Below are positions 1-64,000 of a DNA stretch of 64,000 nt, piece after piece; the stretch's first letter is position 1, and every line of letters begins with the position of its first letter. The notes below the pieces were generated by a model, which was given only the letters and a program-made list of their open reading frames with translations, did not search any database and was not told where the DNA came from. The position numbers were made by a program, and so were the translations under genes. Source of the stretch: an uncultured Chloroflexia bacterium (GTDB taxonomy: Bacteria > Chloroflexota > Limnocylindria > Limnocylindrales > CSP1-4); contig CAVYBU010000003.1 in the NCBI GenBank assembly GCA_963766735.1, positions 256,001-320,000 of the forward strand. Reading direction: 5' to 3'.

Positions 1-100
1 CCCCCTCGTACACCTTTGCCGAGAGCTTTGGCCGCCCGGCATCGCCACGCTCGGCTGCCGCCTCTCCGGCTCGCTCCCCCTTCGCCCCGTCCCTGGCCAT
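1..100 (-). CDS. 5' part of a gene running off the window edge, possibly polyphosphate kinase 2
   Basis: ATG at 100 with GAGGT upstream; reads MARDGAKGERAGEAAAERGDAGRPKLSAKVYEG, like the PPK2 N-terminal KLxxKxYExEL; only 33 codons visible. Confidence 0.35.
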   Translation of the reverse strand, partial: MARDGAKGERAGEAAAERGDAGRPKLSAKVYEG

Positions 101-227
101 CACGTCGTACCTCACCGCTGGTTTCGGGCCCACGTCACAGGATGCCCACCAGTATGGCGCGTGCCGCGCGCCGGGTAGACTGTGCCGACCCGCCGGAGGG
201 CCCGCTGATGCGTGAGAGGAAGTGGCG

Positions 228-1394
228 ATGACCGAGACGCTGGCGAACCGCCGGATCTTCCGCTCCAAGGTGGATTCGATCCGCCCGACGTACGGGTTCG
301 AGGATGTTTCGCTGGCCCCGGGCACCGATACGGTGGATCCCGCGGACGTCGTTCTCGCGCAGGACTTCTGCGGCATCCGCCTCGAGATCCCGGTCCTCGC
401 GGCTGCCATGGACGCCGTCGCCGACGTGCGGTTCTCGGCCGAGCTGGCGAGGCTCGGCGGCCTCTCGGTCATCAACCTCGAGGGCGTGCAGGCCCGCTAC
501 GAGGACCCGGCTGAGGTCCTGGACCGGATCATCGCCGCGCCGGACGACCGAGTGCAGGACGTCCTGGCGGAGGTGTACGCGACCCCGATCCGTGAGGACC
601 TGATCGCCCGCCGCATCGGGGAGCTCCACGCTGCGGGCTCAAAGGCGGCGGTCTCGGCCACGCCCGGCGTCGCCCGCAGGTACGGGCCGCTGTGCGCGGA
701 GCAGGGCGCAGACCTGTTCCTCCTCCAGTCGCAGGTCTCCTCCGCCCGGCACCTGGCCACGGGCTACGAGCCGCTCGCCCTCGCGGATTTCACGCGGTCC
801 ATGCCCATCCCCGTCGCGGTCGGCAACACCACCAACGCGGAGGCGGCGTTCATGCTCATGGAGCAGGGAGCGGCGGCGATCTTCGTGGGCGTCGGCCCGG
901 GTGCCGCGTGCACGACGCGCGAGGTCCTTGGGATCGGCATCCCGCAGGTCACGGCCATCGCGGACGTCGCCGCGGCCCGCGACGTATACCTCGCGGAGAC
1001 TGGGCGGTACGTGCCCGTCGTCGCGGACGGCGGCATGAAGAAGGGCGGGGACCTCGCCAAGGCGCTCGCGTCGGGCGCGGACGTCGTGATGCTGGGCTCT
1101 CCCCTGGCGCGTGCGTCCGAGGCGCCGGGTCGCGGCACGAACTGGGGCATGGCGGCGCCGTCGCCGGTCCTCCCGCGCGGCACGCGGATCCGGGTGGGCA
1201 CCTCCGGGCCGCTGGACCAGATCCTCAACGGCCCCTCCCACGTCACCGACGGGACCCAGAACCTGGTCGGCGCGGTGCGCCAGTCGATGGCGGCCCTGGG
1301 TGCGCGGACGATCGCGGACATGCATGGGGTTGAGATCGTCTATGCGCCCTCCGTGGTGACCGAGGGCAAGTCCTGGCAGCTGCGCGGCAGGTAG
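228..1394 (+). CDS. guaB3: GuaB3-family IMP dehydrogenase-related protein
   Basis: YGFEDVSLAP, AAAMDAV, VGVGPGAACTTR catalytic loop, ADGG, WGMA; directly upstream of guaA. Confidence 0.92.
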   Translation: MTETLANRRIFRSKVDSIRPTYGFEDVSLAPGTDTVDPADVVLAQDFCGIRLEIPVLAAAMDAVADVRFSAELARLGGLSVINLEGVQARYEDPAEVLDRIIAAPDDRVQDVLAEVYATPIREDLIARRIGELHAAGSKAAVSATPGVARRYGPLCAEQGADLFLLQSQVSSARHLATGYEPLALADFTRSMPIPVAVGNTTNAEAAFMLMEQGAAAIFVGVGPGAACTTREVLGIGIPQVTAIADVAAARDVYLAETGRYVPVVADGGMKKGGDLAKALASGADVVMLGSPLARASEAPGRGTNWGMAAPSPVLPRGTRIRVGTSGPLDQILNGPSHVTDGTQNLVGAVRQSMAALGARTIADMHGVEIVYAPSVVTEGKSWQLRGR

Positions 1395-1469
1395 CGCCGA
1401 AGGGCCTGCGGGCGCATGCCGCGCCAGTAGACTCCGGGTACACGTTCGCACCACCCGCGGGAGGGGTCA

Positions 1470-3239
1470 TTGGCCGAACCGGACGAGGATCAGGAGCCCG
1501 CGCACGAGCCCGTGCGCGACCGCGGCAAGACCGTCCACGGGAATGCAGCCAACGCGGGCCACCGCGTGCTCGCGCCGGACGACGCCGAGGTCGAGGCCTA
1601 TCTCGAGGTGGCGCTCGACGCGCCCGCACCGGAGCGAACCCCGCAGGACCGCCCGCCGGCCGCGGCGACCACGCCGGAGCCCGGCGTCGTCGCCGTCCTC
1701 GACTTCGGCAGCCAGTTCGCCCAGCTGATCGCCCGCCGCGTGCGAGAGCTGCACGTCTACTCGGAGCTGCTGCCCCACGACACGCCGCTTGCGGAGCTCG
1801 AGGCTCGCGGGGTGCGCGCGATCATCCTGTCCGGCGGCCCCAACTCCGTCTACGACGAAGCCGCCCCCAGGGCGGACGCCTCGATCTGGAGTGGCCGGCT
1901 CCCGGTCCTCGGCATCTGCTATGGCGCCCAGCTGATGGCGCTGGAGCTGGGCGGGGACGTGATGCCGGCCGCCAGGCGGGAGTACGGGCCGGCCACCGTC
2001 CAGGTCACGAACGACGACGGCCTGTTTGCCGGCATCGATCGCGAGCAACCGGTCTGGATGAGCCACGGCGACTCGATCACGCGCCTCCCCGAGGGCTTCC
2101 ACGCCACGGCCCAGACCGATTCCACGCCCTACGCGGGTCTGGCTGCCCCGGAGCGCAACCTGTTCGGCATCCAGTTCCATCCGGAGGTCGTCCACACGCC
2201 GCGCGGCAAGGACGTGCTGCGCAACTTCGTGACGGAGATCGCGGGGATCGCGCCAGCCTGGACGCCGTCGAATTTCATCGAGACGACGGTCAACGAGATC
2301 CGTGACCGAGTGGACCGCCACGCCGCCAGGACCGGATCGGCCGGACAGGTCATCTGCGCCCTCTCGGGCGGGGTGGACTCCGCGGTGGCGGCGGCCCTCG
2401 TCCATCGCGCCGTCGGCGACCGCCTCACCTGCATCTACGTGGACCACGGGCTGATGCGCAAGAAGGAGTCGGAGCTCCTGCGCGTGACGTTCGAGGCCAA
2501 CCTGGGCATGCGGCTGATCATGGTTGACGCGCGTGAGCGCTTCCTCGCCCGCCTGGCCGGCGTCACGGACCCGGAGCAGAAGCGCCGGATCATCGGCGAT
2601 GAGTTCATCCGCGTGTTTGAGGAGGAGGCGGCGAGGATCGGCCAGATCGACTTCCTCACGCAGGGAACCCTGTATCCGGATGTCATCGAGAGCACGGCTC
2701 CCGAGACCAAGACCGCCCAGAAGATCAAGACGCATCACAACGTGGGCGGGCTGCCGGCGGACCTGCGGTTCCAGCTGATCGAGCCCCTGCGCTACCTGTT
2801 CAAGGATGAGGTACGGGTGGTGGGCGCGGAGATGGGCCTGCCGGATGCGATGGTCCAGCGCCAGCCCTTCCCCGGCCCGGGCCTGGCGATCCGCATCATC
2901 GGAGAGGTCACCGCGGAGCGGCTCGACACGCTGCGCGACGCGGACTGGATCGTCATCGACGAGATCAAGGCTGCGGGCCTGTATCGCAGCGTGTGGCAGT
3001 CGTTCGCCATCCTGACGCCGGTCCGCTCGGTGGGCGTCATGGGCGACAACAGGACCTACGCCAATGTCGTGGCCATTCGCGCCGTGACCTCGGAGGACGG
3101 TATGACCGCCGATTGGGCCAAGCTGCCCTACGACGTCCTGGGCAAGATCAGCAGCAGGATCGTGAACGAGGTCCCTGGTGTGAACCGGGTCGTCTACGAC
3201 ATCAGCAGCAAGCCGCCCGCGACGATCGAATGGGAGTAG
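1470..3239 (+). CDS. guaA: GMP synthase (glutamine-hydrolysing)
   Basis: [49 protein letters not shown]; start uncertain (low-complexity N-terminal extension). Confidence 0.97.
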
Positions 3240-3293
3240 CGCGTAGGTGTATCGGGGGATAGCAATGGGAGACCCGAGGCCGACAATGCGCAC

Positions 3294-3842
3294 ATGGCTG
3301 ATCCGATGACCGGCCCGATCACCAGCTGCCCGTGGTGCTCGGCCGAGCTGTCCATTCCGGGCGTGGAGCTCTGCCCCGCCTGCGGGGCGGCATTGATCAG
3401 CAAGTCGGGCGTGGCCGACCCCGAGATCAAGGGGGTGACCACCCTGGACACGGAGGCCATCCTTCGAGCCCGGGCCGAGGTCGCCCGACCGAGGAGCCGG
3501 TTCCTGTCATTCATCACGGGTGAGGCGCCTGCCGAGACGGCCGCTCCGGCCAGCTCGGAGTCACTGGCCCGTCCTTCGGCAGATGTGCGCCGCGAGATGC
3601 TGCGGCTGGAGCTGGAGGCGCGGCAGACCGAGCTCGACGCGGAGACGATCGCTCTCAAGTCGGACGTCCTCGCCCGCGAGGGGATCAACGTGTCGGAGTT
3701 GGGCGGCGTGCCCGAGGAAGCGCCCGCGACCGAGGCCCCGCAGGCGAGTGAGGCTGCGGCGGCCACCGAACTGGCGCCCGCCACCGAGAGTGCGCCGGCG
3801 CCGGAGGACGCACCCAAGGCCGAGGTCCCGCCCGAGACCTGA
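3294..3842 (+). CDS. hypothetical protein with N-terminal zinc ribbon
   Basis: CPWC...CPAC, coiled-coil middle, Ala/Pro/Glu-rich tail. Confidence 0.75.
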   Translation: MADPMTGPITSCPWCSAELSIPGVELCPACGAALISKSGVADPEIKGVTTLDTEAILRARAEVARPRSRFLSFITGEAPAETAAPASSESLARPSADVRREMLRLELEARQTELDAETIALKSDVLAREGINVSELGGVPEEAPATEAPQASEAAAATELAPATESAPAPEDAPKAEVPPET

Positions 3843-3871
3843 TCAGGTCGCGCCCCGGTATCCTCCCCTGC

Positions 3872-4330
3872 GTGCCCGAACGCCTGCCGCATCCCGGTCC
3901 CTCGTTCCTGCGTGAGCAGGAGGTTCGCGTCGGTGACCGCCGTCTTGCGGCGGGCATGGCCAAGCCCGCGGATGGCCCCGACGACTGGTGGCTCGCCGTG
4001 CTCTGGGTGGCCGACGCCGAGGGCATCGTCAGCTTCCGCGAAGTCGCGCCGCTCTCCGGACCGCCGCCCGAGCCACCCCTTCAGCGACTGGGTCCGGTGC
4101 TTGCAGGCTCCCTCTCGGGGCTCATCCGCGAGGAGGATGGGCGCCTGGCGATCCGCCTGACCCCGCTCGTCCCGCCCGAGGACGACACCCGTCCGTGGCG
4201 ATGCCCGCTCGCGATCCGCACCGCATTCCGCTGGGAGCCGGCCCTCGCGACCACGATGCGCCCGAACCAGATCGCGGACCAGGTGCTGACCGGGTTCCGG
4301 CGCGCGGTGGAGTCGCTCCACCGACCCTGA
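3872..4330 (+). CDS. hypothetical protein
   Basis: 152-aa ORF with high-GC codon pattern; TATCCT 7 nt before the GTG. Confidence 0.7.
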   Translation: MPERLPHPGPSFLREQEVRVGDRRLAAGMAKPADGPDDWWLAVLWVADAEGIVSFREVAPLSGPPPEPPLQRLGPVLAGSLSGLIREEDGRLAIRLTPLVPPEDDTRPWRCPLAIRTAFRWEPALATTMRPNQIADQVLTGFRRAVESLHRP

Positions 4331-4480
4331 GCGTGCGGTTCAGGAGGCCAGTGGACAGGCCCGGTGGGCCGAATTCAGCCACAGTCGACGAAGGACGACC
4401 GGGCCCCACGACGGGTTCGCGGGGGTCTGCCCGCCGCACCCGGCTGGCCCATGACGCCCAAAGCGCCTAGACTCGACATG

Positions 4481-7400
4481 ATGAGCAACATGTTCGATGA
4501 CTTCCTTCGGGAGCTGGAGCGCCGCCGGTCCGAGGCCGAGGGCCGCACCCCAGGCCAAACCCACGACGATGACGAGGCCGGCGCCGAGAGTGACGGCGAG
4601 GCCGAGATCCTGGACGACGCGGCCGACGGCGAAGTCGCCGACGATGCCGACGCACGTGCCGGGGACGACGCCGGTGATGACGAGCCCGTCCCCCTGCGGC
4701 CGCGTGGCCAGGGAGCCGGTGGCCCGCCTCGTGGCTCCGGGCCGGGTCGCCCGGTCGGAGGTCCCGACGACGGTGCCGGCTCCCTCACTTTCGGTGGGAT
4801 CATGCGCCGGATGGGCGTGGCCGCATTCATCGTCGTGGCTGCGGTGGTCGTCCTTCTCGTGGGGTTCGGCGTCGATCTCTGGACGGACGCCATCTGGTAC
4901 AAGAGCGTCGGCTTTGACGGCGTGTTCTGGACGCGTATTGGCGCCCAGGCGCTGCTGTTCGTCGGGGGCCTGCTCTTCGCGCTGGTGTTCCTGCTGGCAA
5001 ACCTGTGGCTCGCCGGGCGACTGATCCCGCCCGTGGACCCGGAGCGGCCCGGCCGTCTCCGCGAGATGGCCGACCGGCTCACGGAGGCCCAGCGCCAGTC
5101 CGAACGCGGCGCCCGCATGGGTGGTGGCCAGGGCGGGCTCGGCGGCCCGTTCGGCTCAGGTCTCCGCACCGGACGCAGCGAGGGGGGCACCTTCAGCTTC
5201 GAGGTCGACGACATCCCGGACCTCACGCCGCTTGCGGCGTGGGCCATCGGCGGCTTCGCTCTCCTCCTCGCACTCGGCATCGGTGGTGCGATCTCGGGCG
5301 CCTGGGACACTCTCCTGCTGTGGGTGAACCGGGTCCCGTTCTCCGCGACGGAGGTCGTGACGGACCCGGTGTTCGGCAGGGACATCGGCTTCTTCCTGTT
5401 CGAGCTGCCCTTCTTCCGCCTGGTCCAGGCGTTGCTCAACGGGCTCCTGCTCGCCGCGCTGGCCGTGGCCGGGGCGCGCTACATCATTGCCGCCACCCGC
5501 GGCGGCGAGGTGTTCGTCACCCGCGTCCGCGTCCACCTGGCAGTGATCGCGGGGCTGTACCTGCTCTCCGTCGCGTTCGGCTACCAGCTGGACAAGTACG
5601 AGCTCGTCTACAGCCAGGCTGGCGTCGCGACCGGCGTCTCCTACACGGATGCGAACGCCCGCTTCATGGCCTATGACGTCCTGACGTTCCTGTCCGGGAT
5701 CGCGGGCGCGCTGCTGATCGGTGCCGCGTTCACGCGCTGGGTCTGGCCCCTCGGCCTCGTGGCGGGCGTGTGGTTCGCGGCGTCACTGGTGCTCGGCACC
5801 CTGTACCCGGAGTTTGTCCAGCGGTTCTCGGTTGATCCCAACACGTACGCGCAGGAAGAGCGCTACATCGGGAACAACATCGCGATGACCCGTCTCGCCT
5901 ACGGCCTGAACGCATGGGAGGCACGGGACTACTCCGGCAACCAGCCGTTGACCGAGGCCGCGATCCGGGCGGAGTCGGACACGTTCACCAACGCCCGGCT
6001 GTGGGACTACCGCCCCCTCGAGAGCACGCTGGACCAGCTCCAGGTCGTGCGCCAGTACTACGACTTCGTGGACGTGGACACGGATCGGTACATGGTGGAT
6101 GACACGCTGCGGCAGGTGATGCTGTCGGGCCGCGAGCTGGCCATCGAGAAGAACACCGAAGCCTCGAGCTGGGTCAACGCGCGGATCATCTACACGCACG
6201 GAATCGGCCTCGCCATGGTCCCGGTGAACGAGGTGACACGGGAGGGCCAGCCGAAGCTCTGGGTCCGGGACCTGCCCCCCATCTCGTCCGACGGCGCTCC
6301 CGAGATCTCCCAGCCGCGCATCTACTTCGGCGAATTGGACGACCACTACGTCGTGGTCCGCGCCCGCCAGTCCGAGTTCGACTACCCGCGCGGATCCGGC
6401 GAGGGCAGCATCGACGAGACCACCAGCTGGACCGGGACGACCGGCGTGCCGATGGACTCCACCCTCAACCGGCTGCTGTTCGCCCTGCGGTTCAAGGACC
6501 TGGACCTCCTCATCTCGGACCAGCTCCTGGCCGAGAGCCAGCTGCTGTTCCACCGCACGCTGTCGGCGCGGTTGAGTCGCATCGCACCCTTCCTGCTCTA
6601 CGACAAGGACCCGTACCTCGTCATCGACGACGCCGGGAACCTCGTCTATGTCCAGGACGCCTACACCTTCAGCAACCAGTTCCCGAATGCGTCCGGGTTC
6701 AGCACCGGCGACCTTGGGTCGGGATCCGGCCTCGCCGGCGTCAACCTCAACTACATCCGGAACAGCGTGAAGATCACCATGAACGCGTACGACGGCTCGC
6801 TCACGTTCTACGTCGCCGATCCGTCCGACCCGATGGTGCGCGCCTGGCAGGGCATCTTCCCGACGCTGTTCCGGCCGATGGCGGACGTACCGGCCGAGAT
6901 CATCGGTCACGTCCGCGTCCCCGAGGAGATGTTCAACGTCCAGACGCGGATGTATGGCCAGTACCACGTGACCCAGCCGCTGACGTTCTTCAACAACACG
7001 GACCGCTGGACCGTCCCGGAAACCCAGACCAACGAGCAGAGCCTTCCGTCGGAGGCCTACTACGTGGTCATGCGCATGCCGGGCGAGCCAACAGCGGAAT
7101 TCCTCCTCCTCCAGCCGATGATCGCCAGGAGCCGGCCGAACATGATCGCCTGGGTGGCCGCCCGCAACGACGCGCCCAACTACGGCACGGTCCGCGCCTA
7201 CCAGTTCCCGTCCGACACCACGATCTTCGGACCCGCCCAGATCGAGGCGCGGATCGACCAGGACCCCATCATCAGCGCCCAGGTCACGCTCTGGAACACG
7301 AGCGGCAGCCGGGTCATCAGGGGCAACCTGATCGTTGTCCCCGTGGGCGACGCGCTGCTGTACCTGCAGCCGGTCTACCTCCAGTCCACGTCCTCGGCCT

Positions 7401-7756
7401 TCCCCGAGTTCCAGAAGATCGTCGTGGCCAGCCCCACGACCGTGGTCTGGGGCGACTCCCTGGGTGAGGCGCTGACCGCTCTCCTCGTCGCCCAGGGCGC
7501 TATGGAGCCAGGCACGACGCCGGGTCCGGGCCCGACCGCCACCCCGGCCCCGAACGCCACCCCTGGTCCCACGCTGGCGCCCGACGGCGATCTGCCGACG
7601 GACGTCGAAGGACTGATCGCCTACGCGAGCACGCACTACGAGCTGGCCCAGGCGGCACTCACGAGGGGCGACCTCGCGGCCTACGAGGTCGAGATGGACA
7701 AGGTCGGCGTTGCCCTCCAGCGACTGCGGGAGATCACTGCGCCAGGAGCCGGCTAG
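4481..7756 (+). CDS. UPF0182 family membrane protein
   Basis: DPVFGRDIGFFLFELPF, NARLWDYRP, YYDFVDVDTDRY, YTHG, NYIRNSVK, GNLIVVP; acidic disordered N-terminus. Confidence 0.93.
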   Translation: MSNMFDDFLRELERRRSEAEGRTPGQTHDDDEAGAESDGEAEILDDAADGEVADDADARAGDDAGDDEPVPLRPRGQGAGGPPRGSGPGRPVGGPDDGAGSLTFGGIMRRMGVAAFIVVAAVVVLLVGFGVDLWTDAIWYKSVGFDGVFWTRIGAQALLFVGGLLFALVFLLANLWLAGRLIPPVDPERPGRLREMADRLTEAQRQSERGARMGGGQGGLGGPFGSGLRTGRSEGGTFSFEVDDIPDLTPLAAWAIGGFALLLALGIGGAISGAWDTLLLWVNRVPFSATEVVTDPVFGRDIGFFLFELPFFRLVQALLNGLLLAALAVAGARYIIAATRGGEVFVTRVRVHLAVIAGLYLLSVAFGYQLDKYELVYSQAGVATGVSYTDANARFMAYDVLTFLSGIAGALLIGAAFTRWVWPLGLVAGVWFAASLVLGTLYPEFVQRFSVDPNTYAQEERYIGNNIAMTRLAYGLNAWEARDYSGNQPLTEAAIRAESDTFTNARLWDYRPLESTLDQLQVVRQYYDFVDVDTDRYMVDDTLRQVMLSGRELAIEKNTEASSWVNARIIYTHGIGLAMVPVNEVTREGQPKLWVRDLPPISSDGAPEISQPRIYFGELDDHYVVVRARQSEFDYPRGSGEGSIDETTSWTGTTGVPMDSTLNRLLFALRFKDLDLLISDQLLAESQLLFHRTLSARLSRIAPFLLYDKDPYLVIDDAGNLVYVQDAYTFSNQFPNASGFSTGDLGSGSGLAGVNLNYIRNSVKITMNAYDGSLTFYVADPSDPMVRAWQGIFPTLFRPMADVPAEIIGHVRVPEEMFNVQTRMYGQYHVTQPLTFFNNTDRWTVPETQTNEQSLPSEAYYVVMRMPGEPTAEFLLLQPMIARSRPNMIAWVAARNDAPNYGTVRAYQFPSDTTIFGPAQIEARIDQDPIISAQVTLWNTSGSRVIRGNLIVVPVGDALLYLQPVYLQSTSSAFPEFQKIVVASPTTVVWGDSLGEALTALLVAQGAMEPGTTPGPGPTATPAPNATPGPTLAPDGDLPTDVEGLIAYASTHYELAQAALTRGDLAAYEVEMDKVGVALQRLREITAPGAG

Positions 7757-7761
7757 CAGCC

Positions 7762-8733
7762 GTGACGGCGGCCACGGCCGTGGAGCCGGACCCCGCAGGT
7801 CACGCCCGGACCCATCTGCCGTGGCGATCGGCCATGGCCGCAGCGTTCGTCGTCACGCTCGTGCGACCGGCTTCCTGGGCGCTCGGCTTGGCCGGGTTCC
7901 TGGCCGGGGGCGGGATCATCGTGTTCGCGTGGTCGATCGTGGTGTTGCCCACGCCCACCGGACTGCAGAACGCGCTCGGCACGCCAATGAGCAAGCTGGT
8001 GCTTGGAACCCCCTCGCCGGAGCTGATGGTGCTGATCGGTCTCGTGGTGGCGGGGGTCGTGGTGCTTGTTGCCTGCGGGCTCGTGGTGGGTGCGTGGGCA
8101 GAGCGCCAGGGAATCGAGGTGGCGCTGGAGTCGGCCGAGGACGAGGGCCTGGTCGCCTGGCGTCCGGACCTGCGGGGAGCGCCGGGCACCGTCCGGGTGG
8201 CGCTCGTCCGCCTCGCCTCTCTGGCGCCGGTCGCGATTGCCGCCGCCCTGGCCTGGCAGCCGTTGTACGACGTCACCTACCGGGAGCTGATTCTGCCGAC
8301 GGAGCTGGTGACACCCCTGCCGATCCGGGTGATCCGCGCGGTGCCCTGGCCGCTTGCTGGGGTCCTCGTCACCTGGTTCCTCAGCGACGCCGCGGCGGCT
8401 GCGGGCGTGCGCCGGCTCGTCATGGAGCGGAGGTCCACGGTGGTGGCCTGGGCCCTGGGCTGGGGAGACCTCGTGAGGCGCCCGTTCCGGGTCCTCGGCA
8501 CCGCTCTGGTGGGCATCGGCCTGCTGGTGCTCATGGTGGGGCCGTCCCTGCTGGCAGTGGTCGTTGGCTGGGCGCGTGTTCGGGACCTCGTGGTGACCGG
8601 GAGGGAGCCGGTCCTGGTGCTGGCAGCGGTCCTGGTCTGGGTGTCCATCTGGCTGGGCGGGCTGGTGCTGGCTGCCGTCGCCGCCGCGTTCCGAACCGCC
8701 GCCCCGACCCTTGAGGCGGCTCGTCGGTCCTGA
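7762..8733 (+). CDS. multi-pass membrane hypothetical protein
   Basis: several hydrophobic helices; starts 5 nt after the UPF0182 stop. Confidence 0.75.
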   Translation: MTAATAVEPDPAGHARTHLPWRSAMAAAFVVTLVRPASWALGLAGFLAGGGIIVFAWSIVVLPTPTGLQNALGTPMSKLVLGTPSPELMVLIGLVVAGVVVLVACGLVVGAWAERQGIEVALESAEDEGLVAWRPDLRGAPGTVRVALVRLASLAPVAIAAALAWQPLYDVTYRELILPTELVTPLPIRVIRAVPWPLAGVLVTWFLSDAAAAAGVRRLVMERRSTVVAWALGWGDLVRRPFRVLGTALVGIGLLVLMVGPSLLAVVVGWARVRDLVVTGREPVLVLAAVLVWVSIWLGGLVLAAVAAAFRTAAPTLEAARRS

Positions 8734-8894
8734 TCGTCGACAATTGAGGCTGGCCGTCGGGCGGCTGCGTCACCTCCCGGCGAGCCGGCGCGTCCCCATC
8801 CCTGGCCCGGTCCTGCCGGGGTCCCCTGTTACACTGCCGCTCGCCGCGTGCCCGCGGGCCCGCTCAGCCCCGATGGGAGGCCTCACGCCACCAC

Positions 8895-9548
8895 ATGGAA
8901 GACATCTTCAAGACGATCACGGACGCGATCGGTGGCTTCTTCGAGAACCCCATCGTGCAGCTGTCGATCCAGATGGTTGCCGTGTACTTCGTCATCCTCT
9001 GGCTCGCCTCGGCCTACTGGGCGTTCCGCGACATGCAGCAGCGGAGCGAGAACCCGGTCCTGCCGTACGTCGCGTCGGCCCTGATCGTGCTGTTCACGCC
9101 GGTGTTCTTCGTGTTCGGGGTCATCGTCTACCGGATCGTGCGGCCGCACGAGAAGATCGGCGAGGTCTACGAGCGAAACCTGGCCGAGGAGGCGCTCCTG
9201 GCCGAGGTTGAGGCGATCCATACCTGCCCTGCCTGCCACCGGCTGATCAACGATGAGTGGATCATCTGTCCCGGCTGTCGGACCCGCCTCAGCCGCGTCT
9301 GCGCCAACTGTGGGCGCCTGGTCGGTCTCGACTGGTCGCTCTGCGCGTGGTGCGGCAAGGACTTCGAAAGGACGGACCTGGCCGCCTACGAGCCGATCTC
9401 GGGCGGGCTGGCGGACGTCGATCGGCTGGAGGCACCCACCAGGGCCGCGTCAACGACCCGCCCGTCGGCTCGTTCGGGATCTCCGCGGCGGGCACCGCGG
9501 TCGACGTCCCGGCAGCAGGGCGCCTCGGGCCAGACCTCGGAGCCTTGA
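8895..9548 (+). CDS. membrane protein with double zinc ribbon
   Basis: two TM helices then CPAC, CPGC, CANC, CAWC. Confidence 0.85.
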   Translation: MEDIFKTITDAIGGFFENPIVQLSIQMVAVYFVILWLASAYWAFRDMQQRSENPVLPYVASALIVLFTPVFFVFGVIVYRIVRPHEKIGEVYERNLAEEALLAEVEAIHTCPACHRLINDEWIICPGCRTRLSRVCANCGRLVGLDWSLCAWCGKDFERTDLAAYEPISGGLADVDRLEAPTRAASTTRPSARSGSPRRAPRSTSRQQGASGQTSEP

Positions 9549-10630
9549 CGGATCCGTCCGACGCCGTCGCCCCCGGCGCCGGCGGCCGTGATGAAGCAGG
9601 CGACACCACACCCGAGCAAGGGGACACCGTCACACCTGCGCCGGGCGCCGCGCCGACAAGCGTCGCTCCGGACGGACCCGCGCCTGTCCGGCCGTCCACG
9701 TTCAGCCTCGAGGGACGCGCCGTCCCCGGCCTGTACCTCGTCGGCTGGGTCGCCTCGGTCATGGGCCTGGCCATCCTGCTCGCCTCGGTTCTTGGCTCCG
9801 GCTCGTCCGCGGCGCCGTGGGTGTTCCTCGCTGGCCTGCTCCTGCTCACGCTGGGCGTGTTCGCCGCGACGGGGGCGCAGGCCGTGGAGCGCGGCCGGCG
9901 CACGGACCTCGCCTACCGCGGTCCGTCGCCCGTGCTCGCGTTCATCCTGGTCATCCTGCTCACGCTCATCGGGATCCTCGTCGTCCTGGCGCCGTTGTCG
10001 GCGATTGGCCTCGATGCCCGTTCGCCGCTCGCCACCACCCTCTCGCTCGTCCTGACCACGCTCGTGTACGTGGGTGTCGTCCGGCTGCTCGTGGTTGGCC
10101 CGGGGGCTCTCGCCTGGCACGACATGGGGCTCGGGCGGCGCGCCCGGGACGCTGCGCGGGACCTCCTGGTGGGCGCGGCGTTCGCGCTCCCGATCCTGGT
10201 GATCACGCTCGTCCTGGGAGCGGTGCTGAGCCGATTCATCGAGCCGTCCCCGAGCCCGCTCCCGGAGGCCGGCAGCGTGCCGGGACTCATCCTCAACCTG
10301 CTCTCGGCCGCCGTGCTCGCGCCGATCGGCGAGGAGCTGTTCTTCCGCGGCTTCGTCACGACCGCCTGGGCGAAGGCGTACGGCGCCCGGTCGGCCATCA
10401 TCCGCGGCGCGATCTTCTTCGCGATCGCCCATGTCGTCACGCTGCTCGACTCATCGTTCGCGGAGGGTGCCCAGCGTGCGCTGTTCTCGTTCGTGGCGTT
10501 GCTGCCGGTGAGCATCGCGCTGGGATGGCTGTTCCTGCGCCGCGGCTCGCTGTACGCGGCAATCGGGCTGCACGGGACGTTCAACGGGATCCAGGCGGTG
10601 CTGCTGTTCCTTGCCGTCTCGGCGTCCTGA
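9545..10630 (+). CDS. CPBP (CAAX/Abi) family intramembrane metalloprotease
   Basis: APIGEELFFRG, FAIAH, HGTFN motifs; TTG start overlaps upstream TGA. Confidence 0.9.
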   Translation: MTDPSDAVAPGAGGRDEAGDTTPEQGDTVTPAPGAAPTSVAPDGPAPVRPSTFSLEGRAVPGLYLVGWVASVMGLAILLASVLGSGSSAAPWVFLAGLLLLTLGVFAATGAQAVERGRRTDLAYRGPSPVLAFILVILLTLIGILVVLAPLSAIGLDARSPLATTLSLVLTTLVYVGVVRLLVVGPGALAWHDMGLGRRARDAARDLLVGAAFALPILVITLVLGAVLSRFIEPSPSPLPEAGSVPGLILNLLSAAVLAPIGEELFFRGFVTTAWAKAYGARSAIIRGAIFFAIAHVVTLLDSSFAEGAQRALFSFVALLPVSIALGWLFLRRGSLYAAIGLHGTFNGIQAVLLFLAVSAS

Positions 10631-10690
10631 CGGCGCCCGCGCCGCCGCTGGCGCGCCCATTCCCGGGCAGCAAGTCCGGGGGAAGCCACA

Positions 10691-10818
10691 GGTGAGCCCT
10701 CGATAAGGGCGGCTGCGTAGTCTTCGTCGCGTTCCCGGGTCCGGACGGCGGGGGAAATCGGCGGGCTTCCGTCGTCCGGGCCCCGGGGACGCCACGCACA
10801 TGGCCCGCCCGCTCCACC
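10691..10818 (+). ncRNA. candidate rod-shaped structured RNA upstream of radC
   Basis: 10729-10751 pairs with 10769-10792 (with G-U pairs); outer pairings 10714-18/10794-98, 10707-13/10803-10, 10691-97/10811-18. Confidence 0.35.
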
Positions 10819-10851
10819 GGTCACGCGTCCGCCGCCAGCAGCAGGTGGGAC

Positions 10852-11610
10852 ATGACCGAGGGCGATACCCCCGCCGCGGCAGCGCCGGAGCAGCGGCCGG
10901 CGACCCGATCCATGAGAGACCTCCCGGTCGCGGAGCGTCCCCGCGAGCGCCTCGCCCATCGCGGGCCCGGCGGCCTCTCGGCGACCGAGCTGATCGCCGT
11001 CGTCTGGGGCACAGGCGGCGGCGGCCGCAGCGCGATGGACCTGGCCGAGGAGGCCCTTGCCCGGCACGCCAGCGTGAGCGCACTGGCCCGTGCGAGCGAT
11101 GCGGAACTGGCGGCCATCCCGGGGATCGGCGCGGCGAAGGCGGCGCGGCTGTCCGCGGCCTTCGAGCTTGGACGCCGCTCCGTGGCGGACTGGCCGGCCG
11201 GGAGCTGGACGATTCGCTCGCCGCGCGATGTGGCCGACCGGCTGATGACCGAGATGGGCCGCCTGGAACGCGAGGAGCTGCGGGTCCTGAGCCTCAACGC
11301 GAAGAACGTCGTCCAGCGGGTGTCGACGGTGTACGTCGGGAACGTGTCCGCGTCCCTGGTGCGTGTGGGCGAGCTGTTCCGGGACGCGGTCCGGCTGGAC
11401 GCGAGCGGCGTCGTGCTCGTCCACAACCACCCATCGGGAGACCCGACGCCGAGCCCGGACGACCTCCATCTCACGGCCGAGGCCATCGCCGCCGGCCGGC
11501 TGCTGGACGTGGACGTGCTGGACCACGTGGTGATCGGGCACGATGCCTGGGTCTCGCTCCGGGACCGCGGCGTGACCTTCGACCGGCTGGGCCCCGTCCG
11601 GGCGGCGTAG
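10852..11610 (+). CDS. radC: RadC/UPF0758 JAB-domain protein
   Basis: ERPRERL, HhH GIGAAKA, HNHPSGDPTPSPDD, LDHVVIG. Confidence 0.95.
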   Translation: MTEGDTPAAAAPEQRPATRSMRDLPVAERPRERLAHRGPGGLSATELIAVVWGTGGGGRSAMDLAEEALARHASVSALARASDAELAAIPGIGAAKAARLSAAFELGRRSVADWPAGSWTIRSPRDVADRLMTEMGRLEREELRVLSLNAKNVVQRVSTVYVGNVSASLVRVGELFRDAVRLDASGVVLVHNHPSGDPTPSPDDLHLTAEAIAAGRLLDVDVLDHVVIGHDAWVSLRDRGVTFDRLGPVRAA

Positions 11611-11962
11611 GGGGACGGCGTAGGCAGTCGGGACCGTCACCCGTCGTGGTGTTCCGGCCGACATTCCGCTCCTGGGCGGGCACCACGCGTATCGGCACCT
11701 CGCTTCGGTCCGGGGTTCTTCCACGGCCGAACAGACTTGACCTCGACCCGCCGTTTGAGCATCGCCGCTCGATCACCCAGGCCGGTGTCCCGCCGAACCG
11801 AACGTCAGGCGCGCATGCGGGAGGTGCCGGGCAACGAGCAACGATGCAGCCTCGGCCGTGGCGGCCGTGAGACCGCGTCGATGGCGAGAAGATCCGATTG
11901 CGGGCTGATGTACGTCGCAGGGGATTTGGCAGTTCCTCGCCGGGACCACCTATATTTGCCGC

Positions 11963-13945
11963 GTGAGCACTGACATGTCACCCCTGGAGCCCGTCCCAGC
12001 AGCGGGCGGACCTCTCGAGCGAGCTCGTGCAGCGATGGCCCAGCAGGGCTGGTCGGATGCCATCGAGGGCTTCGCGGCCGCCGACGTCATGGAACCGCTC
12101 GCCGCCGGCGACCTCACCTCCTACGCTGACGCGATGTGGTGGACCGGCAGGCTCACCGATGCGATGACGCTCCGCGAGCGGGCGTTCGGCGCGCATACGG
12201 TCGCCGGCGACCCAAGCGCCGCAGCGCGGGTGGCCCTCCGGCTGGCGAGCGACCACGGTCACCGCCACGAGGGCCCCATTGCGACCGCCTGGATCAAGCG
12301 AGCGGAGAAGCTCCTGGCCGGGCTGCCGCCGGCCAACGTCCACGGCTGGCTGGAACGCACGCGGATCAATGCCGCGCTCCATCGTGGCGCAGTCGACGAC
12401 GCACTCGCTCATGCTGACCGCATCCTCGAGCTCGCCGAGCTTCTCGGAGACGCGGATCTCGAGGCTCTTGGGCTCCACGACCGTGGGCGCGTGCTCATCG
12501 TCATGGGTCGCGTGGACGAGGGGCTCGACCTCCTCGACGAGGCGGTCGTGGCGGCGGTCAGCGGTACGGTGAGTCCCTACCCCACGGCCACCGTCTACTG
12601 CAACGCGGTCATCGTGGCCGAGGACCTCTCTGACTACGGGCGCGCCCGGGAGTTCTCCGATGCGGCGCAGCGCTGGTGCGATCGCCAGGCGATCTCGGGG
12701 TTCCCGGGGATGTGTCGGGTGCGGAAGGTGGAGTTGATCCGTCTCCGCGGGGCCTGGGCGGAGGCGGAGAGCGAAGCTCGGAGGGCCTGCACGGAGCTCA
12801 TGGACTTCAGCCTCGAGTTCGCGGGCGAAGGCTTCTACCAGATCGGCGAGATCCGACTGCGAATGAGCGATCTCGAGGGTGCAGAGTCCGCCTTCGCCGA
12901 GGCGCATCGGCTCGGTCGCGAGCCACTCCCCGGGCTCGCTCGTCTCCGGGTCCACCAGGGTCGAGGGGAGGCGGCCGCGGGATTGATGGCACGCGCTCTC
13001 AGGGATCATGGCTTGACCCCATTGGCTCGCGCGCGATTGCTGCCGGCCGAGGTCGAGGCGGCGCTCGCGGTCGGTGATCTCGGACGCGCTGAGATGGCCG
13101 CTGCCGCGCTTGAGACCGCCGCCGATGCCTTTCGTACTGACATCATCCAGGCTGAGGCCGCGACAGCCCGAGGTCTGGTCGCCCTCGCGGCCGGCGAGAG
13201 CGACCGCGCGATCGAGAGCCTGCGACAGGCAACTCGGTTGTGGTACAGCGCCGAGGCGCCATACGAAACCGCTCGCGCGCGAACGCTGCTGGCCGAGGCA
13301 TACCTCGTCGCTGGCGAGGACGATGCGGCAGCCGGCGAGCTGGAGCCTGCGATTGCGGCGTTCACGTCTCTTGGAGCCGCCGCGGACATCATCCGGGCCG
13401 TGGCCCTCCGTGACGGGACCACCGAGGTGGGCCGTAGACACGGAGGTCACCGCCGGGAGCTCGCGACCTTCATGTTCACCGATATCGTGGGGTCCACCTC
13501 GCTCATCGACGCGGTCGGTGACGAGGCGTGGGGCCAGCTTCTTTCCTGGCACGACACAGGCATCAGGACGCTACTCCGCGAGCATCGAGGCCACGAAGTC
13601 CACCACGCGGGCGACGGCTTCTTCGCGACCTTCGAGACACCCGACGATGCACTCGCCTGTGCCCGTGCCATCCGACGTACGTTCCGCGACCATCGAGATC
13701 GCAACGGGTTCGCCCCATCGGTGCGGATCGGCGTCCATACAGGCGAGGCGCTTCGGACCGCGTCTGGCTTCGAAGGAGCCGAGGTTCACGCGGCGGCGAG
13801 AATCGGGGCCCTCGCGGGCGGCGAGGAGATCCTGGCCAGTCGAGTGACGATCGAGACAGCATCGATCGCCGGGCCGCATTCGACCTGGCGGTCCGTAACC
13901 CTCAAGGGCTTCAGTTCGCCGGTCGAGATCGCCGCGGTCGACTAG
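11963..13945 (+). CDS. TPR-like helical-repeat protein with C-terminal class III adenylate/guanylate cyclase domain
   Basis: FMFTDIVGST, GDGFFATF, VRIGVHTGE, AAARI, LKGF; N-terminal helical repeats of the type usually fused to a LuxR HTH. Confidence 0.88.
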   Translation: MSTDMSPLEPVPAAGGPLERARAAMAQQGWSDAIEGFAAADVMEPLAAGDLTSYADAMWWTGRLTDAMTLRERAFGAHTVAGDPSAAARVALRLASDHGHRHEGPIATAWIKRAEKLLAGLPPANVHGWLERTRINAALHRGAVDDALAHADRILELAELLGDADLEALGLHDRGRVLIVMGRVDEGLDLLDEAVVAAVSGTVSPYPTATVYCNAVIVAEDLSDYGRAREFSDAAQRWCDRQAISGFPGMCRVRKVELIRLRGAWAEAESEARRACTELMDFSLEFAGEGFYQIGEIRLRMSDLEGAESAFAEAHRLGREPLPGLARLRVHQGRGEAAAGLMARALRDHGLTPLARARLLPAEVEAALAVGDLGRAEMAAAALETAADAFRTDIIQAEAATARGLVALAAGESDRAIESLRQATRLWYSAEAPYETARARTLLAEAYLVAGEDDAAAGELEPAIAAFTSLGAAADIIRAVALRDGTTEVGRRHGGHRRELATFMFTDIVGSTSLIDAVGDEAWGQLLSWHDTGIRTLLREHRGHEVHHAGDGFFATFETPDDALACARAIRRTFRDHRDRNGFAPSVRIGVHTGEALRTASGFEGAEVHAAARIGALAGGEEILASRVTIETASIAGPHSTWRSVTLKGFSSPVEIAAVD

Positions 13946-13991
13946 GTCGGAGCGGACCCCGAACGCCACGCTCGGCTCCGGGCCGCACGGG

Positions 13992-14411
13992 TCAACAAGC
14001 CTGCGGATCCAGCGCGCTGATGCGACTCGCCAGGACATCGAAGACGGCTGTTCGGACCGACGGCATCTCATCCATCAACGAGCGGAACTCCCGGTTTGAA
14101 AGCAGGAAGAGCCGCGTTGGTTCGAGCGCGGTGACGGTCGCGGTCCTCGGCATCTCGGCGAGGAGCGCGATCTCGCCGACCACGGCCCCCGAGCCACGCT
14201 CGGCAAGCGCCTTGCCATCACGTTCCACCGCCAGCTTGCCGCTGACGATGACGAACATCTCGGACCCGCGGTCGCCCTGCCGCATCAGGACGTGCCCTGT
14301 CGGGACATCGATCTCGTCGGCCAACTGGCCAAGGCGTTGGATCTCCTTCTTCCCAAGGCCCGAGAAGAGCGGGATCGAGCGAAGCAGGTCGAGCTTGGCG
14401 TCGGATGTCAT
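13992..14411 (-). CDS. stand-alone cyclic nucleotide-binding domain protein
   Basis: LRSIPLFSGL, QGDRGSEMFVIVSG, GEIALL..PRTATV phosphate-binding cassette; GAGGG RBS. Confidence 0.92.
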   Translation of the reverse strand: MTSDAKLDLLRSIPLFSGLGKKEIQRLGQLADEIDVPTGHVLMRQGDRGSEMFVIVSGKLAVERDGKALAERGSGAVVGEIALLAEMPRTATVTALEPTRLFLLSNREFRSLMDEMPSVRTAVFDVLASRISALDPQAC

Positions 14412-14857
14412 CAATCCCTCACGTCGTACCGACGCGGGCCGCGCCGCATCTCCGGCGAGGATAACGTGCGCTGCAAGGGGTGGTCGGGTGGCTGAGGCGC
14501 GAGAGAGTGGGCCTCCGTGGTGGTTCGATACCCGTGCTTCCGCATGAGGGGAGCAAGACGCGGGCCGACGACATCCTCGCAGCGCTCGGGTCGTCGGATG
14601 AGGCGCCCGTCGAGCTCACGCAGGCGCGCAGCCTCCACGAACGCCTCCACCCACGAGCCCGGCATGTCGGGCCACAGGCGCCCTGCGATGAACCGGGCCC
14701 GACCGCCGTTGTCGGTGATGCCCGCGCCGTCGATCGCGGCCCACAGGCGCTGCGCCGTGACCCATCGCTCATACGCACTCCGGGCCGCCCGCGCCTCGGG
14801 GTCCTCGTGGACGATGCGCTCGAGCAGATCGCGCTCGCCGGGGGACTCAGCCGGCAC
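14411..14857 (-). CDS. hypothetical protein
   Basis: GTG at 14857 overlaps the upstream gene end; its TGA overlaps the ATG of the cNMP-binding gene. Confidence 0.6.
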   Translation of the reverse strand: MPAESPGERDLLERIVHEDPEARAARSAYERWVTAQRLWAAIDGAGITDNGGRARFIAGRLWPDMPGSWVEAFVEAARLRELDGRLIRRPERCEDVVGPRLAPLMRKHGYRTTTEAHSLAPQPPDHPLQRTLSSPEMRRGPRRYDVRD

Positions 14858-15389
14858 GGGCCAGGACCTCGTCGAGCAACCGTGAGAGCCCCAGGGAGGC
14901 GGCGTGGACCTGGAGATAGACAAGATCGAGCATCAGGATCGCCTGCACGATCCTGATGCAGTCGCGGCCCTGGAGGCCGTCCAGGTTGCCATCCGTGAAC
15001 TCGAGCTTGGCGATCAGGAGATCCTCGGGTGTCGTGATCCAGACGCCGCCGAGTGCGGGATCCTCGATCCGGCGCCGCCGCGCGAACGCGCTCGTCCCCC
15101 AGTCGTCCGGCTCCCGCAGGATCAGGTCCGCCTTGCCGACCGCCTCGACATGGATGACGCTGCCGAGCCACTTGCCGGGGACACGGATCAGGTCGTTCAC
15201 GAGGTAGTCCGGCTCGAACAGCGGCCGGAGCCGGGACTCGTACCCGGCTGGATCGAGATCGGCCACGAGGTCGATGTCGTTCGTCGCCCGATAGGCCACC
15301 CCCAGCGCGGCGAGCGCCTCCGAACCGGTGACGAAGTAGTCGACTCCGGCAGCCTCGAGCCGTTCGATCACGTCCCGGCGCACGTCCAT
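14847..15389 (-). CDS. nucleotidyltransferase-fold protein (DUF6036/AbiEii-like)
   Basis: YFVTGSEA, RATNDIDLV (GS...DxD), KADL, TPEDLLIAKL. Confidence 0.8.
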   Translation of the reverse strand: MDVRRDVIERLEAAGVDYFVTGSEALAALGVAYRATNDIDLVADLDPAGYESRLRPLFEPDYLVNDLIRVPGKWLGSVIHVEAVGKADLILREPDDWGTSAFARRRRIEDPALGGVWITTPEDLLIAKLEFTDGNLDGLQGRDCIRIVQAILMLDLVYLQVHAASLGLSRLLDEVLARAG

Positions 15390-15459
15390 GGCTGGATTGT
15401 GCGTCGCCATGACCGATCACGTCGAGCGCGCGCCCCGACGAGACGCGCATCATGGTCCC

Positions 15460-16017
15460 GTGCGACTGCTTGAATTGGCCGACTCCGTCCTGATCGTCAT
15501 CGATGTGCAGCCGGGCTTCGGTCCGCCCGGGCCGGTCGTGGCGCGCATCGCCTGGTTGACGGGCGTGGCGGCGGCGCTTGGCGTTCCCGTCGTGGTCACG
15601 GAGGAGGATCCGGAGCGAAACGGCCCGACCGCGCCGGAGATCCTCGCCCGGGCCCCTGTCGGCACGACCGCCTTCGTGAAGCCGCTGTTCGGGCTCGCGG
15701 ACACGCCGGCGATCCTGGCTGCCGTCGAGGCGCTCGGCCGGCGGACCGCTGTCCTGGCCGGCTTCGAGACCGACGTGTGCGTGACGCATTCGGCCCTCGG
15801 CCTGCTCGACCGCGGCTACCGCGTGGCCGTGGTCACGGACGCGACCGGCTCGCCGGGCGATATGCACGAGCTGGGCCTGCGGCGGATCCGCGACGCCGGA
15901 GCGACGCTCGTCCATGCGAAGGGCGTGTACTACGAGTGGGTGCGGACGCTCGAAGCCGCGCGCGCGTTCGAGGCCGCGAACCCGGGCCTTGCCGACCCGC
16001 CGGGCTTCTCGCTGTAG
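15460..16017 (+). CDS. isochorismatase family hydrolase
   Basis: IVIDVQ, VTEE, GFETDVCVTHSA, VVTDATGS; start could be 15409. Confidence 0.9.
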   Translation: MRLLELADSVLIVIDVQPGFGPPGPVVARIAWLTGVAAALGVPVVVTEEDPERNGPTAPEILARAPVGTTAFVKPLFGLADTPAILAAVEALGRRTAVLAGFETDVCVTHSALGLLDRGYRVAVVTDATGSPGDMHELGLRRIRDAGATLVHAKGVYYEWVRTLEAARAFEAANPGLADPPGFSL

Positions 16018-16072
16018 ACGCGGGCGCGCCGCGAGTCCGCCGCGAGCCCGCCGCGAGCCGGACCGTCCGGCC

Positions 16073-18100
16073 TCAGATCGCCGACGCGACCTTCAGCCCA
16101 TCGAACACGGCCTCCTCCACGGTGCGCGGCGCCTGGCAGTCGCCGATGCCGTGCACCTCGATCGGCCGGCCGGCCGCGGAACGCAGGTCATCCCGCGCCA
16201 TGAGCTCGTCGTACAGGGTGGCGTCGGAGACGTGGCCGGCGGCGAGGACCAGGGCCACGGCGTCCTCGATGATCACCGCCTCCTCCGTCAGCGTGTGCTG
16301 GAGGAACACCGCCTGGCCGTCGTAGCCGAACGGGCGGGTCAGCGGCAGGAGCTCGACATGCGCCCGGTTGAGCGCCGAGATCGTCGCGTCCCGCACGTAC
16401 TGCTGGATCCGGAACCCCGCCGTGTAGCCGTTGGAGGCGAGGGTGACGGCATGCCCGCTCCCCGCCAGCATCAGGGCGACGCCGGGTCCGATCCAGTCGC
16501 ATCGCCAGTCCACGACGACCACGCGACCCGCCGGCACCTCCGCGCCGCGGATGACCTCCCAGGCGTCGAAGACGGGCGGCTCGTTGACGAGCTCCAGTGG
16601 CGGGCGGTACGGCACCCCGCCCGTCGCCACGATCACCACGTCCGGCGCCTCGCGCTCGACCATCGCCGCGTCCACGCGAGACCCGGTCATGATCCTGACG
16701 CCCGCGCGCTCGGCCTCGCCCTGGAGATTCGTCACGACGCCGCCGAACTCCGCCCGACCGGGCAGCTTCTGGGCGAGCAGCACCTGGCCGCCGACCCAGC
16801 GTCCCGCCTCGTGGAGCGTGACCTCGTGACCGCGCTCCGCCGCCACGGCCGCGGCCTTGAGCCCGGCCGGCCCGCCGCCCACGACGAGAACCCGCCGCCG
16901 GGCATCCGGTGCCACCACCGATCGCTGCCCGTACCACAGCTCGCGCCCGCTCTCCGGGTACTGGATGCACGAGATCGGGTAGCCCGCATGGAAGTGCCCG
17001 ATACAGGCCTGGTTGCAGGCGACGCAGGCGCGGATCTCGTCCAGGCGACCCGCCGCCGCCTTCTGCGGCAGCAGTGGGTCGGAGATCATGGCGCGGGTCA
17101 TGGCCACGGCATCGGCCTGGCCCAGCTCCAGGATGTGCTCCGCCTCCTGCGGCTGGTTGATCCGACCCGCCACCAGGATGGGCACCCGCACCAGCGCCCG
17201 GGCCGCCGCGGCGAGCGGTGCCGTGTAGGCGTTGTCCATCGTCATCGGCGGCACGATGTGGTCCGAGCCGGCCAGCGTTGCGGAGGTCCCGGTGGCCACG
17301 TTGAAGTAGTCCGGCCCTCCCTCCCGGTCCAGCAGCTCCAGCGCGGCCAGCGATTCGTCTCCAGTGAGGCCATCCGGCGACCGCTCGTCGATGGAGATCC
17401 GCAGCCCGACGACCGCGCCCGGGTCCATCGCCGCCCGGATCTGGGCGATCGTCTCGCGCAGGAAGCGGACCCGGTTCTCCAGGGAGCCCCCGTACTCGTC
17501 CGTCCGGAGGTTGACCCTTGGGCTGAGGAACTGCTGGGGCAGGTACCCGAAGGCGGCCAGAATCTCAACGCCGTCGAGGCCCGCCGTTCGGAGGCGTCGG
17601 GCGGCGTCCGCGAACCCCGCCTCGATCATCCGGATCTCCGCGACCGACATCGCCCGGGGCATCACGTGGAACCGCTCGTTGGGGACCGCGGACGGCCCGA
17701 GCGGCACGGGCAGGGTGCCGTCGTCGGAATCCATGATCTCGCGGCCACCATGGAAGACCTGGCCGATGACGGCAGCGCCTTCCGCGTGGACGGCCTCGGC
17801 GAGGCGCCGGTAGCCGGGGATGCACGTGTCGTCCATGGCGCTCAGCGCGTGTGAGGTGTACTCGGCGCTCTCGTGGACCGACGCCACCTGCACGATCACC
17901 AGGCCCGCGCCACCGGCCGCGCGCGCCCGCTGGTAGGCGACCAGCCGATCGCCGATGAGCCCGTTCTCACCCATGACCGTGTCGTGGCCGGACGAGAAGA
18001 TCCGGTTCCGGATTTCCAGCGGCCCCAGGCGGAGCGGCGAGAACAGAAGCGGGAACGGGGTGGGGCCGGCGGCTCCGGCGAGATCGTCCTGATCGCTCAT
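16073..18100 (-). CDS. NADH:flavin oxidoreductase (Old Yellow Enzyme family with Fe-S and FAD domains; DgcA/StcD-like)
   Basis: LFSPLRLG, GYLPQQFLSP..N.RTDEYGGSLENR, CVACNQAC, VVGGGPAG. Confidence 0.9.
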   Translation of the reverse strand: MSDQDDLAGAAGPTPFPLLFSPLRLGPLEIRNRIFSSGHDTVMGENGLIGDRLVAYQRARAAGGAGLVIVQVASVHESAEYTSHALSAMDDTCIPGYRRLAEAVHAEGAAVIGQVFHGGREIMDSDDGTLPVPLGPSAVPNERFHVMPRAMSVAEIRMIEAGFADAARRLRTAGLDGVEILAAFGYLPQQFLSPRVNLRTDEYGGSLENRVRFLRETIAQIRAAMDPGAVVGLRISIDERSPDGLTGDESLAALELLDREGGPDYFNVATGTSATLAGSDHIVPPMTMDNAYTAPLAAAARALVRVPILVAGRINQPQEAEHILELGQADAVAMTRAMISDPLLPQKAAAGRLDEIRACVACNQACIGHFHAGYPISCIQYPESGRELWYGQRSVVAPDARRRVLVVGGGPAGLKAAAVAAERGHEVTLHEAGRWVGGQVLLAQKLPGRAEFGGVVTNLQGEAERAGVRIMTGSRVDAAMVEREAPDVVIVATGGVPYRPPLELVNEPPVFDAWEVIRGAEVPAGRVVVVDWRCDWIGPGVALMLAGSGHAVTLASNGYTAGFRIQQYVRDATISALNRAHVELLPLTRPFGYDGQAVFLQHTLTEEAVIIEDAVALVLAAGHVSDATLYDELMARDDLRSAAGRPIEVHGIGDCQAPRTVEEAVFDGLKVASAI

Positions 18101-18235
18101 GACGCGGATCCTAGTGGCGGCGGGTCCCGTCCGTCGCTCGCGCCCGTACCGCGCAACCCGCTGGCCGTGCCGGATACTGGCCGCTCCACCGGGACCATCG
18201 CCACCGGAGCCGCCATCTCCACCAGGGGACCACGA

Positions 18236-19405
18236 ATGACCGAAACGGCCGACGTCATCGTCATCGGCGCGGGCGTCCAGGGCGCCAGCCTCGCGTTCCA
18301 CCTCGCGGCGCGGGGCGCGAGCGTCATCGTCCTCGAACGATCCACCGTTGCCGCCGGCGCGTCCGGGCGATCCAGCGGCCTGGTCCGCATGCACTACCAC
18401 CTGCTGGCGGAGACGCGCCTGGCGTGGGCGTCCTTCCCCTACTACCGGGACTGGGCGGAGCGCGTGGGCGGCGAGTGCGGCTTCACGAAGACGGGCTTCC
18501 TGTGGATCGAACCCGCCACGAATGGCGACCGGCTGCGCGCGAGCGTCGCAGACCACCGCGCCCTCGGGATCGGGACGTCCGTGGTGGACGCCCGGGAGAT
18601 GCGGCGGATCGCCCCAGGGCTGGAGGTGGCCGACGACGAGGTGGCGGCCTTCGAGCCCGAATCCGGGTATGCGGATCCGTCCGGCACGACGGCCGGCTTC
18701 ATCCGTGCTGCGCGGGACCGGGGCGCGAGGCTTGTCCAGGGAGCGGAGGTCACGGCGATCACCGTCCACGGGGGCGGCGTCACCGGCGTCACGACGACCC
18801 GCGGGTCCTTTGCCGCGCCGGTGGTCGTGAACGCGGCCGGAGGGTGGGCCGGCCGGGTGGCGGAGCTCGTCGGGCTGGAGATCCCGATCACGGTCTGGCG
18901 CCATGACACCGGGTATCTCGGGGTGCCACAGGAGGTCGCGCGGCCGATCCCCATGGTCATCGACAGTGCGCACGACATGTACTTCCGGCCCGAGGGTTCC
19001 GAGATGGTCCTCGTCGGCCTGGAGGATCACAGCGGCATGGGCGGCTCACCGGACCGCGACACGTCCGAGGCGGACCCCGACTTTCGCGACCGGGCCACCG
19101 AGCGGATCATCCGCCGGGTCCCCGGCCTCATCGACGGGACGTTCCGCACCTCGCACAGCGGACAGGACGGTCTCACGCCGGACCAGCGCCCGATCCTCGG
19201 GCCGGCCGGGCCCTCGGGTCTCTACCTCGACTGCGGGCACAGTGGTACCGGGTTCAAGACGGCACCCGCGGTGGGCCTCGGGATGAGCGAGCTGATCCTC
19301 GACGGCGCGGCGACATCGGTGGACATCGCGCCGTTCGCGTTCGAGCGGTTCGCCGAGGGGCGACTCCTCGCCGGCGAGCACGGTGGCGACCTGATCTGGA
19401 GCTGA
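18236..19405 (+). CDS. FAD-dependent oxidoreductase (sarcosine oxidase beta/DAO family)
   Basis: VIGAGVQG, GASGRSSG, VVNAAGGW, TPDQRPILG, GHSGTGFKTAPAVG. Confidence 0.9.
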   Translation: MTETADVIVIGAGVQGASLAFHLAARGASVIVLERSTVAAGASGRSSGLVRMHYHLLAETRLAWASFPYYRDWAERVGGECGFTKTGFLWIEPATNGDRLRASVADHRALGIGTSVVDAREMRRIAPGLEVADDEVAAFEPESGYADPSGTTAGFIRAARDRGARLVQGAEVTAITVHGGGVTGVTTTRGSFAAPVVVNAAGGWAGRVAELVGLEIPITVWRHDTGYLGVPQEVARPIPMVIDSAHDMYFRPEGSEMVLVGLEDHSGMGGSPDRDTSEADPDFRDRATERIIRRVPGLIDGTFRTSHSGQDGLTPDQRPILGPAGPSGLYLDCGHSGTGFKTAPAVGLGMSELILDGAATSVDIAPFAFERFAEGRLLAGEHGGDLIWS

Positions 19406-19439
19406 GCGACCGCGAGGGCGGACCCGCTCGGGAGGCGTG

Positions 19440-19514
19440 TCAGCCGAGGACGTGCGCGAGCCTCGCGACGAGCAGCGTTGCGAGCGTGACCCCGGAGATG
19501 AGCGTGCCTCCCAT
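19440..19514 (-). CDS. candidate 24-aa hydrophobic peptide
   Basis: ATG 2 nt after the GGDEF gene stop; MGGTLISGVTLATLLVARLAHVLG. Confidence 0.4.
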   Translation of the reverse strand: MGGTLISGVTLATLLVARLAHVLG

Positions 19515-19516
19515 GA

Positions 19517-20950
19517 TCAACGCCCCGATCCAGGGCTGGCAGGGGGATCCTGGGTCGGCGCAGCCTCGAGCTCGCTCACCCGGGCCCGGGCTCCGGCGCG
19601 GCGATCCCGGTAGAAGGTCACCGGACCGCCGGCACGGCTCCCCTTCTGCTTCACCTTCTGGGCCTGCATGGCGCCGTCGGCCATGTCCCAGAGGACCTCG
19701 CGACTCGGAATGTCCGGCGACGGAGGGACGATGACGGCTCCGATCGAGACGCCGACGCTGACCGTGCCTCGTGATGTCGCGACGGGCTGGGTGACCGCGG
19801 TCTGGATGCGTCCGGCGACTCGAACGGCATCGCGACGGTCCACGAGACCCGTGAAGAACATCGCAAACTCGTCTCCGCCACGGCGGCTGACCAGGTCCGT
19901 CGCTCGCGGCACAGACCCAAGTCGCTTGCCGATCTGGGCCAGCACCTCGTCGCCGCCGATCTCGAGGAACCGCCGGTCCTTGTTGATGGCGCCGAACCCG
20001 ACGAGGTCCAGCGATAGCAGCAGTCCGCCCGGCGCAAGCCCCCGGCGGGACCGGTTGAGCAGGCTGTCCAGGTCGCGCTCGAAGGCCGACCGGAGGGGCA
20101 GGCCCGTCAGGGCGTCGATGGACAGATCTTCGGGCCAGACGAGCAGTACGCCGGTCGCGATGACCAGCGGAGCCCACCAGCCGATCGCAACGTACGCAAC
20201 CACGAGCAACCAGGCGAGACCCATCTCGGCCAGGTTGACCCGACCGAACAAGCGGATGAAGATGTCCGCCAGGGCGACCCGCGCGAGATGCTCGCGGAGC
20301 ATGATCGTGCCGGCGGCGATGCCGTTCGTGACGACCGCGAGAACGAGCGTCCCCAGCACGACGGCAACGAGGCGGGCAACCGGCAGATCGACGAGAGCTC
20401 CGGCGAGCACCCGGTCGACGGCGATCACCGTCAGGCCGCCGATCACGGCGCCCAGCGCCATGACGGCGTGGTTCGCCAGCGTGCCGTACCAGGGCTGCGA
20501 CTCCAGCTCGCGCCGCTCGATGGTGGCGACGAAGCCCACCCACGCGCCCGCGGTCGGGCCCCCCAGCACCATCGCGGCAGCCACGAACGGGAGGTGGAAC
20601 GTCCAGACGGCGGAGCTGCCCGGGATCGGCAGGACCCGGAGCGACCCGATCAGGCCGAAGGCGATCCACAGCAGCACGCCGCCGTTCGGGTCGCCGAGGA
20701 TGGTTCCCTTCAGGCCCGTGTCGATCGCGGGCAGGACGGGGACATTGAGCGTGGTCCAGGCCAGGGCGCCGATGCCGGCGACAATCGAGGCCGCGGTGTA
20801 GGCCAGCAGCAGGCTGCGGCGGTCCGCGATGCCACCTGCGCGACCACCGCCACGTCCGCCGGCGGGAGGGGGGGCCGGCCTGCCGGGGAGTGCGGGCGTC
20901 CTCGGCAGACGCAGGGATCCGATGCTCACGTCGAGCGTCTGGACGTCCAT
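19517..20950 (-). CDS. membrane-bound GGDEF-domain protein
   Basis: multi-TM N-terminus, DALTGLP, RRGGDEFA, VGVSIG, AD.AM..K. Confidence 0.88.
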   Translation of the reverse strand: MDVQTLDVSIGSLRLPRTPALPGRPAPPPAGGRGGGRAGGIADRRSLLLAYTAASIVAGIGALAWTTLNVPVLPAIDTGLKGTILGDPNGGVLLWIAFGLIGSLRVLPIPGSSAVWTFHLPFVAAAMVLGGPTAGAWVGFVATIERRELESQPWYGTLANHAVMALGAVIGGLTVIAVDRVLAGALVDLPVARLVAVVLGTLVLAVVTNGIAAGTIMLREHLARVALADIFIRLFGRVNLAEMGLAWLLVVAYVAIGWWAPLVIATGVLLVWPEDLSIDALTGLPLRSAFERDLDSLLNRSRRGLAPGGLLLSLDLVGFGAINKDRRFLEIGGDEVLAQIGKRLGSVPRATDLVSRRGGDEFAMFFTGLVDRRDAVRVAGRIQTAVTQPVATSRGTVSVGVSIGAVIVPPSPDIPSREVLWDMADGAMQAQKVKQKGSRAGGPVTFYRDRRAGARARVSELEAAPTQDPPASPGSGR

Positions 20951-21434
20951 CAGGGGGCACACCTGTGTACGACCGTGGTCGGATGGGGGACCGATCCGAT
21001 TTCTGCGAGCCTCCGCTCGCCACCAGGTCGCCGGCCGGGATGGGGGCGCATCTCGAGCTGCCGGACGTCTGTCGTCCCACCGGGCGGGTGAGGAGGCCTG
21101 CGTTGCGGCTGGTTCACCCCACCGCACTCATCCTCCCCGACACGACCGAAACGGGCAGGGACCCCACCGTACTTCCGGGCCCGCCATTAGTACCAATGGG
21201 TCTCCGGGGGCACGCCGATCAGGCCACCCGTCCGTGGTCAGGATGCCGGAGTGCCAGCCCGGCCCGGGCTCGCGAGAGCGGGTTCGCGGGACGGAGTGCG
21301 GGCACGGGTATACTGCTCGGGCTCGCACGCCCCGTCTTCGTGTGCGGCCCCACAGACGCACCACCCCGCGGCGTCAGCCGCCCCGCGCCCGCCCCCGCGG
21401 CGTCGGCCCCCGCAGCAAGGATCTGCTCGCTCTG

Positions 21435-22493
<1,059 letters not shown>

Positions 22494-22559
22494 TCGCCGG
22501 TCCGGAGCCCGCCGCCCGCCGGCGGTGCGCCCCGGCCGCCGGCTCCAGGAGCCAGTGCC

Positions 22560-23531
22560 ATGACCACGCTCCTCGCCAACCGACAGGCCCGACGCCGGGG
22601 GATCGCGTTCACCGTCCTGATCGCGCTCACGCTCCTGATGATGGCGTTCTCCTCCAACCCGTTCGTCAAGGAGGCGCAGAGCGGCCTCTTCTTCGCGCTC
22701 CGCCCGTTCCAGGGTGCCCTGGCGTCGGTCGCTGAGGGCATCTCCAGCGTGGCAGCCGCGGTGTCCGAGATCGACGCGCTCCGCTTCGACAACGGTGCCC
22801 TGCGGGACGAGAACGAGCGCCTGGCCAACGAGAACGCCCGCCTCCGTGGGGCCAGGGTGGAGAACGACCAGCTGACGGCCCTCCTCCAGCTGCAGAGCGG
22901 TCTCGAGCACGAGACCGTGGCGGTGCGGGTCATTGGCCGCGAGATGCTCGAGACACGTCGGCTGATCACCCTGGACAAGGGGACGGATGACGGCATTGCA
23001 CAGGGGGATGTCGTCATCGTCCAGGGCGGCGCCCTCGCGGGGCGGGTGACGGATGTGGGGCCGACCTTCGCCAAGGTGATCCTCATCAGCGACAGCTCGT
23101 CCACCGTGATCGGTCAGCTGCTGGGTTCCGGGGCGACCGGCGAGATCGTCGGCCAGGCCGGCGACGTGCTGATCATGCGGAACATCGATTCCGCCGTGCA
23201 GATCGGCGTGGACGAGGAGGTCTTCACGGCCGGGATCGAGCTGGTCGGCGGGATCCGCTCGCCCTACCCGAGAGGGCTGATCGTGGGCACCGTGGTGGAC
23301 CTGCAGCGTGACGCGAATGACGTCGTCCAGACCGCGTACCTGGCACCGGCCGCGAACCTCGACTCGTTCGAGCTGGCCCTCGTGATCACCGACTACGAGG
23401 GCGGGCTGCCGGCGGCTGACGATCAGCCGGTCCCGTGCGGCGAGGACGGGACGCTGCCCGAGGGCGAGGTCCCGTGCTACACGCCCACGCCGCCCCCGTC
23501 GCCGACGCTGCGGCCGACGGCCAAGCCCTAG
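22560..23531 (+). CDS. mreC: rod shape-determining protein MreC
   Basis: N-terminal TM, coiled coil, ITLDKGTDDGI, YPRGLIVG; follows mreB. Confidence 0.93.
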   Translation: MTTLLANRQARRRGIAFTVLIALTLLMMAFSSNPFVKEAQSGLFFALRPFQGALASVAEGISSVAAAVSEIDALRFDNGALRDENERLANENARLRGARVENDQLTALLQLQSGLEHETVAVRVIGREMLETRRLITLDKGTDDGIAQGDVVIVQGGALAGRVTDVGPTFAKVILISDSSSTVIGQLLGSGATGEIVGQAGDVLIMRNIDSAVQIGVDEEVFTAGIELVGGIRSPYPRGLIVGTVVDLQRDANDVVQTAYLAPAANLDSFELALVITDYEGGLPAADDQPVPCGEDGTLPEGEVPCYTPTPPPSPTLRPTAKP

Positions 23532-23598
23532 GCGGGGTTCCGGCGGCCCGGCACGCCAGCACGCCGGCACGGACCGGCCGCCTGCTACTCTCACGCCG

Positions 23599-24369
23599 AT
23601 GAAGGGCCTCGTACTTGCCGGCGGCACGGCCACGCGCCTGTTTCCGCTCACCATCGTCACCAACAAGCACCTGCTGCCGATCTACGACCGGCCGATGATC
23701 TACTACCCGCTTGACACCCTGGCGGGCATGGGGATTCGCGAAACGATGGTGATCGTCGGCGGCAAGAGCGTGGGCGACATCGTGGAGCTGCTCGGCGACG
23801 GGCGCCATTTCGGGCTGGACCTCACCTACCGCTACCAGAGAGGCGCGCTGGGGATCGCGCACGCGATCGGCTTGGCCCGGGACTTCATCGGGGACGACTC
23901 GTTCTGCGTGGTGCTGGGCGACAACATCCTCCGCGGCCCCGCTCTCGCCGAGACCGCCCAGGCCTTCGACGCGGGGCCGTGGGGCGCCGGCACCCTCCTC
24001 TACCGGGTCCCGGACCCCCGGCAGTTCGGTGTGGCGGAGCTGGATGCGGATGGCAAGGTGGTTGCGTTCGAGGAGAAGCCCGAGCAGCCCAAGAGCGACC
24101 TGATCCCGATCGGCGTCTACTTCCTGCGACCCGATGCGTTCGACGTCATCGAGACCCTTGCCCCCTCCGGGCGCGGCGAGTTCGAGATCACCGACGTCCT
24201 GAACCACTACATTCCGGGCGGCGGCCTGTTCGCGCCGGTCTACGAGGGCCACTGGGCGGACGCCGGCACCGTGCCGTCGCTGCTGCGTGCCGCCGAGCTG
24301 TCGGAGGCCGACGACCGGGCGGGCAAGCTCGGGGCTCCGCCCCCGCACCCGCAGAACGACTCCAAGTGA
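23599..24369 (+). CDS. rmlA: glucose-1-phosphate thymidylyltransferase (RmlA/SpsI-like)
   Basis: GLVLAGGTATRLFPLT..NKHLLPIYDRPMIYYP, EEKP, RGEFEITD. Confidence 0.9.
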   Translation: MKGLVLAGGTATRLFPLTIVTNKHLLPIYDRPMIYYPLDTLAGMGIRETMVIVGGKSVGDIVELLGDGRHFGLDLTYRYQRGALGIAHAIGLARDFIGDDSFCVVLGDNILRGPALAETAQAFDAGPWGAGTLLYRVPDPRQFGVAELDADGKVVAFEEKPEQPKSDLIPIGVYFLRPDAFDVIETLAPSGRGEFEITDVLNHYIPGGGLFAPVYEGHWADAGTVPSLLRAAELSEADDRAGKLGAPPPHPQNDSK

Positions 24370-25493
24370 CGCCCGATCCCTTCGCCCCCGGCGCTCACCT
24401 CCTGGTCACCGGCGGCGCGGGCTTCATTGGCAGCGAGCTGGTCAGGACGATCCTCGCGCGCCGGGACGGCACCCGCATCACGGTTCTCGACAAGCTCACC
24501 TACGCGGGCAACCTCGCGAACCTCGCGGCCGTCGAGCAGGACCCGGAACAGGCGTCCCGTTTCAGCTTCGTCCTGGGTGACATCGCGGATCCGGCAGCCG
24601 TGGCCCCGCTGGCCGAGCGAGCGGACGCCGTCCTGAACGTGGCCGCCGAGACGCACGTCGACCGCTCCATCCTGGACCCGGAGGCGTTCCTCCGTACCGG
24701 CGTCATCGGCGTGCACGTGCTGCTCGAGGCGGTCCTGCGCGAGGCGAACCGTGCCCGCGCCGGCGAGCGCCGGACCGCCCCTCGCTTCCTCCAGGTGAGC
24801 ACGGACGAGGTCTACGGCGACATACCCGACGGCCGCAGCACGGAGACGGACGGTCTCGCCCCGCGCAGCCCCTACGCCGCCGCCAAGGCCGCAGGCGAGC
24901 TGCTGGTCCGCGCCTACCACGTCACGTACGGGCTCGACGTCGTCATCACGCGCGGCTCCAACACGTACGGTCCGCACCAGCACCCCGAGAAGCTCATCCC
25001 GCTGTTCACGACGAACGCCCTCGCGGGCGAGCGCCTGCCCATGTACGGCGACGGAATGCAGATCCGCGACTGGCTCCACGTGGCGGACCATGCCGCGGCA
25101 ATCGAGTTCGTCCTGCGGCACGGAGTCTCGGGCGAGGCCTACAACGTCGCCGGTGGCACGGAGCTCCCCAACCGCGAGGTGATCGGCCGGCTGCTGGCCG
25201 CTGCCGGTCGTGACTGGTCCCTGGTGCGAACTGTCCCGGACCGTCCGGGCCACGACCGCCGGTACGCGATGGACGGGGAGAAGCTGGCGGCGCTCGGCTG
25301 GCAGCCGCGCATGGCGTTCGACGAGGGGCTGCCGGCAACGGTCGCCTGGTACCGCGATCACCCGGATTGGGTTGCGAGTGCCCGAAGCGGCGACTGGGAC
25401 AGCTACTACGCGCGCCAGTACGGCGATCGGCTGGCCGCGGGCCGGGCCATCGCGGCGATCGACGACGACTCAGGCTCCGGCGGGGCCGGCTGA
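24366..25493 (+). CDS. rmlB: dTDP-glucose 4,6-dehydratase
   Basis: VTGGAGFIG, DKLTYAGN, AAETHVDRSI, STDEVYG, YAAAK, DRPGHDRRY. Confidence 0.95.
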   Translation: MTPDPFAPGAHLLVTGGAGFIGSELVRTILARRDGTRITVLDKLTYAGNLANLAAVEQDPEQASRFSFVLGDIADPAAVAPLAERADAVLNVAAETHVDRSILDPEAFLRTGVIGVHVLLEAVLREANRARAGERRTAPRFLQVSTDEVYGDIPDGRSTETDGLAPRSPYAAAKAAGELLVRAYHVTYGLDVVITRGSNTYGPHQHPEKLIPLFTTNALAGERLPMYGDGMQIRDWLHVADHAAAIEFVLRHGVSGEAYNVAGGTELPNREVIGRLLAAAGRDWSLVRTVPDRPGHDRRYAMDGEKLAALGWQPRMAFDEGLPATVAWYRDHPDWVASARSGDWDSYYARQYGDRLAAGRAIAAIDDDSGSGGAG

Positions 25494-25496
25494 CCG

Positions 25497-26426
25497 ATGC
25501 GCGTTGCGGTCATCGGCGTGATCGGGCGGCTGGGGCGCGCGCTGGTGGGGGCGCTCGAGGACGCGCCCTTCACCGGAACGCGCGGTCCGATCGGGTGGGA
25601 CCAGCCGGAGGTCGAGCTCGACACGTTGACGGAGACGTCGGTTGGCGCTCTGCTCGACGCCGAGCGGCCCGAGGTCGTGATCCATACCGCCGCCTGGACC
25701 GACGTGGACGGGTGCGCGCGCGACCCAGGGCTTGCCATGCGCCGCAACGGGACGGCCGTTGGCGAGCTGGCCGCCGCCTGCGCACGGCGCGGCATCGACC
25801 TGGTGATCATCTCGACCAACGAGGTCTTCGACGGCCGTCGAACCGACGGCATCGGCTACGCGCCCGATGACCGTCGGAACCCGATCAACCCGTACGGCGC
25901 CGCCAAGGCTGAGGCCGAGCGGCTGGCGAGGGCGGCATTCGAGGCCGACGGTGCCCGTGGACGACTCGGCATCGTGCGGACGTCCTGGCTGTACGGCCCG
26001 CCCGGCAACGACTTCCCGGCCAAGATCGCGGACGCCGCTCTCCGGGCACGTGCCACCGGGGCACCGCTGCAGGTGGTCGGCGACGAGATCGGCTGTCCGA
26101 CCTACACTCCGGATCTCGCCGAGGCGATCGTCGAGCTGATCGCGGAGGACGGGATCGCCGGGGCACCGGCACGCACGGCGATCCACCATCTCGTGAACGC
26201 CGGCCGCGCGTCGCGCGCGGACTGGGCCCGCGAGATCCTCCGCGTGACCGGGATCGACACCGAGGTCGTGGACGTCCCGGGCTCCACCTGGCAGCGCGCC
26301 TCAGTGCCGCCGTCCTGGGCCGTCCTGGAGCCCACGCCGCTCCCCTCGGGCGAGCCCATGCGCCATTGGCGCGAAGCCTTCGCAGACGCGGCCCCCACCC
26401 TTGTCCGGAGCCTCCGCGAGTCCTGA
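25497..26426 (+). CDS. rmlD: dTDP-4-dehydrorhamnose reductase
   Basis: HTAAWTDVDGC, ISTNEVFDG, NPYGAAK, RTSWLYG, GCPTY. Confidence 0.9.
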   Translation: MRVAVIGVIGRLGRALVGALEDAPFTGTRGPIGWDQPEVELDTLTETSVGALLDAERPEVVIHTAAWTDVDGCARDPGLAMRRNGTAVGELAAACARRGIDLVIISTNEVFDGRRTDGIGYAPDDRRNPINPYGAAKAEAERLARAAFEADGARGRLGIVRTSWLYGPPGNDFPAKIADAALRARATGAPLQVVGDEIGCPTYTPDLAEAIVELIAEDGIAGAPARTAIHHLVNAGRASRADWAREILRVTGIDTEVVDVPGSTWQRASVPPSWAVLEPTPLPSGEPMRHWREAFADAAPTLVRSLRES

Positions 26427-26449
26427 CCCGTGTCGCGTGGTGCACCGCT

Positions 26450-26489
26450 GCAACTCCACCGGACAGCACCGGCCCATACTGGACCGCAC
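26450..26489. repeat. degenerate 5-bp periodic tract (NNNAC x8)
   Basis: gcaac tccac cggac agcac cggcc catac tggac cgcac. Confidence 0.55.
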
Positions 26490-26629
26490 ACGAGGGGACC
26501 ATAGGACCATCGTGCGCGGGACCATCCCGCGATGTGTTTGGTGGGCGCGGGCGTACAGGCTGACGGGGCATTCATCCGGTGTTCCCGTGTTTCCTGCGGG
26601 ACGTGCCGATCCGACGGGAGCTCAATCCA

Positions 26630-28612
26630 TTGCGCAAGCTGGCCCTCATCGTCGCCGCCGTCCTCCTCGCCGGGCTCGGCCTGGTAGCCCCGGCCACCGC
26701 CCCTGCCGCCTCGGCCGCCACCGGCCCCAAGGTCGCGATCATCGTGGGCGCGACTCATAGCGCCACCGCGCAGTACCGGTCATATGCGGACCAGATCTAC
26801 GCCGAGGCGATCAAGTACACGCCCAACATCATCAAGGTCTACAGCCCAAACGCGACCTGGACCAAGGTCAAGGCCGCGGTCGACGGTGCCTCGATCATCG
26901 TGTACCTCGGACATGGCAACGGATGGCCAAGCCCCTACACGTACGACCCGAACTACACGACCAAGGATGGCTTCGGGCTCAACTACGACGTCAACAAGGA
27001 CGGCAAGCTGAGCGACAACGAGCTCAAGTACTACGGCGAGCCGAAGATCGAGACGCTGACCCCGGCCCCGAACGCCGTCGTCCTCCTGTTCCACCTGTGC
27101 TACGCCTCGGGCAACCCCGAGTCGGGCCCGGAGTCCGACATCACCAAGGCGCAGCAGCGCGTGGACAACTACGCCGCAGCGTTCATCAAGGCGGGCGCGC
27201 GTGCCGTGATCGCGAACGGGCACAGTCATGACCCGTACTACATCCGCGCGCTGTTCACGACCAACCAGACCATCGACGAGTACTGGCGCAACGCCCCGGA
27301 TGCCAACGACAACGTCGCGACCTACGCGTCGGTCCGCAACCCCGGCTCCACGTTCCAGATGGACCCGGAGCGCACGGGTTACTACTACCGGTCCGTCGCC
27401 GGCGACATGGCGCTCACGACCGAGCAGGTCACCGGCGCCAGCGCGTGGAGCATCCCCGCCGATCCGGCGACGTTCGTTCTCCCGAATGCCGAGATCCCGC
27501 TGGCCCGGCTGCTCGACACCCGGGTCGACAACGGCCTGTCGGGCGCGTTCAAGTCCGGGGTCGCCCGCACCTTCCAGGTCGCGGGCCGGGGCGGGGTGCC
27601 CGAGGACGCGGTCGCCGTGACCGGCAACCTCACGGTCACCCGCCAGACGAGCTCGGGCTACATCTCGCTCACCCCGGTCCCCACCAACAGCCCCAAGACC
27701 TCCACCCTCAACTTCCCGCTCACCGACACCCGTGCCAACGGGATCACGGTCCCGCTCGGCGCGGACGGCACCCTCTCGGCCACGTTCAAGGGGGCGTCGG
27801 GCGCCACCACCGCGCTCGTGTTCGACGTCACCGGCTACTTCCTGGCCGGCACGGACGGCGCCAGCTACGTCCCCCTGTCACCGTCCCGGCTGCTCGACAC
27901 CCGGGTCGACAACGGCCTGTCGGGCGCGTTCAAGTCCGGGGTCGCCCGCACCTTCCAGGTCGCGGGCCGGGGCGGGGTGCCCGAGGACGCGGTCGCCGTG
28001 ACCGGCAACCTCACGGTCACCCGCCAGACGAGCTCGGGCTACATCTCGCTCACCCCGGTCCCCACCAACAGCCCCAAGACCTCCACCCTCAACTTCCCGC
28101 TCACCGACACCCGTGCCAACGGGATCACGGTCCCGCTCGGCGCGGACGGCACCCTCTCGGCCACGTTCAAGGGGGCGTCGGGGGCCACCACCGCGCTCGT
28201 GTTCGACGTCACCGGCTACTTCCTGGCCGGCACGGACGGCGCCAGCTACGTCCCCCTGTCACCGTCCCGGCTGCTCGACACCCGGGTCGACAACGGCCTG
28301 TCGGGCGCGTTCAAGTCCGGGGTCGCCCGCACCTTCCAGGTCGCGGGCCGGGGCGGGGTGCCCGAGGACGCGGTCGCCGTGACCGGCAACCTCACGGTCA
28401 CCCGCCAGACGAGCTCGGGCTACATCTCGCTCACCCCGGTCCCCACCAACAGCCCCAAGACCTCCACCCTCAACTTCCCGCTCACCGACACCCGTGCCAA
28501 CGGGATCACGGTCCCGCTCGGCGCGGACGGCACCCTCTCGGCCACGTTCAAGGGGGCGTCGGGCGCCACCACCGCGCTCGTGTTCGACGTCACCGGCTAC
28601 TTCCTGCCCTGA
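26630..28612 (+). CDS. secreted/surface protein: N-terminal alpha/beta domain plus three 127-aa C-terminal repeats
   Basis: GGGAG RBS, TTG start, signal peptide, YLGHGNG...FHLCYA motif, repeats RLLDTR...FDVTGYF. Confidence 0.88.
   Translation: MRKLALIVAAVLLAGLGLVAPATAPAASAATGPKVAIIVGATHSATAQYRSYADQIYAEAIKYTPNIIKVYSPNATWTKVKAAVDGASIIVYLGHGNGWPSPYTYDPNYTTKDGFGLNYDVNKDGKLSDNELKYYGEPKIETLTPAPNAVVLLFHLCYASGNPESGPESDITKAQQRVDNYAAAFIKAGARAVIANGHSHDPYYIRALFTTNQTIDEYWRNAPDANDNVATYASVRNPGSTFQMDPERTGYYYRSVAGDMALTTEQVTGASAWSIPADPATFVLPNAEIPLARLLDTRVDNGLSGAFKSGVARTFQVAGRGGVPEDAVAVTGNLTVTRQTSSGYISLTPVPTNSPKTSTLNFPLTDTRANGITVPLGADGTLSATFKGASGATTALVFDVTGYFLAGTDGASYVPLSPSRLLDTRVDNGLSGAFKSGVARTFQVAGRGGVPEDAVAVTGNLTVTRQTSSGYISLTPVPTNSPKTSTLNFPLTDTRANGITVPLGADGTLSATFKGASGATTALVFDVTGYFLAGTDGASYVPLSPSRLLDTRVDNGLSGAFKSGVARTFQVAGRGGVPEDAVAVTGNLTVTRQTSSGYISLTPVPTNSPKTSTLNFPLTDTRANGITVPLGADGTLSATFKGASGATTALVFDVTGYFLP
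27504..28606 (+). repeat. tandem intragenic repeat, 381-bp period, ~3 copies
   Basis: copies begin at 27504, 27885, 28266; only one difference seen (28183). Confidence 0.97.
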
Positions 28613-28685
28613 CACCCCCGGGTGCCATCATCGACCGCCTCCTGGCCGGCCGGCCAGGAGGGTTGAGTCCGGTCCTGCCGACGAG

Positions 28686-28755
28686 GACACCCGACCGGTC
28701 GCGACCGCACTCCGCCACCCACCACGGCACCAGACTGCCCCACACCCCACCGTAC
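28686..28755. repeat. degenerate 5-bp periodic tract (NNNAC x14)
   Basis: gacac ccgac cggtc gcgac cgcac tccgc caccc accac ggcac cagac tgccc cacac cccac cgtac. Confidence 0.6.
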
Positions 28756-28936
28756 CGGGTACCCCGGGACCATGGTCCACTTGGCTATGGTGACTCGCAA
28801 GGGCTAGTCTCAGGTCGTCGTCAGGACTAGGCTTCTGGTCCTGGCAGGCAGCTCCCGTCGAGGCGTGGAGCTGGCAAGCACCCATCGGGCTCCCACCAGG
28901 CAGTCGGATGGACATCCCTCGCCGCTGAGGAAGACT

Positions 28937-31900
28937 GTGACCCGGTCGCGCCCCACGCCTTCTTTCGTTCGCCCCCTCGTCTCGGCCCTGCTTGTCTGGG
29001 TACTCGCCGCATCCGCGTTTCCCGTGCCGCCGCCAGTCCTCGCGGCTCACGCTCCGCAACCGCCGCAGGCGGCCAGCAGCATGGACGCCCCTTCGGTGTC
29101 GCCTGCCGATGCGGCTGCCGCTGACGACACGGTGGGTCAGCGCCCCTCGATCGCATACGAGGAGGCGATGGCCCACGCGGACGACGAGATCGCGTTCGAG
29201 CCCGGCGGCAAGGTCACGCTGGGATTCACGCCGCGCGCCGGCGATCGATGGCCTGTGGACGGCCGCGCTCCCGCGGCGCTGCCCTCGGGCCGCGCCACGG
29301 GCGACCAGATGGCCGACAGCGAGCAGGGAACCGCCTGGGTTGACCTCGATGGCGCGGGCCACGAGCCCGCGGCTGGAGACGTGCCATCCTCGCGGGTCGA
29401 TCCCGGCTCTCCGGTGACCGACGCGTCGACGCCGCTCCCGGAACCGAGCGCCGGACCCGATGTCTCCTCCTCCCAGACAACCGCCCCCTCGGCGACCCCG
29501 GGCGAGATTCCCGTGGATGTTCCCGTGGACGCCCCCCCGGACGGTGGCCTGGCCGTTCCCGCGACGGGTGCCGTCTACACGGCACCGGAGCCGGCACCTG
29601 TGTTCGATATGGCCGCGGCCGCCGGACTCAAGCGCCAGGTCTTCGGCTTCCTGCCGTACTGGGAGCTCTCGGGCGCCTCGACCAAGCTCAACTACGACGT
29701 GCTGTCCACCATCGCGTACTTCTCGGTCGGGGCCGATTCCAAGGGCAACCTGCGCAAGAAGAACGCCGACGGGACCACGACCACCGGCTGGGGCGGCTGG
29801 ACCAGCTCGTCCCTGACCTCGGTCATCAACGACGCGCATTCGCACGGCACGCGCGTCGTGCTGACGATCAGCGTCTTCGCCTGGACCACCTCGCAGGCGA
29901 CGGTCCAGAAGGCGCTGCTCGGCTCGTCCACCGCGCGGCTCAACCTTGCGAAGCAGGCCGCCGCCGCCGTCCGCGACCGTGGCGCCGACGGCGTGAACCT
30001 GGACTTCGAGCCGCTGGCGAGCACCTACGCGGACGAGTTCGTCCTGCTTCTCAAGACGATGCGATCGGAGCTCAACAAGGTGCGCTCCGGCTATCAGCTG
30101 ACCTACGACACCACCGGCTACATCGGCAACTACCCACTGGAAGCCTCCGTGGCGGCCGGTGCGGCCGATGCGATCTTCATCATGGGCTACGACTACCGCA
30201 CATCCGGATCCGCCACCGCCGGGTCCATCGACCCGCTGTCCGGCACCGGCTACGACCTCGCCGACACCGTCCGGGCGTACACGGCACGGGTCAGCCCGTC
30301 GCGGATCATCCTGGGCCTGCCGTGGTACGGCCGCGCCTGGTCGACGGTTTCGGACGCCGTCCGATCCAAGAACCAGAGCGGCGAGAAGTACGGCTACAGC
30401 ACCGCGGTCAACTACGAGTCCCTCGTGGACCTCGTGGCCAAGTACGGCCGCCGCTGGGATGCCGCGGAGCAGAGCCCGTACTTCGTGTACCGGCGCGAGA
30501 ACTGCTCCACGACGTATGGATGCGTCACCAGCTGGCGGCAGGTCTACTACGACGATGCCGCGTCGATGAAGCTGCGCTATGCCCTGGTGAACACCTACAA
30601 CCTCCGCGGTTCCGGCCTGTGGGCGCTGGGCTACGACGGAGGCAACCAGGAGCTCTACCGGGCGATCTCGGAGTCATTCCTGGTGGACAAGGCCGCGCCG
30701 CAGGCCGGCGTGAAGACCCTGACCGCCGCACAGACCGACGAGGGTTTCGTCGTGAACTGGACGGCCAGCGACGCGACGGCAGTGGCGACGTTCGACGTCC
30801 AGGTGTCCATCGACGGGGGCGGGTGGGCGGCGTGGATCACCGGGACTCGTGCCACGAGCGACGTCTGGCTGGGCGACGACGGGCACGGCTATGCGTTCCG
30901 CGTGCGGGCCACGGACACCAAGGGCAACGCGGGAACCTGGAACGTCGTCTCCGTGTACAACGCGAAACCGGCGATCACCGTGGGCGGGTTTGGGCGCGTT
31001 GTCGCGGACGGACTCTCGTACCGCACGGGACCCGACACGGCGGCCGGCAAGCTGGGCACCCTGCCCGCGGGCACGATCGTCGCGTTCACCCGTGGACCGG
31101 TCTCGGCCGACGGCTACACCTGGTACGAGGTCACCCAGCCCGTCGCTGAGTGGTCGCCGGTCTCGTTCGTTGAGCGCGGCGTCTGGCTGGCGATCGGATC
31201 GTCCACGACCACGTACGTCACCGCATACCGCGCCCCGAACAGCACCATCGTGGATGCCGGCCTGACCGACATGGACTTCGGCACCGGCCCATCGGCCGTC
31301 GGGACGGCGCCCGGCGCGGTCTCACGGCGACTGCTCTCGCCCGACGGCGACGGCTTCGAGGACAGCCTCCGCCTGCGATGGTCGAACATGCTTGGCTTCG
31401 ACGCGATGCAGCTCAACGTGTACCGCACCGACGGCACGCTTGTCGGATCCCGGACGGTGACAGGCCTCTCTGCCGGGGCGAGGACGTGGGATTGGGACGG
31501 CCGGGTCGGCACTTCGTTCGTGGCCGACGGCCGCTACATGCTTCAACTGGTCGGGACGGCCGCGGGCAGGACCTACCAGGCGCCATCGAGTCGCCCCGTG
31601 ACGACCGCCCAGGTCGCGGCCTACGCTGTCACCGTCGATACCAGCCACCCCCACTCCAGCTACGTCCCGCTCGCCCCGGCCCGGGTGCTCGACACGCGGT
31701 CCGGCAACGGCCTGTCGGGCGCGTTCAAGTCCGGGGTCGCCCGCACCTTCCAGGTCGCGGGCCAGGGCGGGGTGCCCGATGACGCGGTCGCCGTGACCGG
31801 CAACCTCACGGTCACCCGCCAGACGAGCAGCGGCTACGTCGCGCTGACCACGAGCCCCACCAACAGCCCCAAGACCTCCACCCTCAACTTCCCCAAGGGC

Positions 31901-32788
31901 GACACCCGGGCCAACGGCGTCACGGTCCAGCTCGACACGAAGGGCAGGCTCTCGGCCACGTTCCGGGGAGCGTCGGGGGCCACCACCGCGCTCGTGTTCG
32001 ACGTCACCGGCTACTTCCTGGCCGGCACGTCGGGCGCCAGCTACGTCCCGCTCGCCCCGGCCCGGGTGCTCGACACGCGGTCCGGCAACGGCCTGTCGGG
32101 CGCGTTCAAGTCCGGGGTCGCCCGCACCTTCCAGGTCGCGGGCCAGGGCGGGGTGCCCGATGACGCGGTCGCCGTGACCGGCAACCTCACGGTCACCCGC
32201 CAGACGAGCAGCGGCTACGTCGCGCTGACCACGAGCCCCACCAACAGCCCCAAGACCTCCACCCTCAACTTCCCCAAGGGCGACACCCGGGCCAACGGCG
32301 TCACGGTCCAGCTCGACACGAAGGGCAGGCTCTCGGCCACGTTCCGGGGAGCGTCGGGGGCCACCACCGCGCTCGTGTTCGACGTCACCGGCTACTTCCT
32401 GGCCGGCACGTCGGGCGCCAGCTACGTCCCGCTCGCCCCGGCCCGGGTGCTCGACACGCGGTCCGGCAACGGCCTGTCGGGCGCGTTCAAGTCCGGGGTC
32501 GCCCGCACCTTCCAGGTCGCGGGCCAGGGCGGGGTGCCCGATGACGCGGTCGCCGTGACCGGCAACCTCACGGTCACCCGCCAGACGAGCAGCGGCTACG
32601 TCGCGCTGACCACGAGCCCCACCAACAGCCCCAAGACCTCCACCCTCAACTTCCCCAAGGGCGACACCCGGGCCAACGGCGTCACGGTCCAGCTCGACAC
32701 GAAGGGCAGGCTCTCGGCCACGTTCCGGGGAGCGTCGGGGGCCACCACCGCGCTCGTGTTCGACGTCACCGGCTACTTCCTGCCCTGA
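28937..32788 (+). CDS. secreted GH18-like glycoside hydrolase with Fn3-like, SH3-like and FlgD-Ig-like domains and three 127-aa repeats
   Basis: VFGFLPYW, DGVNLDFEP (DxxDxDxE-like), IMGYDY, LGLPWYG, GLWALGYD; WDWDGR...DGRY; GAGGAAG RBS before GTG. Confidence 0.9.
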   Translation: MTRSRPTPSFVRPLVSALLVWVLAASAFPVPPPVLAAHAPQPPQAASSMDAPSVSPADAAAADDTVGQRPSIAYEEAMAHADDEIAFEPGGKVTLGFTPRAGDRWPVDGRAPAALPSGRATGDQMADSEQGTAWVDLDGAGHEPAAGDVPSSRVDPGSPVTDASTPLPEPSAGPDVSSSQTTAPSATPGEIPVDVPVDAPPDGGLAVPATGAVYTAPEPAPVFDMAAAAGLKRQVFGFLPYWELSGASTKLNYDVLSTIAYFSVGADSKGNLRKKNADGTTTTGWGGWTSSSLTSVINDAHSHGTRVVLTISVFAWTTSQATVQKALLGSSTARLNLAKQAAAAVRDRGADGVNLDFEPLASTYADEFVLLLKTMRSELNKVRSGYQLTYDTTGYIGNYPLEASVAAGAADAIFIMGYDYRTSGSATAGSIDPLSGTGYDLADTVRAYTARVSPSRIILGLPWYGRAWSTVSDAVRSKNQSGEKYGYSTAVNYESLVDLVAKYGRRWDAAEQSPYFVYRRENCSTTYGCVTSWRQVYYDDAASMKLRYALVNTYNLRGSGLWALGYDGGNQELYRAISESFLVDKAAPQAGVKTLTAAQTDEGFVVNWTASDATAVATFDVQVSIDGGGWAAWITGTRATSDVWLGDDGHGYAFRVRATDTKGNAGTWNVVSVYNAKPAITVGGFGRVVADGLSYRTGPDTAAGKLGTLPAGTIVAFTRGPVSADGYTWYEVTQPVAEWSPVSFVERGVWLAIGSSTTTYVTAYRAPNSTIVDAGLTDMDFGTGPSAVGTAPGAVSRRLLSPDGDGFEDSLRLRWSNMLGFDAMQLNVYRTDGTLVGSRTVTGLSAGARTWDWDGRVGTSFVADGRYMLQLVGTAAGRTYQAPSSRPVTTAQVAAYAVTVDTSHPHSSYVPLAPARVLDTRSGNGLSGAFKSGVARTFQVAGQGGVPDDAVAVTGNLTVTRQTSSGYVALTTSPTNSPKTSTLNFPKGDTRANGVTVQLDTKGRLSATFRGASGATTALVFDVTGYFLAGTSGASYVPLAPARVLDTRSGNGLSGAFKSGVARTFQVAGQGGVPDDAVAVTGNLTVTRQTSSGYVALTTSPTNSPKTSTLNFPKGDTRANGVTVQLDTKGRLSATFRGASGATTALVFDVTGYFLAGTSGASYVPLAPARVLDTRSGNGLSGAFKSGVARTFQVAGQGGVPDDAVAVTGNLTVTRQTSSGYVALTTSPTNSPKTSTLNFPKGDTRANGVTVQLDTKGRLSATFRGASGATTALVFDVTGYFLP
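31656..32782 (+). repeat. tandem intragenic repeat, 381-bp period, ~3 copies
   Basis: copies begin at 31656, 32037, 32418; appear identical by eye. Confidence 0.97.
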
Positions 32789-32842
32789 TACCCCGGGGGC
32801 CATCATCGACCGCCTCCGGGCCGGCCAGTACACTCAGCCGAC

Positions 32843-33643
32843 ATGACGATCGATCACGCCTCGCCTGATCCCGCCTCGGCCGAGCGCGCCGTCCGCACGA
32901 TCGGTGCCGGCACCTGGGTGGTCCTGCCCACGTACAACGAGGCGGGCAACCTCCCCGACATCTCGGTGGCGATCCTCGAGGCGCTGCCGGGTGCGGTCCT
33001 GCTGGTGGTGGACGACGCGTCACCGGACGGGACGGGCGACCTGGCCGACGGGCTGGCCGCGGCCGACGCGCGGATCCGCGTCCGCCACCGAGCAGCCAAG
33101 GAGGGGCTCGGCCGCGCCTATCTCGACGGCTTCGGCATCGCGCTGGCCGCCAGTGCCGCATCCGTTGTCCAGATGGACGCCGACTGGTCGCACGACCCGG
33201 CGGCGCTCCCGGGCCTGGTGGCGCCCCTGATGGACGGGCGGGCCGACCTGGTGATCGGGTCACGGTACGTGAGCGGCGGAGGCGTGACCGACTGGGGTCT
33301 GTTCCGGCGGCTGGTCTCGCGCGGCGGGTCCATCTTCGCGCGGACCGTCCTGGGGCTGCGTCCGCACGATCTGACGGGAGGCTTCAAGGCCTGGCGCGCG
33401 AGCACCCTCGCGGCCGTCCCCTTCGATGGCGTGCGTGCCGGCGGCTACGTGTTCCAGATCGAGATGACCTACCGCGCGTCCCGCCTCGGCGCCCGTGTGG
33501 TCGAGGTCCCGATCACCTTCCGGGACCGCCGGATCGGCCAGTCGAAGATGAGCCGGCGGATCATCGTGGAAGCACTGCTGGTCGTCATCACGCTGCGCTG
33601 GGACGAGCTGCGTCGCCGTCGACCGCGCCGGCCCGGCCGGTGA
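32843..33643 (+). CDS. polyprenol monophosphomannose synthase (GT2, DPM1-like)
   Basis: VLPTYNE, VVDDASPDGTG, QMDADWSH, GSRY, EVPITFRDRR.G.SKM. Confidence 0.92.
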   Translation: MTIDHASPDPASAERAVRTIGAGTWVVLPTYNEAGNLPDISVAILEALPGAVLLVVDDASPDGTGDLADGLAAADARIRVRHRAAKEGLGRAYLDGFGIALAASAASVVQMDADWSHDPAALPGLVAPLMDGRADLVIGSRYVSGGGVTDWGLFRRLVSRGGSIFARTVLGLRPHDLTGGFKAWRASTLAAVPFDGVRAGGYVFQIEMTYRASRLGARVVEVPITFRDRRIGQSKMSRRIIVEALLVVITLRWDELRRRRPRRPGR

Positions 33644-34923
33644 CCTCACCCGGCGGTCGGCACGGCTGGCGCCCGGGATCGGCTCCGGTCGAGCACGCCG
33701 CGTCCCCCGGCGTCCGCATCGTCATCGACGTCCGGCCGCTGCAGGATCCGGAGCGCGCGCCGCTGACGGCCGCCTACCTCGATGGCCTGCTGGGCGCGCT
33801 GGATGCCGATCCCCGCGACGGCGAGTCGTTCGCCTTCATGCTGGCGATGGGACGCGAGGACCCGACGACCCGCTGGTCGAACCTGGACGTCGTGGGCAGG
33901 CGGCTGCTGCCGCCCACGCGCCTGCTCCGATCAGGGGCGCTGACCGTGGATCCCCTGATGCTCCGCGGGGCGTCCGTCGGGGCGGGCTGGAACGCCGAGC
34001 TGGGCGGTGCGTCCGGAACCGTCTACCACGCTGCCGCGGGGGCGCTGCCGATCGGTTCCCGGATTCCGGTGGTGGCGACGCTCCTGGACCTGGCTCCCTG
34101 GGCGATGCCGGACGAGTACCAGCGCGGGATCGCGGCGCGGTTCGGCCAGCGGCTGCGGGCCCGGATCCTGAAGGACGCCGCCGCCGTCATCGTCCCGGGC
34201 AAGGCGACCGCAGCGGAGGCCAAGCGCCTGCTCCACGTCCGATCGGCCCGGCTGCGGGTGGTTCCGCTCGCCGCCCGGCCGGCGTTCCGCCCCGAGGCCG
34301 CCGCCGGGGCGCCGGCCGAGCGGTCCCGGCTGGGTCTGGGCGATCGATATGCGGTCTACGCGGGCCGGTACGACGCCCGCCAGGATCTGCCGACCCTGCT
34401 CGATGCCCTTGCTCGCCTCGCCGCAGAGCCCGCGCCGCTCGGGGTGGCATCCGGGGACTGGCCTCCACGCGTGTGCCTCGTGGGGGCGTCGCCGGCCGAC
34501 CGCGCGTCACTCTCCCGCGCGGCGGTGAAGACCGGGATGGCCGACGCGATCGTCTATGCCCAGGGAATGGATGACGACCGCCTTGCCGCCCTGGTGGCCG
34601 GGTCGCGGCTCCTGGTGCTGCCGGTTCGGTCAGAGGCATCGGGCTTCTCGGCGCTGGACGCGCTGGCAGCGGGTGTGCCGGTCGTCGCGAGTGCCGTCGG
34701 CGTGCTGCCGGAGATCGTGGGCGCAGCCGGGATCCTCGTGGATCCGGGTGATCCGGCCCGCCTGGCAACCGCGATCCGCGCCGCCTGGGGGGACGATGAC
34801 CTGCACGCGTCGTTGGTGGCGGCCGCGGCCGAACGGCCCGCGGCCCGGCGAAGCTGGGCTGACGTGGCGCGGGAGACCCGCGCGATCTGGTCCGAGGTGG
34901 CCCGGCGGGCGCCGCTGATCTAG
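33640..34923 (+). CDS. glycosyltransferase family 4
   Basis: degenerate E-x7-E motif (SEASGFSALDALAAGVPVVAS), LPEIVG.AG.LVDP. Confidence 0.85.
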   Translation: MTSPGGRHGWRPGSAPVEHAASPGVRIVIDVRPLQDPERAPLTAAYLDGLLGALDADPRDGESFAFMLAMGREDPTTRWSNLDVVGRRLLPPTRLLRSGALTVDPLMLRGASVGAGWNAELGGASGTVYHAAAGALPIGSRIPVVATLLDLAPWAMPDEYQRGIAARFGQRLRARILKDAAAVIVPGKATAAEAKRLLHVRSARLRVVPLAARPAFRPEAAAGAPAERSRLGLGDRYAVYAGRYDARQDLPTLLDALARLAAEPAPLGVASGDWPPRVCLVGASPADRASLSRAAVKTGMADAIVYAQGMDDDRLAALVAGSRLLVLPVRSEASGFSALDALAAGVPVVASAVGVLPEIVGAAGILVDPGDPARLATAIRAAWGDDDLHASLVAAAAERPAARRSWADVARETRAIWSEVARRAPLI

Positions 34924-36158
34924 GGATCCAGGCCGGCAGCCACCGCCTGCGGCGCCGGCCGGACCGGCACCTTGCCGTTCTTGATGGTGATCTTCGTTCC
35001 CGCGGGCACCACCTGCACGAAGGTCTGGCCCATCGTCAGGGTCACCGGCTTCCCGTCCTTCGTGAAGAAGCGGGTGGCACCGGTGAGGGAGCTCTTCTTC
35101 CACGTTCCCTTGACGGTCTTGCCGTTCGTGGCGATCCAGGCCGTGCCGGTGCCCGTGAACTGTGCTTCCAGGCGGTGCTTCGTGGACCCGTCGTTGAGTG
35201 GCCCGAACCGCATGAGCATGATCACGACGTTCTTCGGACCGATCCGCTCCTTGGTGCCGGCGTCCACCTGCTTGCCCTCGCGCGTGACCGTGCGGAGCCA
35301 CCGGTTCGATTTTCGGTCGTACGCGTAGGTGATCTTGTTCGCGAGGTACGGGACGACGAGCTTGCTGCCCTCGGGCCGTCTGTCGAGCTGGGCGTCGGGG
35401 GCGAATTCCCAGGCCGCCTTGTAGTCCATCGACTTGGCGCCCACGGCCTTGGCGAGGGCGCGGAGCTTCTTGGCGTCCGAGTACACGTTGTGCGGTGCCC
35501 ACCGCTCCTTGATCCGGTACAGGTAGCGGCCGCCCCAGCGAAACTCGTCGGCGTCGTACACGACCTTGCCCTTGCCCTGGGAGGACCGGAGCAGCGCGAG
35601 CGCCTGCGGCGAGCCGCCGGCGTGGACGTAGACCGACCGCCACTCAGCCGCCCAGGCGATGAAGTAGAGGCGCGAGCTGCGGACCGGGCCGACGGACGGC
35701 GGGTCCGTGTCCTGGAACAGGGCCATGTAGCGCGGGATCCCACCCTCCGCTGGGGCCTGCCAGACGACGCCCGCCCTGCTGAGGCCGGACTGCGGCCGGG
35801 CGGCGGACTGGTCGTCGATCATCACCGCGATGACGTGGCGTTTCGCCACCGCCTCGGTGACCGGCAGGCCGGTGAGGGGAGCGGCGACGATTCGAGGGGT
35901 GGGCTCCGGGGTTGGGGTGGGCTCGGGTGTCGGCGATGGAGTCGGGGTCGGCTCGGGGGTGGGCGTTGGCTGTGGTGTTGGCGTCGGTTCCCGCGTGGGG
36001 GCCTGGGCCACTGACGGCGATGCCCCAGGGCTCACGATGGCCTGGGCGGGAGCAGGGGAGCTGGCGGGCCCGAGCGCCAGGTTGCCCGCGACCACGCCGA
36101 CGACAACGCCCAGGGTGAGGGTGGCGGCGGCCAGCAGGACCACGATCCGACGATTCAT
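34920..36158 (-). CDS. DUF3048 domain protein with Pro/Thr linker
   Basis: PLTG, AVMIDD...ARPQSGL, EGGIPR, GPVRSSR, APHNVY. Confidence 0.88.
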   Translation of the reverse strand: MNRRIVVLLAAATLTLGVVVGVVAGNLALGPASSPAPAQAIVSPGASPSVAQAPTREPTPTPQPTPTPEPTPTPSPTPEPTPTPEPTPRIVAAPLTGLPVTEAVAKRHVIAVMIDDQSAARPQSGLSRAGVVWQAPAEGGIPRYMALFQDTDPPSVGPVRSSRLYFIAWAAEWRSVYVHAGGSPQALALLRSSQGKGKVVYDADEFRWGGRYLYRIKERWAPHNVYSDAKKLRALAKAVGAKSMDYKAAWEFAPDAQLDRRPEGSKLVVPYLANKITYAYDRKSNRWLRTVTREGKQVDAGTKERIGPKNVVIMLMRFGPLNDGSTKHRLEAQFTGTGTAWIATNGKTVKGTWKKSSLTGATRFFTKDGKPVTLTMGQTFVQVVPAGTKITIKNGKVPVRPAPQAVAAGLDP

Positions 36159-36436
36159 CGGGTTCGGGTGCCCTGGATGTGGCAGATCAAGATGCTGGTC
36201 CCCGGTCACAGCCTACGGAGATGCAACCACCGGGCGGACCACACGGCCCGCCGGTCCGGCCGGAGGATATCCCAAGAAGCGGGGGATCACCCGCGACGGC
36301 TCATGGGCGATGCGGACGTCACGCCGGCGGCCGGCCCCGGGTCGATACGTCGATTGGGACCTCCGGCCGTGGGCGGGCGGGCGCCGCTGGGGTAGGCTCC
36401 ATGCCACCGGCCCACCCGTGCACCGCGAGGATCCCC

Positions 36437-37072
36437 ATGACAGAAGAGACACCCAGCCCTACGAAGCCCTCCCGCCGGCGAACGCCCAAGGGCGACGTGC
36501 CGCCCGCGGTCGCGGCCCCGGTCGACCAGCCTGGCGTGGAGCAGGGAGCCGCCCCCGCGGTGGATGCCGACGCCCCGGCCCCCGCCGAGCCGGCCCCCGT
36601 CACCGCGGCCGAGCCGGCCCCCGCGCCCGTCACCGCCATCTCGAGCCTCCGCCTCGAGCGTGGCGGTATCGGTGAGGCAACCGCCGAGACCGTCGAGGTC
36701 CGGATAGGCGGCATCGGCGCGCTGGATGCCGACGACGTCTTCGTCCAGCTCGGAGGCGTGGGTGCCGCGAAGGCCGAGCGCGTGAGCGTGGAGTTCGGGT
36801 CGGTTGGCGCCGCGATGACCGGCGAGCTTCGTGTCACCCAGGGGTACGCCGGGAGCGTCCTCGCCCGCGAGGCAACAATCGAGCAGAGCTTCGTCCGGAT
36901 GCTTGTCGCCCAGCGGGTGCACATCGCGCGTCCAAGCGCCGTGTTCGTGATCATCGCCAAGCAGGTCTCGGGCGAGATCCGGCCGCTCCTGGATTGGCGG
37001 GGTGCGCTCGCCTTCGGTGCGGCGTTCGGGCTGGTCTCAGGCCTGGCGGGCCTGGCGCGTCGCAGAGGCTAG
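36437..37072 (+). CDS. hypothetical protein with beta-helix-like repeats and C-terminal TM
   Basis: GAGG RBS; repeated GGIG/GGVG/GSVG units; LDWRGALAFGAAFG. Confidence 0.78.
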   Translation: MTEETPSPTKPSRRRTPKGDVPPAVAAPVDQPGVEQGAAPAVDADAPAPAEPAPVTAAEPAPAPVTAISSLRLERGGIGEATAETVEVRIGGIGALDADDVFVQLGGVGAAKAERVSVEFGSVGAAMTGELRVTQGYAGSVLAREATIEQSFVRMLVAQRVHIARPSAVFVIIAKQVSGEIRPLLDWRGALAFGAAFGLVSGLAGLARRRG

Positions 37073-37127
37073 ACCAGGCCTGGTGGGCCAGGCGCGTCGC
37101 AGAGGCTAGACCAGGGCTGGCGGGCCC
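37039..37127. repeat. 37-bp tandem duplication across a gene 3' end (~2.4 copies)
   Basis: ggcgcgtcgcagaggctagaccagg at 37054 and 37091. Confidence 0.85.
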
Positions 37128-37205
37128 GATCACCGTCCCAACCGACACCAGGCCGGGCCTGGCGATACCGCATGCAGGCGTCCAGGGCGTCCCGGACCAC
37201 CCGGC

Positions 37206-38045
37206 TCAAGGTGTCCGGCGGGCCTTGCCTGGCTGGACCTTCGCCGCGGAGAAGACTCCCGCCGCGATCTGCTCGGCTCGACGCTGCGCGGAGCGCTCCT
37301 GGTGGAGGGCGACAACGTCCACGGGCGCGCCCTCCAGGATGAGGTGGCCCTTTTCGATCAGCATCGCCCGGTTGCAGTACTCCGTGACCCAGTTCATGTC
37401 GTGGGTCACCAGGACGATGGCCTTGGCCTCCCGCACGAGCTCGCCGACCCGCTCCTTGGACTTCTCGCGGAAGGCGGCGTCGCCGGTGGCCAGGACCTCG
37501 TCCAGGAGCAGGATGTCCGGTTCCACCGAAGTCGCGATCGAGAAGCCCAGGCGGGCGCGCATGCCGGACGAGTAGGTCTTGAGAGGTGCGTCGATGAAGT
37601 CGCCCAGGTCCGCGTAGTCCACGATCCCCGGTAGCTTCTGCTCCACCAGTCGGTGGTCCAGGCCCATGAACGCGCCGGCCAGGCGGATGTTGTCCGTGCC
37701 GCTCAGGTCCTGGTCGAAGCCGACGCCGAGGGTGAGCAGGCTGGAGATGTGGCCGTCCACCGCCACGTCGCCTTCGGACGGCGTGATGATCCCCGCGAGG
37801 ACCTGCAGGAGGGTGCTCTTGCCCGCGCCGTTGGGCCCGATGACGCCAAGCGACTCGCCCTGGCGGACGGCGAAGGAGACCTCGCGCAGGGCCCAGAACG
37901 AGGTGTCACCCTCGCGCCGGACGCGCCGGACGACCGTCTGCTTGAGGGTCTGCTTCTTGGTCAGGCGCAGGTTGTACTTGACGCCCAGGTTCCGGGCCTC
38001 GATCGCGGTTGTTTCCGAGGCGAAGGCGGGCATGGAGAGCGTCAT
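37206..38045 (-). CDS. polysaccharide ABC exporter ATP-binding subunit (Wzt/TagH-like)
   Basis: FWALREVSF, GPNGAGKST, YSSGMRARLGF, LLLDE, VTH. Confidence 0.93.
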   Translation of the reverse strand: MTLSMPAFASETTAIEARNLGVKYNLRLTKKQTLKQTVVRRVRREGDTSFWALREVSFAVRQGESLGVIGPNGAGKSTLLQVLAGIITPSEGDVAVDGHISSLLTLGVGFDQDLSGTDNIRLAGAFMGLDHRLVEQKLPGIVDYADLGDFIDAPLKTYSSGMRARLGFSIATSVEPDILLLDEVLATGDAAFREKSKERVGELVREAKAIVLVTHDMNWVTEYCNRAMLIEKGHLILEGAPVDVVALHQERSAQRRAEQIAAGVFSAAKVQPGKARRTP

Positions 38046-38908
38046 AGGACCTTCGCGAAGGACGGCTCGAGCCGCTTGAACAGGAGGATGGCGAGGGCGA
38101 GCAGGACCAGCGACACGAGCAGGACGACCAGCAGCGGCCCCCATTCCGGCGCCCGACCATAGTAGATGAGGTCCCGGTAGCCGCCCAGCAGGTAGGTCCA
38201 GGGATTGATGGCGTACCAGAACGCGACGCCCTCGTGGTTCTTGGCGAGCTTGGTCACCTCCTCGAGACCGTACAGGGCAGGCGACAGGTAGAACCAGAAG
38301 CGCAGGAGGTGCCGGGACAGGTTGCCGATGTCCCGGTAGAAGACGTTGACCGCGGCCAGCGCGGTCGCCACCGCCAGCGAGAACACCAGCTGGACGACAG
38401 CCACCACCGGGATGAGCAGGACCCACAGCGACGCACGCTCCGGGTAGGCGATCACCATCAGCGCGGTCAGCGGGATGAGGCCGAATGCGAAGTGGACGAT
38501 GCCGGAGACGGTGGTCGCGAACGGCAGCACGAGCTTCGGGAAGTAGATCTGCTTGACCAGGCGCTCCTGGGTCGCAACGGAGCCCACGCCGTCGCGGACG
38601 GTCGACTCGAACCATTTCCAGGGCAGGATCGCGGCCAGGATGAACAGCGGATAGTCGGGCCCGCCCCGCTGCAGGATGACGCCCACCAGCACGTAGTAGA
38701 CGAGCATCTGGAGCAGGGGATCGATGATCCACCAGACGTTGCCCAGCAACGTGTCCGCGCCGCTCTTCTTGAGGTCGGCACGTACCAGGTATGCGATAAG
38801 CCGCCGGCGGGACAGCGTCTCCCTGATGCCGAGGCGGATGAGCGCGAGCGATCCGGGCCGTACCGACGACGACCGGAACGAGGCGGGGACCTCGGAACGG
38901 GCAGTCAC
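38042..38908 (-). CDS. polysaccharide ABC exporter permease (Wzm/TagG-like)
   Basis: LGNVWWIIDPL, LVKQIYFP, FYRDI, FYLSPALY, NP. Confidence 0.92.
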   Translation of the reverse strand: MTARSEVPASFRSSSVRPGSLALIRLGIRETLSRRRLIAYLVRADLKKSGADTLLGNVWWIIDPLLQMLVYYVLVGVILQRGGPDYPLFILAAILPWKWFESTVRDGVGSVATQERLVKQIYFPKLVLPFATTVSGIVHFAFGLIPLTALMVIAYPERASLWVLLIPVVAVVQLVFSLAVATALAAVNVFYRDIGNLSRHLLRFWFYLSPALYGLEEVTKLAKNHEGVAFWYAINPWTYLLGGYRDLIYYGRAPEWGPLLVVLLVSLVLLALAILLFKRLEPSFAKVL

Positions 38909-39036
38909 GGCCGGGAGGGTAGCACACGGGCCGCCCTGCCCAGACACGCGTGAGCATGGGGTACCATCGCGCCGCGCCGACCATCGCACGCATTCGTCGC
39001 GGCGACGGCCACCACCAACGAGGATCCTCCGGCCCC

Positions 39037-40758
39037 ATGACCCAACGCGCCCGGCCGGGTACGAACCGTCCCCGCATGCGGGACGACCGGACCCGTCGCT
39101 CGATGCTCATGAACATCGGCTTCGGCCTGACGGTCGTTGTCGCCCTCCTGCTGCTGGCAATTGCCGGTGGCGCAGCCTGGTATGGCGACCACCTTGCCCC
39201 GGTGGCTGAGGTGAACGGCCAGACCATCACCAAGGACTCCTACGCCCGGCAGCTGGATGTCAACGCGTTCCGGATCGACTACCAGCAGCGGCGCATCCGC
39301 ACCCTTCTCACGGCCGGCCAGATCCGCACCGCGGACGCAACGGCCCGTCAGGGAGTCCTCGACCAGCGCCTGCAGCAGGCGGACACCATCGCGCTCGAGC
39401 AGCTCATTGATGGGGCGATCCAGGCGGACCTGGCCACCCAGCAGGGCGTGACGATCACGGACGCCGACGTCGATGCCAGGCTCGTCGAGGAAGCCACGAC
39501 GCCCGAGATGCGCCACGCGTGGATGATCGAGGTCGCGCCCGAGATCCCCACCGGCGCGAGCGTCGCCTCGGATGCGACGAAGGCTGCCGCGAAGGCGACG
39601 GCCGACAAGGCTCTCGCGGAGCTCAAGGCCGGCAAGGAGTGGTCCGAGGTCGCGAAGGCCGTTTCGACGGACGCCTCCAGCGAACAGGGCGGGGACCTCG
39701 GGTTCGTGGACGAGAACGCCGCGCTGGACGCGGCCTACTCGGAGGCGATCCAGGCCGCGGCCCTGGACACGCCCACGGATGTCATCGAGGGTGCGGACGG
39801 GTCTTACCGGATCGGTCTGGTCACCGACATCGTGGCGCCCGTCGTGGACGCGACCCTCGAGCAGCAGGTCGCGGACGCCGGCATCTCCACGGACGACTTC
39901 CGCGCCGCGCTCCGGCGTGACGTCACCCGGGCCAAGCTCAGCGACGCCATCCTCGCGCAGTATCTCGCCCCCGGGCCCCAGCGCAAGGTCGCGGAGATCT
40001 ACATGGCGGAAGGCACCAGCGAGAGCGAGGATGGCGCCATCAAGACGCGCCACATCCTGTACTCGCCCAACGACGACGCCCAGAACGCGGCCAACGTCGC
40101 CGCGGACGATCCCGCATGGACTGCCGCCGAGACCGCCGCCAGGGCCACGTACGAGAAGCTCAAGGCCGATCCCAGCCTGTTCGACTCGATCGCCCGCGCC
40201 GAGAGCGACGAGGGAGCGGCCCGCACCAGCGGTGGCAAGCTGCCGTACTTCGCGCCCATCGATTCCATCGACGCCGCGTTCGCGGAGGCGATCTTCAAGG
40301 GCGGCTTTGCGCCCGGCCAGCTGCTGGAGCCGGTCAGGTCGGCGTTCGGCTGGCACGTGATCCAGGTGATGCACTACCCCACGGATGCCGAGTGGGCGGC
40401 GCAGCTCACGGCCGACATCGATGCCGGCACGCTCCCGTTCGCCGACGCCGCCCGGGACAACTCGGACAATGCCGAGGCCGCCCAGGGCGGGGACATCGGG
40501 TGGGTCGGCAAGGGCCAGCTTCCCAAGGATGTCGAGCAGGCCGTCTTCGCGGCGCCGGTCGGCAAGGTCAGCGACCCGCTCGTGATCGCGGGTGACGGGT
40601 TGTACCTGTTCCTCGTGAGCGCGGAGGAGACGCGGGCGCCGGACGCCGAGCAGAAGGCTTCCCTCGAGTCTTCCGCATTCCCGACGTGGTACTCGGAGCA
40701 GAAGGCCGGCTTCGAGATCACCCGGAACACCGACCTCACCGGCTCAGCGACGGGCTGA
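39037..40758 (+). CDS. membrane-anchored multi-parvulin peptidyl-prolyl isomerase (PrsA/SurA-like)
   Basis: TM anchor, VAEVNGQTIT, GGDLG, RHIL, SAFGWHVIQV, GGDIGW. Confidence 0.9.
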   Translation: MTQRARPGTNRPRMRDDRTRRSMLMNIGFGLTVVVALLLLAIAGGAAWYGDHLAPVAEVNGQTITKDSYARQLDVNAFRIDYQQRRIRTLLTAGQIRTADATARQGVLDQRLQQADTIALEQLIDGAIQADLATQQGVTITDADVDARLVEEATTPEMRHAWMIEVAPEIPTGASVASDATKAAAKATADKALAELKAGKEWSEVAKAVSTDASSEQGGDLGFVDENAALDAAYSEAIQAAALDTPTDVIEGADGSYRIGLVTDIVAPVVDATLEQQVADAGISTDDFRAALRRDVTRAKLSDAILAQYLAPGPQRKVAEIYMAEGTSESEDGAIKTRHILYSPNDDAQNAANVAADDPAWTAAETAARATYEKLKADPSLFDSIARAESDEGAARTSGGKLPYFAPIDSIDAAFAEAIFKGGFAPGQLLEPVRSAFGWHVIQVMHYPTDAEWAAQLTADIDAGTLPFADAARDNSDNAEAAQGGDIGWVGKGQLPKDVEQAVFAAPVGKVSDPLVIAGDGLYLFLVSAEETRAPDAEQKASLESSAFPTWYSEQKAGFEITRNTDLTGSATG

Positions 40759-40781
40759 CGCAGGTCGAGGGCCGCTGAACG

Positions 40782-41942
40782 ATGCTGGACCCGCTCCTCG
40801 CCGAGGCCCGGCTCCGGTGGCGGCTGGACCCGGCGGCTGGCCTGTCGGTGGTCGTCGCTGAGCGGCTGATCGCCACGCCGATCGAGCCGTCGGTTCCCGT
40901 GCTGGTGGTGCCCGCGGCCTGGATGCAGGTCCCGACCGAGGCTGAGGCCGAGCCCTCGCCCCTGCCCGGACGTCACGGTCCGCGCGGCCTCGAGCCCCTG
41001 GCCGTGCTGCGCCGTCTCTACCCGGTTGATCACCCGGTGGGCCGGTTCGGCGCACCGGACGGGATGACGGTTGGCGAGCTGACGGCCGGGGATCTCGCCT
41101 CTCCCCTGTACCTGGCCCCGGTGGCGCCCGTGGCTGACGCCGCCTCGCCCTGGGGCATGCCCTGGATCTCGAACCGGCTCCGGGCGCCTGACGGCTGCCC
41201 GTGGGACCGGGAGCAGACCCACGATTCGCTCCGCAGCCATCTCCTGGAGGAGGCGTACGAGGTCTACGACGCGCTCGAGCACGGCGCCACGCCGGAGCTG
41301 GCGGGCGAGCTCGGGGACCTGCTTCTCCAGGTGGTGCTCCACGCGCAGCTGGCCGCCGAAGCCGGCGTGTTCGACATGACCGACGTGTGGGCCGCCATCG
41401 CCACCAAGATCGTGCGCCGCCACCCGCATGTCTTCGGAGACTCGGAGGCGCGCACCGCGGCGGACGTCAACCGCCAGTGGGAGAAGATCAAGGCCACCGA
41501 GCGAGCCGCCGCCGCCGATGCGACCGGCGCCGAGACGTCGAAGAGCGCGCTCGACGGGATCAGCCGATCCCTGCCGGCGCTAGCCGCCAGCCAGGAGATG
41601 CAGGAGCGGGCGGCCCATATCGGCTACGACTGGCCGTCGATCGACGGCGTCCTGGACAAGGTGCACGAGGAGGTCGTGGAGCTGGCGGAGGCCGAGGACC
41701 AGGCCCACCGCGCCGAGGAGCTGGGGGACCTGCTGTTCGTCCTGGTCAACGTCGGGCGCAAGACCGGCATCGAGGTCGAGGGCGCCCTGCGCGCGGCCAA
41801 CGAGAAGTTTCGCCGGCGGTTCCGGCACGTGGAGCTGGCGGCCGCCGCGCGCGGCGTCGCCCTCCGAGAACTCTCCTTCGAGGAGCTTGACGCGCTCTGG
41901 GATGCCGCAAAGGCGTTCGAGCGTGGGGAGGCATCGGCATGA
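40782..41942 (+). CDS. mazG: nucleoside triphosphate pyrophosphohydrolase MazG with reduced YabN-like N-terminus
   Basis: [44 protein letters not shown]. Confidence 0.94.
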
Positions 41943-42673
41943 GCATCGGCAATCGCCCCTACCAGCGCGCAGACGGGCGGGGACCCAACGACATACGCCC
42001 GATCTCGATCGAGCTGGGTGTCCAGAAGTGGGCCGAGGGATCGGCCATGATCCGCTTCGGGGACACGCAGGTCCTGTGCGCAGCCACGATCGAGGACCGC
42101 GTCCCGCCGCACCTGCGCGGCAAGGGCACGGGCTGGGTCACCGGTACCTACGAGATGCTGCCCCGGGCCACGGCAGAGCGCTCCGAGCGCGAGAGCGCCA
42201 GGGGCAAGATCGGCGGCCGGACGCACGAGATCCAGCGACTCGTCGGACGCTCGCTGCGCGGCGTCGTGGACCTCGCCCGGCTGGGCGAGCGGACCGTGAC
42301 CGTGGACTGTGACGTGATCGTGGCGGACGGTGGCACGCGTACGGCGTCCATCACGGGTGGCTACGTCGCCCTCGCGGCAGCGCTCATCACCTACGGTATG
42401 GAGCGGCACCTCGTGGGCCATGTGGCCGCCGTGTCCGTGGGGATCATCGACGGTGTGCACCTCCTTGACCTTGACTACAGCGAGGACTCGCGCGCGGAGG
42501 TGGACTTCAACGTGGTGGGCACCGACGCCGGTGCCTACGTGGAGCTGCAGGGGACCGCCGAGGGCAAGCCGTTCGACCGCGCGTCCCTGGACGAGCTGCT
42601 GGACCTGGCGAACGTCGGCCTGGGCCAGCTGTTCGCGGCGCAGGCGGCTGCCCTCGCCACGGTGCGGCGCTAG
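41939..42673 (+). CDS. rph: ribonuclease PH
   Basis: [39 protein letters not shown]. Confidence 0.97.
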
Positions 42674-42809
42674 TGGTGGAGGGCGGCCCTGCGTCCCGCG
42701 TACCAGCCGCCCGCTCGACTCTCCTGGGAATCGTCCGGCGGATGTCCACGCACGGCTCGACGCGCCAAGCCGGCGTTCAGGCGTCGATCCCTGAACGGGG
42801 CACCGCGAC

Positions 42810-43491
42810 ATGACCCACGTGCGAGTCAGCCACACCGCCGCTCCCAGCCCGGAGCGGCCCCGGCGCCAACTGCTCGTCGCGACCCGCTCGCGCCACAAGC
42901 TGCGCGAGCTCCAGGAGCTCCTCTCGCTGGGCGAGGGCTTGGAGCTGGTGTCGCCCGGACGACCTGGGCATCCCGGACGAGCCCGAGGAGACCGGCGAGA
43001 CCTTCGAGACGAATGCCCGGATCAAGGCGCGGTTCTACGCGCTCCGCTCCGGTCTGCCGACGCTCGCCGACGACTCCGGTCTCGAGGTGGATGCGCTGGG
43101 GGGCGGCCCGGGCGTGCGGACGCGGCGGTACTCAGGACCCGATGCCACTGACGCCTCCAACAACGAGCTGCTCCTGCGCGAGCTGGGCTCGTTGCCGGCC
43201 GAGCGGCGTGGCGCGCGCTACGTGTGCGTGCTTGCCCTCGCGCTCCCCGGGCAGGCGGGACCACGCGGCGGGCTCGAGATCCTCGTGCGGCGGGGCACGT
43301 GCCGGGGCCGGATCGCCACGCAGCTGCGTGGGGACGGCGGTTTCGGATATGACCCGCTATTCGAGCCCTGGTCGGAGCCGCCCGGCGGCCAGACCCTGGG
43401 CCAGTGGTCCGCGGAGGCGAAGAACGCGATCTCGCACCGGTCCCGCGCCGCCGCGCGGATGGCGCCTGTCCTGCGCTCGCTGGGGTTCTAG
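42810..43491 (+). pseudogene. rdgB: non-canonical purine NTP pyrophosphatase RdgB, frameshifted (possibly a sequencing error)
   Basis: LLVATRSRHKLREL in one frame; PEETGETFETNARIKA, ADDSGLEVDALGG.PG, GFGYDPLF, KNAISHR in another; extra C in tcgcccggac at ~42954-42956. Confidence 0.88.
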
Positions 43492-43521
43492 CGTCCGCCG
43501 GGGTTGCCCGCCTCCGGCGCC

Positions 43522-44013
43522 TCAGGCGGAGGCGCCCTCGAACTCCTTCTCGTCGGCCGGCTCCGAGGTGATCTCCCAGCCGCCGAACATCGCCGTGCCC
43601 TCGAGGCGAAGCGCGGGCGCATCGGCCGGGCGCTCGACCTTCGAGCGGCCATCGCCAACGCCGCCGATTCCCGTGACCTTCGTCTGCACGTCCCACGTCT
43701 CGGGCACGACGAGGTTGCCGCCGCCGAACAGCGCGTTGACCCGGAGCGTGGCGCCGTCCGGATCCAGGGTCGCGCCCCGCAGGTCAAGCGTCCCGCCCCC
43801 GAACCACGTCGTGACGGAGCCGCCCCGGAAGGCACTGGCCTCGCTGCTGAACTCCAGCGGCCCAAACGCGGCGACCAGGTCCACCTCGTCGGCCGCCGGA
43901 TCCTGGGGCACGCTCTCGCGCCGTTTGACGGCCGCGAACACCATCGCCGCCGCCATGAATGCGAACCAGCCCAGCAGAAACACGCTGATCGCCTTGAAGA
44001 TCATCTTGACCAT
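43522..44013 (-). CDS. LiaF/DUF2154-like membrane-anchored protein
   Basis: TM then AFRGGSVTTWFGGGTLDLRGA, ALFGG..LVVP..W.V, AMFGG. Confidence 0.8.
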   Translation of the reverse strand: MVKMIFKAISVFLLGWFAFMAAAMVFAAVKRRESVPQDPAADEVDLVAAFGPLEFSSEASAFRGGSVTTWFGGGTLDLRGATLDPDGATLRVNALFGGGNLVVPETWDVQTKVTGIGGVGDGRSKVERPADAPALRLEGTAMFGGWEITSEPADEKEFEGASA

Positions 44014-44207
44014 GACCGTCCCCTGTGCTCCGCGGATCTCCTTCCGCGCCTGCAGGAAGGATGCGCCTGTTTGCCCTCGATGGCCAGCACCGAGCGCCCG
44101 AACCAGGCCCGGATACGCCCGATGGCACGACTCAGCGGCCGCCGACCGCGTATGAACCTCGTCGAAGCCGTTGCGCCAGCGTGCAAGGAACATGAGCGTG
44201 GTATCCT

Positions 44208-44224
44208 TCAACACACCATGTACA
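44208..44224 (+). promoter_or_regulatory. candidate CarH autoregulatory operator
   Basis: TCAACA (44208) and TGTACA (44219): TnnACA at 11-bp spacing, just after a TATCCT -10 and over the start codon. Confidence 0.4.
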
Positions 44225-45123
44225 CCATCAAAGAAGCGGCGGCACGGACCGGTGTCGGCGCACCCCTCATCCGAGCGTGGGAGCGGCGCTACGGCGTGGT
44301 CGAGCCCACCCGGACGGCCTCGGGCTACCGACTCTACGACGACAAGACGCTCAACATTCTCGTGGCGATGCGATCGATGGTCGAGGCCGGCTGGACAGCC
44401 TCGGAGGCCGCACGCGCGATCAAGGCCGGCGAGGTGGCGATCGAGGAGGCAACCGCAGTCCACGAGGCAGGCGGACCCGCCCGGGCGGAGTCCTCGCACC
44501 GCGCCCGCCTGATTGCAGACTTCGTCGCCGCCGCCCAATCGGCGTCGTCGACGGCGACAGAGGCCGCCCTCGACGAGATGCTCGTGTCGAGGTCGTTCGA
44601 GGCCGTGGCTGACGACCTCCTGCTTCCCGCGGCGGCCGCGCTCGGCGATGCCTGGGCGGCAGGTCGCATGAGCGTCGCCGCGGAGCACGCCGCGAGCGCC
44701 GCCGTCGCCCGACGCCTGTCGGCTGTCTTCCAGGCGGCCGGAGTCCCGTCCGGACCTGCTGTCGTCGTCGGCCTGCCGTCCGGATCGCGCCATGAGCTGG
44801 GGGCGTTCGCCTTCGCGGCCGTGCTTCGCCGGCGTGGTCTCAAGGTTCTCTACCTGGGGTCGGACGTGACCGTCGATGGCTGGGTCGATGCTGTCACGCG
44901 CACGCGTGCTCGCGCCGCCGTGATCGGTGTCGTCACCCCGGACGATCGCCCGGCCGCAGCCGCGGTCGTGGACGCTCTCCACGCGGCGGGGGTCGCCCTC
45001 ATCGCAGTGGGAGGGGACGCCGCCGCGCCGGACCCGGCGCCGGGGCATGGAGTCCTGGTGCTGCCGCCGCGCATCGTGGAGGCGGCCGAGGTCCTGGCAA
45101 GGGCGCTCGGTCGTCGCGGCTGA
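44218..45123 (+). CDS. MerR-family regulator with cobalamin-binding domain (CarH/LitR-like photoreceptor)
   Basis: YTIKEAA, IRAWERRYG..P.RT.SGYRLY, W-x9-EH (WAAGRMSVAAEH), RHELG, YLG. Confidence 0.9.
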   Translation: MYTIKEAAARTGVGAPLIRAWERRYGVVEPTRTASGYRLYDDKTLNILVAMRSMVEAGWTASEAARAIKAGEVAIEEATAVHEAGGPARAESSHRARLIADFVAAAQSASSTATEAALDEMLVSRSFEAVADDLLLPAAAALGDAWAAGRMSVAAEHAASAAVARRLSAVFQAAGVPSGPAVVVGLPSGSRHELGAFAFAAVLRRRGLKVLYLGSDVTVDGWVDAVTRTRARAAVIGVVTPDDRPAAAAVVDALHAAGVALIAVGGDAAAPDPAPGHGVLVLPPRIVEAAEVLARALGRRG

Positions 45124-45189
45124 CCCGCCGAGGATCGGAATCGGGACCGGCGGGCCGGATGCCCGCCGCCCGGGATGTCGAAGGTCCGG

Positions 45190-46167
45190 TCAGGCTGCGG
45201 GCGCCGGGTCGGCCTCCCCCGACAGTTCAACCACCTGGTCCCACAGCCGGCGCCGATCGCTGGCCGACAACCGCGTCGCCGGTAGCCGATCGAACGGCCG
45301 TGGCCGGCGATCGAGGAACAGCCCGCCGCTGGTGGATGCCGGGTTCGCCTGCGTGGCGAGCCACACGATCGTGTCCACGCCCTCCGCGGCTGTCCGCAGC
45401 AGCGGCCGCATCAGCCGGTAGAAGGCGGGGAGTTGATCCGCGAGGCCCGGGGTATCGGCCCAGCCCGGGTGCATCGCGGAGACCGAGATGCCGGCGGAAC
45501 GAAGCCTGCGAGCCCATTCGCGCACCAGCGCAACCTGGGCTCGCTTTGCCCGTGCGTACGCGCGAGGTCCGGAGTAGGGGACGGACCGGATCTGGAGGTC
45601 GTCCAGATCGAGACGCTGGGTGTACATGCCGCCCGACGTGACCGCGATGACCCGTGAGCCCGGCGTCCGGCGCAGGAGCGGCAGCAGCCCGGCGACCATC
45701 GCGAAGGGCCCGACGACGAGCACCGCGAGCGTCGCCTCGATGCCGTCCGGTCCATCGACCCGCTCGGGGTAGATCGCGCCGGCGTTGTCCACCACGATGT
45801 CGAGGCGCTCCTCCGTCTCCAGGACTCGCGCCGCGGCGGCCCGGACGGACGCGAGCGAGCCCATGTCCGCGACCACGACAGGAAACCGGTCCTCGCCGTG
45901 GGTGCGCACGAGCTCGTCGCGCAGACGCCCGAGCTTCTCCTCGCTGCGCCCGACGAGGACGATCCTCGCCCCGAGCGCGGCCAGCTGATCGGTCGTGGCA
46001 CGGCCCAGCCCTGAGGTCGGCCCGGTCACGAGGGCCGTGCGCCCGGTGAGAGCGCCCGCTGGCGGGGCATCCCATCCGAAGAGCCGGCTCCGGACCGATG
46101 GGCCAATTCGCGTGAAGCTCCCGATCCAGGTGATCTCGAGGGTCGTATCGATGAGACGCCTGATCAC
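45190..46167 (-). CDS. SDR family oxidoreductase (DHRS12/retinol dehydrogenase-like)
   Basis: TGPTSGLG, DNAG, SGGMY, YARAK, MHPGWADTPG; GTG overlaps the heliorhodopsin TGA. Confidence 0.9.
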   Translation of the reverse strand: MIRRLIDTTLEITWIGSFTRIGPSVRSRLFGWDAPPAGALTGRTALVTGPTSGLGRATTDQLAALGARIVLVGRSEEKLGRLRDELVRTHGEDRFPVVVADMGSLASVRAAAARVLETEERLDIVVDNAGAIYPERVDGPDGIEATLAVLVVGPFAMVAGLLPLLRRTPGSRVIAVTSGGMYTQRLDLDDLQIRSVPYSGPRAYARAKRAQVALVREWARRLRSAGISVSAMHPGWADTPGLADQLPAFYRLMRPLLRTAAEGVDTIVWLATQANPASTSGGLFLDRRPRPFDRLPATRLSASDRRRLWDQVVELSGEADPAPAA

Positions 46168-46961
46168 GGGGCCAGCGTCCCGGCGAAGACCTGCCAGGCG
46201 AGGATCGTCTTCGCGAACAGGCTCAGCAGCATGTACACGCGCTCGCCGTACAGGTAGTCGGCCCAGCGGCCGGTCTTCCGGTACTGGAGGATCATGTTGA
46301 AGGCGAAGACGTTGAAGGTGATGAACAGCGACACGAAGATCGCGATCACAAAGCCGGGGATCGGGGCGGCGCCGGGCTCGGTGGCGGCGGTCCAGAGCGC
46401 GATGGTGATCACGATCCAGGGCACGATGCCCGCGATGCAGCCAAAGATGTAGTGAGACCACTGCGTCTTGGTGCGGCCCTCGTTCGCGAGCTCCATGCTC
46501 CAGCCGAACAGGTTCATCGCAGCGTTGATGCCGAAGATCGCGATCAGCGCCCCGAGCTCCTGGATCCCCGACAACGTGGCGATGACAACGATCATCACGC
46601 TCGAGGAGAGCCCGTACTCGATCCAGCGGGCGGGGTTCATGCCGCGGGCCAGGCTGCGCTCGTACCAGCTGCGCGCGGGGAAGGCCACGGCGAAGTGGGC
46701 GATTGCGCTGAGGAAGAAGAACAGGGCGACGGCCGGCCCGATCGGGAGCTCGAACATCGCTCTCTGGGCGGGGACCAGCGTGTTCGTCGCGGTGTCGAAG
46801 CTCAGGAAGCTGCTCACGACGGGCGCCGTCACCACCGGGTCCTTGGCGAACGAGAGCGCGAGGATGATCACACCCTGGAGAGCGTGGAGTCCCGCCAGCG
46901 ACAGGTTCCAGCGGTGCAGGCTGCGCGCCTGCGGCTCCGCGATGGTGCCGGTGGATTGCAT
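46164..46961 (-). CDS. heR: heliorhodopsin
   Basis: WN...AGLHALQG, SAIAHF, NPARWIEYGLSS, YGERVY.LLSLFAK..LAW (retinal-binding SxxxK lysine); 7 TM. Confidence 0.95.
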   Translation of the reverse strand: MQSTGTIAEPQARSLHRWNLSLAGLHALQGVIILALSFAKDPVVTAPVVSSFLSFDTATNTLVPAQRAMFELPIGPAVALFFFLSAIAHFAVAFPARSWYERSLARGMNPARWIEYGLSSSVMIVVIATLSGIQELGALIAIFGINAAMNLFGWSMELANEGRTKTQWSHYIFGCIAGIVPWIVITIALWTAATEPGAAPIPGFVIAIFVSLFITFNVFAFNMILQYRKTGRWADYLYGERVYMLLSLFAKTILAWQVFAGTLAP

Positions 46962-47044
46962 CGTGTGTGTTCCTCTCAGGCTGATCGATCGCTCCCTCAC
47001 GCCCTTGACGTAGCGATCGGGCGTGGGGTACCTTGCAACTGACA

Positions 47045-47063
47045 TTGTACAAAGGCTCTACAA
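47045..47063. promoter_or_regulatory. candidate CarH operator in the divergent promoter region
   Basis: TGTACAA (47046) and TCTACAA (47057) at 11-bp spacing in an AT-richer patch. Confidence 0.55.
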
Positions 47064-47075
47064 GGAATGCAAGCC

Positions 47076-47522
47076 ATGGCAGTTCTCAGGGAACAGATCA
47101 GCACCACGCTCCCCCTCGACGAGTCGTTCGCCTTCATCGCGGACTTCGCCAACGCCGAGAAGTGGGACCCGGGTGTCGCGACATCGGAGCGGGTGAACCC
47201 CGGCCCGGTTGAGGTCGGCGCCCGCTACCGTCTGGGGATTCGCATGCGCGGCAAGGTCTCGCCCATGGATTACGAGATCACGACCTACGAGCCGCTGCGC
47301 CGCGTCGTCCTCACGGGAACGGGGTCCGGCGTGGATGCCATCGACGACATCCGGTTCGAAGCCACCGAGACAGGGACGCGGATCGACTACATTGCCGACA
47401 TCCGGCTCACGGGGCTGATGCGCCTCGCCGCCCCGTTCGCCGGCGGGGCATTGACGCGGTTGGTTCGCGCCGGGCGGGACGGCATGCAGCGCACGCTCGA
47501 CCAGCTCGCGGCCACAGCCTGA
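47076..47522 (+). CDS. SRPBCC/START-fold protein
   Basis: [28 protein letters not shown]. Confidence 0.88.
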
Positions 47523-47530
47523 GGAAGATC

Positions 47531-48847
47531 ATGAAGATCGCGATCGTCGGGTCGGGGGTCAGCGGACTCACGGCGGCCTGGGCGCTGAACCGAGACGGCC
47601 ACCGGGTCACCCTGTTCGAGCAGGACAGCGTGCCCGGGGGGCACGTGGCCACGGTGACCGTGGACGCCGCCGACGGCCCTGTGAACGTGGACACGGGCTT
47701 CATCGTCTACAACGAACGCACCTATCCTCGCTTCCTGGGGCTGCTGGCCGAGCTGGGCGTCGAGACGCAGCCCAGCGACATGTCGTTCGCCTCGGCGTGC
47801 GACGCCTGCGGCATCGCCTACAGCTCGCGCGGCCTCCGGGGCTTCTTCCCCGACCTGGCCACGCTCGCCCGGCCCTCGCAATGGCGGATGCTGAACGACA
47901 TCCGGCGCTTCTACGGGCACGCGCGCCAGATGCTCGACGCCCCCGGGCGAAGTCAGGCCACCCTCGGCGAGTGGCTGGACGAGCACCGGTACGGGCGCGG
48001 CTTCCGAGAGCACTTCATCGTGCCGATCACATCCGCGGTGTGGTCCACGGCGGCCGAGCGCGTGCTCGACTTTCCGGTGGACTACCTGCTGCACTTCCTC
48101 GACAACCACGGCCTGATCGGCTATGGCAACGCCCCCCAGTGGCGGGTGGTCACGGGCGGGTCGAAGGCATACGTGGAACGGCTCATCGCGACCCTGCCGA
48201 CGGGCGCCGTTCGAACCGGCAGCCCGGTCACCGAGGTGGTCCGCGACGCATCCGGGGTCTCGATCCGCACGCCGGGGAGGGACCCGGAGCGGTTCGACGC
48301 CGTCGTGATGGCCACGCACGCGGACGACGCGCTACGGCTCCTGGGCGACGCGGACGAGGTCGAGCGCGAGGTCCTCGGCAGCTTCGAGTACTCGCGCAAC
48401 CAGGTCGTCCTGCACACGGACCGCCGCCTGCTGCCGGCCAACCCCCGCGCGTGGGGGTCCTGGAACGTGCACACGCCAGACTGCCGGATGCCGGGCGACG
48501 CCCTGACGATGACGTACGACATGAACCGCCTGCAATCCATCCCGGGACCGGTCGAGTACCTCGTGTCGCTCAACCCCGGCGACAAGGTCGCCGACGAGCG
48601 CACCATCCTGGCGCGCACCTTCAGCCACCCGATGTACACGTTCCGGACCGTCGAGGCGCAGGGTGGCGTCGGCGACCTGCAGGGCCGCCGCCGGACGTGG
48701 TTCGCCGGCGCCCACCTGGGCTACGGCTTCCACGAGGATGGCTGCAGGTCCGGGTTCGAGGCCGCGGAGGCGATCGGGCGGTCCGCAGGGGCGATCGGCC
48801 AGCCCGAGCAGCAAGCCGGGCGCTCCATGGCGGAGCTCGCGTTGTGA
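47531..48847 (+). CDS. FAD-dependent oxidoreductase (COG2907, UfaD-like)
   Basis: [45 protein letters not shown]. Confidence 0.9.
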
Positions 48848-49614
48848 GGTCGCACCTGCTCGAGGGCAAGGTCCGCCACCGCCGGTCGCGCCCGTTCACA
48901 TATGGGATCGAGCACGATGTCTGGTACGCGGCGCTGGACCTCGCCGAGCTGGACGACGTGGACCGGGGACTGCGCCTGTTCGGGCGCAACCGCCGCGCGG
49001 TCACCGCGTTCCGCGACGCCGACCACCTGCCCGTCCCCGCCACCGACATCGCCGCGGATGTCCGGGCGCACCTCAGGGCCGAGGGCGAGGATCCGACGGG
49101 CTGGCGGATCATGCTGGTGACCAACCTGCGCGTGCTTGGGTACGTGTTCAACCCGGCCAGCTTCTTCCTCTGCCGGGACGGGGCCGGCATCCTGCGGGTC
49201 GTGGTGGTCGAGGTCCACAACACGTTCGGCGAGCGGCACCAGTACACGCTGCGTCCCGGCGACGGTGAGGTTGCGCCGGGCGGCCCGTTCACCGCCGGCA
49301 TGGACAAGGACTTCTTCGTGTCCCCGTTCATCACCATCGACGGCCGGTATTCGGTGCACGTCAGGGACGAGCCGCAAGCGCTCCGCCTGGCGATCAACCT
49401 CCGCCAGGACGGCGAGCCGCTGCTGAGCACCAGCCTGGTCATGCGCCGCCGCCGGCTGACGGATCGGAACCTGCTCCGGATGATGCTCCGGCACCCGCTC
49501 GTGACCCAGAAGACAATCGCGCTGATCCACTACCACGCCCTGCGGCTGTGGATCCGTGGCGCCCCGTTCTTCCGCCACGGGGAGGTCATGCGCGCACGGG
49601 AGTCGACGCGGTGA
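48844..49614 (+). CDS. DUF1365 family protein (UfaO-like)
   Basis: [43 protein letters not shown]. Confidence 0.92.
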
Positions 49615-50852
49615 GCGGCGGGATCCCTGCAGGTCGGACCAGCCTCCATCCGGGACGGATCATCGACGAGGCGGCACGTCGGGTCATGCTCGGCGCGGCC
49701 CGGCGGATCCGGGTGGGCCGCCTGGCGGTCGTGCTGCCGGACGGCTCCCGCCGCGTCTACGGGGACCGGACATCGCCCGATGCCGCCGAGATCCACGTCC
49801 ACGACACTTCAGCCGCGGCGCGGATGCTTCTGGGCGGCGACATCGGGGCCGGCGAGGCGTACATGGACGGGCTGTGGTCCAGTCCGGACCTGCCGGCGCT
49901 GCTCCGCCTGGCTGCGCTCAACCGGGAGGGCCTGGCGCTGCCGACGGGCTGGTGGCGCCTCCCGCTCAGGCTCCAGAAGACGCTCGCGCACCGGGCGCGG
50001 CGCAACACCCTCGACGGGAGCCGCCGCAACATCGAGGCCCACTACGACCTGGGCAACGACTTCTACCGCCTGTTCCTCGACGAGACCATGGCGTACTCCA
50101 GCGCTGTCTTTGCGTCGCCGGACCAGTCCCTCGCCGACGCCCAGCGCAACAAGTTCAGGGTCATGGCGGAGCGGGCCGGCCTCCGCGGCGGGGAGCACGT
50201 CCTTGAGATCGGCACCGGCTGGGGCGGCTTCGCCCTGTATGCCGCGGGCGAGCTGGGCTGCCGGGTCACGACGATCACGATCTCCCCGGCCCAGCACCAG
50301 CTGGCGACCGAACGGATCGCGGAGGCCGGGCTTGCCGATCGCGTCAGCGTGGAGCTGCGTGACTATCGCGACATCGACGGCACCTACGACGCGATCGTCT
50401 CCATCGAGATGCTGGAGGCCGTCGGCGCCGAGTACTACCCGACGTTCTTCGATGCCTGCGACCGTGCCCTGGTGCCGGGGGGCCGGCTGAGCCTCCAGGT
50501 GATCACGTTCCCGGACGTTGCCTATGAGCCCCAGCGGCGGAGCGCAAACTGGATCCAGACCTACATCTTCCCGGGCGGGCTCCTGCCGTCGCTGGCGGTC
50601 ATCGAGCGCTCGCTCCACGGGACGCGCCTGCTGATCCGGGACGTGGAGGACGTCGCGTCGAGCTACGTCCTCACGCTGCAGGCCTGGCGAGCCGCCTTCC
50701 TCGGGCAGCGGGACGCGGTCCGGGCAATGGGGTTCGACGAGCGCTTCATCCGGATGTGGGACTTCTACCTCGCGATCAGCGAAGCCGGCTTTGCGACCGG
50801 CGTGACCCAGGATCTCCAGATCGTGCTCCAGAAGGGCCGCGGGCTCGGCTGA
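49611..50852 (+). CDS. cyclopropane-fatty-acyl-phospholipid synthase family methyltransferase (UfaM-like)
   Basis: GEAYMDG.W, NIEAHYDLGNDFY, LEIGTGWG, SIEMLEAVG, YIFPGG. Confidence 0.93.
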   Translation: MSGGIPAGRTSLHPGRIIDEAARRVMLGAARRIRVGRLAVVLPDGSRRVYGDRTSPDAAEIHVHDTSAAARMLLGGDIGAGEAYMDGLWSSPDLPALLRLAALNREGLALPTGWWRLPLRLQKTLAHRARRNTLDGSRRNIEAHYDLGNDFYRLFLDETMAYSSAVFASPDQSLADAQRNKFRVMAERAGLRGGEHVLEIGTGWGGFALYAAGELGCRVTTITISPAQHQLATERIAEAGLADRVSVELRDYRDIDGTYDAIVSIEMLEAVGAEYYPTFFDACDRALVPGGRLSLQVITFPDVAYEPQRRSANWIQTYIFPGGLLPSLAVIERSLHGTRLLIRDVEDVASSYVLTLQAWRAAFLGQRDAVRAMGFDERFIRMWDFYLAISEAGFATGVTQDLQIVLQKGRGLG

Positions 50853-51075
50853 GCCGTCGACGGCCTCGCCTGCGGGGTCGATCCGGGCACACGCCGCGAC
50901 GCCCGGATTCGCCCGATCCCGTTCCGTCCAGTAGTCTTGCGCCTCCTCGTGCTCGATGGGCGCTCCGGTCAGCGCCCCGGTCCATACGGCCGTCCGACCC
51001 CGAACCACCTATCACCAGCGCCCTGACCGGGCCCCGCAGAACGTGCGGGAAGGGCCCTCAGGAGCGTTACTCCCC

Positions 51076-52833
51076 ATGTCCTTCGATGCCCTCGGGCTTG
51101 CGCCCGAGCTCCTCCGTGCCGTGTCCGATGAGGGCTACACGGAGCCCACCCCCGTCCAGCGCGAGGCGATCCCCCTCGTCCTCGCCCGCCGCGACATCCT
51201 CGCCGGCGCGCAGACGGGCACCGGCAAGACCGCCGCCTTCGTCCTGCCGATCATCCAGATCCTCCACGAGACCCGCGTCGCGCCGCCGGCCGGCGCCCCC
51301 GCCCCGGCCTCGCCCGCCCTCAACCAGCGCGGCCGCTTCCACCCGTCGCAGCAGGCGTCGCGGTCCACGCCGGCCACCTCGCGGCCGCCGATCCGCGTCC
51401 TCGTCGTGGTCCCGACCCGCGAGCTGTGCATCCAGGTCGAGGAGAGCGTGCGGACCTACGGCGCCCGTCGCCCGATCAAGTCCACGACCGTCTACGGCGG
51501 CGTCGGCTTCGAGCCCCAGGCGGCCAAGCTCCGCGGCGGGCCCGAGATCGTGGTGGCCACGCCCGGCCGCCTCCTGGACCATGTCAGCCAGCGGACCATC
51601 GACCTGTCGCGGGTCGAGATCCTCGTCCTGGACGAGGCGGACCGCCTGCTGGACATGGGCTTCATCCGCGACATCCGCAAGATCATCGCCCTGCTCCCGC
51701 CCAAGCGGCAGAGCCTGCTGTTCAGCGCGACGTTCTCCGATGACGTCCGCCAGCTGGCGGACACCATCCTCCACGACCCGGCGCGCGTCCAGGTCACGCC
51801 GCGGAACACCACCGCGGAGCTGATCGACCAGCTCGTGATCCCCGTGGACCGCGAGCGCAAGCGCGACCTGCTGCGCGAGCTCGTCGCCCTCGGCCGCATC
51901 GACCAGGCGCTCGTCTTCACCCGCACCAAGCACGGCGCGAACCGCCTGGCGGAGCAGCTGGGCAAGGACGGGATCAGCGCGTCCGCGATCCACGGCAACA
52001 AGAGCCAGTCCCAGCGCGTGAAGGCCCTCACCGACTTCAAGGAGGGCCGCGTCGCGATCCTCGTTGCGACCGATGTCGCGGCCCGCGGCCTGGACATCGA
52101 GCAGCTGCCGCACGTCATCAACTACGAGCTGCCCATGGTTCCCGAGGACTACATCCACCGAATCGGTCGGACCGGGCGTGCGGGCACGGACGGCCAGGCG
52201 ATCTCGCTCGTGTGCGTCGACGAGACGCCGCTCCTCCGGGACATCCAGTCGCTGCTGCGTCGCACGATCCCGTCCGAGGTGATCGCGGGCTTCGAGCCGG
52301 ACCGCTCCGTACGCGCCGAGCCGATCCGCCTCCGGTCCACGCCCGCAGAGCGGGCCATGCACGCGGCGGCGCGCGGCGGTGGTCGCGGCGGGGTGCGCGT
52401 GGATCGCGGCGGCGCGACGCAGAACCGTGGCGGGTTTGGCTCTCGCGGCCCGGCGCGTGGCGTGGGCGCGGGTTCCGGTGGCTCCTTCGAGGCCGCCGGT
52501 ACGCGCGGCTCGGGCAGCTCCTTCGGCAACCAGGGTGGATCGCCCTCGCGCGGCGGCGGCTCCGGTGCGCCTCGCGGCCGGCGCCGGCCCGACGCGCGCG
52601 GCAACGGTGCATCGACCCCCGGCAGCAGCATCGGCCGCGTGGTCCCGGGCACGGGCTCCCTGCTTCGGGGGGACGCACGACACGGGTTCGCAGGCGGCCA
52701 CGGCGGCCACAACGGTGCGGGCGGCGGTCACGCGGGCGGCGGCCACAACGCCGCGGGCGGCGGCCACACATCCTCCGGCCAGGCTCGCGCCCTCCCGGGC
52801 GAGCGCCTGCGCAGGCTCGAACCGCGAGGCTGA
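51076..52833 (+). CDS. DEAD-box RNA helicase (RhlE-like)
   Basis: Q motif, [38 protein letters not shown]; Gly/Arg-rich tail. Confidence 0.96.
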
Positions 52834-52869
52834 CCCCGGGCCTCATCGCCCGAGCCAGGGACGCGCGTC

Positions 52870-53048
52870 GTGGACGTGACCGACGTCGCCGCGATCGTTT
52901 ATGCGATCGCAACGACGGGCGTGATCGCGTCCGCGTGGCCTTGGTCCTCAACGCGGCCAGTCGGAGCGCTGGGGAGCGCCGGGTCCGGGTCCCTGTCGGG
53001 CTCGTGCTGCTGGTCAGCAGCCTGGCGGTGGCGCTCACGGCGGGGTGA
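52870..53048 (+). pseudogene. internally deleted small membrane-protein gene
   Basis: N-terminal MDVTDVAAIVYAIATTGVIA joined out of frame to C-terminal VALVLNAASRSAGERRVRVPVGLVLLVSSLAVALTAG*. Confidence 0.5.
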
Positions 53049-53201
53049 TCGCCGGGGAGCCGGAGCACCGACCGATTGCCACGCGGCTCGCGTCTGATCT
53101 GCTCGCCCCGTGCCCGGGGACGAGGCGCTTTCCCCTGTAACTTCTCCGGCCCCGTCGCGTCAACGTCTGTGTACGTCGTTGCGCATCCGGAGTGGTCGAT
53201 C

Positions 53202-54377
53202 ATGACAACCGAGGCGAGATCCCGGGGCTTGAGCTCTGGGCTGGCCCTGTCCGTGGCACTGGCAATCGCTGCCTGCACGTCCGGCGGCTCGGGCAGCAAT
53301 CCCCCGTCCGCGCCCCCGTCCGCGCCCTTGTCCGCGCCCTCGTCCGCGCCCACCGCCGTCCCGACCGCCGATCCCTTCGCCGGACTCCCGTACCGGATGA
53401 ACCTGCCGGCCGACTGGATTGTCCTCGGCTCGCCCGGGTACGACGCGTCGCTGGACACCTCGCCCGACGTGGTGGCCTGGCTGAAGGGCCTCGACCTCGA
53501 CGGCCAGTACGCGTTCCGCGCGTACGAGCCCCTGCCGGGTGCCGCCGGCCTGCGGGTTGCCATCAACCCCCTGCAGGCCTGGAACCCGTCGCCCCTCCAG
53601 GACGAGGGAGCGGTCGCGGCGCTCCCCGGCGTGACCGGCACGGTCTCCAGCGACGTGCTGGCGACCGGCGCCAACTGGAAGGCGTTCGGCTACCGGTGGG
53701 AGGAGACGATCGACTGGGGCGACGGATCCCCGTCCGCCCGCACCTGCATCGGCTACTTCGTGATGGTGGACAACCCGGTCAACGTGGTCTTCTGCCATCC
53801 CGCTGGGGCTGACCGCCAGGCTGAGATCGATGCCCTCGTGAGCACCTTCGAGGTGCTCGGCAGCCCGGTCTTCAGCCTGCCCCCGGGCGAGACGCCCACG
53901 CCTTCGCCCACCCCGTACGACAAGTACGGTTCACCCGAGCCGGTGCCAACGTTCCACGCCGACCTCCAGATGGAGGCGCTCCTGCCGGATACCCTCGGCG
54001 GGCGGCCCGTCGACAAGGAGTCGCGAACGGGTGTCGACCTGGGCATGGGCGGCGAGGATCCCATCCTGAAGGCATTCGGCAAGAGCCCTGCCGACTTCGC
54101 GAGCGCCACCGGCAACGTCATGCCGACCGAGGACCAGCCCGCGGCGACCCTCAGTGTCATTCGGCTCCGCGGCGTCCCGGGCGACCAGCTCCTGGCCTTC
54201 CAGCTCGAGCAGATGCCCGACGCCAAGGTGTCCACGGTATCCCTGGGGGGCCACGATGTGACGTACGTGGAGTACGGGGCATGGCCCTTCTGGATGTACG
54301 CGACCGGAGACCTCATGTACGGCGTCGGGCTCGCGGGCGAGGCGGCGGCCGCGGAGGTCTTCGCCGCGCTTCCCTAG
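53202..54377 (+). CDS. putative lipoprotein
   Basis: lipobox-like IAAC, PSAP linker, two soluble domains. Confidence 0.8.
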   Translation: MTTEARSRGLSSGLALSVALAIAACTSGGSGSNPPSAPPSAPLSAPSSAPTAVPTADPFAGLPYRMNLPADWIVLGSPGYDASLDTSPDVVAWLKGLDLDGQYAFRAYEPLPGAAGLRVAINPLQAWNPSPLQDEGAVAALPGVTGTVSSDVLATGANWKAFGYRWEETIDWGDGSPSARTCIGYFVMVDNPVNVVFCHPAGADRQAEIDALVSTFEVLGSPVFSLPPGETPTPSPTPYDKYGSPEPVPTFHADLQMEALLPDTLGGRPVDKESRTGVDLGMGGEDPILKAFGKSPADFASATGNVMPTEDQPAATLSVIRLRGVPGDQLLAFQLEQMPDAKVSTVSLGGHDVTYVEYGAWPFWMYATGDLMYGVGLAGEAAAAEVFAALP

Positions 54378-54671
54378 CGCTCGGGCGTGGCCGCGAGGCT
54401 GTCCTGGATCCGGTGGCGCAGCTCGATGCAGGCCCGCAGCTCCTCGGTAGACAGCACGCTCGTCCAGGTAGTCTCTATGCGACGGACGATCGTGCGGACC
54501 CGGTGGACCACATCGAGCCCGGCCGTCGAGGGTCCCTCCTCGGCGCCCGTTTCGGTTCCCCGGCCATCCTCGGGGAGCTGGAACGCCGCCTCTGGCAGCC
54601 GTCGCCGGTCGGACGGCACGACGTAGGATTGTGTGCGTGCCCACCTCGTACCTGTATCGGAGGACGGCGAC

Positions 54672-56117
54672 GTGACGCTGCCGCTCGAGACCCCTCGATG
54701 GGACCGCATGGCCCCGGCCACGGCGGCTCGCCTGGAGGAAGCCGCATTCGGGATCCTCGAGCGGACCGGGGTGGAGATCCCGGTTCCTGAGGCGCTCGAC
54801 CTCCTGCGCCGCGGTGGCGCCGCCGTCGATGGGTCGCGCGTGCGCTTCCCGGAGCGCCTCGTCAGGTGGGCCATCGACACGACGCCCAAGCAGGTCACCC
54901 TCCACGACCGCGAGGGTCGTCCCGCTATCCGCCTCGGTGGGCGCAGCCACTTCTTCGGGACTGGTTCTGACTGCCTGAACGTCCTCGACCACCGGACGGG
55001 CGAGCACCGCCGCGCCACGTCCGCAGACCTGCTGGAGGGCCTGACGCTCGCCGACGCCCTGCCCAACATCGACTTCGTGATGTCGATGTTCCTCCCCGAG
55101 GACGTTGACCAGACCCTCGCCGACCGGCACCAGGCCGCGGAGCTGCTCGCCCGCACGCGCAAGCCCATCGTGCTGGTGACCTACAACGTTGCCGGCATGC
55201 TCGATGGGCTCGAGATGGCCGAGATCGTGGCCGGTGGCCGCGAGGCCCTTGCGGCGCGGCCCCAGCTCGGCGTCTACATCAACGTCACCCGAGGCCTCCT
55301 GTTCAACGAGGATTCGGTCCACAAGCTCTTCGCCTGCGCCGAGCGCGGCGTCCCCGCCCTGTGGATTCCGGTCACCTCGGGTGGGACGACCGGCCCCATC
55401 ACCCTCGCCGGCACGATGGCGATCAACACCGCGGGCGTCCTGGCCGGCCTCGTGATCGCGCAGCTGGTCCGCGAGGGCACCCCCGTCATCGTGCCGGCCA
55501 TGGGCGGCGATTCGCTCGACCTTCGGACGATGGTCGACCCGTACGCCGGCCCGGAGCCGCGTGGCGTTGCGGCCTCGCTGGCGCACCGCTGGGGCCTTCC
55601 CATGTTCAGCCTTGCCGGCAGCGATTCGAAGACTGTCGACGAGCAGTCGGCGGCCGAGGCGGGCATGAGCATGCTCACCGAAGCCCTGGCGGGCGGGCAC
55701 CTGATCCACGATTGCGGGTACCTCGAGTCGGGTCTCACGGGTTCCCTGGTCCAGCTCGCGATCTGCGACGAGCTGGCCGGCTGGATCAACGCCGTCATCC
55801 GCCCGGTGGACGTCTCGGACGAGGAGCTGGCGCTGGACCTTGTCGAGGCCCACGGCGTCGATGGCTCCTATCTGGACGTCGACCACACGTTCGCCCACTA
55901 CCGTGAGCGGTGGTACCCAACCCTCATCGACCGCCGCGCGTACCCGGCGTGGCGTGCCGGCGGCTCGACGACGATGGCCCAGCGGGCCGCGGATCGCGTG
56001 GAGAAGCTGCTGGCGAGCCACGCCCCGACCCCGCTCCCCGCCGACGTGGAGGCGGCAGTGCGCGCCGTCGTCGATCGCGCCGGGACTGCCGCTGCCGAGG
56101 GGTCGGGCAGCTCCTAG
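54672..56117 (+). CDS. trimethylamine methyltransferase (MttB) superfamily protein, non-pyrrolysine
   Basis: ILERTGV, GGTTGPITLAG, DSKTVDEQSAAE, HDCGYLESGLTGS; GGAGG RBS; no in-frame TAG. Confidence 0.9.
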   Translation: MTLPLETPRWDRMAPATAARLEEAAFGILERTGVEIPVPEALDLLRRGGAAVDGSRVRFPERLVRWAIDTTPKQVTLHDREGRPAIRLGGRSHFFGTGSDCLNVLDHRTGEHRRATSADLLEGLTLADALPNIDFVMSMFLPEDVDQTLADRHQAAELLARTRKPIVLVTYNVAGMLDGLEMAEIVAGGREALAARPQLGVYINVTRGLLFNEDSVHKLFACAERGVPALWIPVTSGGTTGPITLAGTMAINTAGVLAGLVIAQLVREGTPVIVPAMGGDSLDLRTMVDPYAGPEPRGVAASLAHRWGLPMFSLAGSDSKTVDEQSAAEAGMSMLTEALAGGHLIHDCGYLESGLTGSLVQLAICDELAGWINAVIRPVDVSDEELALDLVEAHGVDGSYLDVDHTFAHYRERWYPTLIDRRAYPAWRAGGSTTMAQRAADRVEKLLASHAPTPLPADVEAAVRAVVDRAGTAAAEGSGSS

Positions 56118-56171
56118 CGGAGCGTCGGGACGGCGCCCGTGGAGCCCGGAGCCCCGTCACTCCGGGATGCG

Positions 56172-56204
56172 GACAAGCCGCCCGGGGGTCCCGAGCGGCT
56201 TGTC
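56172..56204. terminator. hairpin between convergent genes (possible bidirectional terminator)
   Basis: gacaagccgc...gcggcttgtc inverted repeat; no U-tract. Confidence 0.6.
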
Positions 56205-56247
56205 GATTGCCGGTGCAGTGCAGGCCAGGGCGCGGCCGCCGGTTCGC

Positions 56248-56799
56248 TCAGTCCTTGAACTTGAGGGCGCCTCCGTCAAAGGTGCTGACCATCGAGACCA
56301 TCAGGCCATCGTCGGTGATGTAGGCGTCCGAGCCCTGGTAGGGCTCAGCCAGGAACTCGGCATCGGCCTCCCACGTCACGGCCAGGGTGCCTCCGGTCAC
56401 CTGTCGCGAGATCTCCGTGAACGTGATCCCGCACAGCCCGCCGTCGTCGGGCGGCAGGACGAACCCGGCGAACAGCGCCGCAGTGTCTTCGCGGCCTGTG
56501 ACGACCGTTCCGCCCGGCAAGCGGATCTCGTAGCTGTCCGGGTACTGCTGCATCAGGCCCTTCCAGTCACAGCTGTTGAGGGCTTTGATGTGCTGGTCGA
56601 GCACAGCGTCCGGCGTCTTCTCACGCACCAGCTTGTCCGACAACTCCGCGGGATTGTTGGGGTTCGCGACCGTCATCGCCGTGTACTTGGCCGAGTTGGA
56701 GTTCCATCCCGGTACGGCCTTGCCGTTTCCGGCGTACGTCATCGCCGCGCCGGCGAGAAGCACGATGGTGACGAGCGCCACGAATCCGATCCTGCGCAT
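56248..56799 (-). CDS. secreted SnoaL/NTF2-like protein
   Basis: signal peptide, HIKALNSCDW..LM.QY, GSDAY; GGAGG RBS. Confidence 0.8.
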   Translation of the reverse strand: MRRIGFVALVTIVLLAGAAMTYAGNGKAVPGWNSNSAKYTAMTVANPNNPAELSDKLVREKTPDAVLDQHIKALNSCDWKGLMQQYPDSYEIRLPGGTVVTGREDTAALFAGFVLPPDDGGLCGITFTEISRQVTGGTLAVTWEADAEFLAEPYQGSDAYITDDGLMVSMVSTFDGGALKFKD

Positions 56800-57144
56800 G
56801 TCGCTTCCTCCATGGGGTGGCCAGGCGGGTCGGTCTCGCCAGTGGCTCGGCGCGGTCCCGGCGGCCGGGGTTTGGACCGCGTGTCATCGCCTCCCGCAGC
56901 GCGGTCAGCATGACAGGGTAGGTGCCCGTTGACAAGGATCACCGATTCTCGATTCTCGATTATTCGTGGTTCGCACGCCGGCGGCCGGGCTCCGGCCCGC
57001 TCTCTTGGCGAACCTGGGCGGCTCTCAACCTGGCGGGGCGGGCGGAGCGGGCTGCAGGCCCGTATCCGGACCGGGGGGCAGGACCAGCAGCGTGATCGTC
57101 GCCAGGATGAGCACGACCAGCAGGCCAATCGGCAACCGGTGGGC

Positions 57145-57714
57145 CTACGGGCCGATGGGGATCCCCGGGCACGGGGCCACCGAAGCCGGCCGGTGCGGTG
57201 CCATCTCGGCGAATGCCTCGAGAAAGGCCCGCCATGCGTCGAGCCCGCCGGCGGCCTCGAACGCCGCCTGCGCATCGGGCGCGTCGGGCACGCCCTTGGC
57301 GACGTCGACGTGGGCGAGCATCTTGGTCTCCACGGCGACGAAGATGCGGTCCATCTCGGCCATCGTGCGGGCGGCCGGCGGCCAGCCGGCGGCGTAGGCG
57401 ATCTGCTGGCGCGCGGTCTCGAGCTCGTTGTTGATCTTGCCCTGGAGCCCCGCGGCCGTCGCGTCGTCGCCGGCGTCGGCCGCCGCCTGGAGCTGCTGCA
57501 CGGCGTCGGTCAAGTCGGCGGTTTCCAGGTTGCCGACGACGCGGAACATCGTCCCCCAAGCGGAGCAGAACGCCGTCGCGTATTCGTCGAAGCTGGTCGC
57601 CCCCGCCGGGCTCGGGCTGGCCGCCGGGCTCGGGCTGGCAGCCGAGGCGCCACAGGCGACCGCCGATGTGGCTATCACGATCGAGAGGATGGTCCCCGCC
57701 AGACGGTGGTGCAT
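57145..57714 (-). CDS. putative helical lipoprotein
   Basis: AGGAGG RBS, lipobox-like AVAC, ASPSP linker. Confidence 0.78.
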   Translation of the reverse strand: MHHRLAGTILSIVIATSAVACGASAASPSPAASPSPAGATSFDEYATAFCSAWGTMFRVVGNLETADLTDAVQQLQAAADAGDDATAAGLQGKINNELETARQQIAYAAGWPPAARTMAEMDRIFVAVETKMLAHVDVAKGVPDAPDAQAAFEAAGGLDAWRAFLEAFAEMAPHRPASVAPCPGIPIGP

Positions 57715-57808
57715 CTCGTGCCTCCTGCCCACGTCAACTCCGAGCTCGACTGGGAGACGCGCCAAGCCCGCGGGTGTGACACGACGCCCCGGCACGTCGC
57801 GGCCGCGT

Positions 57809-59185
57809 CTACGGGGGCGCCAGGATCGACGGGTCAAGGAGCTCCGCCCGAGTCAGCGTCTCTCCAGCTCCGAAGCCGCCGATGAGCAGGATCCGGCCGT
57901 CCGGGAGCTGGGTCGCGGTGTGCACGTTCCGGGGGTCAATCGGGGATCCAGCCCTGCTGAACGCGCCCTCCCCCGGATCGAAGACCTGCGTCCCCGTGTC
58001 CTCCTCGTCGAAGATGCTGCCGATCAGCAGGACCCGGCCGTCGGCGAGCATCGCTGCCGTGTGGCTACCGAGCTGGCTCGCCGACAAGCCGACAACGGCG
58101 AAGGATCGAGAGCCCGGATCCCACACCTCCGCGGCCCGCACCGGCTGCCCGTCACCGCCGACGCCGCCGACCACCAGGACGCGCCCGTCTCGCAGCACGG
58201 TTGCCGTGTGCCCCGTGCGCGCATTGAACGCCACACCGGCCGGCTCGAACGCCAGGGTGCGGGGGTTCCAGAGCTCGGCTGTGGGCGCGTTGCTGCGGTG
58301 GCCCACCCCATTCGGCGTGTACCCGCCGATCACGAGGACGCGACCGTCGGGCAGCAGGGTCGAGGTGTGGACGGACCGCGGAGCGATGAGCGTCCCGGCG
58401 CCGCTGAACGCGCCAGTGGCGGGGTTCCAGACCTCGGCACCGGACTCGCCGATGATGAGCACATCGCCGCTGTCGAGCAGCGTCGCCGTGTGATGGCTAC
58501 GGCCCTCCGACATCGCCCCTGCGCGACTGAATGTCCGGCTGGCGGGATCCCAGATCTCGACGCTTGGCTGGGCCTCCGGCGCGGAATTCGATGGCCCCAG
58601 CACCACCCGGCCGCCGGTCACCAGGACCCGCCCGTCCGCCAGCGCCGTTGCGGTGTGAGACAGCCGTCCCCGGATCAGCTCGCCAGCCGGCTGGAAGCAT
58701 CGACAGGCTGGGTCCCAGAGCTCGGCAGAGGGGAAGCTGAAGGCGTCAGGAGGCCTCGGATCCATTCCCCCGACGACGAGCACACAGCCTCCCGGCAGGA
58801 GCGAGGCGGTGTGCCATATCCGCCCCTGTGCGAGCGCACCGGCCGGGACCGCCGCGGCGCCGCCGGGCGCCGGCTCGTCGGGCGGGGAACCGAGGGGACA
58901 TCCCAGCGCCGGGACGACGGCCGGGAGCTTCCCCTCCGGCTGCGAGCCGACGACCAGCATCCCGGCGACGAGTGCGGTGAGCAGGGCGGTTAGCAGCAGC
59001 ACCCAGGCGACGCGGGGGACGGCAACCGGGCGCCAGCCGACGATCGCGCCAGGCCCGTGCCGGCGTGGCTTCGCCGCGGCGATCCGGTGGGCGAGCTGCG
59101 CCGGGTCGAGATCGGACGAGACACGTCCGACGTAGCCGTGGACGGCGGTGTGGAGCTGGGCCTCGAAAGCGTCGCGCTCAGTCAT
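57809..59185 (-). CDS. Kelch/galactose-oxidase-repeat membrane protein, putative anti-sigma factor (complete copy)
   Basis: short N-terminal domain, one TM, repeated R..HTAT.L.DGRVL..GG; overlaps the sigma gene stop. Confidence 0.88.
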   Translation of the reverse strand: MTERDAFEAQLHTAVHGYVGRVSSDLDPAQLAHRIAAAKPRRHGPGAIVGWRPVAVPRVAWVLLLTALLTALVAGMLVVGSQPEGKLPAVVPALGCPLGSPPDEPAPGGAAAVPAGALAQGRIWHTASLLPGGCVLVVGGMDPRPPDAFSFPSAELWDPACRCFQPAGELIRGRLSHTATALADGRVLVTGGRVVLGPSNSAPEAQPSVEIWDPASRTFSRAGAMSEGRSHHTATLLDSGDVLIIGESGAEVWNPATGAFSGAGTLIAPRSVHTSTLLPDGRVLVIGGYTPNGVGHRSNAPTAELWNPRTLAFEPAGVAFNARTGHTATVLRDGRVLVVGGVGGDGQPVRAAEVWDPGSRSFAVVGLSASQLGSHTAAMLADGRVLLIGSIFDEEDTGTQVFDPGEGAFSRAGSPIDPRNVHTATQLPDGRILLIGGFGAGETLTRAELLDPSILAPP

Positions 59186-59720
59186 CGCCGAGCTCCTTCC
59201 GGAGGCCGTCGAGCAGCCGGGACAGACGCGTCCGCACGCCCGACGGGGAGATACCGAGGATCGGCGCCAGCTCCGACGAGTCGAGGTCGGCCGCGTAGCG
59301 CATAGCGACGAGCGCCCGCTCATCCGGCTTCAGGCGAGCGAGCGCGTTCGCGAGGTCCACAGAGTCGATCCCGATCGCGGTGTCGGCCCCGGTGGACCGG
59401 TCGGTGGCGACCTTCAGCTCCACGACCCCGTGCCGATGCTCGCGCCTGACGAGCTTGCGGGCCTCGTTGGCGGCGACCGCCACCAGCCAGGCCTTGAGCC
59501 GGTCGGGGTCGCGCAGCGATCTGAGCTTGCGCCAGGCGATCCACCAGGCGGCCTGCGCGGCGTCCTCGGCGAGGCCCTCGTCGCCACAGATGACGTAGGC
59601 GACCCGGACCAGGTCCAGGTGGTAGGCGGCGACGATCCGGGCGAAGGCGAGCTCGTCACCCGCGATGGCACGCTCCACCGTGGTCGCGATCGCAGCGCTG
59701 TCGAGGGCGAGGCTCGTCAT
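59178..59720 (-). CDS. ECF RNA polymerase sigma factor (copy 1)
   Basis: GDELAF, AEDAAQ..W..AW, WL..VAANEAR, region 4 GISPSGVRTRLSR. Confidence 0.92.
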   Translation of the reverse strand: MTSLALDSAAIATTVERAIAGDELAFARIVAAYHLDLVRVAYVICGDEGLAEDAAQAAWWIAWRKLRSLRDPDRLKAWLVAVAANEARKLVRREHRHGVVELKVATDRSTGADTAIGIDSVDLANALARLKPDERALVAMRYAADLDSSELAPILGISPSGVRTRLSRLLDGLRKELGDD

Positions 59721-61009
59721 GGCGTCCGGGAGCTGGGTCGCGGTGTGCACGTTCCGTGGGTCAAGCAAGGATCCAGCCCGGCTGAACGCCCCCGTCAGCG
59801 GATCGAAGACCTGCGTCCCGTGTCCTCCTCGTCGAAGATGCTGCCGATCAGCAGGACCCGGCCGTCGGCGAGCATCGTTGCCGTGTGGCTGCCGAGCTGG
59901 CTCGCCGACGGGCCAACAACGGCGAAGGATCGAGAGCCCGGCTCCCACACCTCCGCGACCCGCACCGGCTGCCCGTCACCGCCGACGCCGCCGACCACCA
60001 GGACGCGCCCGTCTCGGAGCACGGTGGCCGTGTGTCCTGTGCGCGCGTTGAATGCCACACCGGCCGGCTCGAACGCCAGTGTGCGGGGGTTCCAGAGCTC
60101 GGCTGTGGGCGCGTTGCTGCGGTGACCCACCCCATTCGGCGTGTACCCGCCGACCACGAGGACGCGACCGTCGGGCAGCAGGGTCGAGGTGTGGCCAGAC
60201 CGCGGAGCGATGAGCGTCACGGCGCCGCTGAACGCGCCGGTGGTGGGGTTCGAGACCTCGGCACCGGACTCGCCGATGATGAGCACATCGCCGCTTTCCA
60301 GCAGCGTCGCCGTGTGACGGCTACGGCCCTCCGACATCGCCCCTGCGCGACTGAATGTCCTGCTGGCGGGATCCCAGATCTCGACGCTTGGCTGGGCCTC
60401 CGGCGCAGAATTCGATGGTCCCAGCACCACTCGGCCGCCGGTCACCAGGACCCGCCCGTCCGCCAGTGCCGTTGCGGTGTGATACTGCCGTCCCCGGATC
60501 AGCTCGCCGGCCGGTTGGAAGCAACGACAGGCTGGGTCCCAGAGCTCGGCAGCGGGGAAGCTGAAGGCGTCAGGAGGCATCGGATCCATTCCCCCGACGA
60601 CGAGCACGCAGCCTCCCGGCAGGAGCGAGGCGGTGTGCCATATCCGCCCCTGTGCAAGCGCACCGGCCGGCACCGCCGCGGCGCCGCCGGGCGCCGGCTC
60701 GTCGGGCGGGGATCCGAGGGGACATCCCAGCGCCGGGACGACGGCCGGGAGCTTCCCCTCCGGCTGCGAGCCGACGACCAGCATCCCGGCGACGATCGCG
60801 GTGAGCAGGGCGGCCAGCAGCAGCACCCAGGCGACGCGGGGGACGGCAACCGGGCGCCAGCCGACGATCGCCGCGCGCCAGTGACCGCGTGGCTTCGCCG
60901 CGGCGATCCGGTGGGCGAGCTGCGCCGGGTCGAGATCGGACGAGACACGTCCGACGTAGCCGTGGACGGCGGTGTGAAACTGGGCCTCGAAAGCGTCGCG
61001 CTCAGTCAT
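59721..61009 (-). pseudogene. Kelch-repeat anti-sigma-like protein, copy 2, truncated at the duplication junction and frameshifted near 59817
   Basis: near-identical to 57809-59185; CCCC is CCC here, giving a stop at 59795; the last ~30 codons are replaced by the sigma gene. Confidence 0.8.
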
Positions 61010-61544
61010 CGCCGAGCTCCTTCCGGAGGCCGTCGAGCAGCCGGGACAGACGCGTCCGCACGCCCGACGGGGAGATACCGAGGATCGGCGCCAGCTCCGA
61101 CGAGTCGAGGTCGGCCGCGTAGCGCATGGCGACGAGCGCCCGGTCATCCGGCTTCAGGCGAGCGAGCGCGTTCGCGAGGTCCACGTGGTCGATCCCGAAC
61201 GCGGTGTCGGCCCCGGTGGACCGGTCGGCGGCGACCTTCAGCTCCACGATCCCGTGCCGGTGCTCGCGCCGGAGGACCTTGCGGGCCTCGTTCGCGGCGA
61301 CCGCCACGAGCCAGGCCTTGAGCCGATCGGGGTCGCGGAGCGATCCGAGCTTGCGCCAGGCGATCCACCAGGCGGCCTGCGCGGCGTCCTCGGCGAGGTC
61401 CTCGTCGCCACAGATGACGTAGGCGACCCGGACCAGGTCCAGGTGGTAGGCGGCGACGATCCGGGCGAAGGCGACCTCGTCACCCGCGATGGCACGCTCC
61501 ACCGTGGTCGCGATCGCAGCGCTGTCGAGGGCGAGGCTCGTCAT
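61002..61544 (-). CDS. ECF RNA polymerase sigma factor (copy 2)
   Basis: same motifs as copy 1 with about 10 substitutions. Confidence 0.92.
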   Translation of the reverse strand: MTSLALDSAAIATTVERAIAGDEVAFARIVAAYHLDLVRVAYVICGDEDLAEDAAQAAWWIAWRKLGSLRDPDRLKAWLVAVAANEARKVLRREHRHGIVELKVAADRSTGADTAFGIDHVDLANALARLKPDDRALVAMRYAADLDSSELAPILGISPSGVRTRLSRLLDGLRKELGDD

Positions 61545-61547
61545 GGC

Positions 61548-61582
61548 ATAGAGATACCGGCGGGGTGCCCGAGTGTCCCAGC
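61548..61582 (-). promoter_or_regulatory. candidate ECF-type (auto)promoter
   Basis: minus strand GGGACAC...CGGTAT shortly before the ATG, no RBS. Confidence 0.35.
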
Positions 61583-61889
61583 TGGGCGGGTGATGGCCGA
61601 CGCCGACCGGCGGGAAATCATCATGCGCCCGACTGCGCTCCATGCAAGAGCCGTTCGTCAGCGGCGCATGCCGTGCTCCGACGCCAGCCCGGACGAGGCC
61701 GGAGGTCGGCCGCGACCAGTGGCCGTCCTATCGGTGGGGCGTCCTATCGGTCTCGCGCGTTTTCCCGGGCAAGGGAACCGGCCCAGCGCTCGTCTTCCAG
61801 CGCGAAGGCTTTGCCCAGGATGCTCAGGTCGATCCTCGGTAGCTCTGCGGCGGCGACGGCCCGCTGCCGGAGCGTCGGGCCGGTAGCAC

Positions 61890-63062
61890 CTACGGCAACG
61901 GGCGAAGGCGGGGGTGTGTCCCTCGGAGGAAGTCGGAGCCGGCGGCGGAGGCGAGGCCGGTCCCGTCGGCATTCATGGTCGCCATGGTCCAGCCGGGCCA
62001 CTCCGTCCCGACCGTCTGGACGAAGACGATCGAGCGGCCGTCGGGTGACCATGTCGGCTGGGACGAGAGCGGGCCGCTCGCCGTGCCATTCCGGGTGAGC
62101 TGCGTCCCGCTCGGGTTGTGGGTGAGCTCGGTCATCCCTGTCCCGTCGGGCCGGATCGTGTACAGGTCCGAGGGCGGTGACGGATCCTCGAAGCTGCCGC
62201 CGTCGCGCTGGCCCAGGTCATAGGTGCTGAACACGATGAGGTCCTCCGTCGGGCTCCAGTCCGGGTAGGCGGCGAACATCGTCCAGTCCGTCAGACGACG
62301 AGGCTCCGGCACCTTGGCGGTCAGGTCGACGACGGCGATGGCGGATCCGTTGACCCGGCTGGTGTCGTTGCCGGTGTCGAGATACCGATCCATCTGCACC
62401 ACGAGCGACCGGCCGTCTGCCGACCAGCGGGCGCCGTTGGCGTACTCGGCGCCCGTGGTGTGCACGAGGTCCCGGATCGCGCCGGTGGCGACGTCGACGG
62501 CCTGGACAACCGAGCCCGGGTTCTGGCCGTCGACGAGGTCGATCCGGGTGAAGGCGACCTCGGAGCCGTCGGGCGACCATGCCGGCTGGTTGAGGTCGCG
62601 GCAGGGCGCCACGCAACTCGCGAGACGGCTGGGGTCCGTCCCGTCGGCGGTAGCAACCCAGATCTCACCCTCCATCTCGAAGGCGATCCGTGCGCCGTCA
62701 GGGGACCAGTCCGGATGCCACTGCTCCCGGCTCTCGTCCGGGAGGAGCAGATGCATGTCCGTGCCGTCAGGGCGGACAAGCCGCAGGCGGGCCTGCTGGT
62801 CCCAGTACTGGTAGACGAGCCACGGCTCACCGGGCATGACGGCGATCGACGCAGATGCAGGCGTGGCCGTAGCCGCAACGGCCGGCGCGGTCGTCGCAGG
62901 AGCAGGCGTCGGGATCGTTGTCGCGATGACGGTCGAGGACGCCGGTGCAGGCGAGGCCAGCGGTGAAGGCGAGGCCACCGAGGCCGAACCCGGCGAACTG
63001 GAGCACGCCGCGAGCAGGCCCACGATGGCCAGGCAGGCGAGACGGGACGCAAGACGAAGCAC
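61890..63062 (-). CDS. TolB-like/PD40 beta-propeller lipoprotein
   Basis: GGAGG RBS, LLAAC lipobox, repeated PxWSPDG. Confidence 0.88.
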   Translation of the reverse strand: MLRLASRLACLAIVGLLAACSSSPGSASVASPSPLASPAPASSTVIATTIPTPAPATTAPAVAATATPASASIAVMPGEPWLVYQYWDQQARLRLVRPDGTDMHLLLPDESREQWHPDWSPDGARIAFEMEGEIWVATADGTDPSRLASCVAPCRDLNQPAWSPDGSEVAFTRIDLVDGQNPGSVVQAVDVATGAIRDLVHTTGAEYANGARWSADGRSLVVQMDRYLDTGNDTSRVNGSAIAVVDLTAKVPEPRRLTDWTMFAAYPDWSPTEDLIVFSTYDLGQRDGGSFEDPSPPSDLYTIRPDGTGMTELTHNPSGTQLTRNGTASGPLSSQPTWSPDGRSIVFVQTVGTEWPGWTMATMNADGTGLASAAGSDFLRGTHPRLRPLP

Positions 63063-63183
63063 GGGTCCTCCTATGGATTCGAGTGAGAGGGAGCCGGCAC
63101 GCCGCAACATGCGGAACCGGCAGGACCGTGGCGGGATGCAAGGGCGGCGCGACCCACGTGGCGTCGACCCCTCCCTCGGCCGC

Positions 63184-64000
63184 TCATCGGAACCGCTCCG
63201 CGCTCTGGACGGGCCCGAGCGCGCCGGGGCCGTTCCACCCGCCAACGACCAGGATCGATCCGTCGGCGAGCGTCTCGACGGCAGGCGAGACCCGGGCGTC
63301 CGTCATCGCGGGTCCAGGCTCGAACCGGCCCGTCACCGGGTCGTAGATCTCGGTTGTGCGCTCGGCCTGGAGGTCCGGCGCCACCGGCATGTCCCCAGCA
63401 ATCGCCTTGCTGCTGCCACCGGCGATCAGCACCCGACCGTCGGCCATGAGGGCGGCGCCGTGCATCCAGCGGGGCCGGAGCATCGGCCCGGTCGAAGTGA
63501 ACGCGCCGGTGGCTGGGTCGAACCGCCAGGCCATGGATGACGGCGTAGCGTCGCTCGCGGTCGGGTCAGCGGCGGCGCCACCGGCGACGAGGACGGTTCC
63601 GTCCGGCAGGAGGGTCGTCGACACCCCCATTCGAGCCGCTGGGAGCGGCGCGACCGACGTGTAGCGGAGGGTCGCCGGGTCGAAGATCGCAACGGCCTGG
63701 TGCACGGGCAGCGCCGGAGTCCGCAACCCCTCGTTGAAGTCCTGGATGAGCAGCACGCGCCCGTCGGCGAGCTCGAGAGAGGTGCCGACATACCCGTCAA
63801 ACGGGGGGTGCTCAGCCCGAACCTCGGACCCGTCTGCGGGGTTGACGATCGACACCCGGTCCAGCCCGTCCGCGAAGATGACGAACCGCCCGTCCGGGAG
63901 CGGGACCGGCGCGACGAGCGATCCGCCGGGCCTGGCGACCAGCGAGGACCGACCGGTCCCCGGGTCGAAGATCTCGGCCGCCCCCCGGGGGCCGCCGAGG
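63184..64000 (-). CDS. Kelch-repeat protein (5' truncated by the window)
   Basis: LADGRVL, LPDGTVLVAGG, AEIFDP/EIYDP repeats; frame open to the edge. Confidence 0.85.
   Translation of the reverse strand, partial: LGGPRGAAEIFDPGTGRSSLVARPGGSLVAPVPLPDGRFVIFADGLDRVSIVNPADGSEVRAEHPPFDGYVGTSLELADGRVLLIQDFNEGLRTPALPVHQAVAIFDPATLRYTSVAPLPAARMGVSTTLLPDGTVLVAGGAAADPTASDATPSSMAWRFDPATGAFTSTGPMLRPRWMHGAALMADGRVLIAGGSSKAIAGDMPVAPDLQAERTTEIYDPVTGRFEPGPAMTDARVSPAVETLADGSILVVGGWNGPGALGPVQSAERFR

Follow-up and report, generated by a model that had tools for sequence, protein, structure and literature searches.

The furan fatty acid pathway of Rhodobacter is controlled by RpoE/ChrR. According to the published account (PMC7380195), it belongs to the singlet-oxygen response and in R. 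sphaeroides comprises UfaM, UfaD and UfaO (RSP2144, RSP1091 and RSP1090); UfaD is an NAD-FAD-binding relative of phytoene desaturases, UfaO carries DUF1365, and furan fatty acid synthesis requires neither the operon's own RSP1089 nor RSP1087-1089 as a whole. In Pseudomonas putida and P. mendocina, class II LitR proteins (PplR1/PmlR1) adjoin and drive a light-induced cluster of phrB, SDR, FAD oxidoreductase, hypothetical proteins and ufaM, the last being induced 25-33 fold (PMC9758184). CarH proteins (class I LitR), the AdoCbl photoreceptor repressors of Thermus thermophilus, Bacillus megaterium and Myxococcus xanthus, combine a MerR DNA-binding domain with a B12 module bearing the Wx9EH motif and an axial His, and their operators are tandem 11-bp direct repeats laid over promoters, for which the repeat consensus nAnnTnnACAn has been published (PMC8156234).

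Heliorhodopsin (HeR) has been described in partnership with glutamine synthetase (PMC9529153) and with an ABC transporter (PMC11109279), and a survey that names ten genes often found next to HeR in operons includes both 'SDR' and 'MerR family regulator' (PMC11109279). The locus described here resembles these systems in that HeR is apparently co-transcribed with a soluble enzyme, but in those papers HeR is a modulator that acts post-translationally, and the transcription of helR is not dealt with. A HeR-photolyase partner system has reportedly been found as well. A literature search returned no paper joining heliorhodopsin with CarH, DUF1365, or cyclopropane or furan fatty acids, and within the literature searched no test of HeR-SDR interaction is in print. 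The original prediction had not presented the wiring as a described system, but part of it has precedents: LitR control of ufa-type clusters was already known in Pseudomonas (PMC9758184), and 'SDR' and 'MerR family regulator' had been listed in the survey (PMC11109279).

The present locus, from Limnocylindria (Chloroflexota), is likely a light regulon cassette dependent on B12, in which CarH would release a HeR-SDR operon and a ufa-type operon from repression in the light. Pfam and NCBIfam profile searches of the window (the whole 64-kb stretch of DNA analysed) identified seven genes at 44218-50852, placed and oriented as the original prediction had described. The carH gene converges on the HeR-SDR operon, with a 66-bp gap between the carH and SDR ends, and HeR-SDR diverges from an SRPBCC, UfaD-like, UfaO-like (DUF1365) and CMAS operon across a common control region of 114 bp (46962..47075; about 115 bp had been estimated), whose alignment covers 22 sequences, one from the window and 21 from other loci. 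GTGA start/stop overlaps are present at three junctions, namely HeR/SDR, FADox/DUF1365 and DUF1365/CMAS. Neither crt nor photolyase genes occur in the block, as had been noted, and one photolyase gene is located elsewhere in the genome, on contig C8. Conservation of the neighbourhood, proposed earlier as a check, is evident: the seven-gene set recurs in unchanged order in 6/6 same-genus genomes with an orthologous HeR and in 21 of 80 HeR loci of public genomes (at least five of the six same-genus contigs belong to both sets), and the arrangement is therefore no chance juxtaposition. Two metatranscriptome runs contain only small pieces of the contig and carry no information on light.

The regulator gene carH (44218..45123, forward strand) encodes a 301-aa protein composed of a MerR-type HTH (MerR_1, E 6e-14), a B12-binding four-helix bundle (B12-binding_2, E 5e-9) and a Rossmann B12-binding domain that scores 28.7 bits, under the Pfam gathering cut-off of 32.1. 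In the PDB it matches the Thermus thermophilus CarH/LitR structures 3whp and 5c8d best (E about 4e-32, full-length alignment), and W146-x9-E156-H157 (Wx9EH) and the axial H192 align with their residues. Domain order, Wx9EH and axial His all agree with the CarH-like B12 regulator of the original prediction and assign the protein to class I LitR/CarH (AdoCbl type), unlike the class II LitR of Pseudomonas, which lacks the Rossmann B12 domain and partners a LOV protein (PMC9758184). It differs from known CarH proteins in its Chloroflexota host and in its score of 139 bits, under the NCBIfam CarH equivalog cut-off of 400.

Box 1 (47042..47063, forward strand), the candidate CarH operator of the shared control region, is a tandem pair of 11-bp direct repeats, ACATTGTACAA and AGGCTCTACAA, and is kept in 22/22 aligned control regions. 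It overlaps a -10-like TACAAT facing HeR, lies just downstream of a putative SRPBCC-directed -10, and agrees with T5 and A8-C9-A10 of the published consensus but departs from it at A2. With a PWM from whose training the window was left out, Box 1 is the unique top match in the 3.6-Mb genome (30.2 bits vs 17.5 for the next-best site). The second candidate operator, probably autoregulatory, comprises two tandem 11-bp CarH-type direct repeats (44204..44225, forward strand) that span the carH start codon and its putative -10, TATCCT (44202-44207). Matches to the pattern TnnACA-N5-TnnACA at Box 1 (47046-47062) and at the carH start (44208-44224) are the only two in the window, against 0.22 expected, and are included in the nine found genome-wide; two others fall in the promoters of an SRPBCC/NmrA-like pair and a DUF4397-fasciclin pair, which are probably further CarH targets here, in contrast to known CarH systems. 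Each site holds two clear repeats, where Thermus has three and Bacillus four, and the repeats differ from known operators at position 2. Box 2, intact in many relatives and degenerate in this window, leaves a remnant TTGACG (47003..47008, forward strand) that, from the alignment read by eye, may serve as the -35 of the SRPBCC-ufa operon; a simple sigma-70 scan of the control region returned no site with at least 9 of 12 matches, so the promoter positions given here are putative assignments made by eye.

Across the 80 HeR loci (1.39 Mb), the pattern occurs 86 times, against about 3.3 expected from base composition, and 82 of these matches lie at HeR or carH (46 at most 300 bp upstream of HeR and 36 at most 150 bp from a carH start), with 4 elsewhere. 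These loci, together with the literature, supplied the pattern, which makes the count for the 21 full cassettes circular; independence of that derivation is limited to the carH sites, the sites at unlinked HeR and the scans of the whole genome. Among 51 unlinked-HeR loci, in which no carH or ufa gene lies closer than 10 kb to HeR, 19 have repeats with at most one mismatch upstream of HeR; a CarH homolog is encoded in 19/19 of those genomes but in only 2/32 of the genomes without repeats (L054 and L087), a comparison in which related genomes are non-independent samples and the repeat-bearing loci form one HeR clade. The 19 homologs span residues 1-296 and are frameshift-split in three genomes (G440, G448 and G452). 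At least four different arrangements place HeR beside carH or beside other genes that bear repeats, and their partner families are SRPBCC::NmrA-like, DUF4397-fasciclin and DUF378, and the DUF4397-fasciclin and SRPBCC::NmrA genes adjoin carH also in genomes with unlinked HeR. Because the repeats concentrate at HeR and carH and co-occur with CarH across genomes, HeR appears to be a direct member of the B12 light regulon. The presence of CarH-type repeats in the shared promoter and at carH, tracking CarH across genomes, likewise favours the earlier proposal that a B12 regulator may control both operons.

The HeR gene (46164..46961, reverse strand), preceded by the RBS GAGAGGAA, encodes 265 aa that match PF18761 (E 2e-94) and the NCBIfam HeR equivalog (320 bits, cut-off 100). 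Among PDB entries it matches 6is6 (E 5e-64) and 6su3 (E 3e-55); the TM7 Lys, K251, aligns in these comparisons and, like E115, H26 and H89, does not vary across 23 sequences. The divergent operon, entirely on the forward strand, begins with SRPBCC (Polyketide_cyc2, 47076..47522; Pfam E 5e-17; alternative start 47067), followed by the 438-aa UfaD-like NAD/FAD oxidoreductase (47531..48847; Pfam Amino_oxidase/NAD_binding_8), the UfaO-like DUF1365 protein (48844..49614; PF07103 E 4e-72) and the CMAS-family SAM methyltransferase (49611..50852; PF02353 E 8e-82), the last two with GTG starts overlapping the preceding stops. In domains and order, the latter three genes equal the FAD oxidoreductase, DUF1365 and CMAS methyltransferase genes RPA2571-2570-2569 of Rhodopseudomonas palustris, which are ufaD-ufaO-ufaM (PMC7380195), and the predicted likeness to a furan fatty acid operon is thus sustained. 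Relative to the Rhodobacter pathway, SRPBCC is an extra first gene, and a B12 photoreceptor seems to act as the switch upstream.

The conserved repeats could alternatively belong to promoters or be bound by another factor, with the genes adjoining through a photo-oxidative-stress theme rather than common CarH control. Box 1 does hold a -10-like TAtAAT and Box 2 a TTGAC(A), and their conservation could partly be the promoter's, but the same 11-bp-phased pattern crosses carH start codons in 36 matches, its presence upstream of unlinked HeR follows a genomic carH, and the fit to the published CarH repeat extends to 4 of 5 specified positions, so that such an origin is very improbable. It is also improbable that the MerR/B12 protein is no light sensor and instead reports B12 availability or redox, or represses without B12 like Myxococcus CarA, the cassette then answering a non-light cue. 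CarA-type paralogs whose operator binding needs no B12 do exist (PMC8156234), and the sub-threshold NCBIfam CarH score would accord with such a role; Wx9EH and the axial His, however, are intact here and retained in 31/32 CarH homologs, the genome encodes a PduO-type adenosyltransferase and CobS for cofactor supply, and the regulated HeR and ufa-type operon are themselves related to light or photo-oxidation.

The remaining alternatives concern the enzymes rather than their regulator. The SDR (45190..46167, reverse strand; 325 aa; adh_short E 2e-27) is a classical SDR oxidoreductase whose TGxxxGxG, NAG and YxxxK motifs are invariant across 19 sequences, and it could be a retinol/retinal dehydrogenase that provides the HeR chromophore from scavenged retinoids, making HeR-SDR a self-contained photoreceptor unit that merely adjoins the lipid operon. 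The GTG start of the SDR and the TGA stop of HeR overlap, an arrangement of translational coupling kept in 14/21 loci; the whole genome (93.85% complete) yielded no phytoene synthase, no detectable carotenoid gene and no RPE65-type oxygenase; and protochlorophyllide reductases occur among its PDB matches (E about 1e-12). The top PDB matches are nevertheless generic SDRs, the Pseudomonas LitR-ufaM cluster includes an SDR too (PMC9758184), and in loci without HeR the SDR lies beside the SRPBCC-ufa operon in 10/12 in-class cases, the other two being cut by contig ends. Because it stays there without HeR, the SDR is assigned to the lipid module and not to HeR, and retinal supply is an unlikely function; the original grouping of the SDR with HeR is corrected to that extent. 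The probable products of the lipid enzymes are furan-type membrane lipids with a protective role. A methyl-branched, conjugated-diene or cyclopropane chain, or a non-fatty-acid lipid substrate, is a possible though less expected outcome, given that Chloroflexota membranes may lack cis-vaccenate as substrate, that the CMAS protein is UfaM-like by position, and that no role in the Rhodobacter pathway is assigned to SRPBCC or SDR. The CMAS protein nonetheless does not reach the cut-offs that NCBIfam sets for true cyclopropane fatty acid synthases (312 vs 600 and 259 vs 400), and UfaD-like and DUF1365 genes are translationally coupled to it in the R. palustris order.

Under the favoured reading of a CarH-governed cassette, Box 1 would overlap the -10 region of HeR-SDR while covering roughly +1 to +24 of the promoter of the divergent SRPBCC-ufaD-ufaO-CMAS operon, and one operator could therefore shut both operons in the dark, with CarH also binding the repeats across its own start. 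UV, blue or green light would photolyse AdoCbl and cause the oligomer to fall apart, derepressing both operons and carH. The four-gene operon and the SDR would then modify phospholipid acyl chains, the likely route being methylation, desaturation and O2-dependent furan ring formation to give singlet-oxygen-scavenging lipids, and HeR, whatever part it may play once made, would be produced simultaneously in fixed proportion with the SDR. In contrast to known CarH systems, carotenoid genes would not be the targets here, their place being taken by HeR and the ufa-type lipid operon; the Pseudomonas LitR cluster, for its part, has the phrB photolyase and no rhodopsin (PMC9758184), whereas here HeR stands beside the SDR. 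A B12 light regulon of this kind would offer a testable answer to the question of how heliorhodopsin genes are controlled.

The locus at 44218–50852 consists of seven genes, as judged from codon-position G+C in a window of ~71% G+C and from Pfam domains; domains and gene order confirm the gene content of the original prediction. A plus-strand regulator gene (carH), encoding MerR_1, B12-binding_2, and B12-binding domains, adjoins two minus-strand genes assigned by Pfam to an SDR protein and a heliorhodopsin (HeR). Past a gap measured at 114 bp, which had been predicted as a shared intergenic region of ~115 bp, lie four plus-strand genes, likewise assigned by Pfam, for an SRPBCC protein, an amine-oxidase-type NAD/FAD oxidoreductase (FADox), a DUF1365 protein, and a CMAS-family methyltransferase (CMAS). 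HeR starts at the ATG at 46961, preceded by the ribosome-binding site GAGAGGAA, and the SRPBCC gene most likely starts at 47076. GTGA start/stop overlaps at three junctions (HeR/SDR, FADox/DUF1365, and DUF1365/CMAS), together with the gene layout, indicate two compact back-to-back operons. The flanks are unrelated housekeeping genes by Pfam (RNase PH, Ham1, MazG-type pyrophosphohydrolase, DEAD-box helicase, and MttB). The host genome (3.6 Mb, 93.85% complete) holds one copy each of carH, FADox of the locus type, DUF1365, and CMAS, and two of HeR; the only photolyase gene found lies on another contig, C8, in agreement with the predicted absence of photolyase from the block. Elsewhere in the window, a 183-aa minus-strand ORF (56248–56799) is preceded by a c-di-GMP-II-GAG riboswitch aptamer (RF03169; 56819–56903, minus strand), which at 70.1 bits clears its gathering score of 40.

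The regulator resembles class I LitR/CarH proteins, with which it shares the helix-turn-helix (HTH) domain, B12 module, Wx9EH motif, and His, and AdoCbl binding and light-triggered loss of the oligomer and of DNA binding are predicted for it on this basis. Residues 2–69 match MerR_1 (E 6e-14), showing that the N-terminal MerR-type HTH is present; of the B12 domains, B12-binding_2 passes its cut-off of 23 with 36.7 bits, and B12-binding, at 28.7 bits, falls short of the 32.1 required. CarH (NF052513) is the best-scoring NCBIfam family, at 139 bits, under the equivalog cut-off of 400. The protein aligns over its full length with Thermus thermophilus CarH/LitR (3whp and 5c8d; E ~4e-32), and in this alignment H192 (S-R-H-E-L-G), which we take to be the lower axial His, falls on the E-R-H-E-I-G of the xxHxxG loop of Thermus CarH. 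The Thermus Wx9EH motif (named so in PMC8156234), which caps the adenosyl group, is matched by W146-x9-E156-H157. This motif and the His are retained in 31 of the 32 CarH homologs collected, the lone exception appearing to be frameshifted. Since a PduO-type adenosyltransferase and CobS are encoded, the host can adenosylate and assemble cobamides.

Heliorhodopsins are widespread, and their outputs are known in few cases. The HeR of the locus matches PF18761 (E 2e-94), exceeds the NCBIfam HeR equivalog cut-off of 100 with 320 bits, and aligns to solved HeRs, with K251 falling on the Lys of the A-K motif in 6is6 (the Schiff-base Lys of TM7); this residue is invariant among 23 sequences. A contig scan of public genomes for HeR returned Chloroflexota-type HeR loci only. 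The SDR protein carries the classical TGxxxGxG, NAG, and YxxxK motifs and an N-terminal extension, all conserved, and its translational coupling to HeR is kept in 14 of 21 loci bearing all seven genes. Because of this coupling and of published cases in which HeR binds its operon neighbor (including one in PMC11109279), the SDR protein is the first candidate partner of HeR; as a counterpoint, SDR remains beside the lipid operon where HeR is absent. A second HeR (52% identity) occurs in the host genome at G000:C4:261729–262517 (9726–10514 of the extracted locus L004), flanked on one side by the trp operon and on the other by an ABC/FtsX/HlyD transporter set, and the genome-wide pattern scan detected no CarH-type repeat near it. 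Contigs from two metatranscriptome runs (shares 0.10 and 0.06) cover parts of HeR, SRPBCC, FADox, DUF1365, and CMAS; some of them are identical to the window, and they are uninformative on transcription, strand, and light response.

The lipid operon is, by domains and gene order, of the furan-fatty-acid type, furan fatty acids being its predicted product. Its DUF1365 protein matches PF07103 (E 4e-72), a domain that PMC7380195 also assigns to UfaO of Rhodobacter sphaeroides (RSP1090); UfaD of that species (RSP1091) is described there as an NAD-FAD-binding desaturase related to phytoene desaturases. The domain families of FADox fit this published description of UfaD, the comparison being one of family and description. 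CMAS belongs to the CMAS family with scores under the NCBIfam cut-offs for true cyclopropane fatty acid synthases, and its likeness to UfaM is one of position: FADox-DUF1365-CMAS stand in the order identical to ufaD-ufaO-ufaM of Rhodopseudomonas palustris (RPA2571-2570-2569; same source). An assignment of the SRPBCC protein to the NCBIfam "Rv0910 family toxin" was rejected at 50 bits against a cut-off of 100.

The check on neighborhood conservation came out positive: within the genus, all six genomes with an orthologous HeR (78–81% identity) keep the seven genes in unchanged order. None of the seven flanking-gene queries from the window matched at these six loci (L035–L040), so that the block, kept without its flanks, occupies differing neighborhoods. 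Public genomes yielded 80 HeR loci (68–98% identity), a set that includes the contigs of at least five of the six loci from within the genus. The full seven-gene cassette is present in 21, SDR/ufa-type genes adjoin HeR without carH in 3, a carH paralog adjoins HeR without lipid genes in 5, and neither carH nor lipid genes lie within 10 kb in 51 (hereafter unlinked HeR loci). Viewed from the lipid genes, DUF1365 was found in 44 of 401 Chloroflexota genomes drawn evenly, a tally including the unpublished-flagged G212 and G310. The 39 loci inspected exclude G212 and G310, as well as G156 and G285, from which only fragment hits were obtained. All 12 loci from the class of the window contain the SRPBCC-FADox-DUF1365-CMAS core, adjoined by SDR in 10 and truncated by contig ends in the remaining 2; carH lies within 10 kb in 7 of the 12 and HeR in 3. 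Two of these three, L153 and L152 (the latter only a partial hit), have HeR at a differing position, downstream of CMAS. Outside this class, the 27 loci inspected hold the three enzyme genes only, with no HeR and weak B12-domain hits in 2.

A candidate operator was recognized in the HeR-SRPBCC control region. Alignment of this region from the window and the 21 cassette loci revealed two boxes: Box 1, 24 nt by the SRPBCC start, is conserved in 22 of 22 sequences, and Box 2 surrounds TTGAC(A) in many relatives and is degenerate in the window. Box 1 contains, at 47042–47063 (plus strand), two 11-bp direct repeats, ACATTGTACAA and AGGCTCTACAA, and two further tandem repeats at 44204–44225 span the carH start codon. 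The CarH operator described in PMC8156234 comprises three or four tandem 11-bp repeats, nAnnTnnACAn, overlapping the promoter; the repeats at both sites match this consensus at T5 and A8-C9-A10 and depart from it at A2. The generic pattern TnnACA-N5-TnnACA occurs twice in the 64-kb window, at Box 1 and the carH start, against 0.22 expected from shuffles, and a position weight matrix (PWM) trained on 20 relatives, with the window and its near-twin excluded, scores the window site at 30.2 bits and the runner-up in the whole genome at 17.5. Two lesser PWM hits (C6:4444 and C8:197181) were judged chance because they have no phased repeats. Since its TG abuts the hexamer, Box 1 was not retained as an extended -10 element. 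A simple promoter/terminator scan called no promoter in the control region, and its sole hit, a terminator-like hairpin inside the HeR start region, was dismissed as meaningless.

Genome-wide, the generic pattern has nine matches. Besides the window sites, two lie in promoter-like intergenic regions on contigs C25 and C30; of the remaining five, two are inside genes, one falls in an AT-rich stretch of contig C6, and two are of unclear standing. The C25 match belongs to tandem CarH-type repeats (G000:C25:120685–120760; L122 ~7686–7760) at the promoter of SRPBCC and NmrA-like genes, with a DinB_2 gene divergent from them; in relatives, a single fusion gene of 482 aa, homologous to the pair, precedes HeR, and the split over two frames in the host genome reflects a frameshift or an error of assembly. 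On C30 (G000:C30:67640–67730; L125), a promoter-like TTGACA-17-TATTCT and CarH-type repeats stand upstream of DUF4397 and fasciclin-domain genes. The C6 stretch (G000:C6:4380–7000), AT-rich in a genome of 71% G+C and devoid of confident gene calls up to 8.7 kb, may be of foreign origin or the result of mis-binning. The same genome-wide scan showed no repeat ahead of the C8 photolyase gene.

Across the 80 HeR loci (1.39 Mb), the pattern matches 86 times against ~3.3 expected from composition: the 300 bp upstream of HeR hold 46 of them, a further 36 are no more than 150 bp from a carH start, and the other 4 are elsewhere. As the pattern was derived from the 21 cassettes, their contribution to this count is circular, and its non-circular parts are the carH sites and those at unlinked HeRs. 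Strict repeats occur ~100–140 bp upstream of HeR in 16 of the 51 unlinked loci, 9 of which carry three tandem repeats, the middle one with TTGACA, as in the Thermus-like layout. A CarH homolog (residues 1–296, 50–55% identity) is encoded in all 16 of these genomes, frameshift-split in G440, G448, and G452; where strict repeats are lacking, 5 of 35 genomes encode one. When one mismatch is allowed, repeats also appear in three of these five carH-encoding genomes (loci L093, L109, and L110) and in none of the 30 carH-less ones. The resulting table, with carH present/absent in 19/0 genomes with repeats and 2/30 without, is a strong association among related genomes, in which the repeat-bearing unlinked HeRs form one clade and the trials are not independent.

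The genes around these repeats recur as well. In five genomes with repeat-bearing unlinked HeRs, carH and a DUF4397(x3)-fasciclin operon point away from each other across a stretch that contains repeats, and an SRPBCC::NmrA-like fusion gene ~7 kb away likewise has repeats. At other loci, HeR stands directly behind the fusion gene or beside DUF4397 or DUF378 genes, again with repeats. These arrangements point to a few families that recur with carH, HeR, and the repeats. At L041, L107, and L114, carH and HeR are separated by a gene for a small DUF378 membrane protein, which follows CarH-type repeats. Taken together, the comparative evidence supports the wiring originally proposed, in which CarH would act over both HeR and the lipid operon.

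Neither phytoene synthase (SQS_PSY) nor an RPE65-type carotenoid oxygenase was found in the 93.85%-complete host genome with its two heliorhodopsins; a search for the Blh/BCD family was uninformative, since control genomes gave no match either. CarH thus appears here without detectable carotenoid targets, and the retinal of HeR would come from outside or by some other route.

By analogy with characterized CarH proteins, AdoCbl-CarH would, in darkness, occupy Box 1. Inspection by eye places this box over a putative TTGCAT-17-TACAAT promoter toward HeR and just downstream of a putative TTGACG-18-TACCTT promoter toward SRPBCC, a position from which one operator could block both. On illumination, CarH would come off the DNA, and HeR-SDR, the lipid operon, and carH would be induced as three units. 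Such induction has a precedent, and the locus is, by its genes and sites, of the LitR/CarH light-protection regulon type. In Pseudomonas, LitR-family regulators (a class II LitR with a LOV partner) light-induce an SDR-FAD oxidoreductase-ufaM cluster, with ufaM rising 25–33 fold (PMC9758184), and in the window, too, SDR, FAD oxidoreductase, and ufaM-type genes have a LitR-family regulator as their neighbor. The Pseudomonas cluster differs in having a class II LitR without the Rossmann B12 domain, whereas the window regulator has the full B12 module, and in including the photolyase gene phrB, which the window block lacks. What appears new is the predicted AdoCbl-type regulator in Chloroflexota, HeR as its recurrent and predicted direct target, and the lack of detectable carotenoid genes. 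The ten frequent neighbors named in a HeR operon survey (PMC11109279) include "MerR family transcriptional regulator" and "SDR", given without further interpretation, and a second survey (PMC8612252) connects HeR with genes of oxidative stress and notes that its transcriptional control "remains unclear". Full-text searching, which did not extend to survey supplements that may list such neighbors, found no paper joining heliorhodopsin with DUF1365, cyclopropane, CarH, or "furan fatty".

Control of lipid remodeling might even be two-tiered, CarH licensing transcription and the co-induced HeR, as a retinal-based modulator embedded in the membrane and bound to the coupled SDR or the Ufa-type enzymes, tuning modification to light flux, an extension that we regard as rather improbable; if true, it would give HeR a role in photo-oxidative membrane defense with a defined transcriptional input. 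CarH control of transcription, for its part, provides a testable answer on HeR transcription for one large lineage, in which HeR is a predicted direct target of an AdoCbl photoreceptor. Predicted co-targets are the furan-fatty-acid-type operon and a few genes of the envelope, and the HeR-SDR pair is a candidate for the model in which HeR binds its operon neighbor. The predicted operator, at ~22 bp, lends itself readily to reporter and gel-shift tests. A CarH regulon without detectable carotenoid genes would widen the view of what B12 photoreceptors control.
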